A stretch of DNA of 64,000 bases from Thermovirgaceae bacterium. GTDB taxonomy: Bacteria; Synergistota; Synergistia; Synergistales; Thermovirgaceae. The notes under the pieces are model-generated. The model saw only the letters and a list, made by a program, of their open reading frames with translations, had not been told where the DNA came from and ran no database searches. The stretch covers positions 32,001-96,000 of the forward strand of contig JAXGNU010000006.1 of NCBI GenBank assembly GCA_040767805.1. The letters are read 5' to 3'. Both the position numbers and the translations under genes were made by a program. Positions 1 to 64,000 of the stretch are shown here, piece after piece. Numbering within the stretch: position 1 is the first letter of the stretch; each line of letters starts with the position of its first letter.

Positions 1-2
1 AT

Positions 3-704
3 TGCGAGGTCACCGTGAGGATCAACGGCATGGACACGGAGTACTGGAAGGCCGACATAGAGACCGTCGTGCCCTGCGGCATCGACGGCATCCGCATACC
101 CAAGGTGGAGGACCCCAAGGACATCGCCCTGATGGACGAGGCCCTCTCCCATATCGAGAGCAATGCCAGGATACCGGTGGGCAGGACCCTGATCTTCTGC
201 CTGCTGGAGACGGCCCTGGGCGTTTGGAGGGCCTTCGACATTGCCAGGGCCTCGAAAAGAGTGGCCGCCATCTGCCCCGGGGGGGAGGACCTCCGGGCGG
301 ACCTGAAGACGACCCGTTCCGAGAACAGCGAGGAGCTCATCGGCCCTCGGAGGATGATAGCCCTGGCCGCCCACGCCGCCGGCGTCGACGCCCTGGACAC
401 GGTCTACGCCGACATCACCGACGACGCGGGGCTGAGGCGGGAAACGGAGTGGGTCAAGCAGCTGGGATTCCAGGGCAAGAGCGTCATACACCCGAACCAG
501 ATCCCGGTAGTCCACGAGGTCTTCACGCCGACGGCCAAGGAGATCGAACAGGCCAAAAAGATCGTCGAGGCCGCCGCCGAAGCAGCCGCCAGGGGGCTCG
601 GGGCGGTCCAGGTCGACGGCAGGATGGTCGACAAGCCCGTGGTCAAGAGGGCGGAGTACACCCTCCAAAGGGCTGGTCTGAAAGCCGGAGGTGAGAAAGC
701 ATGA
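3..704 (+). CDS. citE: Citrate lyase beta subunit (citryl-ACP lyase), 5'-truncated by window edge
   Basis: Frame open from window start; VRIN, IRIPKVE, LLETALGV, GGEDL, GFQGKSVIHPNQ and GRMVDKPV motifs; overlaps citF start. Confidence 0.92.
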   Translation, partial: CEVTVRINGMDTEYWKADIETVVPCGIDGIRIPKVEDPKDIALMDEALSHIESNARIPVGRTLIFCLLETALGVWRAFDIARASKRVAAICPGGEDLRADLKTTRSENSEELIGPRRMIALAAHAAGVDALDTVYADITDDAGLRRETEWVKQLGFQGKSVIHPNQIPVVHEVFTPTAKEIEQAKKIVEAAAEAAARGLGAVQVDGRMVDKPVVKRAEYTLQRAGLKAGGEKA

Positions 705-2251
705 CTATAAACGCCGCGGGACGCAATGTACCCGATACGATACCCGGTTACGGGGAGGTCCGGCACTTCAAGGGCCACGACAGGAGGCCCCCCGAAGGGT
801 GCCGATTCGGCAAAAAGAACAGGGCCGCCTTCAACACCAGGAGGGACAAGACCCTGCCCGACCTCAAGGCGGCCATAAGCGCTTCGGGGCTCAAGAGCGG
901 GATGACCGTGTCCTTCCATCACCACCTCCGCGACGGCGACTACGTGGTCAACGCCGTTATCGACGCCTGCGCCGAGATGGGCATCCGCGACCTGGTGATC
1001 TTCCCCACGGCCCTCTTCAAGGTCCATAAGCACCTGACAAAACATATCCAGAACGGGGTCATCCGCCAGATAATGGGATCCGTCAACGGGCCCATCGGGC
1101 AGCTCGCCTCCGAGGGCGGGTTCAGCGTCCCCGTCGTCCTGAGGAGCCACGGCGGGCGCCCCAGGGCCGTGACCAGCGGCGACGTGGTCATCGACGTGGC
1201 CTTCATCGCCGCCCCCACGGCGGACAATTACGGCAACCTGACGGGGGCCGTCGGCAGGTCGGCCTGCGGGTCCCTGGGGTACGCCCACAGCGACGCCCAT
1301 TACGCCCAGTGCGTGGTGGCCGTCACGGACAACCTGGTCAACTACCCGGCGCCCTGCATCCAGATCCCCCAGTTCTTCGTCGACTTCGTGGTCCCCGTGG
1401 ACAAGATCGGGGACCCCGCCGGCATCGTCAGCGGTACCACCAGGGTTACCAGGGACCCCATGAGGCTGCTGATAGCCCGTAACGCCGCGAAACTGATCGA
1501 GGCGACCCCCTATTTCAAGGACGGCATATCCTTCCAGACCGGGGCGGGGGGCATCTCCCTCGCCGTGGCGGCCTACGTCAGGGAAGCCATGCGGGAGCGG
1601 GGCATAAAGGGCAGCTTTGGGCTCGGAGGCATCACCGAGTTCTTCGTGGACATGATGAAGGAGGGGCTCTTCGAGAGGCTGCTTGACGTCCAGTCCTTCG
1701 ACCTCGCAGCGGTGAAGTCCATCGCCGAGAACACCAACCACGTGGAGATCTCGGCCGACTGGTACGCTAACCCCTGGAACGCGGGGTGCGCCGTCAACAT
1801 GCTCGACACGGTGGTTCTTGGCGCTACGGAAGTGGACAGGGATTTCAACGTGAACGTCAACACCGAGGCCGACGGGGCGATGCTCCACGGAATCGGGGGG
1901 CACCAGGACACCGCCGCCGGGGCGCAGCTGACCATCATCACCACCCCGCTGCTCCGCGGGCGGATACCCTGCGCCGTCGACTCGGTCTACACCGTCAGCA
2001 CGCCCGGCGAGGTGGTGGACGCCGTGGTCACGGAGTTCGGCGTCGCCCTCAACCCCAGGAGGCAGGACCTCATCGACGCCGCCAGGGAAGCAGGCGACGT
2101 CCCACTGGTCACCATGGACGAACTGGTGGAAAAGGCCCAGGAATTGACAGGGCCGATGACCCCCGTCGAGACGGAGGACCGGATCATCGGCGTGGTGGAA
2201 TACCGCGACGGCACCGTCATCGACGTGGTGAAGCAGCTGAAGAAAAAGTAG
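701..2251 (+). CDS. citF: Citrate lyase alpha subunit (citrate CoA-transferase)
   Basis: SFHHHLRDGD, RSHGGR, CGSLGYA, FQTGAGG and GGHQDTAAGA motifs; follows citE. Confidence 0.95.
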   Translation: MTINAAGRNVPDTIPGYGEVRHFKGHDRRPPEGCRFGKKNRAAFNTRRDKTLPDLKAAISASGLKSGMTVSFHHHLRDGDYVVNAVIDACAEMGIRDLVIFPTALFKVHKHLTKHIQNGVIRQIMGSVNGPIGQLASEGGFSVPVVLRSHGGRPRAVTSGDVVIDVAFIAAPTADNYGNLTGAVGRSACGSLGYAHSDAHYAQCVVAVTDNLVNYPAPCIQIPQFFVDFVVPVDKIGDPAGIVSGTTRVTRDPMRLLIARNAAKLIEATPYFKDGISFQTGAGGISLAVAAYVREAMRERGIKGSFGLGGITEFFVDMMKEGLFERLLDVQSFDLAAVKSIAENTNHVEISADWYANPWNAGCAVNMLDTVVLGATEVDRDFNVNVNTEADGAMLHGIGGHQDTAAGAQLTIITTPLLRGRIPCAVDSVYTVSTPGEVVDAVVTEFGVALNPRRQDLIDAAREAGDVPLVTMDELVEKAQELTGPMTPVETEDRIIGVVEYRDGTVIDVVKQLKKK

Positions 2252-2253
2252 CA

Positions 2254-2454
2254 TCGTGGATCGTGGATCATGAATCGTAATTCGTGAATCGTGAACCGAA
2301 AAAAATACCGATCCTTAAAAGAACGGGACCAAATTACTTCCCTAAGCCGCCAAATGGCGGCTTAGGGTTTCTTTTTGACCAATAAACACTGAAACAAAAA
2401 CCACTTTCTGTTCTCGCTCCGGGCTTTTTCCGATCCACGGTTTACGATTCACGC
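2254..2454. repeat. Convergent heptamer arrays (locus A) around an AT-rich core
   Basis: Six TCGTGAA-like units at 2254-2295; four reverse-complement units (tttccga tccacgg tttacga ttcacgc) at 2427-2454. Confidence 0.85.
2340..2376 (+). terminator. Intrinsic terminator after citF
   Basis: CCCTAAGCCGCC-aaat-GGCGGCTTAGGG followed by tttcttttt, between convergent citF and ugd. Confidence 0.8.
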
Positions 2455-2461
2455 TTTTGTT

Positions 2462-3790
2462 TTAAATCCTCCCCACCCCGTAGTAGGAGAACCCCTGGGC
2501 CCTCACGCGCTCCGGCGAGAGTTGGTTCCGGCCGTCGAAGACCGCCGAGTCGGGCTTCATGGCGCCCTTGACCCTGTCCCAATCGGGCCTGCGGAACTGG
2601 GGCCACTCCGTGACCAGGACGAGGGCGTCGGCCCCCTCGAGGGCCTCGTAGGAGTCGGCGCAGAAGGTCACCGAGCCGTCGTCGGGGAGCAGGGCCCTGG
2701 CCTTTTCCATGGCCACCGGGTCGTAGGCCCTCAACAGGGCGCCCCGCGAGAGAAGGGCCTCGGCCAGGGCGAGGGAGGGCGCCTCCCTCATGTCATCGGT
2801 ATGGGGTTTGAAACTGAGCCCCCAGATGGCGAAGGTCCTCCCGCCCAGGTCCTCCCCGAAGTGGCCCGTTATTTTTTCAAGGAAGAACCGCCCCTGGGCC
2901 CTGTTGGCCTCCTCGACGGCCCTTAGGATGGCCAGGTCGACCCCCCTGGCCGAGGCGCTCCGGATGAGGGCCCGGACGTCCTTGGGGAAACAGGAGCCCC
3001 CGTAGCCAAGGCCGGCGTAGAGGAAGGAGGAGCCGATCCTGCTGTCGGTGCCCATGCCGATGCGGACCTCTCCCACGTCGGCGCCGACCTTTTCGCAGAG
3101 GCGGGAGAGCTCGTTCATGAAGCTGATCCTCGTGGCGAGCATCGCGTTGGAGGCGTACTTGGTCATCTCCGCCGAGGGAATGGACATGGTGTAGAAACGG
3201 TCCTCCCTCATGACGAAGGGGGCGAAGAGCTCCCTGAGCTGCCTGTCGGTATCCTCCCGTTCGGTCCCTATTATGATCCTGTCGGGGCGGAGGCAGTCCT
3301 CCACGGCGGCGCCCTCCTTGAGGAACTCGGGGCAGAAGGCCACGTCGAAGTCGAGGTCCCACCGCCCCCGGTCGGCCAGGTTTTCCCCGATGATCCTCTT
3401 GATCTCGGCGGTGGTCCCCACGGGTATGGTGGACTTGGCGACGACGATCTTGGGGGTCTCCATGAGCCCGCCAATGCGGGAGGCAACCTCGTAGACGTGA
3501 GCCAGGTCGGCGGAGCCGTCCTCCCCGGGTGGCGTACCCACGGCGATGAAGACGAAGAGGCTGGGCCGGAGGGCCTCCCCCAGGTCCGTCGTGAAACGGA
3601 GGCGCCCCTCGGAGAGGTTCCTTTTGACCATGTCCTCGAGGCCGGGCTCGTAGATGGAGACCTTTCCCTCCTTCAGGCCCTCGATCTTGGAGTGGTCGAC
3701 GTCGACGCACCAGACGTCGTTGCCGTTCTCGGCGAGGCAGGCCCCCGTGACGAGGCCGACGTACCCGGTTCCGATGATGCAGACTTTCAT
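2462..3790 (-). CDS. ugd: UDP-glucose 6-dehydrogenase
   Basis: GTGYVG Rossmann motif, VGTP, KSTIPVGT, PEFLKEG, GYGGSCFPKD, GLSFKP, DGRN. Confidence 0.95.
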   Translation of the reverse strand: MKVCIIGTGYVGLVTGACLAENGNDVWCVDVDHSKIEGLKEGKVSIYEPGLEDMVKRNLSEGRLRFTTDLGEALRPSLFVFIAVGTPPGEDGSADLAHVYEVASRIGGLMETPKIVVAKSTIPVGTTAEIKRIIGENLADRGRWDLDFDVAFCPEFLKEGAAVEDCLRPDRIIIGTEREDTDRQLRELFAPFVMREDRFYTMSIPSAEMTKYASNAMLATRISFMNELSRLCEKVGADVGEVRIGMGTDSRIGSSFLYAGLGYGGSCFPKDVRALIRSASARGVDLAILRAVEEANRAQGRFFLEKITGHFGEDLGGRTFAIWGLSFKPHTDDMREAPSLALAEALLSRGALLRAYDPVAMEKARALLPDDGSVTFCADSYEALEGADALVLVTEWPQFRRPDWDRVKGAMKPDSAVFDGRNQLSPERVRAQGFSYYGVGRI

Positions 3791-3845
3791 GGATATCCCT
3801 CCAGGGGCAAATGATGGGGTCGAAAAAAGCGTAAGGGACTGTAAG

Positions 3846-4082
3846 GACCGTAAATCGTAAATCGTGAATCGTGAATCGAAGGGGCGAGGCCAAACCTTTA
3901 GAGCGTGAAACGTAAATCGAAAACAAGGCGACAGGAGTCAGGCGTCAGAAAAACGGAAAAGCAAAAGCGTAAGAGACCGTAAATCGTGAATCGGGAATCG
4001 TAAGAGCAAAGGCGTAAGAGACCGTAAATCGTAAATCGTGAATCGTGAATCGAAGGGGCGAGGCCAAACCTTTAGAGCGTGA
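3846..4082. repeat. Heptamer arrays (locus B) with an exact 63-bp direct repeat
   Basis: 3846-3908 is identical to 4020-4082; a third heptamer run lies near 3977-4004. Confidence 0.9.
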
Positions 4083-4145
4083 GGCGGGAGACGGAAGACC
4101 AAAAGCAAGGCGGCGGGCCAAAAGCGACCCTCTCCGGGCCGTTCC

Positions 4146-4511
4146 CTACCTGCTTATGACCAGCACGCCCGAGAGGATCAGGAAGACCCCGACCAGCCTC
4201 AGGAGGGTGACCTGCTCGGCGAAGAAAAAGGACGACACCCCCAGGACTAGGATGAAGACCAGCCCCGACATGACCGGGTAGGCGACCGACAGGTCCACCC
4301 TCGTCAGGGCTGCGCTCATGAACATGAAGGAGACGCCGAAACAGACCACCCCCGTCACGGCCCAGGGGTTGCCGGCTATACGGAACACGGCCGCGGCGAA
4401 GCCCCTCTCGAGCAGGTCCTGCTGGTGGCCGAAGCCGATCTTCATCATGCTGCTGGCCGTGGCGTTGAAAAGGGCGGAGCCCAGGATCATGAGCATGCCG
4501 AGCCGGTCCAT
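4146..4511 (-). CDS. SMR/EamA small membrane protein, probable undecaprenyl-P-L-Ara4N flippase subunit (ArnE/ArnF-like)
   Basis: About 121 aa, four hydrophobic helices, LSVAYP motif; GGAGGTG RBS before ATG 4511; divergent from arnT. Confidence 0.75.
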   Translation of the reverse strand: MDRLGMLMILGSALFNATASSMMKIGFGHQQDLLERGFAAAVFRIAGNPWAVTGVVCFGVSFMFMSAALTRVDLSVAYPVMSGLVFILVLGVSSFFFAEQVTLLRLVGVFLILSGVLVISR

Positions 4512-4623
4512 GGCGGAGCACCTCCCGCGGTTGGTAATTCGTCGGTCTATACCGTTATAATAATCCATGTTCGCGCTCTTAGAGCCCCGGATCTGAAGAA
4601 CCCCGCTGGGGAGGCCGTGTCCG

Positions 4624-6273
4624 TTGTTCTCTTCTCATAGAAAGAACCTGCTGTTCCTCCTGGCCCTCGTATCAATTCTGTACCTCGTAGCCCTCGGGAG
4701 TCACGGTCTGCTCGACCCCGACGAGGGACGTTACTCGGAGATCCCCAGGGAGATGCTCGAGAGCGGCGACTTCATCACCCCCCGCCTGAACTACGTGGCC
4801 TACTTTGAAAAGCCGGTCCTCCACTACTGGCTCACGGCCCTCTCCTTCAAGGTGCTGGGGCAGAACGAGTTCGCCGCCCGGTTCTTCCCGGCCGTACTGG
4901 CCATGGCAGGGGTGATGGTCACCTACTGGCTGGCGGACAGGATGAACGGCCCCAGGGCGGCCTTCCTGTCGGCCTGGGTCCTAGCCACCTCGCTGGTGTA
5001 CTTCGCCGTGGGGCAGATCAACATCACCGATATGCCCCTTTCCTTCTTCATGACACTGTCGATGGCCGGCTTTTGGATGGGCTACAGGCGGGACAGGAGG
5101 TACTTCGCCCTGTTCTACCTGGGAATGGCCCTGGCCCTGTTGACCAAGGGCCTGGTGGGCGTGGTGCTGCCCGCGGGGGTCGCTTTCTGGTGGATCGTGC
5201 TGACCCGCAAATGGGAGGTCACCAGGGAGGCGCTCTACCTTCCGGGCATAGCGCTCTTTTTCCTTGTGGCGGCGCCGTGGTACGTCCTCGTCTGCCTGAA
5301 GAACCCGGACTTTTTCCACTTCTTCTTCGTACAGGAGCACTTCCTCCGTTACACGACCAGGATGCACGGCCGTTTCGAGCCCTGGTGGTGGTTCATACCG
5401 ATAATCATCGTGGGCTCCATCCCCTGGGCCGGCTTCCTCCCCGGGGCGATAAGCGCTTCGCTGCCCTCGTCGGCCTCCAGCCCCACCCGCCAGGACCGGG
5501 GGAGGATCTTCCTCCTGCTCTGGTTCGGCGTCATCTTCCTTTTCTTCTCCCTTTCCAGTTCCAAACTTATTCCCTACATCGTACCGGCGATGCCCCCCCT
5601 GGCCATCATGACGGGCTCCTTCCTCGACCTCCACATGGACAGGGGCAAGAGCAGGACCCTGGGGGTGGGGCTGCTCCTGAACAGCCTGGTGCTGGCGACC
5701 TTCGGGGTGGCGGCCGCCGCCTACCCTTTCCTCGACCAACGGTACGGCAAAGAGCTGCTGCCCTTCGTGGCACCCGTGGCGGCGGTGCTGATTCTGCTGG
5801 TGATCCTCTCCTGGGCCTACTACCTGAAAGGGGAGTCCCGGAAGGTGGTGCTGGCCCTCTGCGTTTTCGCCTTTTTGAACATAGCGACCTTCAAGAATGT
5901 CTTCGGCTTCTACGACAGGATCATGAGCGCCAGGGACCTGGCATCGGCCATAAGGAGCCACGCTCGCCCGGAGGACGTAGTCGCCCAGTACCGGGATTAC
6001 GACCAAGGGCTTCCCTTCTACCTGAAGAGGAGGATCGTCCTGGTGGACTGGAGGGGCGAACTGGAGTTCGGTTCCGGACGGGGCGACCAGTCGGACTGGT
6101 TCCTCGACGAGAAAGGGTTCCTCCAACGATATTGGACCTCGGGCGAGAGGGTCCTGCTGGTGATGCGGGACGAACAGGACACCGCCTTTCTCGAGGAGAC
6201 CGGGACCATACCGCTGGTCCTGGGGCGGGCCGGGGATAAAATGCTGGTCACAAACAAGGGAGATGAACCGTGA
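4624..6273 (+). CDS. arnT: GT-C (family 39/83) glycosyltransferase, L-Ara4N transferase
   Basis: DPDEGRY, EM..SGD..TPRLN, YFEKP, LTKG and PWY motifs; polytopic membrane protein heading the arn operon. Confidence 0.85.
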   Translation: MFSSHRKNLLFLLALVSILYLVALGSHGLLDPDEGRYSEIPREMLESGDFITPRLNYVAYFEKPVLHYWLTALSFKVLGQNEFAARFFPAVLAMAGVMVTYWLADRMNGPRAAFLSAWVLATSLVYFAVGQINITDMPLSFFMTLSMAGFWMGYRRDRRYFALFYLGMALALLTKGLVGVVLPAGVAFWWIVLTRKWEVTREALYLPGIALFFLVAAPWYVLVCLKNPDFFHFFFVQEHFLRYTTRMHGRFEPWWWFIPIIIVGSIPWAGFLPGAISASLPSSASSPTRQDRGRIFLLLWFGVIFLFFSLSSSKLIPYIVPAMPPLAIMTGSFLDLHMDRGKSRTLGVGLLLNSLVLATFGVAAAAYPFLDQRYGKELLPFVAPVAAVLILLVILSWAYYLKGESRKVVLALCVFAFLNIATFKNVFGFYDRIMSARDLASAIRSHARPEDVVAQYRDYDQGLPFYLKRRIVLVDWRGELEFGSGRGDQSDWFLDEKGFLQRYWTSGERVLLVMRDEQDTAFLEETGTIPLVLGRAGDKMLVTNKGDEP

Positions 6274-7439
6274 CTATGAGAGAGACCTTCCTGCCCTTCG
6301 CGAAACCTGACATCAGCGAGGAAGCCATAGCCGACGTGGCGGATTCGCTGAGGTCGGGGTGGATCACCACCGGGCCCAAGGCGCTGAAATTCGAGAAGTC
6401 CTTCGGGGAGTACCTCGGCGTGCCCTACGCCCTGGCGGTGAACTCGGCCACGGCGGGGCTTCACCTGTCGCTGCTCGCCTTCGGCATCGGGCCCGGCGAC
6501 GAGGTCATAACGACGCCCATGACCTTCGCGGCGACGGCCAACACGGTGATACTGACCGGCGCCAGGCCCGTGCTGGCCGATATCGACCCCGTGACGTTCA
6601 ACATCAGGCCCGAACTGGTGAAAAAGGCCCTCACCCCGAGGACGAAGGCCCTCATCCCGGTGCACTTCGCGGGGCGCCCCTGCGAGATGGAGGCCCTCGA
6701 GGAGATCGCCGAGAAGAACGGCCTCGTCATCATCGAGGACGCCGCCCACGCCCTGGGGGCGTCCCGACAGGGGAGGCCCATCGGCTCCCCGGCGCGGCAG
6801 AGGCAGGCCGCCGTCTTCAGCTTCCACCCGACGAAGAACATCACCACCGGGGAGGGGGGCATGGTCTGCACCGCCTGCGAGGACGCAGCCGAGAGGGTCT
6901 CCGTCCTCAGGCAGCACGGGATGAGCAAGGGTGCCTGGAACCGCTACGCCGCCACGGGGACCCCCCACTACGACCTGCTCTTCCCGGGCCTGAAGTACAA
7001 CATGCTCGACATCCAGGCCGCCATCGGTAACGACCAGCTGACCCGGCTGGCTTCCTTCAACGCCCGGAGGCGGGAGATAGTGAGTATGTACAGGAAGGGG
7101 CTGGAGGGCCTGCCGGGCCTCGCCCTGCCACCCGAACCCGCCCAGGGGGACGTCCACTCCTGGCACATCCTCACCCCCCTCATCGATATTGACTTCCTGG
7201 GCTTCTCCCGGGACGAGTTCATGGCCAGGATGAGGGAGTTGAACATCGGGACGGCCCTTCACTACCAGGCGCTGCACCTCTTCTCCTACTACGGGAGGGA
7301 GTACGGCTGGAAGAGGGGCGACTTCCCCGGCGCGGAGTTCGTCAGCGACAGGATAGTGTCGATACCGCTCTTCCCGGCCATGACCGACGACGACGTGGCC
7401 GACGTGATCGAGGCGATCCGGCGGGTCTGCGGGAGGTGA
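6270..7439 (+). CDS. arnB: DegT/DnrJ PLP aminotransferase, UDP-Ara4O aminotransferase
   Basis: SGWITTGPK, NSATAGLH, EDAAHA, SFHPTKNITTGEGG; arn context. Confidence 0.85.
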   Translation: MTMRETFLPFAKPDISEEAIADVADSLRSGWITTGPKALKFEKSFGEYLGVPYALAVNSATAGLHLSLLAFGIGPGDEVITTPMTFAATANTVILTGARPVLADIDPVTFNIRPELVKKALTPRTKALIPVHFAGRPCEMEALEEIAEKNGLVIIEDAAHALGASRQGRPIGSPARQRQAAVFSFHPTKNITTGEGGMVCTACEDAAERVSVLRQHGMSKGAWNRYAATGTPHYDLLFPGLKYNMLDIQAAIGNDQLTRLASFNARRREIVSMYRKGLEGLPGLALPPEPAQGDVHSWHILTPLIDIDFLGFSRDEFMARMRELNIGTALHYQALHLFSYYGREYGWKRGDFPGAEFVSDRIVSIPLFPAMTDDDVADVIEAIRRVCGR

Positions 7440-8395
7440 GAGGGTCCTTGGAGAAGGCATCCCTGGACGTTTCGGTGGTGATACCAGTCTTCAACGAGGA
7501 GGAGTCCCTCCCCGGCCTTTTCGAAAGGCTTTTCCCCGTCATGGAGGGGCTGGGCAAGAGCTGGGAGGTGGTCTTCGTCAACGACGGGAGCAGGGACCGT
7601 TCCCTGGCCCTGCTGCTCGGCGAGGTCGACCGGCACCCCGGCTCCGTCAGGGTGGTGGACTTCAACGGCAACTTCGGCCAGCACATGGCCATCATGGCGG
7701 GGTTTTCCGTATCGAGGGGCGGCGCCGTGGTGACCATGGACGCAGACCTGCAGAACCCCCCCGAGGAGATACCCAGGCTCCTGGAGAGGATGGACGCCGG
7801 CCACGACGTGGTGGGGACCATCCGGTCCACCAGGAAGGACCCCCTCTTCAGGAAGTTCGCCTCGAAGGTCGTCAACAGGGTCACCAACAGGATAACGGGG
7901 CTGAACCTCCACGATTACGGCTGCATGCTGCGTGCCTACAGCCGGCGGGTGGTGGACCTCATCAACAGCTGTCCCGAGTCGACCACCTTCATCCCGGCCC
8001 TGGCCCAGAAGTTCGCCCTCAACCCGACAGAGATAGAGGTGGGGCACTCCGAGAGGGAGCTGGGGACCTCGAAGTACAGTCTCTTCAGGCTCATTAGGCT
8101 GAACTTCGACCTGATGACGGGTTTTTCCCTGGTGCCGCTCCAGGCCGTCACGATGCTGGGGCTCCTGATCGCGGGGCTGAGCTTCGTCTTCTCCATTTAC
8201 ATGGTCCTTAGGAGGCTCATCGTGGGGCCCGAAGCGGAAGGCCTTTTCACCCTTATGACGATAAACTTCTTCCTCATGGGGGTCACCATGTTCTGCGTCG
8301 GCATCGCCGGGGAGTACATCGGCCGGATCTTCCAGGAGATACGCAAACGCCCCCGGTTCCTGGTGAACAGGATCTACGGCGATGAGGAAGAGTGA
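7436..8395 (+). CDS. arnC: Undecaprenyl-phosphate Ara4FN transferase (GT2)
   Basis: VIPVFNEE, NDGSRD, NFGQHMAIMAGF, DADLQNPPEEIP, DYGCMLRAY, two C-terminal TM helices, GEYIGRI. Confidence 0.88.
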   Translation: MRGSLEKASLDVSVVIPVFNEEESLPGLFERLFPVMEGLGKSWEVVFVNDGSRDRSLALLLGEVDRHPGSVRVVDFNGNFGQHMAIMAGFSVSRGGAVVTMDADLQNPPEEIPRLLERMDAGHDVVGTIRSTRKDPLFRKFASKVVNRVTNRITGLNLHDYGCMLRAYSRRVVDLINSCPESTTFIPALAQKFALNPTEIEVGHSERELGTSKYSLFRLIRLNFDLMTGFSLVPLQAVTMLGLLIAGLSFVFSIYMVLRRLIVGPEAEGLFTLMTINFFLMGVTMFCVGIAGEYIGRIFQEIRKRPRFLVNRIYGDEEE

Positions 8396-9251
8396 AAGAC
8401 CGAGGACCGTCGTCTTCGCTTACAGCGAGGTGGGGCACCGTTGCCTCAAGGCGCTGATGGGCCTGGGAGCCGATATAAGGGGCGTCTTCACCTACGAGGA
8501 CGACAGGAACGAGAACACCTGGTTCAGCTCCGTGAAGGACCTGGCCGTGGCGGGCGGCATCCCCGTATTTACCCCCCGCGGCCTCGGCGATGGGCGCGCG
8601 GCGGCCCTCGTGGAGAGCCTGGAGCCGGAGGTGCTTTTCTCCTTCTACTACCGCGACCTCATCCCGGCAGCCATCCTCGCCATGCCCCGCCTGGGGGCCT
8701 TCAACATGCACGGTTCCCTGCTTCCCAGGTACCGGGGGAGGGCCTGCGTGAACTGGGCCATAATCCACGGGGAGACCGAGACGGGGGCCACCCTTCACTG
8801 GATGACGCCCCGCCCCGACGAGGGGGACATCGTCGACCAGGAGAGGGTACCCATCGGTGAGAAGGACACCGCCCTGGATGTGATGCTGAAGGTGGCCGAT
8901 GCCGCCGAGAAGGTGCTCACCCGGAGCCTCCCCCTCATCGAGGCCGGGAAGGCCCCCAGGATACCCCAGGACGGATCGAAGGCCACCTACTTCGGCGGGA
9001 GGAGGCCCGAGGACGGGCTCATCGACTGGGGCGCGCCGGCGAGGGATATCTGCAACCTGGTGAGGGCCGTCACCCGCCCCTACCCAGGCGCCTTCACCTT
9101 CCTGGACGGGCGGAAGGTATTCATCTGGAAGGCGACTCCCCTTGACGAAGATACCGGGGCCGCCCCCGGCACGGTGGTGGGGCGGGAGCCGCTGGTCATC
9201 GCCGCCGACAAGGGTGCCGTAAGAGTGGAGGAATGGGAACAAAAGCCGTAA
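8382..9251 (+). CDS. Stand-alone UDP-L-Ara4N formyltransferase (ArnA N-terminal domain)
   Basis: VFAY, FSFYYR, NMHGSLLPRYRGRA, GETETGATLH, YFGGRRPEDG, RAVTRPYPGAF. Confidence 0.85.
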   Translation: MRKSERPRTVVFAYSEVGHRCLKALMGLGADIRGVFTYEDDRNENTWFSSVKDLAVAGGIPVFTPRGLGDGRAAALVESLEPEVLFSFYYRDLIPAAILAMPRLGAFNMHGSLLPRYRGRACVNWAIIHGETETGATLHWMTPRPDEGDIVDQERVPIGEKDTALDVMLKVADAAEKVLTRSLPLIEAGKAPRIPQDGSKATYFGGRRPEDGLIDWGAPARDICNLVRAVTRPYPGAFTFLDGRKVFIWKATPLDEDTGAAPGTVVGREPLVIAADKGAVRVEEWEQKP

Positions 9252-9470
9252 ATCATGAATCGTAAATCGGGAATCGTAAGGTCAAAAGCGTAAACGGCAA
9301 TAGCAAACTTCAAAACCAGGGCAAAGGTGAAAGGTATGAGTTCTTCTTTTTCGTCTTTTCTAACACCTCACGCTCTTAAGGTTTTGCCTTGCCCTTTCGA
9401 CTCATGACTCACGATTCACGATTCACGGTTCACGGTTCACGATTTACGATTTACGATTCACGATTCACGA
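9246..9470. repeat. Convergent heptamer arrays (locus C) between the two ArnA-domain genes
   Basis: Five forward units at 9246-9280 (the first contains the TAA stop); 10-11 reverse units (ttcacga/tttacga/ttcacgg) at 9394-9470, ending just before the RBS. Confidence 0.9.
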
Positions 9471-9487
9471 GAACAGGGAGGTTTTTT

Positions 9488-10510
9488 GTGAAGATACTCA
9501 TCCTCGGCGCCAACGGCTTTATCGGCTCCCACCTCTGTGAGCGGCTGCTCGACCACACGGACTGGGAGATCACCGCCTTCGACATCAACGACTTCAACCT
9601 CGGCAAGTGCCTGGGGAAGGACCGCTTTTCCTTCCGCAAGGGCGATTTCTACACCGACGACGAGTGGATCGAGGGGGCCCTCGGGGAGAGCGACGCCGTG
9701 CTTCCCCTGGTGGGGGTGGCCAAGCCAGCTTTCTACATCACCAACCCGGTGATGACCTTCCACCTCGACTTCGAGGCCAACCTGAAGATCGTCCGGATGT
9801 GCGTGAGGCGCGACAAGCGGGTGATCTTCCCCTCGACCTCCGAGGTCTACGGCATGAGCACCGACACGGAACTGAAAGAGGACGAGAGCCCCATCATCCT
9901 GGGGCCGGTGAGCAAGTCGCGGTGGATCTACAGCTGCAGCAAGCAGATGATGGACAGGGTGATCGCCGCCTACGGCCAGGAGGAGGGCCTGCGCTATACC
10001 CTCTTCAGGCCCTTCAACTGGATAGGGCCGCGGCTGGACACCTTCAGGGACGCCGAGGGCAGGAAGGCCCGGTCGATAACCCAGATCCTTTATGACGTGA
10101 CCCACGGGAGGGACGTCTCCCTCGTGGGCGGCGGGCGCCAGAGGAGGAGTTTCACCTGGGTGGGCGACGGCGTCGAAGCCCTCGAGGCCGTCATCAGGAA
10201 CGAAGGGGGCCGCGCCGACGGCGAGATCTTCAACATCGGCAACCCCAAGAACAACGCCTCCATCAGGGAACTGGCCCTCCTCGTCATCGAGGCCCTGAAG
10301 CCCCACCCGAAGTACGGGCCGCTGGCGGAAAGGGCGAGGCTCGTCGAGATTGACTCCAGGGACTACTACGGCAAGGGCTACGAGGACGTGCTCAACCGGG
10401 TGCCGTCGGTGGAAAAGGCCAACCTGCTCCTGGGCTGGAAACCCCGGACCACCCTCGAGGAGGCCGTGAGGATGACCGTCGAGGAGACCCTCGCCGAGCA
10501 GGGGCTTTAA
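9488..10510 (+). CDS. Stand-alone UDP-glucuronate oxidase/decarboxylase (ArnA C-terminal domain)
   Basis: GANGFIG, LDFEANL, FPSTSEVYG, RWIYSCSKQ, FRPFNWIGPRLD, YYGKGYED; GTG start after GGGAGG (the ORF-track extension is translated repeat). Confidence 0.88.
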   Translation: MKILILGANGFIGSHLCERLLDHTDWEITAFDINDFNLGKCLGKDRFSFRKGDFYTDDEWIEGALGESDAVLPLVGVAKPAFYITNPVMTFHLDFEANLKIVRMCVRRDKRVIFPSTSEVYGMSTDTELKEDESPIILGPVSKSRWIYSCSKQMMDRVIAAYGQEEGLRYTLFRPFNWIGPRLDTFRDAEGRKARSITQILYDVTHGRDVSLVGGGRQRRSFTWVGDGVEALEAVIRNEGGRADGEIFNIGNPKNNASIRELALLVIEALKPHPKYGPLAERARLVEIDSRDYYGKGYEDVLNRVPSVEKANLLLGWKPRTTLEEAVRMTVEETLAEQGL

Positions 10511-10548
10511 AAAACAGGGTATTAACCTTTTCACCGGGAGGTGCGGCC

Positions 10549-11931
10549 ATGAATGTGCCGTCTCACATCTTCAGGGAGTACGACATAAGGGGCAACGCCG
10601 ACGAGGAATTGACCAGCGAGATCGTGAAGGCCATCGGCCTAGCCTACGGAACCTTCCTCAACCGGGAGGGGGTGAGGAAGATCACCGTGGGCGGCGACGT
10701 CCGCCTCTCAACGGAGAGGATCAGGGGTGACATCATCCAGGGGGTGACCTCCGCCGGCGTGGACGTGATCGACATAGGCATGGTCACATCGCCGCTGCTC
10801 TACTGGAGCCTCTTCCACCTTGACCTGGACGGGGCCGTCATGATCACCGGGAGCCATAACCCGAAGGAGTTCAACGGGCTCAAGCTGGCCTTCGGCAAGA
10901 CCACCCTCTACGGCGACCAGATCCAGGAGATCCGGAGGATGATCGCCGCCGACGACCTGGTCACGGCGGGGCAAAGGGGCTTTGTCACGAAGATGGACCT
11001 TTCCGGTGAGTACCTGGCGATGCTGGAGTCCAAGATCAGCCTCGGGGGAAGGAAGCTCAAGGTGGTCACCGATTCGGGTAACGCCACGGCGGGCCCCCTG
11101 GTCAACCGCTTCCTCAGGGAGATCGGGTGCGAGGTGACCCCCCTCTTCGAGGAACCCGACGGGACCTTCCCGAACCACCACCCCGACCCGACGAAGCGGG
11201 AGTACCTGCAGGACCTCATCGAGACCGTCCGGAGGGAGAAGGCCGACGTGGGCCTGGGCTTCGACGGCGATGCCGACCGCATAGGCGTCATCGATGACCG
11301 GGGAGAGATCGTCTGGGGCGACATCCTGATGATCCTCTTCTGGCGGGAGATCCTGCCCCGGCACCCGGGGGCGGAGGCCATCGTCGAGGTCAAGAGCTCC
11401 CAGGCGCTGGTGGACGAGATAAAGCGCCTGGGGGGGAAGGTGGTCTGGTGGAAGTCGGGGCACTCCCTGATAAAGGCAAAGATGAAGGAGATCGACGCCC
11501 TCTTCTCCGGCGAGGTGTCGGGGCACATGTTCTTCGCCGACGAGTTCTGGGGCTTCGACGACGCCTTCTACGCCGCGGGGAGGCTTTTAAGGATACTCTC
11601 CGCCACGGGCCGGAAGCTGTCGGAACTGCTCGAGGACGTGCCGGTCTACCACAGCACGGCGGAGACCCGCGTGGCCTGCCCCGACGAACGGAAGTTCGAC
11701 GTGATCGACCATATCCGGGACAACGCCCTCAAGGACCACGAGGCCATCACCGTGGACGGCGTGAGGATCCTCTACCCCAGGGGTTGGGGGCTCGTCCGGG
11801 CGTCGAACACCCAGCCCGTCATCGTCGCCCGGGCGGAGGGCAAATCGGAAGGGGACCTGGCGGAGTACTCGGCGGACCTGAAGAGAAGGATCCTGGAGGC
11901 CGGCGTGGAGGACTTCGACTGGGAATACTGA
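10549..11931 (+). CDS. Phosphomannomutase/phosphoglucomutase
   Basis: IFREYDIRG, TGSHNP, DGDADR, GEVSGH, RASNTQP. Confidence 0.93.
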   Translation: MNVPSHIFREYDIRGNADEELTSEIVKAIGLAYGTFLNREGVRKITVGGDVRLSTERIRGDIIQGVTSAGVDVIDIGMVTSPLLYWSLFHLDLDGAVMITGSHNPKEFNGLKLAFGKTTLYGDQIQEIRRMIAADDLVTAGQRGFVTKMDLSGEYLAMLESKISLGGRKLKVVTDSGNATAGPLVNRFLREIGCEVTPLFEEPDGTFPNHHPDPTKREYLQDLIETVRREKADVGLGFDGDADRIGVIDDRGEIVWGDILMILFWREILPRHPGAEAIVEVKSSQALVDEIKRLGGKVVWWKSGHSLIKAKMKEIDALFSGEVSGHMFFADEFWGFDDAFYAAGRLLRILSATGRKLSELLEDVPVYHSTAETRVACPDERKFDVIDHIRDNALKDHEAITVDGVRILYPRGWGLVRASNTQPVIVARAEGKSEGDLAEYSADLKRRILEAGVEDFDWEY

Positions 11932-11939
11932 CCCGTAGG

Positions 11940-12941
11940 TCAGGACCTCATGGACTCCAGCGTCCGGGTGAGGCCCTCCTCCAGGGTGTAGCGGGGTTCG
12001 AAACCCAGGATGGCCCCGGCCAGGGCGATGTCGGCCTGGGAGTGCCTTATGTCCCCCTCCCTCTCCGGCTCGTACCGGGGCTCCACGCCGTCACCCGCCT
12101 TCCCCGACGCCGCGCGGAGCGCCGAGAGGAGTTCGACCAGCGACACGGCCCGCCCCGTCCCGATGTTGAAGAGGGAGGCTCCGCCCTTGGGATCCTCCCG
12201 CAGGGCGGCGAGGATGTTGGCCTGCACCACGTCATCGACGTAGATGAAGTCCCTCGTGGTTTTCCCGTCGCCGTAGACCACCGGCGTTTTTCCCTCCAGT
12301 ATGCACCGGGTCCAGGTGGTTATGACCCCCGAGTAGGGGCTCCCCGGGTCCTGCCTCGGCCCGAAGACGTTCATGTACCGGAGGCCGGTGGTTCTCATGC
12401 CGCCGGAAAGCACCGAGGCGTAGAGTTCGTTCGCCCGCTTGGCGACGGCGTAGGGTGAGAAGGGGCTTAGAGGGGCGTCCTCCCCTATGGGCCCCTCGGG
12501 CTGGCGCCCGTAGACCGCCGCGGAGGAGGCGAAGACGAAGGAGCGCACCCCCGCGTCCTGGGCCGCCGTGAGCATGTTGAGGAAACCCGTGATGTTGCAG
12601 GAGTTGTTCATGTGGGGTTCCTGGAAGGACCGGGGCACCGACACGAGGGCCGCGTGGTGGAGGACGACGTCGGCACCGCGGCAGGCCTCCCTACACTGCT
12701 CCATGTCCCTTATGTCGCCCTTGATGAGGCGGAAGGAGGGGTCATGACCGGAAGAATGCCGGCAGGCCTCCTCGAGGTTCGACTCCCTCCCGGTGAGGAA
12801 GTTGTCGAGGACGACGACGCGCTGCCCCAGGGCTAGGAGGGCATCGGCGAGGTGGGAGCCGATGAAACCGGCGCCGCCGGTCACGACCCACCTCAACGGC
12901 GTAGAGGGAAGACTCTCGCGAAGCTCTTCGTACCTGGACAT
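11940..12941 (-). CDS. NAD-dependent sugar epimerase (UDP-GlcNAc 4-epimerase, WbpP-like)
   Basis: TGGAGFIGS, SSAAVYG, YAVAK, NVFGPRQDP, GDGKTTRDF. Confidence 0.85.
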   Translation of the reverse strand: MSRYEELRESLPSTPLRWVVTGGAGFIGSHLADALLALGQRVVVLDNFLTGRESNLEEACRHSSGHDPSFRLIKGDIRDMEQCREACRGADVVLHHAALVSVPRSFQEPHMNNSCNITGFLNMLTAAQDAGVRSFVFASSAAVYGRQPEGPIGEDAPLSPFSPYAVAKRANELYASVLSGGMRTTGLRYMNVFGPRQDPGSPYSGVITTWTRCILEGKTPVVYGDGKTTRDFIYVDDVVQANILAALREDPKGGASLFNIGTGRAVSLVELLSALRAASGKAGDGVEPRYEPEREGDIRHSQADIALAGAILGFEPRYTLEEGLTRTLESMRS

Positions 12942-12978
12942 GGCTCACCTCCACCGATAGGCCCTGCCTGGTGGAATT

Positions 12979-14121
12979 CTATTCGAAAGTGATATTTAAT
13001 ACAACTACCTCGGGTCGGCTCGAGGTCCTTATCGGCGGCCCCCAGGCGCCGACGCCGCAGGAAACGTAAAAGAGGGTGCCGCCCCTTTCGTGGAAGCCCC
13101 AGTCCTGCTCGAACAACCTCGATGTGACGAGGTTGAAGGGCCAGAGCTGCCCCCGGTGGGTATGGCCGGAGACCTGGAGGGCCACGCCGGCTTCCTCCGC
13201 CTCGCCGAGGTCGTTGGGGGTGTGGTCCATCACGATCACCGGGAGGTCCCCGCCGACGCCCTCGATGGATCCAAGGGGCCTCCGGGCCGACCCGAGCAGG
13301 GAGGAGGCGCGGTCATCGCGGCCCACCAGGGTAAAGGCCCCATCGACCACAACCGATCGGTCCCTCAGGACGGTCACGCCGCCCTCGGTGAAGGAGCGGG
13401 CCGCCTCTTCGGCCCCGGAGTAGAATTCGTGGTTGCCGAGGACGGCGAAAACACCCAGGGGCGCCGACAATTTTTCCAGTTGCCCCGAAAGGTCCTCCTC
13501 CTGGGCACGGGTGACATCGGAGTCGACGATGTCCCCCACTAGGAGCACCACGTCGGGGCTGGTCGAGTTGACGATCCCGATCATGTCAGCCAGCCAGTGG
13601 TTCCTCACCAGGAGGCCCACGTGGAGGTCCGAAGCCACGGCCACCCGCAGGGGGGCCTCCCTGGGTGTCCCCCTTAGGGCCAGGTCATACTCCCTCACCA
13701 CGGGGTTTCGGGCGTTCCACCGCCCCGCCGTGACGACGGCCGCCGACAGGAGGAGGACCCCCCAGAAAGCGGCCAGGGCCGCCCGGCCCCCGGTGAGGGA
13801 GCGCGGTATGACCCTGACCCAGTGGTCGGCCAGCCGGAGGGCATCGACAAGGACCAGGAGAAGGAGGACGTAGACCATGAAGCCCAGGTACCATGATCCC
13901 AGGATGGTGAGCTGGTCCGTCAGGGCGCAGCGGCAGAAGGCGCCGCCGATCCTCCCCGCCGGGAAGGCCGCCGCGAGGACCCAGAAAACGATGACGACGG
14001 GCGCCTTGAAGGCCCCGAGGTAGGGGACGACCCTGGCGAGGTGAAACCATATGAAGAGGTTGGCCGCCCCGTAGACGCCCAGGGCGATGCCGAAAAAGGA
14101 AAGGAACGGGGAAAACCGCAT
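12979..14121 (-). CDS. Membrane-anchored calcineurin-like metallophosphoesterase
   Basis: N-terminal TM helices; DLH, GDIVD, GNHE, GHTHRGQ. Confidence 0.88.
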   Translation of the reverse strand: MRFSPFLSFFGIALGVYGAANLFIWFHLARVVPYLGAFKAPVVIVFWVLAAAFPAGRIGGAFCRCALTDQLTILGSWYLGFMVYVLLLLVLVDALRLADHWVRVIPRSLTGGRAALAAFWGVLLLSAAVVTAGRWNARNPVVREYDLALRGTPREAPLRVAVASDLHVGLLVRNHWLADMIGIVNSTSPDVVLLVGDIVDSDVTRAQEEDLSGQLEKLSAPLGVFAVLGNHEFYSGAEEAARSFTEGGVTVLRDRSVVVDGAFTLVGRDDRASSLLGSARRPLGSIEGVGGDLPVIVMDHTPNDLGEAEEAGVALQVSGHTHRGQLWPFNLVTSRLFEQDWGFHERGGTLFYVSCGVGAWGPPIRTSSRPEVVVLNITFE

Positions 14122-14326
14122 GGAACCTCCTTCAGGTGAACCCTCAGTTACCGATCATAAGCCGTAGGGGGCGGTTCGTAAACCGCCCCGCGGGGGCCCT
14201 TCGAGGTTTACGGCAGGGGGATTACCATCTAGGATTCAAGGGAGGGAGCGGCCCCGGGGGCCGGCCGTGTCACCATGGAAGCGGAGAACGCCCGGGGTCG
14301 GACCCCGGGCGAAAGGGGGAGTTACG

Positions 14327-15220
14327 GTGGAGGGAAAGACCCTCGCGATAAAGGTCGACGTGGACACCCTCAAGGGCTACCTGGAGGGCGTCCCGAGGCT
14401 CCTGGACATTCTCGGGAGGCGGGATCTCCGGGTTTCCTTCTTTTTCTCCTTCGGGCCCGATAACTCCGGCAGGGCCGTCCGCCGCGTTTTCCGCAAGGGT
14501 TTCATCGGCAAGATGCTCCGCACCGACGCGCCCGGCACCTACGGCCTGAAGACCATGCTCTACGGCACGCTGCTGCCGGCGCCGCTGATCGTACCGCGGG
14601 ACCCGGGGATCTTCCGCCGCGTCCTGTCGGAGGGGCACGAGGGGGGTATCCACGCCTGGGACCACGTGACGTGGCAGGACAAGCTCGACCGTATGTCCGA
14701 GGCCAGGATGAGGGAGCACTTCGGCAGGGCCTTCGCGATGTTCCGGGATCTTTCCGGGAGGGAGCCCCGCTGCTCCGCCGCCCCTGCCTGGAAGGCGACG
14801 GCTTCAAGCCTGGCCATGCAGGACGAGTACGACTTCGACTACTGCAGCGACACCCGGGGCGTTTCCCCCTTCATCCCCCGGGTGGGGGGACGGGTCTTCA
14901 TGACCCCCCAGGTCCCCACGACGCTGCCCACGATGGACGAACTCCTTGGGACGACCGGCATCGGCGAGGGCAACCTGAACTCCCACCTGCTCGGCCTCAT
15001 GGGGTCGGGGCTGAATGTCCACACGATCCACGCCGAAATGGAAGGGGGGTCGAGGTCGGGCCTTTTCGAGGAACTGCTCGACCGGTGCCTCGAACTCGGG
15101 GTCGATATCACCACCGTCGGGGAGGCCTTGGGGCGCCTCGAAAAGGGAGCGCTCCCGGTGACGGACGTGGCCCAAAAGACCATACCGGGAAGGGCGGGCA
15201 AGGTGGCCGTCCAGGCGTGA
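14327..15220 (+). CDS. arnD: Polysaccharide deacetylase family, Ara4FN-undecaprenyl deformylase
   Basis: KVDVDT..G..EGVPRL, GPDNSGR, YGTLLPAP, HAWDH..WQ, PTTLPTMDE, TIHAEMEG; GTG start inferred from RBS. Confidence 0.82.
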   Translation: MEGKTLAIKVDVDTLKGYLEGVPRLLDILGRRDLRVSFFFSFGPDNSGRAVRRVFRKGFIGKMLRTDAPGTYGLKTMLYGTLLPAPLIVPRDPGIFRRVLSEGHEGGIHAWDHVTWQDKLDRMSEARMREHFGRAFAMFRDLSGREPRCSAAPAWKATASSLAMQDEYDFDYCSDTRGVSPFIPRVGGRVFMTPQVPTTLPTMDELLGTTGIGEGNLNSHLLGLMGSGLNVHTIHAEMEGGSRSGLFEELLDRCLELGVDITTVGEALGRLEKGALPVTDVAQKTIPGRAGKVAVQA

Positions 15221-15263
15221 CCGCGCCGAGGCCGGGGACGGCCCCTCCTGATCCCGACGCCGA

Positions 15264-16409
15264 TCAGATGCAGGCCGGTTCCGGGTAAAGGCAGCCCTCC
15301 TCGAACCGGCTGAAACGGAAGCAGCTGACGTCCAGGAAGGGTTCCTCGCCCAGGACTATCTCGGACATGATCCTCCCCGAGGAGGGCGCGAACTGGAGGC
15401 CGTGGCCGCTCCACCCGCCGACGAAGAAAAAGTTCTCCACCGGGGTTCCGCCCATGATGGCCTGCTCGTCGGGGGTCACGGCGTAGGGGCCCGTCCACTG
15501 GCGGACGACGCGGACGCCGGCCAGGCAGGGCATCTTGGGGAGCACCCTTTTCGAAATCTCCTCGGGGAACTGCCAGGAGGACTCGTAACTGGTATCTTTT
15601 TTCTCTTCGGGGTTGTCCCAGCCGAGCATGAAGGTGCCGTTGGGGCACTGCTTCCAGTAGCACCCGTCGTCGAGGCAGAGAGTCATGGGGTGCTTCATCC
15701 TCTCCACCGGCTCGGTGACGAGGATCTGGTGACGCTCCGGCGTCACGGGCACGTCCAGGCCGCACCACCCGCAGACTTCCCTGGACCAGGCGTTGACGGC
15801 GCAGACGACGGCCTCCGTCTCCCAGTCCCCCTTGTCGGTCCTGACGCCCCAGACCTTCCCGTCGCCGGTGAGAAGGCCCGTGACGGACGTCCCGGTCCTG
15901 ATATCCACCCCGAGGCCCTTGGCGGCGTCGGCGTAAGCGTAGTTCATGGCGTGGGGGTTGACGTGGCCGTCCTTCTCGTTGAAGCTGGCGCCGAGCATGC
16001 CCCTCACGTCCAGCCCTGGCGCCACTTCCTTTATCCCGTCGGGGTCGAGGATGACTGAACCGATGCCGAGGGAGTTCTGGAGCGCCACGTTTTTTTCCAG
16101 CTGTTCCAGCTGGGTCTCGCTGTAGGCTATCCAGAGGTAGCCGGCGGGGTCGTATTCCAGGTCGGCCTTGGAGCCCAGTTCCTCCTGGAGTTGGGGGATC
16201 TTCTCCATGTTGTACCGGGCCAGCCTGCAGTTGACCTCGGTGCCGAACTGGTACCGGAGGCCCGCGGCGCTGCGGCCGCTCGACCCGGAGGAGATATAAT
16301 CCCTCTCGAAGAGGACAACCTTCACCCCTCTTTTCGCCAGGTGCCAGGCTATGGAACAGCCGTGAACCCCGCCACCGATTATCGCCACGTCCGCCGTTGA
16401 ACGACCCAC
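15264..16409 (-). CDS. FAD-dependent oxidoreductase, DadA/sarcosine oxidase beta family
   Basis: IIGGGVHG, GSSGRSAAG, RQWTGPY..TPD, GWSGHG. Confidence 0.85.
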   Translation of the reverse strand: MGRSTADVAIIGGGVHGCSIAWHLAKRGVKVVLFERDYISSGSSGRSAAGLRYQFGTEVNCRLARYNMEKIPQLQEELGSKADLEYDPAGYLWIAYSETQLEQLEKNVALQNSLGIGSVILDPDGIKEVAPGLDVRGMLGASFNEKDGHVNPHAMNYAYADAAKGLGVDIRTGTSVTGLLTGDGKVWGVRTDKGDWETEAVVCAVNAWSREVCGWCGLDVPVTPERHQILVTEPVERMKHPMTLCLDDGCYWKQCPNGTFMLGWDNPEEKKDTSYESSWQFPEEISKRVLPKMPCLAGVRVVRQWTGPYAVTPDEQAIMGGTPVENFFFVGGWSGHGLQFAPSSGRIMSEIVLGEEPFLDVSCFRFSRFEEGCLYPEPACI

Positions 16410-16609
16410 TTTGCCCGACCCCTTTCAGGAAAGACTGAAGACCGGCCGTTGCCCCGCCACCGGTCCCCGGATATAATGCTCTGGACCTTTTAATAGATTC
16501 TATTTTCTACCCGTCCTCCAGTCAAATGCCGCCACCCGCCTTTGCTGGTACAATACCGCCTATAACCGGGACCGGCATTTCCCAGGACGACCGAAAGGAG
16601 ATGGATCAC

Positions 16610-17614
16610 ATGGAACTGACCCGTGCCACTGCAGTAGTCGACACCCATACCGGGGGCGAACCCACGAGGATAATCATCGGCGGAGGGCCCTACATCCCCG
16701 GCAAGACCATGAGCGAAAGATGGGCCTACATGAAGAACGAGATGGGGGATTTCCGCGACTTCGTCATGCATGAGCCCCGGGGTCACAGCGACATGTTCGG
16801 CGCCTTCCTGACCTCCCCCGAGAGGGATGACTCCCACTACGGCGTCATCTTCATGGATTCCGGCGATGGCGTCACCATGTGCGGGCATGGCTCCATCGGC
16901 ACGGCCCACGCCTTGGTAGAATTGGGCATGGTGCCGAGGACGGAGCCCTACACCGAGGTAGTCCTCGACTCCCCGGCGGGGCAGATCCGGCTCAAGGTGG
17001 AGGTCAAGGACGGGAAGGTGGGCGATATCACCCTGGCCAACGTCCCGGCCTTCGTCTTCAAGCGGGACGTGGAACTGGCCATCCCCTCCCTGGGCGGTAA
17101 GAAGATCCACATGGACGTCTCCTTCGGAGGCAACTTCTTCGCCATCGTCCACGCCGAGGAGATGGGCCTCACCTTGGAGAGAAACGAGGTGCCCCGGCTG
17201 CTTTCGCTGGGGCTGGAGATACTCCGCGAGGCCAACCGCGCCGTGAAGGTGCAGCACCCCACCGAGAAGCACCTGGACTTCATCGGCCTGACCGAGTTCG
17301 CCCTGGAACGGCCCGGCAGGCCCACGAAGAACTGCGTCGTCTTCGGGGAGAGCAACGTGGACCGATCCCCCTGCGGGACGGGGACCTGCGCCAAGATGGC
17401 GCTGCTGGCCGCGAAGGGCCTCCTGAAACCGGGCGAGGTCTTCGATCACGAGAGCGTCGCCGGGAGCGTCTTCCAGGGCCATTACGAGCCGGGCCCCAAG
17501 GTCGGCGATTTCGATACGATCCTCCCCTTCATCAGGGGACGGGCGAGCATCACCGGTTTCAACTTCCTGCTGCAGCAGAAGAACGACGAGATGGGCTCGG
17601 GTTTCCTGCTGTAA
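16610..17614 (+). CDS. Proline racemase/hydroxyproline epimerase family
   Basis: DTHTGGEPTR, EPRGH, catalytic MCGH and DRSPCGTG motifs; start chosen from AAGGAG RBS. Confidence 0.9.
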   Translation: MELTRATAVVDTHTGGEPTRIIIGGGPYIPGKTMSERWAYMKNEMGDFRDFVMHEPRGHSDMFGAFLTSPERDDSHYGVIFMDSGDGVTMCGHGSIGTAHALVELGMVPRTEPYTEVVLDSPAGQIRLKVEVKDGKVGDITLANVPAFVFKRDVELAIPSLGGKKIHMDVSFGGNFFAIVHAEEMGLTLERNEVPRLLSLGLEILREANRAVKVQHPTEKHLDFIGLTEFALERPGRPTKNCVVFGESNVDRSPCGTGTCAKMALLAAKGLLKPGEVFDHESVAGSVFQGHYEPGPKVGDFDTILPFIRGRASITGFNFLLQQKNDEMGSGFLL

Positions 17615-17675
17615 GGGGCGCGCCGCTCGGGTCGTCCCGGGGGGGTAATAAATTAAGGAAAGGCCGGGAGAGGAA

Positions 17676-18281
17676 ATGCTGGAGGAGATAAACTTCATCG
17701 CCCTGATCCCCTACGTGTTCGTCACCACCTTCACGCCGGGGCCGAACAACATCAGCTGCGCCGCCGCCGCGGCCCGGTGGGGCATGAGGCGGACCTGGGG
17801 TTACCTCCTGGGCATAAGCCTGGGTTTTTTCGTCGTCCTCCTGCTCTCGGGGGCTTTCTCGGGAGCGCTCATAAGCGCTCTCCCCGCGCTCGAGGGGTAC
17901 CTGAGGTGGGTCGGCGCCGCCTACATCCTCTGGCTGGCCTACGGCATCACCCGGAGCGAGGGCCAAGGGGGCATGGGGGGCGAGGAGCCCCTGAGGGGCT
18001 TCACCAAGGGGTTCGTGCTCCAATTCGCCAACCCCAAGGCCATCCTCTTCTCCGTCACCCTCTACACCGCCTTCCTGGGGCCCATCCTCGCCCGGCCGGC
18101 CCCGGTTTTCCTGTCGGCCGCCCTGGTCGCCGCCATAGGGTTCACCTCCATCATGGCCTGGGCCGTCTTCGGCCTCAGCATCCACCGTTTCCTGCAGAAC
18201 CCCCTCCACCACAGGATCGTCAACCTGGGTTTTTCCCTCTTGCTGGTGTGGACCGCCGCGGGGGTGGCCGGAATACTGTAA
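17676..18281 (+). CDS. LysE-family amino acid exporter
   Basis: TPGPNN and QFANPK motifs, about six TM helices. Confidence 0.85.
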   Translation: MLEEINFIALIPYVFVTTFTPGPNNISCAAAAARWGMRRTWGYLLGISLGFFVVLLLSGAFSGALISALPALEGYLRWVGAAYILWLAYGITRSEGQGGMGGEEPLRGFTKGFVLQFANPKAILFSVTLYTAFLGPILARPAPVFLSAALVAAIGFTSIMAWAVFGLSIHRFLQNPLHHRIVNLGFSLLLVWTAAGVAGIL

Positions 18282-18315
18282 CCGTTTATACTTCTGCTTG
18301 AGGAGGTGGAAGCCA

Positions 18316-20727
18316 ATGAAGGATTTTGAAAAGATGGGCTCTTTTTACCTGGGGAGAGAGGTGGACGACACCACCGGCTCGGCGACGGGTGAACTGCTCC
18401 TTTACGATGCCAAGGACCTCACCACCCACGGCATGATCATCGGGATGACCGGCAGCGGCAAGACGGGGCTCGCCATCTCGCTCATCGAGGAGGCCCTAAT
18501 CGACGAGATACCGGTGATAGCCATCGACCCCAAGGGCGACCTGCCAAACTTGCTTTTGACCTTCCCCGAACTGTCGCCGGGGGACTTCCTCCCCTGGGTG
18601 AGCCCCCAGGAGGCTTCCAGGGAGGGGCTCACGCCGGAGGAGTTCGCCCGGAAGACCGCGGAGACATGGAAAAAAGGCCTAGCGGAATGGGGCATCGACG
18701 GCGCCAGGATACACAAGATGAGGGAGTCCGTCGACCTGGCCGTCTACACCCCGGGTAGTACCGCCGGGAGGATGGTCAGCGTCCTCCGTTCCTTCGACGC
18801 CCCGCCGGAGGCCGTCAGGACCGACGGGGACCTCTTCCGGGAGAGGGTGCAGACCACCGCCTCGAGCCTCCTGGCGTTGATCGGGATCGAGGCCGATCCG
18901 CTGACGAGCCGGGAGCATATCCTCATCTCCAGGGTGCTGGAAGAAAAGTGGTCCCGGGGGGAATCCCTGGACATACCCTCCCTCATCGGGATGATACAGC
19001 TGCCGCCCTTCAGTTCCCTCGGCGTGCTGGACCTGGAGACCTTCTACCCCACCGGCGCGAGGATGGAACTGGCCCTGAAGCTGAACCACCTGGCGGCCGC
19101 GCCCTCCTTCGCCCCCTGGATGGAGGGGGAACCCCTCGACGCGGGACGGTTCCTCTACGCCCCCGACGGCAGGCCAAGGGCATCGATATTCACCATAAGC
19201 CATCTTTCCGAGCGGGAGAGGATGTTCTTCGTCTCCATGCTGCTGAACGAGGTGCTCGGGTGGGTGAGGACCCAGCCCGGTACATCGAGCCTGAGGGCCA
19301 TCCTCTACATGGACGAGATCTTCGGCTTCTTCCCTCCCGTGAAGAACCCGCCCTCCAAGACGGTCCTCCTCTCCCTGCTCAAGCAGGCCAGGGCCTACGG
19401 GCTGGGCGTACTCCTGGCGACCCAGAACCCCGTGGACCTGGACTACAAGGGAATAGCCAACACGGGGACCTGGTTCATCGGGAGGCTCCAGACGGAGCGC
19501 GACAAGGCGCGGATCCTCGAAGGGCTCAAGGGGGCGTCCGAAAAGGGCTTCCCCCTCCAGGAGGTCGACAGGATGATATCGGGCCTCGGCAAGCGGGTCT
19601 TCCTGCTGCACAACGTCCACGAGGACAGGCCCGTCCTCTTCCAGACCCGGTGGGCCATGTCCTACCTGGCGGGGCCCGTGACGAGGGAGCAGATAAAGAC
19701 CCTCGTGGGTGATGAGATCGCCCCGGCGGTGTCGGCGACGGCCCGGCCGGTGACATCACCCGCCGCCGGGACCTTGGCCCAGGCTTCCATCGAATCGAGG
19801 GTTATGGTCTCGGGGGTCAACTCCGTCTACCTGCCTGCACCGGCAGGGGTCGAGGCCGAATACGCCCCCTTCCTGGGCGCCTTCGCCAGCGTCCATTTTG
19901 ACGACAGGAAGCGATCGATCTCCGAGACGAGGAATTACGCCTTCGCCGTGGAGTTCGACCCCGGCCCCCTGACGGTGGACTGGCGGAACGCCTTCGAACT
20001 GAAGGCCGACCCCACCCGGCTGGCCCAGGGGGTCCCCTCGCCGGTCATGGCCGAGGCCCCGCCGGCGGGCCTCGACCCGAAAGCCTACACCCGGTGGGGT
20101 AGGGAATTCCTGAAGTGGCTGCCCCAGGAGGCCAGGCTGGCCGTCATGACCTGCCCCTCGCTGAAGGAGACCGCCAGGCCCGGCGAATCCAGGGCCGACT
20201 TTGCGGCCCGGGTGGCCCTGACCAGACGGGAGATCCGCGACGCCGAGGTCGAGAAGATCCGCCGGAAGTACGCTTCCAAGCTGACCACGCTCCAGAATCG
20301 GCTCATGAGGGCCGAGCAGGCCATCGAGAGGGAGACCGAGCAGGCCCGGCACAAGAAACTGGATACGGCCGTCTCCTTCGGGACGGCCCTGGCGGGTGCC
20401 TTCTTCGGCAGGAAGGTCAACACCTATTCAGCTTCGAGGATGGGGACCGCCATCTCCAAGGCGGCGCGGCTCCAAAAGGAGAGCGGCGACGTTGCCCGGG
20501 CGCGGGAGACCGCCGCGGCCGTCAGGCAGGAGATGGCCGAACTGGAGGCCGCGATGGAAGGGGAGGTCAACGCCCTGATCCCCGTGGATTCGCCCGAGAT
20601 GATGATCCAGGAGGAGTTCATAACCCCCAAAGCCTCAGGGGTCAGCCTCACCCTCCTGGGCCTTTTGTGGCTACCCTACTCCAGGAACCCCCAGGGAGGG
20701 CTCACCCCCCTTTGGGGAGAGTTGTGA
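18316..20727 (+). CDS. HerA/FtsK-superfamily (DUF87-like) P-loop ATPase with C-terminal coiled coil
   Basis: Walker A GMTGSGKT, IDPKGD, Walker B LYMDE, KQARAYG..ATQNP; AGGAGG RBS. Confidence 0.75.
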   Translation: MKDFEKMGSFYLGREVDDTTGSATGELLLYDAKDLTTHGMIIGMTGSGKTGLAISLIEEALIDEIPVIAIDPKGDLPNLLLTFPELSPGDFLPWVSPQEASREGLTPEEFARKTAETWKKGLAEWGIDGARIHKMRESVDLAVYTPGSTAGRMVSVLRSFDAPPEAVRTDGDLFRERVQTTASSLLALIGIEADPLTSREHILISRVLEEKWSRGESLDIPSLIGMIQLPPFSSLGVLDLETFYPTGARMELALKLNHLAAAPSFAPWMEGEPLDAGRFLYAPDGRPRASIFTISHLSERERMFFVSMLLNEVLGWVRTQPGTSSLRAILYMDEIFGFFPPVKNPPSKTVLLSLLKQARAYGLGVLLATQNPVDLDYKGIANTGTWFIGRLQTERDKARILEGLKGASEKGFPLQEVDRMISGLGKRVFLLHNVHEDRPVLFQTRWAMSYLAGPVTREQIKTLVGDEIAPAVSATARPVTSPAAGTLAQASIESRVMVSGVNSVYLPAPAGVEAEYAPFLGAFASVHFDDRKRSISETRNYAFAVEFDPGPLTVDWRNAFELKADPTRLAQGVPSPVMAEAPPAGLDPKAYTRWGREFLKWLPQEARLAVMTCPSLKETARPGESRADFAARVALTRREIRDAEVEKIRRKYASKLTTLQNRLMRAEQAIERETEQARHKKLDTAVSFGTALAGAFFGRKVNTYSASRMGTAISKAARLQKESGDVARARETAAAVRQEMAELEAAMEGEVNALIPVDSPEMMIQEEFITPKASGVSLTLLGLLWLPYSRNPQGGLTPLWGEL

Positions 20728-20749
20728 CAACGCGACCCAAGGAGGCGCG

Positions 20750-21358
20750 ATGAAAAAAAGGGTCGTCCTTTTCCTGGTCCTGACCGTCCTCATGGCGGGG
20801 ATGCTGTTGGCCTGGGGGAGGTTCGGACCCGTGCCCCACGGGCGGGTGGTTGTTCCCGAGGACCCCGGGGTGAAAACCCCGGAGGTCGAGGTGACGGCCG
20901 AACCGACGCCTGAGAGCGCCGCCTCGCCGGCCCGGAGCGGCGGGGTCGCCCCCGGTCCGGCTTTTCGCCCCGCCCAGGGGGAACCCTTCAGCCGGGAGGA
21001 CCTGGAGGCCGCCCGGACCCCCAGGGGCGATGTCATCACCGGGAGGCAAGGTGAGGCCGTCTTCGACCCCGCGAGCATCCACCCCGCCGTAGGGGACATG
21101 GCCAGGCAGGCCAAGGAGATCGTCGAGGAACTGGACAAAAGGACCCTCGAAACGACGGAGAAAGTCCTCGAGGCGCTGCCCTTCGTGAATATACGGCCGG
21201 AGAAGGCGGAACTGCGCCCCTCCGGCGACGGCGTGAAGCTGACGATCACCGTGGACCCCGAGGACATCTCCTTCGGGACCAAGCGCCGGGACGAAGCGGC
21301 CCCCGCGGCTGAAGCCTCGTCGGGGGATGAAGAGGAAGGTCAAAAACCGGGGCGATGA
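20750..21358 (+). CDS. Hypothetical membrane-anchored/exported protein
   Basis: AGGAGG RBS; MKKR plus hydrophobic segment, Pro/Ala-rich linker. Confidence 0.65.
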   Translation: MKKRVVLFLVLTVLMAGMLLAWGRFGPVPHGRVVVPEDPGVKTPEVEVTAEPTPESAASPARSGGVAPGPAFRPAQGEPFSREDLEAARTPRGDVITGRQGEAVFDPASIHPAVGDMARQAKEIVEELDKRTLETTEKVLEALPFVNIRPEKAELRPSGDGVKLTITVDPEDISFGTKRRDEAAPAAEASSGDEEEGQKPGR

Positions 21359-21426
21359 TATACAATTGCCCCACACCCCGGGGAGGGAGAACCCGCCCCG
21401 GAAGAGACGATGGAGGTGTTGGACCG

Positions 21427-21807
21427 ATGAGGAAAACCGTTGCGACACCGGGAGCGCCCGCCGCCATAGGCCCCTACAGCCAGGCCGTTTGGGCGGGCGA
21501 CCTGCTTTTCGTTTCGGGCCAGATCTGCATGGACCCGAAGACGGGCGCCCTGGTGGGAGAGACCGCCGCTGAGCAGGCGGAACAGGTCCTCAGGAACCTG
21601 GGCGCGATCCTCGAGTCCCAGGGGCTCTCCTTCGCGGACGTGGTGAAGGCCACGGTTTACGCCAAGGATATGAACGATTTCCAGGCCGTCAACGAGGTCT
21701 ACGCCAGGTTCTTCGACGCCGACCCCCCCGCCAGGGTCTTCATCGAAGTGGCGCGGCTGCCGAAGGACGTCCTGGTCGAGGTGGACGCCATCGCCGTCAA
21801 GGGCTAG
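21427..21807 (+). CDS. ridA: RidA (YjgF/YER057c/UK114) enamine deaminase
   Basis: APAAIGPYSQA, SGQI, PPAR, LPKDVLVE. Confidence 0.88.
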   Translation: MRKTVATPGAPAAIGPYSQAVWAGDLLFVSGQICMDPKTGALVGETAAEQAEQVLRNLGAILESQGLSFADVVKATVYAKDMNDFQAVNEVYARFFDADPPARVFIEVARLPKDVLVEVDAIAVKG

Positions 21808-21811
21808 AGCA

Positions 21812-21840
21812 TTGACAAAGGGGCGGAAAATACGTACTGT
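21812..21840 (+). promoter_or_regulatory. Sigma70-type promoter of cold-shock gene
   Basis: TTGACA (21812-21817), 17 nt spacer, TACTGT (21835-21840). Confidence 0.65.
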
Positions 21841-21895
21841 TTTACCAACCGGTTAAAACGCCGGCAGATTCTTTTGTATGGGAGGCATTATCCAA

Positions 21896-22096
21896 ATGCA
21901 GGGTACGGTCAAATGGTTCAACGAAGCCAAGGGGTACGGTTTCATCACCCCCGACGAAGGCAACGATGTCTTCGTCCACTTCAGCGCGATCCTGGGTGAG
22001 GGCTTCAAGACACTGGCGGAAGGACAGCGTGTCGAGTTCGAGGTGGTGCAGGGAGAAAAGGGCCCCCAGGCCGCAAACGTGGAGAAGATCTCCTGA
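21896..22096 (+). CDS. Cold-shock protein (CspA family)
   Basis: [32 protein letters not shown]. Confidence 0.96.
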
Positions 22097-22261
22097 CCTC
22101 ATTCCTCAAGACATAGCGGGCGAACCATGGCGAGCGGCGGCACCTCCCCCGGGGGGTGCCGCTTTTTAAGGGGGAAGATGAGGAAAAACCCTCACAGGGC
22201 TTGCCCTGGGGCGCAAGGGATGGGATAATCCCCTTGAACAAAGCCTTTTTTCGAGAGGAGG

Positions 22262-22546
22262 ATGACAGCAGTGAACAAATCGGAACTGGTCCAGGCCGTG
22301 GCGAAATCGGTGGGCCTCACCAACACCAAGGCGGCCCAGGTGGTATCGACAGTGATCGGCGAGATCGCCGGGACCCTGGCCAAGGGTGAGAAAGTCCAGA
22401 TCGCGGGCTTTGGCACCTTCGAGGTCAGGCAGAGAGCGGCGAGAGAGGCTCGCAACCCCCAGGACCCCACGAAGAAGGTCAAGGTCCCAGCGAGAAAGGT
22501 TCCCGCCTTCCGCGCCGGGAAGGCTCTCAAGGACAAGGTCCGTTAG
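22262..22546 (+). CDS. hup: HU-family DNA-binding protein
   Basis: NKSELV, GFGTFEVR, ARNPQ, PAFRAGKALK; start may be GTG 22271. Confidence 0.93.
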   Translation: MTAVNKSELVQAVAKSVGLTNTKAAQVVSTVIGEIAGTLAKGEKVQIAGFGTFEVRQRAAREARNPQDPTKKVKVPARKVPAFRAGKALKDKVR

Positions 22547-22565
22547 GTTTCCGTCTTATTCCCCT

Positions 22566-22592
22566 TCCGCCCCTCGACGGGGCGGATTTTTT
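22566..22592 (+). terminator. Intrinsic terminator after hup
   Basis: TCCGCCCC-tcgac-GGGGCGGA followed by T6. Confidence 0.85.
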
Positions 22593-22707
22593 ATTGCCCC
22601 GGGATTGACCCCCGGCCTGCCGGCCTTCGAATCCGACCCCCATGCCGCTGAAGAGGACTGTCACGGGGCACCGGCTCATTTTTCCGAAGGAGGAGAGGTC
22701 AAGGGAT

Positions 22708-23481
22708 ATGAAAAACCTCGTCAGGATGAAGCTCGAAGCGAAGGAGACGGTGATAGGGCCCTTCGTGGGGATAGACAGTCCCGACCTGGTGGAGATCATG
22801 GGCCTGGCGGGCTTTGACTTCTGCGTCATCGACACGGAGCACGGCCCCATGGACCCGGGGTCCATCCAGGGGCTGGTAAGGGCGGCGGAGCTCTCGGGGA
22901 TGACCCCCGTGGTCCGCGTCCCCCGCGCCGAGCCCGTGGACATCCTTAAGGTCCTCGACGTGGGTGCCCACTGCATCCACGTCCCCCAGGTGAACACCGT
23001 CGAGGCGGCCGAGGCAGTGGCGCGGGCTGCCCGCTACCACCCCGAAGGCATGCGGGGCGTAGCCGTGCCGAGGGGCCTATCCTACGGGCTGAAGCCGCTG
23101 GGGGAGTCCCTGGAGGAGGCCAACCGCGAGGTCATGGTGATCGCCCACTGCGAGAGCGCCGACGGCCTGGAGAGGTTGGACGGGATAGCCGCCGTGGAGG
23201 GGATAGACATGATCTTCGTGGGGCCCTACGACCTCTCCCAGTCCCTGGGGGTGCCGGGCGATATTTTTCATCCCTCCATGGTGAAAGCCGTCGCACGGGC
23301 TCTCGAAGCGATAAACCGCGCCGGGAAGACCGCGGGGATCTTCGTCACGACCCCCGAGGAAGCGGCGCGCCGCATCGGCGAAGGGTTCCGCTACATCGGC
23401 TACAGCGTGGACGGCCTCATCTTCGGCAAGGCCTGCACCGAGGTCGTCAACACCTTGAAAAACCACAGGCGGGGCACTTGA
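22708..23481 (+). CDS. HpcH/HpaI class II aldolase
   Basis: GFDF..IDTEHG, VVRVP, LDVGA, YHPEGMRG, FVGPYDLS.SLG; 3' end overlaps nrdJ by 35 bp. Confidence 0.88.
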   Translation: MKNLVRMKLEAKETVIGPFVGIDSPDLVEIMGLAGFDFCVIDTEHGPMDPGSIQGLVRAAELSGMTPVVRVPRAEPVDILKVLDVGAHCIHVPQVNTVEAAEAVARAARYHPEGMRGVAVPRGLSYGLKPLGESLEEANREVMVIAHCESADGLERLDGIAAVEGIDMIFVGPYDLSQSLGVPGDIFHPSMVKAVARALEAINRAGKTAGIFVTTPEEAARRIGEGFRYIGYSVDGLIFGKACTEVVNTLKNHRRGT

Positions 23482-26400
23482 TGCACCCCTCCTGCCTGGT
23501 CATGGAGGCCCCGCAGACGGGGCACATGTCCGTATCGGAGAGGGACTCCATCATGCCCTTCTCCTCCATGTCCAGGTAGCCCATGCTGAGCAGCCCGTAG
23601 GCTATCGCGTCGGGCACGGACATGATGACGCCGTTGCCGTGCCACACCGGCTGGGAGCCCCCGATGCCCTTCATCTGCTTGATAATGGAGTGGAGCCTCA
23701 CGCCGCTCCTCAGCGAGAGGGAGATCAGCCTTCCGATGGCCTCGGTGAAGGCCATCGTCTCGTGGCCCGATTTGCCCATGGTGGTGAAGACCTCCACGGG
23801 CCGGCCGTTCACCTCGTTAACCGTCAGGTAGAGGTTGCCGTAACTGGTGGGTATCTTGGCGGTCTTCCCCCCCAGGATGAAGGGGCGCTCCATGGGGCTC
23901 TCCACCTCCGACACCTGCGGTATCGGCAGGGCCTGCTGGACGGCGGGCTTGTCCACGTAGAGGACCTGGCCCGAACGGCACCCGTCGCGGAAGACGGTGA
24001 TGCCCTTGCAGTGGGTCTTCCAGGCCAGGATGTAGGCCTTCTCCACGTCCTCCACGGTGGCGCTGTTGGGCATGTTGATGGTCTTGCTCACGGCGTTGTC
24101 CACGTTCTCCTGGAAGGCCGACTGCATCCTTACGTGCCACTCGGGGGCTATCTGGTGGGACGTCTTGAAGACCCTGGCGACCGTCACGGGCGATTCTCCC
24201 CCCTCCAGGGCCTCCACGTAGTAGCGGTTGCGGTAGGAGAACTGCTTGCCCTCCAGGACCTCCTTGGTGAACTCCAGGGCGAAGACGGGCTCTATCCCCG
24301 AGGAGCAGTCGGCGATCATGGAGAGGGAACCCGTGGGCGCTATGGTGGTTATGGTGGAGTTCCGAAGCCCCGAATCGGGCAGGGCGGGGCACGCCCCCCT
24401 CGACAGGGCCAGGGCGGCGCTCTCCTGCCGGCCTGCGGCGTTTATGGCCCCCATGATGCTCCTGCCCAGGTCCAGGGCCTCCTCCGAGTCGTAGGGTATC
24501 CTCAACTGGAAGAGCATGTCCGCCCAGCCCATCACCCCAAGGCCTATCTTGCGGGTCAACTTGACCATCTCCTCGATCCGGGGGAGAGGGTAGCGGTTCA
24601 CGTCGATCACGTCGTCGAGGAAGCGCACGGCCAGCCTGGTGGTCAGCCGGATCTTCTCCCAGTCCACCTTGCCGCCTTCCACCATGTGGCCCAGGTTTAT
24701 GCTCCCCAGGTTGCACGCCTCGTAGGGGAGGAGAGGCTGCTCGCCGCAGTTGTGGACCACCAGCCCGTTGGCATCAAAGGAGTTTTTGCCCGGGACCGTG
24801 ACGTCGAACACCTCCTCGATGCCGTCGGGGACCAGCCGATCGACGGTCGCGGCGAAAGGTTCCTTCTCCATCCTCTGCCCGTAACGGCCGAGGCCGTCCA
24901 TGAGTTTCCCCTGTTTGACGGGGTCCTGGAAACCCACCCTTTCAGAAAAAAGCCCGGTATTTTCCCCGGAGATCACCAGTTCGTGCCGCAGGGACGCCCG
25001 GTGGGCCTTCATGCCCCCCTCGCCGGCCCGCTCCTGGTTTTCATGGATCCTGCCTATGATCCCCAGCCTCAAGAGCATCCTCTGGACGGCCTTGAGGGCC
25101 GGCAATGAACCTTGGCCCAGCCGGACGATTACGCCCTTTCCCTGTTCGACCCGGATCGAACCGTCGGCGTCGAAGAACCCGCCGAGGAACCCCCTTACAA
25201 AAGCCGAAGAGGTTTCGGTCTCCATTTTTCGCGTAACGCCCTTGTCCCCGGGCGACATTCCAAGGGATAGGGCCAGGAACCCCGATGATTGAACGGCCAT
25301 GGGGCCTTGCCCCATATTCTCCTCTCCGGCGGCCTTCGCATAGGGAGCCCAAGGGGAAAGGACGGCCTCGTCCTCACCGGCCGTTCCCTCGCAGGCCAGG
25401 AGCCCGATGGCATAGCCCTGTTCCAGGGTTCCAAGGCCCTCCCAATCCGTCCACGAACGGTGGTCGTTCAGCTTTATCCTGTCGCCGTATCTGAGTTTCC
25501 CGGCGGGGACCCATTCGGTTCCCTCCCCATCGGGGGTTTTCCCTTGCACCCTTAACACCGGGTGGTCTTCGGTGAGCTTGAGGCTGAAACCCTCCCTGGT
25601 CTCGAGGCGGAAGACCGGTTTTTCCCCGGTCTTGAAAAACCCTTCTTCGGAAGAAGAAACTCTCTTTCCGTTGAGCAAAAGGTCGATCTTCCTGCCGCAA
25701 AGGTCCCCGGCTGGTTTGGGCCCCTCCACGGTATGGACCAGGGTGTCACCGGTGACGCAGGGGTTGGTAGAAGTGATGGGGCCCAGGTGGGACAGGGGGT
25801 TGTCCTTGTTCAACTTGTCCAGGAAGACCATGCCGGGGTCCCCGGTCTTCCAGGCCATCTCGCATATCAGCGCCATCAGCTCCCTGGCCTTGACGGTGCG
25901 GACGACCTCCCGGGTCCTGGGGTTCTTGAGGTCCCAGTAGCCGTCGTTCTCGACGGCCCTCATGAAGTCATCGGTGGCGCCCACGGATATGTTGAAGTTG
26001 GCGAGCTTGCCCTCCTCTGTCTTGGCCCGGATGAAGTCGAAGACGTCAGGGTGGTCGGCGTTCAGGATGCCCATGTTGGCGCCCCTTCTCATCCCACCCT
26101 GCATGACCACCTCCGTGGCGTGGTCGAACATTCCCATGAAGGAGACGGGGCCCGACGCCACGCCGTTCGTGCTGGAGACCTTGTCCCCCCTGGGCCTCAG
26201 CTCGCTGAAGTTGTACCCCGTGCCGCCGCCGGACTTGTGGATCAGGGCCATGTGCTTCAAGGAGTCGAAGATGCCCTCCATGCTGTCCTCGACGGGGAGC
26301 ACGAAGCAGGCCGCCAGCTGCCCTCCCAGGCGCCCGGCGTTCATGAGGGTGGGACTGTTGGGCAGGAAGTCCAGGCGGGCCATGATGTCGTGGAACATCT

Positions 26401-26596
26401 TGACGATGGTCTCGTCGGAGGGATCCTCCTCGGAGGCGGCGACGGAGCGGGCCACCCTCCAGAACAGCTCGTCGGGCGTCTCGATGACCTTGCCGTCCTC
26501 GTCCTTGAGCAGGTACCTCTCCTCGAGGACCCTCAAGGCGTTGTCCGACAAGGACTGGTCCCTATTCACCGGGTTTCCGGATCCGTCCATGGCCAT
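23447..26596 (-). CDS. nrdJ: Class II (B12-dependent) ribonucleotide reductase with intein, C-terminal TSCPD-like domain and Zn ribbon
   Basis: FLPNSPTLMNAG, QLAACFV, GGGTG, RRGANM, TNP|CGEQ, CNLGSINL, IAPTG, KGITVFRDG, C-terminal CPVC...CPACG; no adjacent beta subunit. Confidence 0.9.
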   Translation of the reverse strand: MAMDGSGNPVNRDQSLSDNALRVLEERYLLKDEDGKVIETPDELFWRVARSVAASEEDPSDETIVKMFHDIMARLDFLPNSPTLMNAGRLGGQLAACFVLPVEDSMEGIFDSLKHMALIHKSGGGTGYNFSELRPRGDKVSSTNGVASGPVSFMGMFDHATEVVMQGGMRRGANMGILNADHPDVFDFIRAKTEEGKLANFNISVGATDDFMRAVENDGYWDLKNPRTREVVRTVKARELMALICEMAWKTGDPGMVFLDKLNKDNPLSHLGPITSTNPCVTGDTLVHTVEGPKPAGDLCGRKIDLLLNGKRVSSSEEGFFKTGEKPVFRLETREGFSLKLTEDHPVLRVQGKTPDGEGTEWVPAGKLRYGDRIKLNDHRSWTDWEGLGTLEQGYAIGLLACEGTAGEDEAVLSPWAPYAKAAGEENMGQGPMAVQSSGFLALSLGMSPGDKGVTRKMETETSSAFVRGFLGGFFDADGSIRVEQGKGVIVRLGQGSLPALKAVQRMLLRLGIIGRIHENQERAGEGGMKAHRASLRHELVISGENTGLFSERVGFQDPVKQGKLMDGLGRYGQRMEKEPFAATVDRLVPDGIEEVFDVTVPGKNSFDANGLVVHNCGEQPLLPYEACNLGSINLGHMVEGGKVDWEKIRLTTRLAVRFLDDVIDVNRYPLPRIEEMVKLTRKIGLGVMGWADMLFQLRIPYDSEEALDLGRSIMGAINAAGRQESAALALSRGACPALPDSGLRNSTITTIAPTGSLSMIADCSSGIEPVFALEFTKEVLEGKQFSYRNRYYVEALEGGESPVTVARVFKTSHQIAPEWHVRMQSAFQENVDNAVSKTINMPNSATVEDVEKAYILAWKTHCKGITVFRDGCRSGQVLYVDKPAVQQALPIPQVSEVESPMERPFILGGKTAKIPTSYGNLYLTVNEVNGRPVEVFTTMGKSGHETMAFTEAIGRLISLSLRSGVRLHSIIKQMKGIGGSQPVWHGNGVIMSVPDAIAYGLLSMGYLDMEEKGMMESLSDTDMCPVCGASMTRQEGCIKCPACGFSRC
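24749..25759 (-). mobile_element. Intein (337 aa) with LAGLIDADG-type endonuclease region in nrdJ
   Basis: Starts CVTGDT, block B LTEDHPV, FLGGFFDADG, ends VFDVTV...ANGLVVHN followed by Cys; removal restores TNPCGEQ. Confidence 0.95.
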
Positions 26597-26624
26597 GATC
26601 TCCCTTTCTCCTTCGCCCCCAGGG

Positions 26625-26671
26625 GCACTTGATGTGTGGTCGTTCCCGGCTGTACCCTCAACATCTAGCGT
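26625..26671. promoter_or_regulatory. Putative NrdR boxes upstream of nrdJ
   Basis: cctCAACATCTAGcgt (26656-26671) fits the NrdR consensus; a weaker copy lies 31 bp away (26625-26640). Confidence 0.55.
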
Positions 26672-26733
26672 ATCACGAACATTGGGGCCTTATAATAACC
26701 CCCCGGGTCGCGATTGGGTACAGGCCTTTCGTC

Positions 26734-27651
26734 TCATAGTACTCTCAGGGAAAGGGACTTTGATAGCTCCTCGAGGACCCTGATCCCCCCTATGGAGTTG
26801 CCCCTCTCGTCGAGGGCCGGGCCCGCTACGGCCACGCCGGCCCTCCCCGCCACGGAACCCATTATCCCGCCGCCCACACCGCTCTTGGCGGGGAACCCCA
26901 CCCTAACGGCGAAGTCACCGGACCCGTCGTAGAGGCCGCAGGTCATCATGAGGGCCCTCAGGACAAGGGAGGTCCTCCTGGTGAAGACCCGCTCCCGCGT
27001 CATGGGGTTCACGCCGCCGCCGGCCAGGGTGGCCCCCATGACGGCCAGGTCCTCCACGGAGCATTCGATGGCGCACTGCCTGAAGTAGGAGTCGAGTATG
27101 TCATCCACATTCCCCTCCATGGCCTCCACGCTCCGCAGGAAGTACCCCAGGGACCGGTTCCGGTCGCTGGTCTCCTTCTCCGAAGCCGCCACCGCCTGGT
27201 TCACCCCGAGCCGTTCGTTGCCCGACATCCGGCGCGTCGTCTCCAGCACCGCCGCCAGGCGCTCGGAACTGCCGCTGAAAGGGAGCAGCGAGAGGACGAG
27301 GATGGCCCCCGAGTTGATCAGGGGGTTCTGGGGCCGGTGGGGGGCCCTCATCTCGAGCCTCATGATGGAATTGAAGGGATCGGCGCTGGGCTCCACTCCG
27401 ATCCGGGTGAAGACGGCCTCCTCGCCGCAGAGCTCCAGGGCCAGCCCCAGGGATGCCACCTTGGAGATGGACTGCATGGTGATCATCGTGCCGGTATCCC
27501 CGGCCGAACAGACCCGGCCGTCCAGCCCGCAGTAGGCCGCCGCCAGGGCCATGGGGTCCGACTTGGCCAGTTCGGGTATGTAGGTCGCCACCGCCCCTTG
27601 CTCCAGGACGCCCCTGCCGATGCTGACGGCCTCATCCAGGACGATCTCCAT
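26734..27651 (-). CDS. glsA: Glutaminase A
   Basis: VATYIPELAK, QSISK, GVEPS..PFNS, NPLINSGA, CGLYDGSG, PAKSGVGGG. Confidence 0.93.
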   Translation of the reverse strand: MEIVLDEAVSIGRGVLEQGAVATYIPELAKSDPMALAAAYCGLDGRVCSAGDTGTMITMQSISKVASLGLALELCGEEAVFTRIGVEPSADPFNSIMRLEMRAPHRPQNPLINSGAILVLSLLPFSGSSERLAAVLETTRRMSGNERLGVNQAVAASEKETSDRNRSLGYFLRSVEAMEGNVDDILDSYFRQCAIECSVEDLAVMGATLAGGGVNPMTRERVFTRRTSLVLRALMMTCGLYDGSGDFAVRVGFPAKSGVGGGIMGSVAGRAGVAVAGPALDERGNSIGGIRVLEELSKSLSLRVL

Positions 27652-27811
27652 TCTTTACCCTCCTTTCGCCCTTCCTTCAGATACTATAAAGACACCCTCG
27701 CTGTTATTATAAAGGCGATCGCCCTTTTAAAACCCCCCTTCGGGTGAAAAGAAGACCGGGGGAGGCCCGCCCCCGGCGGGGGGACCATCCTGGCGACCAG
27801 GGAGAAGGCTC

Positions 27812-28555
27812 TTGAGCAGATACCGATCGGTCTTCCTTTCTGACCTGCACCTGGGGACGAAGTGGAGCCGCCCCGAACCGCTCGGGCGGTTCCTCGGCAA
27901 GGTGCGGTGCGATTTCCTCTACCTGGTGGGGGACATCATCGACGGGTGGAAGGTATCGCGCCTCCGCCACCTGAGCGACGCCCACAGGGACATCCTGAGG
28001 AGGCTCGGCGCCCTGGCCCGCGAGTCGGAGGTGACCTTCATCACCGGGAACCACGACGAGTTCCTGGATCGCCTCCTGGGCCTGAGGAAGGCCAGGATGC
28101 TCTTCCGCGACAGGGCCTTTCACAGGACCGCCGACGGGAGGTGCTTCCTGGTCTCCCACGGCGACGAGTTCGACCGGGTGATCCGCGGCTTCAGGTTCCT
28201 GAACACCCTGGCGGGAAGGGCCTACGAACTGACACTCCAGCTGAATGCGGCGCTGCCCCTGGCCGGCAGGCACCGGCGCTCCATCGCGGGGCTGCTAAAG
28301 AGGAAGTTCAAAAACCTCGCCTGCGCCCTCAGCGGCTTCGAAGGGAGGGTCGTGGCCGAGGCGAAGGGGGCGGGGCTCGACGGCGTCATCTGCGGCCACC
28401 TCCACAACCCCTCCATCAGGAAGGTGAGGGACGTGCTCCTCTGCAACTGCGGCGACTGGGTCGAACACTGCTCCGCCCTGGTGGAACACCCCGACGGCCG
28501 CCTCGAGGTGCTGAGCCTCGACGATACGGGCGGCCTCAATCCAGGAAGGCCCTGA
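27812..28555 (+). CDS. UDP-2,3-diacylglucosamine diphosphatase-like metallophosphoesterase (LpxH family)
   Basis: SDLHLG, VGDIIDGW, GNHD, HGDEFD, CGHLH, NCGDWVE. Confidence 0.8.
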   Translation: MSRYRSVFLSDLHLGTKWSRPEPLGRFLGKVRCDFLYLVGDIIDGWKVSRLRHLSDAHRDILRRLGALARESEVTFITGNHDEFLDRLLGLRKARMLFRDRAFHRTADGRCFLVSHGDEFDRVIRGFRFLNTLAGRAYELTLQLNAALPLAGRHRRSIAGLLKRKFKNLACALSGFEGRVVAEAKGAGLDGVICGHLHNPSIRKVRDVLLCNCGDWVEHCSALVEHPDGRLEVLSLDDTGGLNPGRP

Positions 28556-29750
28556 AGAGGGACCCCAGGTCGACGCCCCCGATGACCGTATCCTTGTAGA
28601 CCTCGTATATCTCCCTTCGAGCCTTCTCCAGGGCGGGAGGGCGGACGCCGTTGCGGATGGAAAGGGCCGCCTCGACCATGGCGGCCAGCTTGTCGCAGGC
28701 CTCTACGAGGGAACCGTCGAAGGGGTCCCACTCGTCGGCGTTGTAGAGGGAATCCATCTCCGACGACCCGAGACCGGTACGGACCCTGCCGCCCGAAGGG
28801 TCCCTGACCTTGTTCGAGAACTCGTCCTCCGTCAGGTAGCGCACCTGTCGCCTCCAACCCTCCGGCAGGAGGGGGAGGAGCCCGGTCTCCATGGACTCCT
28901 TCTCGTACTCCTTCACCAGTTCCTCGATCCCCTCGACGGAGCGCTTGACCGGGGAGACGATGTCCCGGGTGAGGACTTCGGGCAAGTCATGGAAGAGCCC
29001 GCCGTAGAAGGCGTTGCGGAGCCTCATGGGCGAGGAGCCCCTCTCCAGGGCGGCGAAGTAGGAGAGGGAGGCCACCACGAACAGGTGTTCCAGCACAGTC
29101 GTGGCGGGCACCCTGGGGAGCTGCGCCCACCGGACCTGGAACCGGAGCTGCCCGCAGAGGTCGATGAAGGCGAAAAGGCCTTTTTCCGCCATCCCCCGCC
29201 GCGCCAGGATCTCCCTGACCCCCGCCAGGTCGATGTGCTCCCCCACCCGGCTCTCGATCTCCCTCCGGGTCTCCTCGATTCCCCAGAGGTCGCGATTGAA
29301 ACGGTAGATCATCCGGAACTCCCAGTCCGTGGCCAGGAAGTGGGCGGCCCGGAGGATGACCTTTTCTCTCACCGAGTAGAGGGGATCCTCGAGGTACTCC
29401 CTGAAGCGGTCCCAGAAGCCGCCCGCCAGGGGTTCGAAGGCGCCGGCCAGTTTTTCCAGGACGAGCCTGTTGAGCCTCGGCCCGTGCCTTTCCATCATCC
29501 TGTGGAAGACGGGGGGCTTTATGTCGGTCAGCACCACCCTCTGGAGGAACTCGAAAAGCCCGCCGTCAACCAGGCGGAGCCAGTCGGGGCCGTCCCCCCG
29601 GTCCTCCTCGCAGCGGGCGATGACCCAGGCGATGATCATCTTGTGGGCCTGCTTGGCCAACTCGGTGAACTGCCCGGGCCTGGCGTGGTCATTCCACCTC
29701 GTCATCGAGGCCGCCGAAAAAAGGGTCTCCACCACGGCGGGCGTTATCAT
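28536..29750 (-). CDS. HD-domain phosphohydrolase (YfbR-like, duplicated domain)
   Basis: VLEH...FHDLPE..TRDIVSPVK...CDKL in the C-terminal half; the N-terminal half repeats LTDIKPPV; start inferred. Confidence 0.75.
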   Translation of the reverse strand: MITPAVVETLFSAASMTRWNDHARPGQFTELAKQAHKMIIAWVIARCEEDRGDGPDWLRLVDGGLFEFLQRVVLTDIKPPVFHRMMERHGPRLNRLVLEKLAGAFEPLAGGFWDRFREYLEDPLYSVREKVILRAAHFLATDWEFRMIYRFNRDLWGIEETRREIESRVGEHIDLAGVREILARRGMAEKGLFAFIDLCGQLRFQVRWAQLPRVPATTVLEHLFVVASLSYFAALERGSSPMRLRNAFYGGLFHDLPEVLTRDIVSPVKRSVEGIEELVKEYEKESMETGLLPLLPEGWRRQVRYLTEDEFSNKVRDPSGGRVRTGLGSSEMDSLYNADEWDPFDGSLVEACDKLAAMVEAALSIRNGVRPPALEKARREIYEVYKDTVIGGVDLGSLFRAFLD

Positions 29751-29965
29751 GGCCGGATCCTCCCTTGGGGGCGCCGCTCGCCCCGTCAACTGGTTCCCTA
29801 ACATTATCATCCTGGGGGATGAGGAGGCAATGAAAAGGTCCGACGCCCCGAGGCTGCGAAAAAAGCGGGGTGTGCCCCTCGAGGGGGGATTACAAAGTCG
29901 CCCCCGGTAACGCCGGGGCCGGGATCCGCACCTATCGCCGAGCAAGGACCCCTGGGAAGCGGCAC

Positions 29966-30673
29966 CTAGCCCCCTAGGTAGGCTCTCCGGATCTCCGGGT
30001 CCCGGGCAAGGTCCGGGCCGGGCCCGCTCTTGACGAAAACCCCCGCCTCCAGGATGTACCCCCTGTCGCTTATCTCGAGAGCCTGGGTCGCGTTCTGTTC
30101 CACCATCAGCACCGTCACCCCCTCGTCCCTGATGCGGGCGATGGTCTCCATGACGGCCTCCACCAGGAGGGGCGCCAAACCCAGGGTGGGCTCGTCCAGC
30201 AGCAGTATTTCGGGCCCGCTCATGAGGGCGCGGGAGATGGCCAGCATCTGCTGCTCACCCCCGGAGAGGGTGCCCGAGCGCTGGGAGAGCCTCTCCCGCA
30301 GGATGGGGAAGAGTTCAAAGCACCTTTCCATCTCCGCCTCGATCTCATCGCCGCCGGCCCTCCGGTAAGCGCCCATGAGGAGGTTCTCCCGGACGGTGAG
30401 GGCCGAGAAGAGCCGCCTCCTCTCCGGGACCAGGGCGAGGCCCAGGGCCACCACCTCGTGGGGCTTCCTCGGCATGGGGCTCCCCTTGATGGCGACCCGG
30501 CCGCCGGAGGGGGGGACGACCCCCGCCAGGGTCCACATGATAGTGGACTTGCCGGCCCCGTTGGAGCCCACGATGGACACGATCTCCCCCTCCTCCACCG
30601 GGAAGGAGACCCCCTGGACGGCGTGGATCGTCCCGTAGTGGACGTGGAGGTCCTCGACGAGCAGCGCCTTCAT
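29966..30673 (-). CDS. livF: Branched-chain amino acid ABC transporter ATPase
   Basis: GSNGAGKS, LSGGEQQML, LLDEPTLGLAP, VEQN. Confidence 0.88.
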   Translation of the reverse strand: MKALLVEDLHVHYGTIHAVQGVSFPVEEGEIVSIVGSNGAGKSTIMWTLAGVVPPSGGRVAIKGSPMPRKPHEVVALGLALVPERRRLFSALTVRENLLMGAYRRAGGDEIEAEMERCFELFPILRERLSQRSGTLSGGEQQMLAISRALMSGPEILLLDEPTLGLAPLLVEAVMETIARIRDEGVTVLMVEQNATQALEISDRGYILEAGVFVKSGPGPDLARDPEIRRAYLGG

Positions 30674-31458
30674 CGCCGGCCCCTCCCCTTCCCGAGGTAG
30701 GCCGCCACCACGGCGGGGTCGGCCCTCACCTCATCGGGCGTCCCCCTGGCGAGAAGGGCGCCGAAGTTCATGACTACGATGGGGGAGCAGATGTTCATCA
30801 CCAGGTCCATGTGGTGCTCGATGAGGAGGATCGTCACCTGGAACCGCTCCCGGACCTCGGCGATGAGGTCGGCCAGGCCCCGGGTCTCCTCGGGGTTCAT
30901 CCCCGCCGCCGGCTCGTCCAGGAGGAGGAGGGAGGGCTCCGTCGCCAGGGCCCTGGCGATCTCCAGCTTCCTCTGGAACCCGTAGGGGAGGTTGTCGGCC
31001 TGGGTCGAGGCGAACCTCTCAAGCCCCAGCACCTCGAGGAGCCCCAGGGCCCTTTCGCGGAGTTCCCTCTCCAGGCGCCGCGTCGACGGCGTCCCCAGGA
31101 GGGAGCCCAGGAAGCTGCACCGCTCCCTCTGGAAGAGGGGCGTCAGGACGTTGTCCAGGCAGCTCCTCCTGTTGAAGAGGCGGATATTCTGGAAGGTCCT
31201 GGCTATCCCCCTTCGGACCACCCTGTCGGGCCTCAGCCCCGTGATGCTCTCGCCCCTGAAGAGCACCGAGCCAGCCGTGGGCCGGTAGAGGCCGGTGACG
31301 ATGTTGAACACCGTGGTCTTGCCTGCCCCGTTGGGCCCGATGATGCCGGTGATGCTCCCCTCGGCGACGTCGAAGGAGAGGGAATCCACGGCCCTTATGC
31401 CGTCGAAGTGCTTCGTGAGGCCCCGGACCGAGAAGAGGGGCGCCGCGGGGGCGTTCAC
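30670..31458 (-). CDS. livG: Branched-chain amino acid ABC transporter ATPase
   Basis: GPNGAGKTT, ARTFQNIRLF, LPYG.QR.LEIARA, LDEPAAGMN, IEHHM; GTG start overlaps the livM stop. Confidence 0.88.
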   Translation of the reverse strand: MNAPAAPLFSVRGLTKHFDGIRAVDSLSFDVAEGSITGIIGPNGAGKTTVFNIVTGLYRPTAGSVLFRGESITGLRPDRVVRRGIARTFQNIRLFNRRSCLDNVLTPLFQRERCSFLGSLLGTPSTRRLERELRERALGLLEVLGLERFASTQADNLPYGFQRKLEIARALATEPSLLLLDEPAAGMNPEETRGLADLIAEVRERFQVTILLIEHHMDLVMNICSPIVVMNFGALLARGTPDEVRADPAVVAAYLGKGRGRR

Positions 31459-32318
31459 GGCCGCCTCCCCGCCGCCGGGCCCGTCTCCTTGCCCCAGAGC
31501 GACGATAATTCCCGGTAGCCCATGAGGCCCTGGGGCCGGTAGACCATGATCACCACCAGGAGCAGCCCGTAGGCCACGAGGCGCCACATCTGGGCCACCC
31601 TGAGGGCCTCGGGGAGGGCGATGAAGACGAAGGAGGCTATCAGCGGTCCGGTGATGCTCCCCATCCCGCCGGCGATCACCGCCGCCAGCAGCTGGGTGGA
31701 CTGGGTGAGGGTGAACATCACCGGCTGGATGAAGGAGAGGAAGTGGGCCAGGAGTCCGCCGGAGAGGCCGCAGTAGACCGCGCTGACCACCAGGGAGAGC
31801 AGGCGGGTCCGGAAGAGCCGCACTCCGGACAACTCGGCCGCCACGGGGTCCTCCCGGACCGCCACGCAGGCCACGCCCCACCGGGAGCGCAGGAAGTTCC
31901 GCGCTACGACCACGCCGCCGGCCAGGCAGAGGAGCACCACCGGGAGGGTGGTGTAATTGTCGATACCCGGGAGCCCCCGGGCGCCGTTGGTGATTTCCAG
32001 GTTCTCCAGGATGACCCTCAGGGCCTCGCCGAAGCCGAGGATGGCTATGGCGAAGTAGTCGCTCCTCAGCTTCGCCCGCAGGGTGGGCACCCCGATGACG
32101 AGACTCACGGCGCCCGCCGCCGCCGCCCCCGCCGCCAGGGCCAGCGGGAAGGGCACGGGGTAGTAGTAGGTCAGGACGGCCGAGGTGTAGGCGCCGACGC
32201 CGACGAAGGCGGCGTGTCCGAAGGAGAACAGCCCCGTGAAGCCCGTGAATATGGAGAGGCCCAGCACGGCTATCATGTTTATGCAAGCCAGCGCCACGAT
32301 GGAAAGGATGTAGTCCAC
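31455..32318 (-). CDS. livM: Branched-chain amino acid ABC permease
   Basis: G.FSFGHAAFVGVGAY, DYFAI..LGFGE, RPQGLMG; GTG start inferred. Confidence 0.85.
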   Translation of the reverse strand: MDYILSIVALACINMIAVLGLSIFTGFTGLFSFGHAAFVGVGAYTSAVLTYYYPVPFPLALAAGAAAAGAVSLVIGVPTLRAKLRSDYFAIAILGFGEALRVILENLEITNGARGLPGIDNYTTLPVVLLCLAGGVVVARNFLRSRWGVACVAVREDPVAAELSGVRLFRTRLLSLVVSAVYCGLSGGLLAHFLSFIQPVMFTLTQSTQLLAAVIAGGMGSITGPLIASFVFIALPEALRVAQMWRLVAYGLLLVVIMVYRPQGLMGYRELSSLWGKETGPAAGRRP

Positions 32319-32320
32319 GG

Positions 32321-33193
32321 CTAGACCTTGTCCTCGCTGTCGATGCCCATGAGGCCGTTGGGCCTCCAGACCAGGAAGGCGATGAGCAGGGTGAAGCTGA
32401 AGACGTCCCTGAGGACGCTCGACACGTAGGTGGAGACGAAGGTCTCCACCATCCCCAGGATGAGCCCGCCGGCCAGCGCCCCCGGGAGGCTCCCCAGCCC
32501 CCCGATGACGGCGGCTATGTAGGCCTTGTTGGTCACCCAGCCCATGGTGGGATAGACCAGGTACTTCACCCCCAGGAAGACGCCCGCCACCCCGGCGAAG
32601 CCCCCGGCGAGGAGGAAGACGACGGCGATGAGCCTGTTGAGGTCCACCCCCATGAGGGAGCACATGGTCATGTCGCAGACGCCGGCGCGGATGGCGATGC
32701 CCGTCCGGGTCCGCCTGATGAAGAGGTGCAGCCCGAGGATGGCCAGCAGCGCGAAGAGGAAGGCGCCGCCGTCGAGAAGGCTGACGCTGCTCCCCCAGAG
32801 GTTCACCACCTGCCTCCCGAAGAACTCCGGGAAGGCGTAAAAGCGGGAGCCTATGGTGGCGTAGACCAGGTTCTCCAGGAAGACGGCGCACCCCATGGCG
32901 CTGATCATCAGGTAGAGGGAGGGGGCCTTGCGCCCCCTCAGGCTCGAGTAGGCCAGTTTCTCGTTCAGGACGGCTATGATGCCGGCCCCGGCCACGCTAC
33001 CGGCCAGGACGAGGCCGAAGCCCAGGTTGAGCTTCGTGGCCAGGGCCAGCCCCACGTAGGCGCCGAGCATGATGACCGCGCCGTGGGCGAAGTTGCTGAA
33101 GTTCAGCACGCTGAAGACCAGCGAATAGCCCACGGCCATCAGGGCGTAGATGCCGCCGATGGAAAGACCCGTTATTACCGTCTGGAGGAACAC
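32321..33193 (-). CDS. livH: Branched-chain amino acid ABC permease
   Basis: GGIYALMAVGYSLV, NFAHG, GGLGSLPGA, RPNGL. Confidence 0.88.
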   Translation of the reverse strand: MFLQTVITGLSIGGIYALMAVGYSLVFSVLNFSNFAHGAVIMLGAYVGLALATKLNLGFGLVLAGSVAGAGIIAVLNEKLAYSSLRGRKAPSLYLMISAMGCAVFLENLVYATIGSRFYAFPEFFGRQVVNLWGSSVSLLDGGAFLFALLAILGLHLFIRRTRTGIAIRAGVCDMTMCSLMGVDLNRLIAVVFLLAGGFAGVAGVFLGVKYLVYPTMGWVTNKAYIAAVIGGLGSLPGALAGGLILGMVETFVSTYVSSVLRDVFSFTLLIAFLVWRPNGLMGIDSEDKV

Positions 33194-33220
33194 TCGCTCT
33201 TCACGCCGCCCTTTTCCCGG

Positions 33221-34375
33221 TTAGTCCACGGAGACGTACTTCTTGACGAACTTGAAGGTCCTGCCGGCCACGTCCACCTGCTGGATCACGGCGGGCTTGT
33301 CCAGCGGGTCGTGGTCCTCGGGGCTGATCGTCAGGACCCCGCTGGTCACCTTTATATCCTTGAGGTTCGCCAAGGCCTCGGCGACCTTCGCGCCGTCGGT
33401 GCTCTCCGCCGCCTTCATGGCCTCGACGATCATGATCAGGGCGTCCTGGGCCATGACAGGGTTGGGGAGTACGGGGTCTTCACCGAAGGCGGCCCGGTAT
33501 TCGGCGACGAAGTCCTGGATGTCGGGGTCGGCGAGGTCCGTCAGGTTGACAAAGTAGCCGCCGTCTATGGCGCTGCCGCCGAGGTCGATGAGGTCGGGGC
33601 TGCCCCAGTTGTCGGTGCCGAGGAGCGTGGCCTTTATGCCGATGTCCCTGGCTTGCTTGGCGGCCATGGCGGCCTCCTTCTGGCTCGTGGGGATGAAGAT
33701 GACGTCGGGGGCCAGTTCCTTGATCTTCCCGAGCTGGGCCCGGTAGTCGAGCTCTTCCGTGCGGAAGGCCTCCTTGGCCACGATGGTGCCGCCCTTAGCG
33801 GCGAAGGCCTCCTCGAAGTACTTCGCGAGCCACTGGCCGTAGTCGGAGCCCACGTCGTAGAGGATGGCCCCCTTCCTGGCCCCCAGGTCGGTGATGGCGA
33901 ACCGCGCCGCCACGGTGCCCTGGAAGGGATCGATGAAGCAGGGGCGGAAGGCGAAGGGCCTGACCTTGCCGGTCTTCTGGTCGATCGTCACGTAGGGGTT
34001 GGTGGCCGTGGTGACCACCATGGGTATGCCGGCCTTCTCGAGCACCGGGGCGGTGGCGATGGAGTTGCCGCTCTGGGCGGGGCCGATGACGGCCGCGACG
34101 CCGTCGGTGACGAGCCTCCTGGCGACGTTGACCGACTCCACGGCGTCGTTGCGGTTATCGTAGCGGACGAACTCGATCCTCTTCCCGAGGACCCCGCCGG
34201 CCTCGTTGATCTTCCCGGCCAGCATATCGAGGGCCCTGGCCTCGGACTGCCCCCACATGGAGGCGCCCCCCGTCAGGGAGACGGTGTGCCCTATCCTGAT
34301 GACGTCGGCCGCCGGGGCTGTTCCTGCGAGGGCGACCAGGATAAGCGCTGCCAACAGTGCTGCGGTCCTTCTCAT
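33221..34375 (-). CDS. LIV-family ABC substrate-binding protein
   Basis: Signal peptide, INEAGGVLGK, FRPCFIDPFQG; first gene of the liv operon. Confidence 0.88.
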   Translation of the reverse strand: MRRTAALLAALILVALAGTAPAADVIRIGHTVSLTGGASMWGQSEARALDMLAGKINEAGGVLGKRIEFVRYDNRNDAVESVNVARRLVTDGVAAVIGPAQSGNSIATAPVLEKAGIPMVVTTATNPYVTIDQKTGKVRPFAFRPCFIDPFQGTVAARFAITDLGARKGAILYDVGSDYGQWLAKYFEEAFAAKGGTIVAKEAFRTEELDYRAQLGKIKELAPDVIFIPTSQKEAAMAAKQARDIGIKATLLGTDNWGSPDLIDLGGSAIDGGYFVNLTDLADPDIQDFVAEYRAAFGEDPVLPNPVMAQDALIMIVEAMKAAESTDGAKVAEALANLKDIKVTSGVLTISPEDHDPLDKPAVIQQVDVAGRTFKFVKKYVSVD

Positions 34376-34432
34376 CTCTTACCCCTCCTTGGGTTTTGAC
34401 CCGGTATCCCCCGGCGATAGCCTGACCGGGGG

Positions 34433-35206
34433 TCATTTCGGACGGTTCGTGACTTTTCGGCTCCCCAGGCCCGCGGGAAGGTCCCTTACGTGGTCCTTCC
34501 AGTAGGTGCTCACGTCCCTGATGACGTTGTCGATGTGCCTTGTCATGGCGGCCTCGGCGGCCAAGGGGTCGCCGGCGGCGATCGCCTCGTAGACCGCCTC
34601 GTGGTCCGCCCCTACCCTGCTTCCCACCTTTGTCCTGATGTACTCGAAGAAGGAGGCCCCCTCGCCACTCTTGCGGATTATCCCTATGGCCGACTGGAGG
34701 ACCTTGTTGCCCGAGATCCGGGCCACCTCTTCGTGGAACTCGCCGTCGGTGGAGGCCATGGGCTCCCCCCTGGCCAGTAGGGCGTTCTGCCTGTCCAGGA
34801 TGTCCCTCAGGGCCGCCACGTCCCCAGCGGTCCGAAGCCTCGCCGCCAGGGCCGCCATCTCCCGCTCGATGGCCCTCCTGGCCACGAGTATCTCCAGGAG
34901 CATCTCCCTCTCGCGGGACTTCACGGCTTCGAGGAAGGCCCCGGTGGAGACGATCTGTTCCCTCTCGGACTGGAGAAGCGAGAGCCGTTCCTCCCCGGCG
35001 GCGGTGAGGAGACGGCCCTGGAAACCGACCCTGGTGGTGAAGCCCCTGCCGTCAAGGCCGCGGAGCAGGCGCCCCACGGAGGCCTCGCTGAGGTCCATAC
35101 CGTTCTTAGCCAGTTCCTCCCGGATGGAGCCCGCCCCGAGGGGTTCCGCCGAAACCGAGAGAAGGTGAAGAACGAAGTACTCCTGCTCTGCGAATTCCTG
35201 TGCCAT
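34433..35206 (-). CDS. Transcriptional regulator, winged helix plus FCD (FadR C-terminal) domain
   Basis: N-terminal HTH (LSEASVGRLL..LD..GFT); C-terminal RRAIE...D.EFH...SGN...H...M.RHI. Confidence 0.8.
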   Translation of the reverse strand: MAQEFAEQEYFVLHLLSVSAEPLGAGSIREELAKNGMDLSEASVGRLLRGLDGRGFTTRVGFQGRLLTAAGEERLSLLQSEREQIVSTGAFLEAVKSREREMLLEILVARRAIEREMAALAARLRTAGDVAALRDILDRQNALLARGEPMASTDGEFHEEVARISGNKVLQSAIGIIRKSGEGASFFEYIRTKVGSRVGADHEAVYEAIAAGDPLAAEAAMTRHIDNVIRDVSTYWKDHVRDLPAGLGSRKVTNRPK

Positions 35207-35482
35207 GGACCCTCCCGGAATGTACCGCTCATCATTGATGACCGGCGACACTCACACCAGTTTATCGCCAGATCCCGTTTTGTCAAAGGCTTTCTTAGTC
35301 GGATCCTGGGTTCATTCCTTTCCTTCAGAGGTGAGAAATAAGGGTAAGTTACGCCCGATACCGGGCGGCCTAGTGAAGGCCGCCCCGGTGAAGAGGTAAA
35401 GACCAAAATGAAAAAAGGCCTTCGCAACCCCCTTCGTCGTGACAAGGGGGGCAAAGGCCCACGGAGCACGGAAGTTTACGGC

Positions 35483-37192
35483 CTAGCGCTCCCAGTAATG
35501 ACAGCCCAAGCCCTCTTCCCTGGAACGGGCCCCCCATTCCGGCACGGGGGGGACGCACTCGTCCTCGGGGGGTACCACCAGTTCCAGCAGGGCCGGCCCC
35601 TTCCCTCCGAAGAAACCGGCGAGGGCCGAGGCCAGTTCTTCCCCCGTCGAAGCCCGGAAAAATTTGAGCCCGTAACTCCCGGCGAGGGCCCCGTAGTCGA
35701 CCGCCCCCAGGTCGGTGGCGAAGTGGGGCTTGCCGTAACTGAAATAGTTCGTCGCCCTTATCCAGCCGAAACTGCCGTTGTTGAAGAGGACGATCTTGAG
35801 GTTCCTCCCCAGCCTGGCGGCGGTCTCCAGCTCCCCGGAGGTGAAGCCGAAGCTGCCGTCGCCTATGAAGTTAAGGACCGTCGTGCCGGGGCTCACGGCG
35901 TAGGTCGCCCCGATGGCGGCGCCGAGACCCCACCCCAGCGCCCCCATGGCGTAGTTGGTGGCGAAGTAGCGCCCTGCCTTGGGGACCCTCCAGAAGGCGG
36001 CGGGGTAGACGGCGCTCATCCCGGGGTCAGCGACCACCACGGAACCTTCGGGCATGGCGCCGGTCACCATCATGGTGGCCGATCGGGGGTCGAGGCAACC
36101 CCCCTCGGCCATGGGCTCCCCCTCGGCGGGGCGGCCCCGGAGCGGGGCCCCGCTCCCCTTCACCGGCAGTGCCAGGTCATCGGCGGCCTCGAGGATGGCC
36201 ACCAGGGTGGCCTTCACATCCCCGTGAAGCAGGAGGCCGTCGCCGAAGGAGTTGCCCAAGTCGCCCTCGGATATGTTCAGGTGGATGAAGCGGACCCGCC
36301 CGGGCTCCCGGGGGAGTTTCCACCCGTCGGTGGCCACCGAGTCGGTGCTGCAGCCCACGTAGAAGACCAGCCCCGCCCCATCGAGGAAGGAGTTCGAGAA
36401 GTCCGTGCTCCCCCTGGAACCGATCACGCCCACCGAAAGGGGGTGGAGTTCGCCGATGCTCCCCTTCCCGTTGATCGTCGTGGCCGTGGCGAGGCCGAAC
36501 CTCTCGGCGACGCGCTCGACCTCCTCCCAGGCCCTCGATGTGAGGACGCCCTGGCCGCAGACCATGACTCCCTTCTCACAGGCCGCAAGCCGGCGGGCGG
36601 CCTCGGCGACCTCCTCCCAGCAGGGCAGGGGCCGCGTCCCCGGGCACAGCCCGAAACGCTCCTGGGCAGGCGGCAGCGGCTGCCCGACCTCCTGGGCCAG
36701 CACGTCCTGGGGGAGCCTCAGGTGCACCGGGCCGGGGCATCCCGAGACGGCCACGCGGAAAGCCCTGCGGACCAGGAAGGGCACGTCGTCGCCGCGGTGG
36801 GCCGTGAGGCTCTCCTTCGCGAAGGGGGTGAAGAGCGACCCCTGCTCAAAGCCGGTGAGGGCGTTGCGCTTCTCCACCCCCAGGGGGATGTCCGTCGTCA
36901 GGACCACCAAGGGAATCGAGGACCGGCGGGCCTCGACGACGCCGGGCACCATGTGGGCCGCCCCGACACTCGGCCCCTCGCAGACGCCGGGGCGTCCGCT
37001 GACGCGGGCGTACCCGTCGGCCATGTACACCGCGTGGCGCTCGTCGCGGGCCATGACGTGGGTGACCTTTTCGAACCTCTTCCACTCGTCGTAAAGGCCC
37101 AGGGTCGTCTCGCCGGGGAGGCCGAAGACGTACTCCACCCCGTAGCGGTGGAGCATCTCCAGAAGTGCGCGGGCAGCGTTCATCGAATACAC
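35483..37192 (-). CDS. Thiamine-diphosphate-binding enzyme (acetolactate synthase-like family)
   Basis: GVEYVFGLPGE, RDE..A..MADGYAR, GPVHL..PQD, GDGSFG...NN motif. Confidence 0.88.
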   Translation of the reverse strand: MYSMNAARALLEMLHRYGVEYVFGLPGETTLGLYDEWKRFEKVTHVMARDERHAVYMADGYARVSGRPGVCEGPSVGAAHMVPGVVEARRSSIPLVVLTTDIPLGVEKRNALTGFEQGSLFTPFAKESLTAHRGDDVPFLVRRAFRVAVSGCPGPVHLRLPQDVLAQEVGQPLPPAQERFGLCPGTRPLPCWEEVAEAARRLAACEKGVMVCGQGVLTSRAWEEVERVAERFGLATATTINGKGSIGELHPLSVGVIGSRGSTDFSNSFLDGAGLVFYVGCSTDSVATDGWKLPREPGRVRFIHLNISEGDLGNSFGDGLLLHGDVKATLVAILEAADDLALPVKGSGAPLRGRPAEGEPMAEGGCLDPRSATMMVTGAMPEGSVVVADPGMSAVYPAAFWRVPKAGRYFATNYAMGALGWGLGAAIGATYAVSPGTTVLNFIGDGSFGFTSGELETAARLGRNLKIVLFNNGSFGWIRATNYFSYGKPHFATDLGAVDYGALAGSYGLKFFRASTGEELASALAGFFGGKGPALLELVVPPEDECVPPVPEWGARSREEGLGCHYWER

Positions 37193-37270
37193 CCTCTCCT
37201 TGGTTTCCTACTCCCCCTCCCCCGGCGGCTCCCGCGGGGAGGGGGGTGCGAAAAGCCGGGACCGGCGCTC

Positions 37271-37879
37271 TTAAAAGAGGCTCTTTCCCCACTGGTCGGA
37301 GAAGACCGTCTCCTCCAGTTCCTTCCTCACCCTGGGAGCCATCTCCTCTTCCCTGTCATCGGGAGGGAGCGTATCGGGGTCCCCCTCCTTGCCTATCACG
37401 AAGGCCGCCATGGGCCTGAAGCCCTCGGGCACCCCGAAGGCCGCCCGGACCCTGTCGCGGCTGAACCCCGCCATGACATGGACCGACCAGCCCATGGACT
37501 CGGCCTGGATTATCAGCTGGGCCATGGCGAGGCCGCAGTCGAGGCCGGACCAAGGGTTGGGTTTCTCGTTGTACTCGAAGGCCTCCCTCATGACCTGGAA
37601 GGCCAGCAGCGGGGTGTTGCGGACCCAGGCCGCGTTCGCCTCGGTCAGGCACCCCAGCGCCCTGGAAAAGGCCTCGGGGTCGTCCCTGGTGGTCACCAGG
37701 TACCTCCAGGGCTGGTTGTTGTAGCACGAAGGGGCCCACCGGGCGGCCTCGAACATCGATATCAGTTCGTCCTCGGTAGGGACCTCCAGTTTGAAGGCTT
37801 TGGGGCTCCATCGCTTGGCCAGGAGTTCCATTATGGGTCTACGCGTCTTGGCGGGCTCCCTGGACGTGTGCAAAGTCAT
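37271..37879 (-). CDS. Nitroreductase family protein
   Basis: RWSPKAF, EAARWAPSCYNNQPW, HVMAGF; GAGGAGG RBS. Confidence 0.88.
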   Translation of the reverse strand: MTLHTSREPAKTRRPIMELLAKRWSPKAFKLEVPTEDELISMFEAARWAPSCYNNQPWRYLVTTRDDPEAFSRALGCLTEANAAWVRNTPLLAFQVMREAFEYNEKPNPWSGLDCGLAMAQLIIQAESMGWSVHVMAGFSRDRVRAAFGVPEGFRPMAAFVIGKEGDPDTLPPDDREEEMAPRVRKELEETVFSDQWGKSLF

Positions 37880-38044
37880 CACTCTTGTCCTCCTCTCAAG
37901 GTGCCGGTGAAATGATTTCCGTGCCGGGCGACCGGGATGATACCTGCCCATTTTAGCAAAAGGGGGGACCCGGGAGCCCACCCATTTCCCTGGGTTATAA
38001 TGACCCTTGCAAGGGAGGATATCCCCAAAAGCAGGAGTGAGGTC

Positions 38045-39436
38045 ATGAAGTACGATGTGATCATAGTGGGGGCCGGGCCTTCGGGGCTCTTCGCCGCCCG
38101 GGAACTGGCGGCGGCGGGCAAAAAGGTGGCGATCCTGGACAAGGGGAAGGGCATAGAGGACAGGCATTGCCCCCTGAAGGAGGGAAAAAGCGACACCTGC
38201 GTCCACTGCAAGCCCTGCAACGTCACCTCCGGTTGGGGCGGGGCCGGTTCCTTCAGCGACGGTAAGCTGACCCTCACCCCCGAGTTCGGCGGCAACCTGG
38301 AGCAGTACGTCGGCCGGGGGGAGCTGGTGGAACTCATAAACGTCGTGGACGGCATCTTCGTGAAGCACGGCGCCAGCCGGAAGGTTTTCTCCCCCGACCC
38401 GGTCTTCGCGAGGGACCTGACCACGAGGGCCAACACCGTGGGCCTCAGGATCATCCCCGCCCGGATAAGGCACATGGGGACGGACCGGTCCAAGGAGATC
38501 CTCCAAAGCATGTACCTGGAGATATCGCCCACCTGCGACATCATGATGGAGACCCCGGCCGATTCCGTCGTGGTCAGGGACGGCAGGGCCGCGGGGGTGA
38601 GGCTCGCCGACGGGAGCGTGCTGGAGGCGGGGGCGGTGCTCCTTGCGCCGGGCCGCGAGGGTTCCCCCTGGATGGAAAGGACCGTCGCCTCCCTGGGGCT
38701 GGAGATTAAGTCCCTGCCGGTGGATATCGGGGTCAGGGTGGAGATCCCCGCGGGGATAGCCGAGGCCGTCACGGACCAGTTCTACGAGGTCAAGGCGATC
38801 CTGGACACTCCCACCTTCGACGACCAGGTCAGGACCTTCTGCATGTGCCCCTACGGCGAGGTCACCACGGAGTACATGGAGCAGCACGATATCCTGACCG
38901 TGAACGGCCACAGCAACCGCGGCGGCGACGGGCGCACGGGCAACACCAACTTCGCCATCCTGGTGAGCACCGATTTCACCGAACCCTTCAAGGACCCCAA
39001 CGGGTACGGCAGCCACATTGCCAGGCTGGCCAACATGCTGGGGGGCGGTGTCCTGGTCCAGCGCCTGGGCGACCTCAAGCAGGGGCGGCGGTCCACACCC
39101 GGCCGGATAGCCAGGGGCCTGGTGGAGCCCACGCTGAAGACCGCCGAGCCCGGCGACCTGTCCTTCGTCCTGCCCTACAGGCACCTCAAGGGGATACTGG
39201 AGATGATCCAGGCCCTGGACATGATCATGCCGGGTATCAACGGCAAGCACACCCTTCTCTACGGCGTGGAGGTGAAGTTCTACAGCCTGAAGCTCGCCTT
39301 GGGCAGCGACCTGATGACCAGCGTGCCGGGGCTCTTCGCCTCCGGCGACGGCGCCGGCGTGACCAGGGGGGTCATCCAGGCCTCGGCCAGCGGCATCGTG
39401 GCCGCGAGAGGAATATTAAAGGACCTTGGAACATGA
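38045..39436 (+). CDS. NAD(P)/FAD-dependent oxidoreductase
   Basis: IVGAGPSG, C..C.PC, GWGGAGSFSDGK, RTFCMCP, GDGAGVTRG. Confidence 0.85.
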   Translation: MKYDVIIVGAGPSGLFAARELAAAGKKVAILDKGKGIEDRHCPLKEGKSDTCVHCKPCNVTSGWGGAGSFSDGKLTLTPEFGGNLEQYVGRGELVELINVVDGIFVKHGASRKVFSPDPVFARDLTTRANTVGLRIIPARIRHMGTDRSKEILQSMYLEISPTCDIMMETPADSVVVRDGRAAGVRLADGSVLEAGAVLLAPGREGSPWMERTVASLGLEIKSLPVDIGVRVEIPAGIAEAVTDQFYEVKAILDTPTFDDQVRTFCMCPYGEVTTEYMEQHDILTVNGHSNRGGDGRTGNTNFAILVSTDFTEPFKDPNGYGSHIARLANMLGGGVLVQRLGDLKQGRRSTPGRIARGLVEPTLKTAEPGDLSFVLPYRHLKGILEMIQALDMIMPGINGKHTLLYGVEVKFYSLKLALGSDLMTSVPGLFASGDGAGVTRGVIQASASGIVAARGILKDLGT

Positions 39437-39618
39437 ATCGGGAATCGCAAATCGGAAAACCTCCCGCGAGTTCATCGCGGGGTAAACGATAGAACACGGC
39501 AAAGGATGGAACCTAAGCCCCAAGCATGCATCGAAGATGAAGTTCTTCAGATCGTCTTGGAAACAATCCTTAATTTCTTGTTTCAAGCCTGGTGTTTTGG
39601 GAACCACGATTCACGACT
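39431..39618. repeat. Convergent heptamer arrays (locus D); right arm interrupted by IS110 and continuing at 40925-40945
   Basis: Forward acatgaa tcgggaa tcgcaaa tcggaaa (39431-39458); reverse accacga ttcacga ct|IS|tacga ttcacga tttacgc. Confidence 0.8.
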
Positions 39619-39634
39619 CGTATATTCTTTCGTC

Positions 39635-39830
39635 GGTTCTAAAATGAACCCTGTAAGGCAGTAGGTTTCGGGACGGCGAAGACCGATTTACGACTGAGGC
39701 CCTAGAGCCTGTTCGTAAGATAGGTCTAGTCGTTCCCACCGAGAACGGACGGTATGCTTGGGGCCCGGTAAGCCCGCATTTACGAGGCCGTTCCCTGGGA
39801 ACAATGCCGTCCCGACAAACCAACTGTAGC
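39635..39830 (+). ncRNA. Predicted IS110 bridge RNA (ends approximate)
   Basis: Two internal loops with segments matching target (39687-39695, 39713-39719) and donor (39749-39755, 39781-39786), each closed by stems. Confidence 0.8.
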
Positions 39831-39854
39831 ATTTCCTACGGGGGTGTTGAAGCT

Positions 39855-40871
39855 ATGAACCAATGTTTTGTCGGGATCGACGTCAGCAAGAAGCAGATCC
39901 ATGTCTGTGTCCTTGGCGAAAAGCCCCATCCCTACCCGAACTGCCTCACCGGGTTCCGGAAGATGATGAAAAGCCTCAGGGAGAAGAAACCCCATGGCGA
40001 AGAGACCTTCTTCCTCATAGGGATGGAGGCCACCGGTGTCTACCACCTCAAGCTCGCCACCTTCCTGAAGGACGAGCCCGATGTGGCCGTTTACGTCCTG
40101 AACCCCGCCCAGGTGAAGAGCTTCTTCAAGGCCTCCTTCCACAGGACCAAGACGGACGCCATAGACGCCTGCGGCATAGCTTCGTGCACGGAGTTCCTGG
40201 TCAAAAGGGACAAGGTCCGTGCCTTCGAGACCCCCGACAACGAGGTCGAACGGCTCAGGCAGCTCTGCCGCCGCCGGGAGGAGATCCTCTCCATGGTCCA
40301 GATGGAGAAAAACAGGATCGAAGCCTTGAAGGAGGTACCATCCCACTCCGGGGAAGTGGAAAGCTCCCTCCTGGAGCACCTGGAGTACCTGGAGCAGCGC
40401 CTTAAGGATATCGAAGAGAAGATCAAAGGACACATACGGAACTCACCGGGACTCAAAGAGCAGGTGGACCTCCTCAAGTCGATACCGGGCATTTCCGATA
40501 CCGCTGCCGCCGGACTCATCAGCGAGATTCGCTGCGCCGAGCGGTTCGACAATGTCAAGGAGCTGGTCGCCTTCGCGGGATTAGCGCCGGCGGAAAGGAC
40601 CTCCGGTACCTCCGTGAAGGGCAGGACCTGCATCTGCAAAACTGGTTCGTCCAGGCTGAGGAAGCACCTCTACATGCCCGCCCTGGTCGGCATAAGATAC
40701 AACCCCCTGCTGAAAGAGTTCTACGAAAGACTGACGAACCGCAACAAGCCCAAGAAAGCCGCTCTCATAGCCTGCATGCGCAAACTGCTTCACATAATCT
40801 ACGGGGTCCTGAAGAACAGAACCGCCTTTGACCCCCTTTGGGCGAAGAACAGGTTCGCCATGGCCTGTTGA
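39855..40871 (+). CDS. IS110 DEDD recombinase/transposase
   Basis: VGIDVSK (D), GMEATG (E), KTDAIDA (DD), SIPGI, AFAGLAP..RTSG, A.IACMRKLL..IYGVLK; intact 338 aa. Confidence 0.96.
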   Translation: MNQCFVGIDVSKKQIHVCVLGEKPHPYPNCLTGFRKMMKSLREKKPHGEETFFLIGMEATGVYHLKLATFLKDEPDVAVYVLNPAQVKSFFKASFHRTKTDAIDACGIASCTEFLVKRDKVRAFETPDNEVERLRQLCRRREEILSMVQMEKNRIEALKEVPSHSGEVESSLLEHLEYLEQRLKDIEEKIKGHIRNSPGLKEQVDLLKSIPGISDTAAAGLISEIRCAERFDNVKELVAFAGLAPAERTSGTSVKGRTCICKTGSSRLRKHLYMPALVGIRYNPLLKEFYERLTNRNKPKKAALIACMRKLLHIIYGVLKNRTAFDPLWAKNRFAMAC

Positions 40872-40961
40872 AACAGATCGGCTTATGAGGGTTCATTATT
40901 TTCAAGGTTGACGGAAGACGGTATCTTACGATTCACGATTTACGCACAGGGAGGTCAGATC

Positions 40962-41693
40962 ATGAAAACCATTGGACTGATAGGCGGGCTGACCTGGGAA
41001 TCCACCATCGAGTACTACCGCATCATCAACGAGGAGGTCGCCCGGAGGCTCGGCGGCGTTCACTCCGCCAGGATCCTGATGCACAGCTTCGACTTCCAGG
41101 ACATCGACACCCTCATGCTGGCGGGTCGCTGGGAGGAGGTCGGGGCCAAGGCGGCCGAAGCCGGCCTTGGACTTGAAAGCCTCGGCGCCGACTTCCTGCT
41201 GATCTGCTCCAACACTATCCACAAGGTGGCCGAGGTCGTCTCGGAGACGGTATCGGTCCCCCTGATCCACCTGGCCGACGTGACGGCCGAGGCCGTCAAG
41301 GAAAAGGGCGTTTGCAAGGTGGGCCTCCTGGGGACAATCTTCACCATGGAACACGACTTCTACAAGGGGCGGCTGGCCCAAAAGCACGGCCTGGAGGTCC
41401 TGATCCCGGAAAAGGAGGACAGGGCCTTCGTGAGCAGGGTCATCGACGAGGAGCTCACCCTGGGCGAACTGAAGGAGGCTTCGAGGGCCCGCTTCCTGGG
41501 GATCATCGATGACCTGGCCCGCCGGGGCGCCGGGGGGGTCATCCTGGGCTGCACCGAGATCCCCCTGCTGGTGAAGCAACCTGACACGGCCGTCACCCTT
41601 TTCGACACGACGCGCCTGCACTCCCTGGCGGCCGTCGAGGAGGCCCTCAAGGAGGACTGCCAGGTGCCTGACGACGGCGAGGAGAATCCTTGA
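40962..41693 (+). CDS. Aspartate/glutamate racemase family (RacX/YgeA-like)
   Basis: GLIGGLTWEST..YY, CSNT, ILGCTE. Confidence 0.9.
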   Translation: MKTIGLIGGLTWESTIEYYRIINEEVARRLGGVHSARILMHSFDFQDIDTLMLAGRWEEVGAKAAEAGLGLESLGADFLLICSNTIHKVAEVVSETVSVPLIHLADVTAEAVKEKGVCKVGLLGTIFTMEHDFYKGRLAQKHGLEVLIPEKEDRAFVSRVIDEELTLGELKEASRARFLGIIDDLARRGAGGVILGCTEIPLLVKQPDTAVTLFDTTRLHSLAAVEEALKEDCQVPDDGEENP

Positions 41694-41757
41694 AAAACCG
41701 TGGTATCGGACGAAACTGGTCAGAAAAAAGGGATATTTCCCTTTCAAAGGGAAAATT

Positions 41758-41797
41758 ACTAACCTATGCTGACTAATAAATTTGACCATTACTGACG
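41758..41797. promoter_or_regulatory. CtsR-like heptad repeats upstream of hsp20
   Basis: TTTGACC-att-ACTGACG (41781-41797) and ACTAACC-tat-GCTGACT (41758-41774), reverse-complement matches to RGTCAAA-NAN-RGTCAAA. Confidence 0.6.
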
Positions 41798-41843
41798 AAT
41801 TTTGGTATCCTCTCCCCAGGTAAGCAAAAGGAGGGGGTTTTTG

Positions 41844-42269
41844 ATGAGACAACTGGTTCCGTTCGGCAGGGGAATGAGCATATTCGACGAGATGGACGAT
41901 CTCTTCAGGGGTTTCTCCGACGCCATCAGGCCCATGACGCGCAGGTACGTTCCCGTCGATCTTTACGAGGAGAACGATGAAGTCGTCGTCAATATCGACG
42001 CACCCGGTTTCGACCCGTCCCAGATAGAGATCAAGACGTACTCCGACAGGGTGAACGTGAGTTCCAAGGTCGAAGAGAAGGCCGAGGAAGAGACCGGCAA
42101 GACATGGTACATGAGAAGGGGCGAGAGGACCATGAACCTCTGCGTGACCCTTCCCACCGAGGTGGACCCCGAGAGGTCCCAGGCCAGTTTCAAAAACGGG
42201 GTCATCTCACTGCGGCTCCCCAAGAGCAAAGCCGTACAGGGCCGCGTCCTGGAACTGAAGCAGGAATAA
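41844..42269 (+). CDS. Hsp20/alpha-crystallin small heat-shock protein
   Basis: PVDLYE, DAPG, LPTEVD, ASFKNGV..L.LPK. Confidence 0.9.
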   Translation: MRQLVPFGRGMSIFDEMDDLFRGFSDAIRPMTRRYVPVDLYEENDEVVVNIDAPGFDPSQIEIKTYSDRVNVSSKVEEKAEEETGKTWYMRRGERTMNLCVTLPTEVDPERSQASFKNGVISLRLPKSKAVQGRVLELKQE

Positions 42270-42410
42270 GGCCCGCCCTTTCACGGGTTGAGTGCTCCTT
42301 TTTTGAAAGATAAGGTTACTGGGGCGGCGGCTGACCCCGCCGCCCTTTTTTCGATGGACCCATAGAAAAGACGCCGGCGATAGAGCCGGAAAAAGCCCAG
42401 GGGGGATGCG

Positions 42411-44285
42411 TTGATGCCAGGGAAAGAGACCTTCCAGTTCCAGGCGGAGGCCAAGCAACTCCTGGACCTGATGATCCACTCCGTCTACTCCAACCGCGAC
42501 ATCTTCCTCAGGGAACTCGTATCCAACGCCTCGGACGCGCTCGACAAGCTGCGCTTCGAGGCCCTGACCGATGAGAACCTCGCCCACCTCGCGGAGGACC
42601 TCCACATCCTCATCGAGGCCGACCCCGGGGCGCGGACGCTGACCGTCTCCGACAACGGCATCGGCATGACCCGGTCGGAACTGGTGGACTTCATCGGGAC
42701 CATCGCCCGGTCGGGCACGAGGGAATACCTGGAACTACTGCAGGGCAAGGGCGCGGGCTCGTTCCCGGAGGAACTGATCGGCCAGTTCGGCATCGGCTTC
42801 TACTCCTCCTTCATGGTGGCCGACAGGGTCTCCCTGGTAACGCGGCGGGCCGGCGAGTCCGCGGCCTGGAAGTGGGATTCCGCCGGCGACGGGAACTACA
42901 CCCTCGAGGAGACCTCCCGCGACGCCCAGGGGACTTCCGTGACGCTCCGCCTGAAAAAGGACGAGGAGGACGAGACCGCCAGGGATTACTCCGACCCCCC
43001 GGTGATCGGCGAGATAATCCGCCGTTACAGCGACTTCGTGGCCTGGCCGATCCGGATGAAGTCCGCCGACGGTTCCCTCGAGACCCTCAACTCCATGAAG
43101 GCCCTCTGGACGAGGCCCGAAGAGGAGGTCACCGGGGAGGAGTACGACGAGTTCTACAGGCACATCACCCACGACTGGAACAAACCGCTCAGGAGGGTCC
43201 TTTTCAAGGCCGAAGGAGGGATGGAGTTCAGGGCGCTGCTGTACATCCCGCCCAGGGCGCCGCTGGAACTCTTCACGAGGGACCTCTTCAAGGGCGTCCA
43301 GCTCTACATCCGCCGGGTCTTCATCATGGACGACTGCCGCGAACTCGTGCCTGAGTACCTTCGGTTCCTCCGGGGCCTCGTGGACTCCGAGGACCTGCCC
43401 CTCAACATATCCAGGGAGATGCTCCAGCAGAACCGGCAGGTGGAGACCATAAAGAGGAGCATCGCCAGGAAGGTCCTCGATTCCCTCTCGGCGATGTTGA
43501 AGGAGGACAGGGACGCCTACCTGGCCTTCTGGGAGAACTTCGGAAAGGTCCTCAAGGAGGGGATCTTCTCCGACGGGAAGAACCGCGCCAGGATCCTCGA
43601 GGTCTCCCTCTTCGACACGACAGGGCCCGAGGGCCCCGTGACCCTCGACGAGTACCTGGCCAGGATGCCCGAAGGCCAGGAGGAGATCTACTACATCACG
43701 GCTCCGAGCCTGACGGTGGGCAAAAACGCCCCGCACCTGGAAGCCTTCACCGAAAAGGGATACGAAGTTATCGTGCTCAGCGACCCCGTGGACGAAATAT
43801 GGTCCCCGGCGGTGGAAGACTACAAGGGCAAGAAGTTCACCTCCCTCTCGAGGGGGGCCGTCGAAGTCCCCTCGTCGGCGGAGGCGGGTGAAGATGTCGC
43901 CTCCGGTGAAGGCCTGGAGGCCCTCCTGGAGGACCTGGGCAAGGCCCTCTCGGGGGAAGTGAAGGAAGTCAGGGTCTCCGAACGCCTGAAGGCTTCGCCG
44001 TCGTGCCTCGTGGGTGAGGCCTTCGACCTCACGCCCCAGATGGAAGCCTTCCTCAGGGCGGCGGGGCAGGAGGTCCCCAGGGTGAAGAGGAACCTGGAGA
44101 TAAACCCCTCCCACCCCCTGGTGATGAAACTGAAGGGCATCCATGACGCCGACCCCTCTGACCCGAGGGTAGCCAGGTTCGCCAGGGTCCTCTTCGGCCT
44201 CGCGACCCTCTCCGAGGGAGGAGGGCTGGACGACCCGGCGGCCTTCAGCCGCGAGGTCGCCGAACTGCTGTCGGAGCCGGTATAA
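42411..44285 (+). CDS. htpG: Hsp90 chaperone
   Basis: [58 protein letters not shown]. Confidence 0.96.
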
Positions 44286-44327
44286 TTAACTGGCCGTGCC
44301 GCCGGCACGGCCACATCCCCCAGGGAG

Positions 44328-44603
44328 GTGGACTCCGTGTCCAGGGCGTTCGTCGATGAAGACAGCGAGGTTCGTCTCAACCGCGAGAGGCTCGAGCGGG
44401 AGAGAAAGCTCCGCGACTGGCTTGCCATCCAGGAGAAAAAACTGGCCTTCCTGGAGTCCGACCCCAAGGCCGAGGACATGGACCAGGACTTGCGGGAGCG
44501 ATGGCTGCGCGAGACGCGGGAAGATATCGAGCGGACCCGCAAACTGCTGGAGGAGTTCACCCTGGACGACGGGGAGCCTTCCGTCGCCCGGGGAGGCGCC
44601 TGA
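44328..44603 (+). CDS. Small coiled-coil hypothetical protein
   Basis: [18 protein letters not shown]-terminus, stop overlaps next ATG; start may be GTG 44337. Confidence 0.6.
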
Positions 44604-44977
44604 TGCTCTTCATCGTCCGCCTCGTCAGGCTGGTACTTCCCCTCGTTTTTGTCCTGCTGGCCTTTCGAGCCTTCTCGGACCTGTTCCGGCGATGGGCGGC
44701 CCAGGAGGAGCGCCGCGCCGCCGGGGGGCGCCGCTCCTACCCGCCCCCCCCGGGCGGGGGAAGGCCCCCCCGGGACCCCTACGAGGTCCTGGGCTGCTCA
44801 CCGGGCGACAGCGACGAGAAGATCAGGAAAGCCTACCGGAGGCTGGTAGCCAAGTACCACCCCGACAAGTTCATCGGCCTCGACCTGGACAAGGAGTTCG
44901 TGGACCTTGCCGCCAAGAGGTTCCAGGAAGTCCAGGAGGCCTACGAGCATATCAGGCAGTACAGGGGATCCGCCTGA
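44603..44977 (+). CDS. Membrane-anchored J-domain protein (DjlA C-terminus-like)
   Basis: N-terminal [29 protein letters not shown]. Confidence 0.85.
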
Positions 44978-45009
44978 GGGCGCTCTCCCAAGAGAGGAGT
45001 GTCGATGGG

Positions 45010-45372
45010 ATGAAGAAAGGATACCTGGTCATGGCGGCGTTCCTGGCGGTGGCGGTCTTCGCGGCCGGCCTTGCCGCGGCCGCCGGTTCTGAATTGAGGG
45101 TCACCCCGGAAGCCCAGGCCGAGATGGCCAACCTGGGGAGCGTCCTGACCCTGGCGCCGGAGACACTTTCCAGCGGCTGAGCCAGGGTGGTTGCCGCCAC
45201 GGTCCGTGGCGGCGCCCCGGGGGACACGGCGGGCTTCAGGGCCGTCGAGGGTGAGGGGTTCCTGCTATGGGTGGACCGTTCCCTTCAATTTCGAGGTGAG
45301 GGCATCGACCTCGACGTGGGCTTCGCCGGCAGCAGGAAGGTCGTCTACGCCACGAACTATATCTCCCGGTGA
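45010..45372 (+). CDS. Probable exported selenoprotein, 120 aa with Sec57 (UGA 45178-45180)
   Basis: GAGGAG upstream of ATG, signal peptide, frame continues 63 codons past the UGA, SECIS-like hairpin immediately 3'. Confidence 0.7.
45181..45220 (+). promoter_or_regulatory. Putative bacterial SECIS element
   Basis: GCCGCCAC-ggtcc-GTGGCGGC (45193-45213), 12 nt after UGA, G at loop start, extendable lower stem. Confidence 0.65.
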
Positions 45373-45401
45373 GCGGGAGCCCGGGGCGGGAGGGGTCACC
45401 C

Positions 45402-45833
45402 ATGGCCGGAAAAAAGCCCAAGAGGGTCCCCGTCGACGGCTCAAGCGAGGAGGTCCCTGAGAGCGTCCTGGGCGGCCTCCTGCGGGAACTGGGGTTTTCC
45501 GGCCCCGACGAGGGCCCGCGGAAGACCCCGCCGCCCGGGCCGGAGGCGGCCCCCACCCCGGAGGGCGGGATCCCGGACCTGGCCGACGTGGGCAAGATCG
45601 TCCTCAGGGTCCAGAAAAAGGGGAGGGGCGGTAAGACCGTGACGACCCTCTCCACCCCCGGGGGAGGGTTTTCGCCGGGGGCGCTGGAGCCCCTCGCCAG
45701 GGAGATCCGCAGGGCCCTAGGCTGCGGGGCCAGGGTCGAGGACGGGTCGGTGGTCATCCAGGGCGATAACGCCGAGCGGGCCGAAAAGTGGCTCCTCCAG
45801 AGAGGAGCGAGGAGGGTCGTCAGGGGTTCCTGA
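45402..45833 (+). CDS. SUI1/YciH translation initiation factor family
   Basis: KKGRGGKTVT, LGCGA.V, IQGD. Confidence 0.85.
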   Translation: MAGKKPKRVPVDGSSEEVPESVLGGLLRELGFSGPDEGPRKTPPPGPEAAPTPEGGIPDLADVGKIVLRVQKKGRGGKTVTTLSTPGGGFSPGALEPLAREIRRALGCGARVEDGSVVIQGDNAERAEKWLLQRGARRVVRGS

Positions 45834-46340
45834 TCACGGGGGGGATCCCTGGGGCGCTTCTCCCCCGGCGAAAGCCGCGATCGCCTCCCCCTGCAGCCTC
45901 AGTATGAACACCTCGTCGTGCCTCAGCGCCCCGATCCTGTCGTAGTACTCCAGGGCCGGGGCGTTGTCCTTCATGCACCACCACTCGAACCTCCCGCACC
46001 CCCTCTGGACGGCGATGGCTGCCAGGCGCCGTAGAAGCGCCGTTCCCAGGCCCTTGCCGCGCCACTTTGGGCTTATGTAGAGGTCGTCCAGGTGGAGCCC
46101 CCTCTTGCCCAGGACCGTGGAGAAGGTCTGGTAGAAGACGGCGAAACCCACGCGCTCCCCTCCCACCGATGCCAGCAGGGTCTCCGCCGCCGGCGCCTCG
46201 CCGAAGAGCGCCTCCAGGAGCCCTTCCTCGGTGGCGGTCACCCTGTGCCCTATCCCCTCGTATTCCGCCAGCTCCCTGATGAACCGCAGGATCACCGGCA
46301 CATCCCCGGGCGTCCCCTCCCGGATGGCGAAACGGCCCAT
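45834..46340 (-). CDS. GNAT acetyltransferase (SSAT-like)
   Basis: IRELAEYE, LDDLYI..WRGKGLG, N.PALEYY. Confidence 0.88.
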   Translation of the reverse strand: MGRFAIREGTPGDVPVILRFIRELAEYEGIGHRVTATEEGLLEALFGEAPAAETLLASVGGERVGFAVFYQTFSTVLGKRGLHLDDLYISPKWRGKGLGTALLRRLAAIAVQRGCGRFEWWCMKDNAPALEYYDRIGALRHDEVFILRLQGEAIAAFAGGEAPQGSPP

Positions 46341-46416
46341 CGACTCCGCCCTTTTCCCCAAGGGTCATACCTCCCCGGTCATTTCAGGATCGCCGAACAT
46401 TCCCCGCTGCCGAACC

Positions 46417-46917
46417 TCACCGCTTCCGCTTCCCGTACCATTCCCTCAGCCGGGTGATCTCCGCCGGGACGGCCTCCCTCGCCGCCTCGCCGTCGAAGTC
46501 CGCCAGGGCCGCGACCCTGCCCAGGTGGTAGGGGTCGCGGCTCACGGGAAAGAAAGGTCCCCGGTAGACGATGAAGTCATCGTAAAGGACCCATTCGAGG
46601 AGCCCCGGCGCGAGGTCTTCCTCGGCGTTCAGCACCGGCCCGGGCCCGTACTTCAGCATCAGCGACGCCCCGCGCTCGTCGCCGATGAAGGCGAAGGAGT
46701 CGCCCTCGGCTTTAAGGGCCACCAACAAAACGCCCCCCTCCCTGTCCACGAAGATATCGTGGAAGCCCCAGAAGGGGGGGTTGAAGACCAGGATCCTCTT
46801 TCCCTTCAGCCTTTCGAAGTATTCCCCCAGGCGCGGGGCCCTCTCGGCCATGTCCTTGGGGGTGAGGGGCGGCCTCCTCCTCCCGAGGAGATGCCCCAGC
46901 AGCGCCAGGGGGTCCAT
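46417..46917 (-). CDS. Hypothetical protein
   Basis: 166-aa ORF with coding-like codon usage, 4 nt downstream of the next minus-strand gene. Confidence 0.65.
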   Translation of the reverse strand: MDPLALLGHLLGRRRPPLTPKDMAERAPRLGEYFERLKGKRILVFNPPFWGFHDIFVDREGGVLLVALKAEGDSFAFIGDERGASLMLKYGPGPVLNAEEDLAPGLLEWVLYDDFIVYRGPFFPVSRDPYHLGRVAALADFDGEAAREAVPAEITRLREWYGKRKR

Positions 46918-46921
46918 GGGG

Positions 46922-47482
46922 TCAATGGGCCAGGAAGTCGGCGAGCTTGCCCGAAAGCTCGTCCCAGGTCATCGGGAAGGTCATCACCGAAGCCAGCTTT
47001 ATGCTGTTCTGCTTTTTCTTGTTCAGGCCCCCCATGAGGCCCTCCCTTGCCTGGTCGGTGGTGAAGAGGCTGTACCTGCGGTTCCCCCTGGTCTTGGTGA
47101 TATCCACCAGGACCCACCGGAAGGACTCCGCCGCGAGGGTACTCCTGGCGGTGTTGAGCTGCAGGAGTTCCACCTCCGACCCCGAGCCGCTCTGGTCGCC
47201 TATCTCGACGACCCTCGGTTTCGCTCCCATGTACATCTTGAGGTTGAAGAAGACCGACCGGGTCCTCCCCTCCCGGCCGAGGAAAACGCCCAGGTCGAAG
47301 CCGAAGCCGGGCAGCAGGAAGAACTCCTCGATCATGCCGCCCTGCTGCAGTTCAGAGAGCACCTCGAGGACCTCGTGCAGGAAGCCCGTGCGGAAGCTCT
47401 CCTCCGGGTGGGCTCCCTTCAGGATCTCGGGCTCAGGGCTGTGTGCAGCCAAGACGATCATCTCCTTTTCGTTTAGGACCAT
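46922..47482 (-). CDS. Hypothetical protein
   Basis: 186-aa ORF with G-rich RBS; likely co-transcribed with 46417-46917. Confidence 0.65.
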   Translation of the reverse strand: MVLNEKEMIVLAAHSPEPEILKGAHPEESFRTGFLHEVLEVLSELQQGGMIEEFFLLPGFGFDLGVFLGREGRTRSVFFNLKMYMGAKPRVVEIGDQSGSGSEVELLQLNTARSTLAAESFRWVLVDITKTRGNRRYSLFTTDQAREGLMGGLNKKKQNSIKLASVMTFPMTWDELSGKLADFLAH

Positions 47483-47645
47483 GCCCCCCGCTTCCGGGGG
47501 GCGTTCTCCGGGAGCCTGTCCAGTCCAAGTGAATCCGATTATAACTCAAGGGGGGGAAAGGATGAAAAACCCCCCGCGGCATGGACTATACTAATAGGCC
47601 AGGTGGGACACGATAAAACGCCGACCAGCGAGGAGGTACTGCCCC

Positions 47646-49154
47646 ATGCTTTTTTCCAGGACCTTCATCCCGACCGCCAGGGAAGCCCCGAAAGGCCTTT
47701 CCGACCCGGCGGTGGCGCGCCTCGTGAGGGCGGGCTACGTGGTGGCCGACGCCGAGACGGGGGAATTGGACCTGCTACCCCTGGGATCGATGCTCTGGGA
47801 AAGGGTTTCGGACGCCTCCCGGAACCTTGCCCGGGAGGCCGGCATCCAGACGGTCGACTTCAACGAAATAGCGGGTGACTCCCTTTCGGTCGCCGCCAGG
47901 TACGTCAAGAGCTACCGGCAGCTGCCCCTGTCCTTCGCGTCCGGGAACCCCAGGAGGATCGATGCCTGCGGTTTCGCGGCCGGTTCGGAGGAGGCGGCGC
48001 TCCAGCGCGACGGGTTTCTCGACATCGCCCGGAAGATCTCCGGCGAGGCGGGCCTCTCCCCCCTCGACGGGCGGACCATCGAGGAGGCGAGGCGCTACGT
48101 CGCCCTTGCCGTCGACAAGGGGTCGTGGCACTCCAAGGAGGGGTTTGCCTGCTCCTCCTGCGACTGGTGCGGCGACGACGCCGCCCCGGCGAACCCGACG
48201 GTTCGGCTTACCGGCGAGGAGGCGCCCCTGCGGGAGGTAGAGACCCCCGGGGCGGACACCATCGCCGAGCTGTGCAGGCAACTGGGGATAACGCCCGACC
48301 GGACCCTGAAGACCCTCTTCTACGCGGCGGAACAGGGCGCCGACAAGGAGATCCTGGCCGTCCTCACCAGGGGCGATCACCAGGTAAATGACCGGAAGCT
48401 GTCCCATGCCCTTGGCGGCGTCGTGGTCCGCTTCGCCGACCCCCTCGAGATCAGGGAAGCCGTGGGCGACCTGGCCGGCTACCTGGGACCCGTCGACCTC
48501 CCCGCGGGCATCCGCGTCCTCGCCGACCGCCATATCGAGGGCAGCCCCAGCCTGGTCGCGGGAGCCAACAGGCCCGGGTTCCACCTGCTCAACGCCTGCT
48601 GGGGGAGGGACTACAGGGCTTCCGCCGCGGCGGACCTGGTCAGCCTGCAGGAGGGCTTTCCCTGCCCCTTTTGCGGCTCGCCCATAGCGGCGGCATACCT
48701 GAGGAGCATAGCCGTGGCCGTGACGGACCCGGGGCCGTCGCCGCTGACCTTCCAGGACGAAGGGGGCGTCCTGTCTAAGGCTCACCGCTGGGAGGGAACC
48801 TTCTGCGTCACCCCGCTGGCGCTCTCCCTGGCGGGGGGTGAAAGGATCCCGCCCCGGTTCGCGCCCCTGGACGTGCACGTCCTGGTGACGTCCATGAGAA
48901 ACGATGACGCCGTCGGCCTGGGCAACATCCTGGCCGAAAGGCTGGAGGAGAGGGGCTTCAGCGTCCTGCTGGACGACCGGGACGAAAGGGCGGGCGTGAA
49001 ATTCTCCGATGCCGAACTTTTAGGACTTCCCGTGACCGTCGTCGTCGGAAGGGAGGCCTCGGAGGGCGTCGTCGAGGCATGGAAGCCCGACGGGAACAGG
49101 GAGGAACTGCCCGCCGACGCCGTCGGGGAACTGGTCTCGCGGTGGACCCGGTAA
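47646..49154 (+). CDS. Prolyl-tRNA synthetase paralogue with degenerate catalytic core, intact INS/YbaK editing and anticodon-binding domains
   Basis: F.PT.RE.P, L.RAGY, SYRQLP; INS motifs KTLFY, RGDHQVN..KL, GYLGPV, GAN; LDDRDERAGVKF.DAELLGLP; class II motifs 2 and 3 not recognisable. Confidence 0.8.
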   Translation: MLFSRTFIPTAREAPKGLSDPAVARLVRAGYVVADAETGELDLLPLGSMLWERVSDASRNLAREAGIQTVDFNEIAGDSLSVAARYVKSYRQLPLSFASGNPRRIDACGFAAGSEEAALQRDGFLDIARKISGEAGLSPLDGRTIEEARRYVALAVDKGSWHSKEGFACSSCDWCGDDAAPANPTVRLTGEEAPLREVETPGADTIAELCRQLGITPDRTLKTLFYAAEQGADKEILAVLTRGDHQVNDRKLSHALGGVVVRFADPLEIREAVGDLAGYLGPVDLPAGIRVLADRHIEGSPSLVAGANRPGFHLLNACWGRDYRASAAADLVSLQEGFPCPFCGSPIAAAYLRSIAVAVTDPGPSPLTFQDEGGVLSKAHRWEGTFCVTPLALSLAGGERIPPRFAPLDVHVLVTSMRNDDAVGLGNILAERLEERGFSVLLDDRDERAGVKFSDAELLGLPVTVVVGREASEGVVEAWKPDGNREELPADAVGELVSRWTR

Positions 49155-49260
49155 AACCGCCCAGGGGAGGATAGGCCATTTTACCCATCACCGCCGCCGG
49201 GGGCGCTGAATATAATGACCTCAACAGGGGTTCAAAGAAAAATACCCGGAGGTGGATGGG

Positions 49261-49662
49261 ATGAAAAAAAGAGCTGTTCTCCTGGCCCTCGCGGCCTTGT
49301 TAACCATTGGTACCGCGGCTTATGCCTACGGGGGGCCCTACGGCCGGTTCGGACCTGGAATGGATGGCGCTTCTTACGGCCGTTTCGGCGCGGGGATGGG
49401 CGGCGGCGCTTTCTGCGGCCCCAGGATGCACCAGAGGGGCGGCTACTTCAGGGACAGGGACGCCCGGAGGGTCGACTACCCCAAGGAGATCCTCGACAAG
49501 ATGGCCGAACTCCAGCGGACCCATCTCGAGATGAGGCTCGCCCTCACCCAGGAGAAGCCGGACCTGGAAAAGGCCAGGTCACTTTTCTCCAGGGCGCAGG
49601 AGATAAGGAACGAGATTTCCCTTTGGCGTTTTGAAAGTTACATCGAGTCGTTGAAGAAATAA
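49261..49662 (+). CDS. Periplasmic Spy/CpxP/ZraP-like protein
   Basis: Signal peptide, Gly/Met-rich segment, helical L...KPD..KA..L...I motif. Confidence 0.6.
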   Translation: MKKRAVLLALAALLTIGTAAYAYGGPYGRFGPGMDGASYGRFGAGMGGGAFCGPRMHQRGGYFRDRDARRVDYPKEILDKMAELQRTHLEMRLALTQEKPDLEKARSLFSRAQEIRNEISLWRFESYIESLKK

Positions 49663-49682
49663 CGGTACCAACTCCTCCCTTC

Positions 49683-49710
49683 CGCGGGGCCCAAGGGCCC
49701 CGCGTTTTTT
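49683..49710 (+). terminator. Intrinsic terminator
   Basis: CGCGGGGCCC-aa-GGGCCCCGCG followed by T6. Confidence 0.88.
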
Positions 49711-49810
49711 ATTTTCCCTAGGTATACCCTGAAAAAGGAAGAAAAACGTGACAAATCATGAGAAACAAGGTATATTCTCCTTTAACCGTAATAGGCTATC
49801 CCTTCAAATA

Positions 49811-49861
49811 TTGCCTGATGAATATTGACCTATATAATTGTTAAGGTCAACATTAGTCAGG
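49811..49861 (+). promoter_or_regulatory. dnaK promoter with CtsR-like boxes
   Basis: TTGCCT-16 nt-TATAAT (49833-49838); GGTCAAC-att-AGTCAGG (49845-49861) and inverted CCTGATG-aat-ATTGACC (49814-49830). Confidence 0.62.
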
Positions 49862-49905
49862 CTTTTGCGGGTCCTACCGCGAGAAAGCCTCAAGGGGGAA
49901 TGTTC

Positions 49906-51792
49906 ATGTCTCGTACCGTCGGGATAGATCTCGGCACAACAAATTCAGTGGTGGCCGTCCTCGAAGGGGGCCATCCCACGGTCATACCCAACGCGGAGGG
50001 GAGCAGGACCACGCCGTCGGTGGTGGGTTTCACGAAGGACGGGGAGCGCCTGGTGGGCATCCTCGCCCGGAGACAGGCCGTCCTGAACCCCAAGGGGACC
50101 GTCTCCTCCATCAAGCGTTTCACGGGAAGGAACTACGACGAGGTCGGCGAGGAGATGAAGATCGTCCCCTACACCGTCGTCAAGGGGAACAACAACTCCG
50201 TCCGCGTCGAGGTGGACGGTAAGCAGTACGCCCCGGAAGAGATCAGCGCCCAGGTCCTCAGGAAGCTGGCCCAGGACGCTTCTTCCTGGCTCGGCGAAAA
50301 GGTCACCGACGCGGTCATAACCGTTCCGGCCTACTTCAACGACGCCCAGCGCCAGGCCACCAAGAACGCCGGCAAGATAGCGGGGCTGAACGTGTTGCGG
50401 GTCGTCAACGAGCCGACGGCGGCGGCCCTGGCCTACGGCATGGATAAGAAGAACAACGAGACCGTCATGGTCTTCGACCTGGGCGGGGGGACCTTCGACG
50501 TCTCCATCCTGGATGTGGGAGAAGGCCTCTGCGAGGTGCGCTCCACCTCGGGCGACACCCACCTTGGCGGGGACGATTTCGACAAGCGCGTCGTCGACTG
50601 GCTCGCCGACGAGTTCAAGAACCAGGAGGGCATCGACCTCAGGAACGACAGGCAGGCCCTGCAGCGGCTCTACGAGGCGGCCGAAAAGGCCAAGTGCGAA
50701 CTGTCAAGCCGCACGAGCACCGAGATCAGCCTGCCCTTCATCACCGCCGACGCCAACGGTCCGAAGCACCTGTCGTCCAACCTCACCAGGGCCAAGTTCG
50801 ACGAACTCACGAGGCACCTCGTCGAGAGGACCCTGGAACCCATGAAGCAGGCCCTGAAGGACGCCAAGCTCGAGGCGGGCGATATCGACGAGGTCATCAT
50901 GGTGGGCGGCTCCACGAGGATCCCCGCCGTGCAGGAACTGGTGAAGCGTTTCACCGGGGGCAAGAACCTGAACATGACCGTCAACCCCGACGAGGTGGTG
51001 GCCGTGGGGGCCGCCGTCCAGGCCGGGATCATAAAGGGCGAGGTCAAGGACGTGCTCCTGCTGGATGTCACGCCCCTCTCCCTCGGCATCGAGACCCTCG
51101 GGGGCGTCATGACGAAGATCATCGAGAGGAACACCACCATACCGGCCCGCCGGTCGGAGGTGTTCTCCACGGCCGAGGACAACCAGCCGGCGGTGGACGT
51201 GGTCGTGCTCCAGGGCGAGCGCGAGATGGCCAGGGACAACAGGAAACTGGGCAACTTCAAGTTGGAGGGGATCCGGCCGGCCCCCAGGGGGATACCCCAG
51301 ATCGAGGTGACCTTCGACATAGACGCCAACGGCATCCTCAACGTGTCCGCCCGGGACAAGGAGACCGGCAAGGAACAGAAGATCGCCATAAGCAACTCGA
51401 CGAACCTGGACGAGAGCGAGATAAACCGGATGGTCGACGACGCCCGGCTCCACGCCGAGGAGGACAAGAAGAGGCGTGCCTGGGTCGACGCAAGGAATGA
51501 ACTCGAGGCCGCCTCCTACCAGGTGGAGAGGATGATAGGCGAACTCGGCGACCGTGCCCCGGCCCACGAGAAGGCCCGGGGCGAGGAACTCGTCCGGGAG
51601 GCCAAGGAGGCCATCTCCAAGGAGGAGGAGACCCCCAGGCTGCAGTCGCTGACGCAGGACCTGAAGCAGGCGGCGGCGGCGCTGGCCCAGCATGAAGGCC
51701 CCTCCCCTCATGAGGAGACCGGGGGACCGGCCCCCGAGGGCGGGCCCGGCAAGGAAGAGGATGTAATAGACGCCGAATTCAACGAAGGCTGA
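49906..51792 (+). CDS. dnaK: Chaperone DnaK (Hsp70)
   Basis: [45 protein letters not shown]-terminal IDAEF. Confidence 0.97.
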
Positions 51793-51868
51793 TGCCGTTG
51801 AAAAAGGGGGCGTGCCGTAGGCATGGCCGCGAGGTAAAGAGCGCCCCGGTCAGGGTGGAGGGGTTTCG

Positions 51869-52822
51869 ATGAAGTTCAGGGATTACTACGAGATCCTCGG
51901 GGTGCCGAGGGACGCGTCGCAGAAGGACATACAGAAGGCCTACAGGAAACTGGCGAGGAAGTACCACCCTGACGTCAACAAGGACGCCGACGCGGAGAAC
52001 CGCTTCAAGGAGATCAACGAGGCCTACGAGGTGCTCCGCGACGCCGAAAAGAGGAAAAAGTACGACACCCTCGGGGCCAACTGGAAGAACGGACAGGACT
52101 TCTCCCCTCCCCCGGGCTGGGAGGGGTCCTTCCAGTTCGGCGGCGGGGGCGGCGGGGCTTTCAGCGACTTCTTCGAGGCCCTTTTCGGCAACCTGGGGGG
52201 GTTCACGACCATGGAGGGGCAGCCCTTCCGAGGCCGTTCCCTCCGCCGACGGGGGCGCGACCTGGAGTCCAAGATCGAGCTGACCCTCGATGAGCTGGCC
52301 GCCGGGGGGAAGAAACGGGTCGAGTTCGAGGTCCTGAGCCGGGGTCCCGACGGGAGGGCCCGAAGGAGCCGCAAGTCCCTCGAGGTGACCATTCCCAAGG
52401 GGGTGACCCAGGGCTCGAGGATACGCCTGGCCGGCCAGGGCGAAGCTGGGAGCGGGGGCGGTCCCGCCGGCGACCTCTACCTGGAGGTCCACATCCGGAA
52501 GGACCCCTGTTTCGAGGTCGAGGGCCAGGACCTCCGCACCACCGTGGACATCGCCCCCTGGGACGCGGCCCTCGGCGGAAGCGTCCAGGTCCCCGTCCTG
52601 GGCGGTTCGGTGACGATGAAAATCCCGGCGGGGACCCAGAGCGGCCAGGTGCTGAGGATCAGGGGCAAGGGCCTGCCCGGCAGGGGGGACTGCCCCGGGA
52701 ACATACTGGTCACCGTGAGGATCGCCGTGCCCAGGAAGCTCACCGACAGGGAACGGGAGCTCTTCGAGGCGTTGAGAAATGAGTCGCCTTTCAAGCCGGA
52801 GATCAAGAAGCGCCGGGAATAG
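51869..52822 (+). CDS. Class B J-protein without zinc finger (CbpA-like DnaJ)
   Basis: J domain HPD, G/F region, DnaJ C-terminal domain, no CxxCxGxG repeats. Confidence 0.9.
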
Positions 52823-52861
52823 TCAAAAGTGTAGACCTGACCCCTCTGGAGGAGGTTGCCC

Positions 52862-55468
52862 ATGGATTTGAACAAATTGACCCTCAAGTCCCAGGAGGCG
52901 CTCTCGAGCGCCCAGAACATCGCCGTGACCATGGGGCACACCGAGGTCGACGGGGAACACCTGCTGCTTTCGCTCCTGCGCCAGGAGGGCGGGCTTATCC
53001 CCCGGCTGCTGACCAGGATGGGCGCCCACCCGGAGGAGATCGCCCAAGAGACAGAGCGGGAGCTCTCCCGCAGGAGCAGGGTCTCGGGGCCGGGCGTCGA
53101 GCCGGGCAAGATCCACCTCTCCCTGAGGCTTTCGAAGCTTCTCGTCTTGGCCCAGGAGGACGCCTCACGGCTGAAGGACGAGTACGTTTCGGTGGAGCAC
53201 CTGTTCATGAGGCTCCTCGAGGAGGGCGACGCCTCCGCCGCGGGGAGGGCCCTCGCCAGGGCCGGCATAACACCCCAGGCCTTCCTCGCCGTCCTGCAGG
53301 ACGTCAGGGGCAGCCAGAGGGTCCAGAGCGCCGACCCCGAGGGCACCTACGAAGCCCTGGAGAGGTACGGCAGCGACCTGGTGGCCCTGGCGAGGTCGGG
53401 CAGGCTCGACCCCGTCATCGGCCGCGACGAGGAGATCCGCAGGGTGGTCAGAATCTTGAGCCGCAAGACGAAAAACAACCCCGTCCTCATCGGCGAACCG
53501 GGCGTGGGCAAGACGGCCATCGTGGAGGGGCTCGCCCAGCGCATCGTCCGGGGGGACGTCCCCGAGGGGCTGAAGGACCGTTCCGTCTTCGCCCTCGACA
53601 TGGGGGCCCTCCTGGCGGGGGCCAAGTACAGGGGCGAATTCGAGGAGCGCCTCAAGGCCGTGCTGAACGAGATCAAGGAGAGCGACGGCCGCATCCTGCT
53701 CTTCATAGATGAACTGCACACCATCGTCGGCGCCGGCAAGGCCGAGGGGGCCATCGACGCCGGCAACATGCTCAAGCCCATGCTCGCCAGGGGCGAACTG
53801 CACTGCATCGGCGCCACCACCGTCGACGAGTACCGCCAACACATCGAGAAGGACGCCGCCCTGGAGCGCCGCTTCCAGCCCGTCCTGGTGGAAGAGCCCA
53901 CCGTGGAGGACACCATTTCCATCCTGAGGGGGCTCAAGGAGCGTTACGAGGTCCACCACGGCGTCAGGATCCAGGACAACGCCCTGGTGGCCGCGGCGGT
54001 CCTGTCCAACCGGTACATCTCCGACCGTTTCCTCCCCGACAAGGCCATCGACCTCGTCGACGAGGCCTCGGCCCTCATACGCACCGAGATAGACTCCCTC
54101 CCGGCCGACCTCGACGCCGCCGCCCGCAGGGTGATGCAGATGGAGATCGAGGAGGCGGCCCTCTCAAGGGAAACCGACAAGGCCGGCAGGCGGAGGCTGG
54201 AATCCTTGAAAAAGGAGCTCCAAGACGCCCGCGCCGACACCGACGCCCTTAGGGCCCGTTACGAGGCGGAGAAACAGGCCATCGGCAAACTCCAGGGCCT
54301 GAGGGAACAGATCGAGAGCGTCAAAAGGGATATCGAGATGGCCGAGCGCGACTACGACCTCAACAGGGCCGCCGAACTCAAGCACGGCAAACTGCCCGAC
54401 CTCGAGAGGAGGCTCGCCGCCGAGGAGGAGATGCTCGTCTCCAAGCAGGGCGGCGAAAAACTGCTCCGGGAGGAGGTCACCGCCGAGGAGATCTCCCGGA
54501 TAGTGTCGCGGTGGACGGGCATACCCGTGTCGAGGCTCCTCGAGGGAGAGAGGGAAAAACTGCTGCGCCTCGACGACATCCTCCACCAGCGGGTCATCGG
54601 GCAGGACGAGGCGGTCCGCCTGGTGGCCGACGCCGTCCTGCGGGCCCGTTCCGGAATTAAGGACCCGAAGAGGCCCGTGGGCTCCTTCATATTCCTGGGG
54701 CCCACCGGCGTGGGGAAGACCGAACTGGCCAGGACCCTGGCGGAGGCCCTTTTCGACTCCGAGGAGAACATGGTCAGGATTGACATGTCGGAGTACATGG
54801 AGAAGCACTCCGTCTCGCGCCTCATCGGGGCGCCGCCGGGGTACGTGGGGTACGAGGAGGGGGGACAGCTCACCGAGGCCGTCAGGAGGAAACCCTACTC
54901 GGTGATACTCTTCGACGAGATCGAGAAGGCCCACCACGATGTCTTCAACATCCTGCTGCAGATCCTCGACGACGGCAGGCTCACCGACAACCGGGGCCGC
55001 ACGGTGAACTTCACGAACACGATAATTATCATGACCAGCAACATCGGCGCCGCGGACCTCATGGAGGGCATAACCCCCTCGGGCGAGATCCCCGGGGCCG
55101 TCCAGGAGAGCGTCCTGCGGCAGGTGAGGGCCTCCTTCAGGCCCGAATTCCTCAACCGGGTGGATGACATCGTCCTCTTCAAGCCCCTCACCGTGGGGGA
55201 GATCGAGCAGATCGTAGACCTCCTGGCCGCGGGCCTCCAGAAGCGGCTGCGCGACCTGGGGATGACCCTGGAGGTAACGCCGGCCGCCAGGAACCACGTC
55301 GCCCGCGAGGGCTACGACCCGGTCTACGGCGCCAGGCCGCTCAAACGCTACATGAGCCGGGAGATCGAAACCCCCGTCGCCCGGCTGATGATCTCCCAGG
55401 CCCTGGGCGAGGGCTCGAAAATCGTGGTGGACGAAAAGGAGGGGAAGCTGGCTGTGCGGGCTTCGTAG
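52862..55468 (+). CDS. clpB: Disaggregase ClpB
   Basis: Two AAA+ modules ([16 protein letters not shown]), long coiled-coil middle domain, GAPPGYVGY. Confidence 0.96.
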
Positions 55469-55489
55469 GCTTTCACCGCGGGGCCTCGC

Positions 55490-56860
55490 CTACTTTTTGA
55501 ACCTGAAACCCCTTTCGAAGACCTTGAGGCAGGCCTGGACGACCCTTTCATCGAAAAGGGTCCCGGCGCCGGCGCGGACCGTGTCGAGGGCCGTTTCAAG
55601 GGGGTAGGCCGGACGGAAGGGCCGGTGGGAAGCCATGGCCTCCACCACGTCGGCGACGGAGAGGATCCGTACCTCCGGGAGTATCTGGTTGCCCCTGAGG
55701 CCCCTCGGGTACCCGGAGCCGTCGAGGCGTTCATGGTGCTGGGATACGATCTGGGCGATGGGCCAGGGGAAGGAGATGCCCTTCAGCGTCTCGCTCCCGA
55801 CCTCGGGGTGGCGTTTGACTATCTCGTACTCCAGGGCCGTCAGCGTCGTGGGTTTATTTAGGATCTCCCCGGGGATATGGAGCTTGCCTATGTCGTGGAT
55901 GAGGGCCGCCATCCACAGGCCTTTCAGGACATCCTCGGAAAGCCCCATCTCCTCGCCGATCGCGTAGGCCAGCTGGGCGACGCCCTCCTGATGGTCCGCC
56001 GTGTAGACGTCCCGGATCCTCATGGTCCCGGCGAGGACCCTCACCGTCTCGTCGAGCACCCTTTCGAGCCTTTCGCTGCTCACCCTGAGGGATTCCTCCA
56101 TGCGCTTCCTGTCGGAGATATCGCGCCCCACGGACTGGTACTCGACAAGGTTCCCCTCGCCGTCGAAGAGGGCCGTGTCAATCCACTGTTGCCAGCGGGC
56201 CTCGCCCGAGGGGAGGATCGTCAGTTCTTCGGAGACCTGGGTGGGGGACGCCGGGTCCAGTTTCTTCAATGTCCCCAGGATCTCTTCCCGGTATTCCTCC
56301 GGCATGTGGGGCGTCATGGAAGTGCCGACTATCTCATCGGGGGTGGTCTGGTAGTACTTGCAGTAGGCCTCGTTGGCGAAGGTCACCTTCCAGTCGGGGG
56401 AGTAGCGCACGATGACCTCCTGCTGCTGCTGGACGATAGCACGGTACTTTTCCTCGCTCCTCTGGAGCGCTTCCTCGGCCTTCTTGCGGTCGGTGATATC
56501 CCGGTACATGGCGTAGATCGCGACCCGCCGGCCTTCCACCACGATGGGCACCCCGAGGGCCATGACGTGGAACCGGGTGCCGTCCTTCCTCTGCCGGACC
56601 GTCTCGAACACGAACTCCTCCCCCAGGATGGCCCTTTGGGTTCGCTCCGCGGCTTCGAGGTTCAAACTCTCGTCGGTGGCGACCAGGCGGTCGAGGTCGT
56701 GACCGATCACTTCCTCCGGGGTGTAACCGAACATCTCGCAGAAGGCCCTGTTGGCCTTGTGCACAACCCCGTCAAGCCCCTGGATGACTACCCCCTCCGG
56801 GGAGTTCTCGAAAAGACCTTCGAAAAGGATGTCATAATCGGGGATCATCTCGAGCCGCAT
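55490..56860 (-). CDS. PAS-PAS-HD-GYP protein (probable c-di-GMP phosphodiesterase)
   Basis: Two PAS/PAC repeats; HDIGK, HHERLDGSGYP, VADVVEAM. Confidence 0.9.
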   Translation of the reverse strand: MRLEMIPDYDILFEGLFENSPEGVVIQGLDGVVHKANRAFCEMFGYTPEEVIGHDLDRLVATDESLNLEAAERTQRAILGEEFVFETVRQRKDGTRFHVMALGVPIVVEGRRVAIYAMYRDITDRKKAEEALQRSEEKYRAIVQQQQEVIVRYSPDWKVTFANEAYCKYYQTTPDEIVGTSMTPHMPEEYREEILGTLKKLDPASPTQVSEELTILPSGEARWQQWIDTALFDGEGNLVEYQSVGRDISDRKRMEESLRVSSERLERVLDETVRVLAGTMRIRDVYTADHQEGVAQLAYAIGEEMGLSEDVLKGLWMAALIHDIGKLHIPGEILNKPTTLTALEYEIVKRHPEVGSETLKGISFPWPIAQIVSQHHERLDGSGYPRGLRGNQILPEVRILSVADVVEAMASHRPFRPAYPLETALDTVRAGAGTLFDERVVQACLKVFERGFRFKK

Positions 56861-57053
56861 CGTCGTCGCCTCCTGGAAAAGGAGGATCCTTTATTCAGAG
56901 GATAGTATAACATGATGTACACTTTCTATAAACCGCCTGAAGGGAGCCCCGTTAACCCCGAAACCCGTGACCTTGATGCCCCCCCTCCCGGGGTGATATC
57001 ATTTACCCGGCGGGGGATGCCAGCGACGACCCCTCCCGCCGGGAGGACTGTCC

Positions 57054-57218
57054 ATGGAAGAGAAGAGAGTCATCATTACGAACCTTGCCTGCACTTCAGA
57101 CCTGTGCTCCCTGGTAGAGTACGACATACAGGTGCTCAGGGACCTCATCGACAACATGGAGGCGGGATGGGTCGAGTCACAGACCATGGATTCAAAATGC
57201 TGCCAGGACCGCCCCTGA
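57054..57218 (+). CDS. Small 54-aa protein with four Cys (absent from ORF track)
   Basis: GGGAGG RBS 7 nt upstream; MEEKRVIITNLACTSDLCSLVEYD...KCCQDRP; followed by a terminator-like hairpin. Confidence 0.5.
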   Translation: MEEKRVIITNLACTSDLCSLVEYDIQVLRDLIDNMEAGWVESQTMDSKCCQDRP

Positions 57219-57251
57219 GGTGAACCCTTCCTCCCCAGGCCCCGGATGAGG

Positions 57252-57284
57252 AAAGCCGGCTCTCCCAGGGAGGGCCGGCTTTTT
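57252..57284. terminator. Probable bidirectional terminator
   Basis: AAAGCCGGCTCTCCC-a-GGGAGGGCCGGCTTTTT between convergent genes. Confidence 0.75.
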
Positions 57285-57305
57285 CAGCCCCGGCCCCTTG
57301 GGACG

Positions 57306-57707
57306 TCAGAAGGCGAATATCCCGAGGCAGAGGGTGCAGAACCCCGCGAGGTAGATGATGGAGGCCAGCCCTGTCATGAAGGGGCGTCCCTTTTCCATCA
57401 GCGAAAGGATCACCTTTCGGGCCTGGTCGTACCTGAAGAGGAAGCAGTAGGCCTTCACAAGCGAAAGGGTAATGAACAAGGTCATGATCCATGAGAGCGT
57501 CACCGGTGACGTGATCTGCACGTACCAGGTAATGAGCGTCAGGAAGGCGGCGAAAGCACCGGCGGCCCAAAACCACACGGGCTGTTTTTCGGGGATGAGG
57601 ACCTCGTTGAAGAGGTCGATCCACCGCTGGCCCCTCAAGGCGATCACCGGCGCCAGGGAAACCATCATCGTCCCTAACAGGAGAGCAAGAAACCTAAAAT
57701 AAAGCAT
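57306..57707 (-). CDS. Hypothetical four-TM membrane protein
   Basis: Hydrophobic 133-aa ORF; start inferred. Confidence 0.65.
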   Translation of the reverse strand: MLYFRFLALLLGTMMVSLAPVIALRGQRWIDLFNEVLIPEKQPVWFWAAGAFAAFLTLITWYVQITSPVTLSWIMTLFITLSLVKAYCFLFRYDQARKVILSLMEKGRPFMTGLASIIYLAGFCTLCLGIFAF

Positions 57708-57874
57708 ACTCTCTTCATCTCCTCCCAGGTCATTTGTTGCCGGGTTGGGCATGGTCGCTAGGCGAATTCCCGCAGTCCGTCGCTATTGATATCATTATAC
57801 CTAACTCGCCTGTTTTCCAGCGGGGCACTTTTTGAGTTCCCCTATCCCCCGCCGGAAGGACAGGCCCAGGGGAG

Positions 57875-60800
57875 TTGATGCTGTTGCGCCCGGTGAGAGG
57901 GTTCCTCCCGCTCTTCCTTTCCGTCCTCGTCGCGGCTTCGATCGTGGCATCCTGCGAGCCCGCCGCTTCGAGGGAGGACCCCTCGCTGCCCCACCCCGGT
58001 GACCCGGTGCCGGAGCAGTTAGCCTTCAGCGGGGAACCGCCCTCCCTGGAAGAGGTACGGGAAGCGTTCCTGAAAACCTACGGCGGCGACCCGGCCCTAT
58101 GGCCGGAGGAGTTCCGCCATATCCACGAGGTCCAGGTGGCCTTCAACCGAAGGGCCCTTGCCAGCCCGAAATTCAAGGGACAGTTCGACCAGGAGGCCCT
58201 TGCTAAGATGAAGGCCCAGGAGACGGACCCCGCATCGTACTGGGCCCGGTGCCTCTTTGACGGCTGGGGCTTCGAGGAGTGGTTCAACGACGACCACCTG
58301 ACGGTGCAGGGCGTCCCCAGGGGCTTGCTCGACCGCTTCCTGGCCGAGTTCTTCCCCCTGGCGTGGCAGGATATCAGGAGCATCATCCGGGTCGAGGAGT
58401 ACATGCTCGACCTTCCCGACAAGGGATTCGTCCCCTACAACCAATACGAGGGCAAGGTGCTCAAGCAGAAGAAGAGCGACGTCCAGACATACAACTCCCT
58501 TGTGGAGAAGGCCGTGGAGGGCTATGCCGCCGGCAACGATATCCCCATGCTGCTCCTGGTATCGGAAAGGACCGACACCAACTGGGTCGGCGACGAGGCC
58601 TTCGAGGCTTCCCTGGTGAAGCAGGGGAAAAAACTCTCCCAAAAAGCCCAGGATGGGTTGGACAGGATCGACGGGTTATTCCGCACCGCCTTCTACAGGG
58701 CCTGCCCGAGGCTCACCTTTTCCTGGAACGCCGAACCCTGGTCGGAGGATCACGTCCTTTTCGACGGGAACCCCGTCCAGGAGGGCCCGAACACCGATTA
58801 CATCGGTAGGGCCACCCGGATCGAGTATCCCTATATTGGCGAGAAGATCACCATCAAGGAACAAAAGGTGGTCTCCGGCCCGGCCCTGAGGCTCCAGTGG
58901 GGGACGTCCCCCACCCACTCGCCGGAGTACGACCGGGGGGCCGTGGTGGAGGAGGTCACCCCGAGGTACCTGGTGACCCGGAAGCAATACGGCGAGACCA
59001 GGGAGTTCATCCTCTCCCTGTACCTCGACGGTGTCTCCGGCTTCGGCTACGAAGTGTCCTTCGCGCCGGCCGAGGGCGCCCACCTCCCCCAGGCCGTCGA
59101 GGAAGGGATCATCGAGGCGGTCACCAGGGCTTTCCTCGAGGCCGCTGAGGAGTGCTTCGGCGCCCCCGGGGAAAAGGCGGCGGCCCCGGAGCCGATCCCG
59201 CGGGAGGAACCGCCCGCCCGGCCCGAGGAGGGGCCCGAGGACGGCAGCCACCCGAGGACGGTTACCCTGGAACCGGCGAAGGCGGAGGATATTTTCGTGG
59301 ACGGGGAACACCCGGGAGGGATTTCCTTCACGCTGTCCGTGCGGGAGGGCGACCGGCGGGTCCCCCAGGCGGAAGTGGCCATAAGCAAGCCCGAGGTGGG
59401 GACCGTCTCTTCCAGGAACGCCGAGGGGGGGGACGAGAAGTGGCTCCTCGTCAGGACGGACCCCCTGGGCGAGGTGACGGTCACCTACACGCCGCCGCCC
59501 CTGGCGGAGCTCAGGATGCTGGGCCCCAGCCAATGGGAGGTGCGCGTAGCCGCCGAGGATAGGGAGAGCGGGGCCGTCAATTCCGTCGCCTTCAAGGTGA
59601 CCCGGCCCAGGGGGCTGGAGGCGGCCGTGGATCACCCCGTCTTCCCCGCCCTCGCCGGGTTCCTGAACACCCTCCGTTTCCGCTTTGACGGGAGGGGACC
59701 AGGGGATGGCAGGGGCGAAAAATACAGGGTCAAGATCACCGTCAGAAGCGGCAACGGCTCCCTCTCACCCGACCGGAGCGGATCGGGGGGCCAGAGCGCC
59801 TTCGCCATGGAAGTCGAAGCGGACAAGGACCATGTCCTGTATTACCGATGGTTTGGGCCTAGGGACCTCGCCGGCCCGGCGACGGAATCCATCCTGATCC
59901 AGGTGCCTGAACTGGAGCTGGAAGAGACCGTCACCTTTTCCGTGGGGGTGGACCTCGAGATCCATTCCGCCCAGCAGGAGCAACTGGAGCTGGAACAGCC
60001 CGGCCTCTTCGTCCCCCTCAAGATCTACGTCAAGGACGCGTTCCACCCCGATCTCGACATGGCCGAGTTTTTCGGTCCTTCCACCTCCGACCCGTGCTGG
60101 ACATCAGCCAGGCGGATTTCAAACCGATCGACCCGGAAACCTCGACGTCGAGGCTGAACCTGACGGCGCTGCTGGACCACGTGAAGGGGGCCGCGCTCCC
60201 CCGCGGCGGAGTCCCCATCGAGCCGGAGACATGGTCCCTGGCGAAGGACGCCTGTTCCCGGTGGTTCCTCGTCGGTGGGCCCGCTCATGGAGGACCGATC
60301 CCCCCGAACGCCTTCCCCGGGATCATCCTGTGGGACTACGGCGACTACACGCTGAAAATGGTCATGAAGGTCCTGACCTCCAGGGGCTCCCGGCGGAACC
60401 CCTGGAACGGGCCATGACAAGGAACCTTCATGTCGGCCCCTTCGCCGCCGGCGACCGCAGAGGCGACCTCATCCTCCCGATGATACTGACCTTTTCGGCC
60501 CTGTTCCCGGGTGAAGACGCGAGGCAACTCTCCGTCCGGGGCAGGAGCCTCCTGCAAAAGGGGGACCTGGCGTCCGCCTCGGCCATGGTGGGTGAGTATT
60601 TTTCAAAACGGCTGTCATCGGTCTCACTCGGCGAGGAGACGGACCCCCAGGAAAGGGAGAGGCTCGAGTACCTCGTTTAAGGCCCACGGCCTCTCCGGGG
60701 CCGAACTGTCCAGCGCCACCCTGGAGGAATCCCTGTCCCAGGCGAAGCTCAACTTCCCGTGCGCCGCCGCCGGTGAGTACGCCGAGGTATTCCTCTCCCA

Positions 60801-61216
60801 GGGCTACGACCTCTGAAACTGGCCGATTCCCCCTCGGTCGACCACAAGGAGCACCGAGCTCGAGGTCCTGGAGATGATCAAGGGCTTCCTCGACGGGTAC
60901 GGCGAGTACGGGATCCTGGCCCTGGCCAGGGAGAACATCCAGCTCCTGGCGATCTACGACGAATCGGGAGAAGTACTTTCCGAGTACCACGGCCAGGTCT
61001 TCGGCGGCGGCGGAGGAATCGAGGAGGGTTTTCTTCGGCAAGAATTCCGTGGTGGTACCCTTCCGGCTCGGGGAGAACCTGCTCATCAACCTCAGGAGCA
61101 AGGGGAAACCGGTGAACGCCATCAAGATCCTTCCCAACGGCATCAATGTCCAGCGCCTCAGGGCTGAAGCCGGGGGTCGAGACCATAAGCGTCTATGGGA
61201 TGTGGTCAGGCCCTAG
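57875..61216 (+). pseudogene. Large exported protein gene with several frameshifts in the 3' third (pseudogene or assembly errors)
   Basis: Signal/lipoprotein-like N-terminus; protein-like sequence continues across frame changes near 60072, 60385, 60678, 60815, 61025 and 61160-61200. Confidence 0.65.
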
Positions 61217-61238
61217 CAACGGGTGGAGTGGAACGCGA

Positions 61239-61268
61239 AAAGAGCGCCAGCCCTTGGCCGGCGCTCTT
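61239..61268. terminator. Hairpin/terminator between convergent genes
   Basis: AAGAGCGCC...GGCGCTCTT with A-run on the left. Confidence 0.6.
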
Positions 61269-61296
61269 CCCTTAGGCACCCGGTGCCCTTGAGGCC

Positions 61297-61617
61297 TCAC
61301 TTATAATCATCCCGGGCGGGCCAGAAGGCGTCGATCACGCGGCACTCGGTCAGACCCCTGGCCAGGTGCGGCACCCCCGAAGGAATCACCAGCACCGACC
61401 CCGGCCCAAGGGTCCACTTCTTTCCCTCGGCGGTCAACTCCAGCGTGCCCTCCACGACGTTGACCACCTGCTCATGCTCGTGGGAGTGTTCCGGCAGAGC
61501 GGCACCCTGCTCGATCACCCACCACGCCATGGTCATGTGAGGAGAGTGGACGAACTTGCCGTGGACCCCCTTCACAACCTCCCTGGACTCCATCTTGCCC
61601 GTATCGGTGAACTCCAT
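61297..61617 (-). CDS. Cupin domain protein
   Basis: PEHSHEHEQ...EG and IPSGVPH cupin motifs; GGAGG RBS. Confidence 0.88.
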   Translation of the reverse strand: MEFTDTGKMESREVVKGVHGKFVHSPHMTMAWWVIEQGAALPEHSHEHEQVVNVVEGTLELTAEGKKWTLGPGSVLVIPSGVPHLARGLTECRVIDAFWPARDDYK

Positions 61618-61727
61618 GGCGTGACCTCCTATTCTGAATTTAAAGACCGACAGCGACAATGATAGCGGTTTCCCGCGATCATTTCCACGGCCGTCACGCC
61701 CTGGCCTAAAGGCGCACCGGGGGCACC

Positions 61728-61770
61728 AAAGAGCCAGGGGCGGGAGTCATTCCCGCCCCTCGGCTTTTTT
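61728..61770. terminator. Terminator downstream of dctP
   Basis: AGGGGCGGGA-gtcat-TCCCGCCCCT with flanking A and T runs. Confidence 0.75.
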
Positions 61771-61806
61771 ACGGGATCGGATCAATTAAAAGGGGCGACC
61801 CGGACC

Positions 61807-62823
61807 TTATTCAGCCAGTGAATGGAGACGGACCTCGGTGTAAAGCTCTTCGCCGAGGAGGTCCTTCATTTTGGGCCACACTTCCCTGCGGACCTTGTCG
61901 GCGCAGGCTTTGAGTTCCTCGCTGGTCAGCATGACGATCTCCCAGCCGAAATCCTTCCTCAGGATCTCCCGGTAATCCTCGTCCTCGGTCTCGACCTGGT
62001 CCCAGCGCATGGCGGAGGCCTCGTTGGCGGCCTGCTGCATGATGGCCTGGATGTCCGCAGGAAGTTGGTCCCAGGCCCCCTTGTTTATGACGATCCAGTG
62101 CTGCTCGAAGTAGTCGTTGTACTGGATCCAGACCTTGTTGACGTCCCGGAAGGACCAGGCCTGGAAGGGAGGCCCTCCCATCTGCCCGTCGACGATGCCC
62201 GTCTGGATGCCGCTGTAGACCTCGGCGTAGGGGATCGGGGTCGAGATGTACCCCAGCGCCCCGTAGGTCATGGAGCAGGCAGCCAGGGGCATGACCCGGA
62301 CCTTCATGTTCTTGGGAACGTTGGGGTCACCGGGGGACGGGGGCATGGACCTCAGGGAGACGCCGGCCATCCCTATGGGGTACACCGCGAGGGGCTGGAT
62401 GCCGTGGTCGAGCCAGAGGCCCTTGATGAGCCCGAAGGCCCAACCGCCGGAAGCGTAGGCTTTCTTGGCCTCCTCGATATCGTTGACGACGAAGGGCATG
62501 TAGTAGGCGAAGTTCAGCCTCGGGTCGTACTGGGCGTTGGCGATCTGGAAGCCCATCTCGACGACGCCGCGGGAGATGAGCTCGAAGGTCTCAGTCCAGT
62601 CACCGAGCTGGTTGGCTGGGAAAATATTGATCTTGACCTGGCCCTTGGTTCTCTCGAAGACCTGGTCGGCGAACCAGTGGCCCGTCTTGTCGTAATCGGT
62701 GTCCGCCGGGTGGGGGTGACCCATCTTGAAGGTCCACTTCGGTGCCGCTGCCGCGGCGGTTCCCATCGAAAGCACCAGGGCCGCCACGAGCACTAACACT
62801 AACACTCTCCTCATCTTGAACAC
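61807..62823 (-). CDS. dctP: TRAP transporter substrate-binding protein
   Basis: Signal peptide, FPANQLG, MKVRV, P.PYAEVY..IQTG.VDG. Confidence 0.88.
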   Translation of the reverse strand: MFKMRRVLVLVLVAALVLSMGTAAAAAPKWTFKMGHPHPADTDYDKTGHWFADQVFERTKGQVKINIFPANQLGDWTETFELISRGVVEMGFQIANAQYDPRLNFAYYMPFVVNDIEEAKKAYASGGWAFGLIKGLWLDHGIQPLAVYPIGMAGVSLRSMPPSPGDPNVPKNMKVRVMPLAACSMTYGALGYISTPIPYAEVYSGIQTGIVDGQMGGPPFQAWSFRDVNKVWIQYNDYFEQHWIVINKGAWDQLPADIQAIMQQAANEASAMRWDQVETEDEDYREILRKDFGWEIVMLTSEELKACADKVRREVWPKMKDLLGEELYTEVRLHSLAE

Positions 62824-62967
62824 CTCCTAGAAGGATACAGGAAAAGGTTTCCAAGCCTTTTCACTCTGCGTGCCTCTCACTCTTCAGCTCCTTCAAGCCG
62901 GACGCTTGCCCTGCTGAATCCTGCCACCCCCCTTCGGGTTATGTTTTTGAAAAAAGGCTTCCCATAC

Positions 62968-64000
62968 TTACTGGATCCCCATCACCAGCCGCGGGAGCCA
63001 CATGGAAAGGCTCGGGATGTAGGTCGTCAGCAGGATCACCGGCAACTGGGCGAATACCATGAACTTGAGCGCCGGCTTGAAGTACTCGTCTATCGAAGCG
63101 CCGCCTATCCTGCCGGCTAGGTAAAGGATCGGCGCGCAGGGCGGTGTGACGTTGCCCAGCCCGAGGTTGGTCCCCATGATGGCGGCAAAGTGAACGGGGT
63201 GGACCCCAATGGCGACCATCAGCGGAAGGAGGAGCGGGGCCGAGAGCATGGTGCCGCTGAAGTCGTCCATCAGCATCCCTATGATCAGCAGAAAGACGTT
63301 CACCAGCAGGAGCAGGACCATCTTGTTGTTGGAGATGGTCATCATGAAGTCGGCCAGTTGCTGCGGTATGCGCTGCATGGTGTAGACCTTCGCCAGGATG
63401 GACACGAAGAAGAGCATCAGGACGCAGACCCCCGTCGTGGTCGAGGAGTCCACCAGCGCGCGTCCCAGCACCTTGGGGGTCAATTCCCTATGGACCAGGA
63501 AACCCACCAGTATCCCGTAGAAGACGGCGATGGCCGCCGATTCGGTGGGGGTCGTTATCCCGCCGTAGATGCCGCCCAGGATGATGACGGGCATGAGCAG
63601 GCTCCAGATGCCACGCTTCGTGGCACTGCCTATCAATTGGACCTTCTGGAAGAAGGGCACCTGGGGTTCGACCCGGACGGTCTTTAACCTCTTCACCTCG
63701 AACCAGTTGACGACGCACATCAGTATTGTGGTCAGTATCCCGGGAATGACCGTCGCCAGGAAGCAGGCCGCCACCGACTGCTGGGTGACCCACGCGTAGA
63801 GGATCATCGGGACGCTGGGCGGTATCAGCTGGCCCAGCACCGATGCGCACCCCACCAGGGCCACCGAATAGTACCGGGGATACCCGAGCTTCTCGAGGCG
63901 GGGGATCATTATCCCCCCGATGCAGGCTACGGCCGAGGAGCAGGTCCCCGATATGGCCCCGAAGATCGCGCAGGCCACGATGGTGGCCGCCCCCATGCCG
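62968..64000 (-). CDS. dctM: TRAP transporter large permease, 5'-truncated by window edge
   Basis: FGAISG, LIPPS, GGIYGGITTPTESAA, GVHPVHF, TPP. Confidence 0.9.
   Translation of the reverse strand, partial: GMGAATIVACAIFGAISGTCSSAVACIGGIMIPRLEKLGYPRYYSVALVGCASVLGQLIPPSVPMILYAWVTQQSVAACFLATVIPGILTTILMCVVNWFEVKRLKTVRVEPQVPFFQKVQLIGSATKRGIWSLLMPVIILGGIYGGITTPTESAAIAVFYGILVGFLVHRELTPKVLGRALVDSSTTTGVCVLMLFFVSILAKVYTMQRIPQQLADFMMTISNNKMVLLLLVNVFLLIIGMLMDDFSGTMLSAPLLLPLMVAIGVHPVHFAAIMGTNLGLGNVTPPCAPILYLAGRIGGASIDEYFKPALKFMVFAQLPVILLTTYIPSLSMWLPRLVMGIQ

Follow-up and report, generated by a model that had tools for sequence, protein, structure and literature searches.

The locus described here raises the question of how an insertion sequence came to lie inside a tandem array of host heptamers, and whether the element itself spells out that site. 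In the window, that is, the whole stretch of 64,000 nucleotides analysed, an IS110-group element of 1308 bp (window 39619-40926) was delimited, with CT cores at 39617-39618 and 40925-40926 (Table 1). The reference for such elements is IS621 of Escherichia coli, also of the IS110 group, which has a 177-nt bridge RNA (PMC11208160, PMC11208158). The first-pass annotation had claimed an intact IS110 element with a left-end bridge RNA whose loops match both target and circle junction, and had named other copies, an empty site in relatives and covariation of guides with flanks as checks; on all five points the results given below bear it out.

The 338-aa recombinase matches Pfam PF01548 (2.1e-25, 89.7 bits; cut-off 29) and PF02371 (1.4e-24, 86.7 bits; cut-off 21.3) as well as NCBIfam NF033542 (228.5 bits; cut-off 140), and over residues 5-327 was aligned with the chains of IS621 (8wt6; phmmer E 2.5e-41) and ISCro4 (9t56; 1.5e-42). 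Its D9, E58, D101, D104 and S250 align with D11, E60, D102, D105 and S241 of IS621 (8wt6 chain numbering plus 2), which are the catalytic residues of that enzyme (PMC11208158).

Table 1. Features of the element and its flanks (window coordinates).
Feature	Position	Strand	Basis or remark
Left flank, two host heptamer units (accacga ttcacga)	39603..39616	+	last 7 nt are the left target; identical in G004 empty site
Left CT core	39617..39618	+	single CT in empty site
Left non-coding end, 236 nt, begins with right donor CGTAT	39619..39854	+	folds with z = -4.47 versus shuffles
TATATT, putative -10 hexamer of circle-junction promoter	39621..39626	+	by eye; also in a weak hybrid site with flank TTGGGA
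5' stem-loop of bridge RNA, GGUUC-UAAAAU-GAACC	39635..39650	+	minimum-energy and centroid folds
5' arm of stem enclosing both binding loops, pairs with 39806-39814	39669..39677	+	helices 1-2; both partners changed in 3 pairs
Target-binding loop: outer stem, 12-nt 5' strand, inner hairpin 39697-39710, 12-nt 3' strand	39680..39727	+	helices 3-4, 92-100% of cells paired
Left target guide UUUACGACU (DNA TTTACGACT)	39687..39695	+	8/9 versus TTCACGACT; mismatch is rU opposite bottom-strand dG (U:G wobble)
Right target guide UCGUAAG (TCGTAAG)	39713..39719	+	7/7 versus reverse complement of CTTACGA
AU at handshake-guide place, complementary to donor positions 6-7 (AT)	39720..39721	+	by eye, by position versus IS621 A81/U82
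Donor-binding loop: two-part outer stem, 5' strand, inner hairpin 39759-39776, 3' strand	39732..39802	+	helices 5-7
Left donor guide ACGGUAU (ACGGTAT)	39749..39755	+	7/7 versus right-end tip 40918-40924; 7/9 including core
Right donor guide AUUUACGAG	39778..39786	+	TACGAG (39781-39786) 6/6, or 8/9 ungapped
3' arm of enclosing stem	39806..39814	+	structure alignment
Recombinase gene, 338 aa, D9, E58, D101, D104, S250	39855..40871	+	ORF, Pfam, NCBIfam, structure-chain alignment
Right non-coding end, 53 nt; putative -35 TTGACG 40908-40913, left donor ACGGTAT 40918-40924	40872..40924	+	promoter by eye
Right CT core	40925..40926	+	sequence and G004 empty site
Right flank tacga ttcacga tttacgc, with the right target in its first 5 nt	40927..40945	+	sequence, ORFs, empty site

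The limits of the element were supported by sites that are without it. In the window, accacga ttcacga CT is followed by the element's cgtatatt, and its gacggtat CT by tacga ttcacga tttacgc; excising the 1308 bp in silico leaves an uninterrupted heptamer array, as the first-pass annotation wrote. The same-genus genome G004, whose flanks are 92-95% identical, reads ttgggaaccacgaTTCACGACTTACGAttcacgatttacgcacagggagg with nothing in between, which is the predicted empty site, and in a contig of run X17 position 39616 is joined to 40925, exactly 1308 bases being skipped. The element, with CT at both ends (a single CT in the G004 site), was inserted without other duplication and is without inverted repeats, and its left non-coding end (236 nt) is longer than its right (53 nt).

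The assembly holds two full copies (100% identical over 1339 aligned bases) and a remnant that is truncated at its 5' side. The 14-mer TTCACGA-CT-TACGA is the site of both full copies, and the right flank of the remnant is CT-TACGG. A start codon follows the first copy at a distance of 37 bp, the right flank in the window being followed 3' by the ribosome-binding site and ATG (at 40963) of the next gene; the second is antisense and inside the 23S-5S rRNA spacer, where the homologous spacer of G004 was found to be without the exact empty site, the array there having different units. A 98-99% variant, present in contigs from runs X15 and X17, occupies a different array, in which the 14 nt to its left and the 18 nt to its right are unchanged; its left end differs at only two positions, 39690 and 39717, both A>G and both within guides.

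The four guide strings of the left end are located in internal loops of two stem-loops, and four relatives, at 44-86% protein identity, retain these stem-loops. The RNA model consists of 37 pairs in 7 helices; over five sequences, 89.7% of 185 cells are paired (versus 27.6-53.0% with slid partners) and 7 pairs are changed on both sides. Against Rfam 15, no match on 39300-41200 was found at E up to 1. On the donor side, the left guide is followed by GC, not CU, leaving the core unpaired there (7/9), while the right guide with its middle UU bulged pairs by eye with all 7 positions of CTCGTAT, the bulge being placed by analogy with U159/U160 of IS621. The handshake places, likewise read by eye, pair at 2/2 positions for the AU of the target loop against the donor AT and at 1/2 for the GC of the donor loop against the target GA, where a G stands opposite target A7. 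When the 236-nt left end was shuffled 20,000 times with dinucleotides preserved, matches to the single guides, in the order of Table 1, occurred in 343, 459, 359 and 1751, any three guides together in 2, and all four in the right order in none. In these counts the two target-guide matches are not fully independent and are partly one observation, because the target is a tandem (direct) repeat and its left and right guides are therefore mutually complementary.

Evidence of another kind comes from relatives, in which guides follow the flanks of their own elements. The covariation set has seven elements (the window element, L090, L114, L180, L086, L087 and L085) with four to five kinds of target, of which six entered for the left guide; L085 is without left flank, and L181 is without left end. 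The summed match of right guides to their own flanks is 45/49, a score reached by 6 of 5040 permutations, and that of left guides 42/48, reached by 2 of 720, in a set that is small and in which three of the seven elements share one kind of target. Six is also the number of orderings (3!) of the three elements that have alike right-guide cores.

The covariance model R1, built from five sequences, found at E up to 0.01 in 98 sources only the close subclade and three partial or weak matches, and at E up to 0.1 in 68 further sources 12 matches, of which L180 (43% identity) and L114 (37%) were the two followed up. For these two, targets were predicted from the loops in cmsearch alignments before the flanks were read, and the flanks matched the predictions: 7/7 and 6/7 for the right guide and 7/8 and 9/9 for the left, respectively. 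On the donor side, by eye, UACGAG goes with CT-CGTAT in the window element and AUGAG with CT-CATAT in L086 and L087. One left guide, that of L090, matches the target of the window element better (8/9) than its own flank (7/9). In genomes of the same order, a relative at E up to 1e-70 was found in 6 of 261 (G000 included), and among the 80 loci kept from the scan of representative genomes none exceeded 39% identity.

The limits, the empty site, the repeated use of one 14-mer, the loop architecture, the complementarity and the guide-flank covariation in relatives were computed directly. With very high probability, the element is an intact, recently active IS110-group insertion sequence that moves by bridge-RNA-guided recombination like IS621, its expression and activity being predicted. 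Its transcription, RNA-protein binding and catalysis are what we infer, as follows. The element would excise as a circle, in which the right end, now joined through the CT core to the left end, would bring TTGACG (40908-13) to 15 nt upstream of TATATT (39621-26) as a putative sigma-70 promoter; the pairing of the two hexamers was made by eye, and the spacer is short (in L086, also by eye, the junction hexamers TTGACT and TATATT are 17 nt apart). Transcription from this junction would give an RNA of about 185 nt (roughly 39633-39816) with a 5' stem-loop and, after it, two stem-loops that contain internal loops; of these two, the first would hold the host site TTCACGA-CT-TACGA and the second the element's own junction, ACGGTAT-CT-CGTAT. 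The DEDD/Ser recombinase would then exchange strands at the CT core, so that the element ends up between two CT with no other duplication. Contigs from RNA libraries span the whole element, although DNA may be present in these libraries, the contigs show no starts or ends, and parts left uncovered are uninformative.

It might be argued that the element is a bridge-RNA insertion sequence by descent only, no longer mobile here, whose copies are relics and whose RNA is silent when integrated. The number of copies is small (two full, one remnant), no free exact target site is left in the 80.6%-complete assembly, the promoter spacer measures 15 nt, and no circle-junction joint was found in the contigs of four runs, all of which would suit a relic. 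Set against this are the complete identity of the two copies, the intact reading frame with its five catalytic residues, the near-identical variant that sits in a different array in other samples, and the presence of L090 (86% identity) and L091 (97%) at yet other sites, which together leave the relic explanation quite improbable next to that of a recently active element.

The target loop also has a property that invites a different account of the target strings. In the minimum-energy fold, the left target guide pairs with the right over 7 bp, at 6.5 kcal/mol better than the open loop, and such self-pairing amounts to 6.1-8.5 kcal/mol in 5/5 members of the close subclade and 2.2-2.8 in L114 and L180. 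A conserved helix between the target guides was considered and is not supported, as two registers gave 65.7% and 62.9% of cells paired with slid controls as high. The strings could thus be helix arms, or a captured piece of array, with the protein or the structure of the array DNA choosing the site; the 7-bp pairing in the window element and the occurrence of self-pairing in all five subclade members would fit, as would the arrays themselves, which are often inverted pairs able to form hairpins. Yet no register of the self-pairing is shared, it is slight in L114 and L180 while their loops still match their flanks at 6-9 of 7-9 positions, and the strings occupy the places in the loop where the solved IS621 complex has its guides. 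This account of the strings is very improbable.

Under the bridge-RNA reading, the same self-pairing suggests that the free RNA may not present its guides. A tentative and rather unlikely extension is that the guide loop reads a polymorphic repeat family instead of one sequence, with the zipping of the guides possibly a built-in lock. The loop has U or G at places where either C or T occurs in the heptamer units, namely at left-guide position 3 and, in the A>G variant, at the right-guide base facing target position 10. If the first part held, one RNA could accept several unit variants by wobble; if the second held, guides zipped in the free RNA (6-8.5 kcal/mol, 5/5 of the subclade) would be opened only by the protein or the right DNA. 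Both would be design rules that are not described for IS621.

The host arrays delimit the target further. Genome-wide, ACGR-NN-HACGR junctions carry CT in 8 of 202 cases and TT in 88; sites that read TTCACGA-TT-TACGA number twelve. The target is thus a rare variant, the CT junction, in host intergenic TTCACGA/TTTACGA arrays and not these arrays in general; the earlier claim that the system is programmed against heptamer arrays stands insofar as the target lies inside an array, and has to be narrowed to this junction. That the arrays are instead debris or footprints of this element family is practically negligible, for arrays do border all three element copies, yet clusters of at least three units number 26 in the genome, arrays also occur in same-genus G002 and G004, both of which are without the element, the empty site is a clean array, and IS110 insertion and excision are scarless (PMC11208160). 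The insertion sites had also been read as safe harbours, which is doubtful because one copy lies in the 23S-5S rRNA spacer.

Comparison with known systems shows that the element joins a family described in 2024 and is not a new kind of system. It resembles IS621 in its alignable recombinase with all five catalytic residues, in CT cores with a long left and a short right end, in an RNA of 5' stem-loop, target loop and donor loop whose 5' strands have top-strand sense and whose 3' strands are complementary to the top strand, in a 2-nt bulge in the right donor guide, in the AU that faces donor A6 and T7 from the handshake place, and in the use of a host intergenic repeat family as target. The stated closeness of the IS621 donor to that of the window element was upheld for positions 6-14, the part compared, with one difference (PMC11208158). 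Likewise, the U:G wobble noted earlier in the left target guide is present, but a non-canonical pair between left target guide and natural target is already known for IS621 (PMC11208158, PMC11208160). The 7-nt right target guide, which had been singled out, matches at 7/7 and does not fall outside what is known, being the longest of the 4-7 nt published for natural guides (PMC11208160); here 7 nt pair naturally, compared with 4 in the solved IS621 complex, and a length of 7 nt improved IS621 when engineered (PMC11208158). Further differences from IS621 are that the proteins are only distantly similar, that neither Rfam nor model R1 links the two RNAs directly, that a 9-bp stem encloses both loops, that the core is left unpaired by the left donor guide, and that the target is a tandem 7-nt repeat, not a REP palindrome, with mutually complementary target guides.

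The element thus indicates that the bridge-RNA rules of IS621 hold in a distant lineage from anaerobic digesters, and does so in an unusually clean case: the empty site is exact, both identical copies use one 14-mer, and the flanks of relatives could be predicted from the loops. What it contributes is a naturally occurring right target guide of the full 7 nt and a pair of guide variants found in nature; targets made of tandem heptamers, with the self-complementarity that they bring to the target loop, form a minor novelty with a possible bearing on how guides are designed. As a tool for genome engineering, it joins the thousands of candidates predicted before it, and nothing so far marks it as better than they are. 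Among the papers listed by a literature search, judged by titles and abstract starts, none is about an IS110 element in heptamer arrays, and the element or a close relative may be among the predicted orthologues in the supplementary tables of PMC11208160.

Among other elements, the ISCro4 transposase (PDB 9t56) is the best match with a solved structure, a likeness of the protein chain. ISPpu9 and ISPpu10 of Pseudomonas putida, also IS110 elements, have a conserved intergenic repeat as their landing site and use many of its copies; instead of tandem heptamers, their targets are described as palindromes of the REP type or as one conserved intergenic sequence (PMC12288879, bioRxiv 10.64898/2026.03.19.712850). 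The IS1111 group shares with the window element the recombinase family and RNA guidance and has its guide RNA in a long right end, along with long subterminal inverted repeats (PMC11208160), whereas the RNA of the window element lies in the left of its two ends.

In the window, the left junction reads accacga ttcacga CT and continues into the element from cgtatatt, and at the right junction the element end gacggtat CT is followed by tacga ttcacga tttacgc. The empty site predicted by the first-pass annotation is present in a genome of the same genus (G004), where flanks 92-95% identical to those of the window copy are separated by nothing but CT, reading ttgggaaccacgaTTCACGACTTACGAttcacgatttacgcacagggagg; the same join is made by a contig from sequencing run X17, which connects 39616 to 40925 and leaves out 1308 bases. 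The source assembly totals 1.65 Mb in 29 contigs and is 80.6% complete. Two full copies, mutually 100% identical, were found in it, and they are its only matches to PF01548 and to our covariance model of the RNA. When the flanks of the second copy were checked, they gave the same 14-mer as those of the window copy, TTCACGA-CT-TACGA. A single remnant, 98% identical and with its 5′ part missing, has CT-TACGG as right flank. Of the element it retains just the final 346 bases (L003 ~1500-1850 on contig C2, minus strand); its left junction, also seen in run X9, sets the exact end of a TTCACGA unit against internal ggacctcc, with the CT core absent.

Features of the element and of the rRNA locus (L002) that holds its second copy
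Feature	Position	Strand	Length	Match or remark
CT cores	39617-18 and 40925-26		1308 bp (element)	
Left end			236 nt	
Left target guide TTTACGACT	39687-95			8/9
Right target guide TCGTAAG	39713-19			7/7
Left donor guide ACGGTAT	39749-55			7/7; core included, 7/9
Right donor guide TACGAG	39781-86			6/6
Recombinase gene	39855-40871		338 aa	sole gene of element
Right end			53 nt	
23S rRNA	L002 2867-4339	minus		
5S rRNA	L002 1219-1334	minus		

The recombinase harbours the Pfam domains PF01548 (2.1e-25) and PF02371 (1.4e-24) and scores 228.5 bits, above the cut-off of 140, with the NCBIfam model NF033542 ("IS110 family RNA-guided transposase"). Its closest solved relatives are the transposases of ISCro4 (1.5e-42) and IS621 (2.5e-41), with residues 5-327 aligned; D9, E58, D101, D104 and S250 align, respectively, with D11, E60, D102, D105 and S241 of IS621, described as a composite active site in PMC11208158. 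The G-rich ribosome-binding site (RBS) of the gene is paired with upstream CAUUUCC in a 9-bp hairpin (39826-39850) of the minimum-energy fold, and this predicted hairpin could restrict recombinase translation.

All four claimed guide strings were found in the left end, at the coordinates that the first-pass annotation gives. When the left end was shuffled 20,000 times with dinucleotides preserved, the individual guide matches arose in 343, 459, 359 and 1751 shuffles, any three guides in two and all four in order in none. The left end also folds more stably than its shuffles (z = -4.47) and aligns with those of four relatives (L090, 86% protein identity; L085, L086 and L087, 49-44%). In the consensus fold, a stem encloses two stem-loops; in both, a small hairpin is surrounded by a large internal loop, and the guides occupy the two internal loops. 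Over these five sequences, which fall in two clades, 89.7% of the 185 cells of 37 kept pairs are paired versus 27.6-53.0% with partners slid, and seven of the kept pairs show changes on both sides. The strands of the first (target) loop measure 2 + 9 + 1 nt (5′ side) and 2 + 7 + 2 + 1 nt (3′ side), near the layout for IS621 in PMC11208158. By eye, and relative to what that paper gives for IS621, the 3′ strand of the second (donor) loop, AUUUACGAG, pairs all seven bases of CTCGTAT if the middle UU is bulged (compare U159/U160), and the AU that follows the right target guide could play the part of the IS621 handshake guide, being able to pair with AT at donor positions 6-7; the donor-loop GC at the handshake place fits target positions 6-7 (GA) at one of two places, also by eye. 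The original observation is confirmed, and its reading as an IS110 bridge-RNA insertion sequence is supported at the level of sequence.

A bridge RNA is predicted in 85.7% of catalogued IS110 elements, guide lengths are given as 8-9 and 4-7 nt, and both REP targeting by IS621 and a junction promoter are already reported (PMC11208160). As reported in PMC11208160 and PMC11208158, the natural and loop-encoded targets of IS621 are one non-canonical G:T pair apart, and extension of the right target guide to 7 nt improved IS621. Because this literature has both, the left-guide wobble and the 7-nt right target guide are not new in kind: the matches themselves stood (8/9 and 7/7, respectively), and their novelty fell, the length lying inside the 4-7 nt range.

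Units of the form YTHACGR make up 26 genome clusters of at least three (0 in a shuffled genome), 15 of which lie mostly outside all ORFs of at least 120 aa, a space that is 6.2% of the genome. TRF gave 25 period-7 arrays of two main units (TTCACGA/TTTACGA), and heptamer arrays also occur in G002 and G004, same-genus genomes without the element. At the core place of unit junctions, CT is found in 8 of 202 and TT in 88 of 202; the array junction that the element reads is therefore a rare variant. No free exact TTCACGA-CT-TACGA is left in the assembly; one free TTTACGA-CT-TACGA, perfect for the left guide, lies ~150 bp from the second copy, and 12 sites differ by a TT core alone. Intergenic arrays (for example, window 2253-2295, 3849-4052 and 9247-9470) are often inverted pairs, and several stop just before an RBS. 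In this genus, the arrays may correspond to the REP elements of other hosts.

Guides were also compared with flanks in related elements. For L180 and L114 (43 and 37% identity), the loops were read from cmsearch alignments first and the flanks examined afterwards: L180 matches at 7/7 (right guide) and 7/8 (left guide, the odd position again U facing C), and L114 at 6/7 and 9/9, respectively. Across seven elements, three of which share one kind of target, own pairs of the right guide scored 45/49, a value reached in 6 of 5040 flank permutations; six is the number of orderings (3!) of three elements with alike right-guide cores, the permutations themselves not being listed. The left guide was compared in six elements; its own pairs scored 42/48, a value reached in 2 of 720 permutations. 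L090 (site tttccgt-CT-cacgt) speaks against covariation, as its left guide fits its own flank at 7/9 versus 8/9 for the target of the window copy. On the donor side, by eye, UACGAG goes with CT-CGTAT here and AUGAG with CT-CATAT in L086 and L087. The latter two (44-46% relatives, sister genomes) insert in a different host repeat, tctgYgtc-CT-cYgYggtgaaaaagg; L087 has an additional near-copy downstream, and L086 a duplicated left-end piece upstream of the element, beside NN. L091 (97%; right part only) has the site CT-tacac within a non-heptamer repeat; at L091 660-700 it adjoins a ~20-nt tandem, acacctttgagaatccca, with heptamers absent, and its right flank fits the window's right guide at 5/7 positions.

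Sequencing of digester and sludge samples recovered the stretch in 20 runs (14 studies). In contigs from two of these runs, X15 and X17, a 98-99% variant occupies a different array, with 14 nt on the left and 18 nt on the right unchanged. The variant has at least 13 differences from the window across the element, but its 236-nt left end differs only by A>G changes at 39690 and 39717, each within a target guide; with the observed flanks, both changes yield G:T wobbles. The contigs derive from two RNA libraries of different studies, and CTCACGA units are abundant in the flanking arrays. The recombinase gene contains an in-frame 9-nt tandem repeat, CCTGGAGCA, in three copies (40370-40396), and the X17 variant has 9 additional bases behind 40377.

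As a consequence of the direct repeat in the target, the left and right target guides pair with one another, and closing the target loop gains 6.5 kcal/mol over leaving it open. Such self-pairing amounts to 6.1-8.5 kcal/mol in 5/5 subclade members and only 2.2-2.8 in L114 and L180, with a different register in the two groups. A helix test, set one column off the element's own register, found no conserved register; self-pairing is therefore read as a by-product of repeat-like targets, and the modelled structure may have a regulatory role.

The arrays had been proposed as safe harbours. Insertion in arrays held, and the harbour itself is doubtful: the window copy lies 37 bp before the next gene's start codon, and the second copy (L002 1514-2821, contig C4) separates the 23S from the 5S rRNA gene, in antisense orientation to both. 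The spacer that it occupies consists of inverted heptamer arrays. Contigs of RNA libraries span the element, which is no proof of its transcription. The putative promoter at the circle junction has a 15-nt spacer. In the integrated state, flank TTGGGA, 18 nt and element TATATT form a weak promoter-like site (39597-39626; 9/12), the one site in a promoter scan of the region (shuffle mean 0.6).
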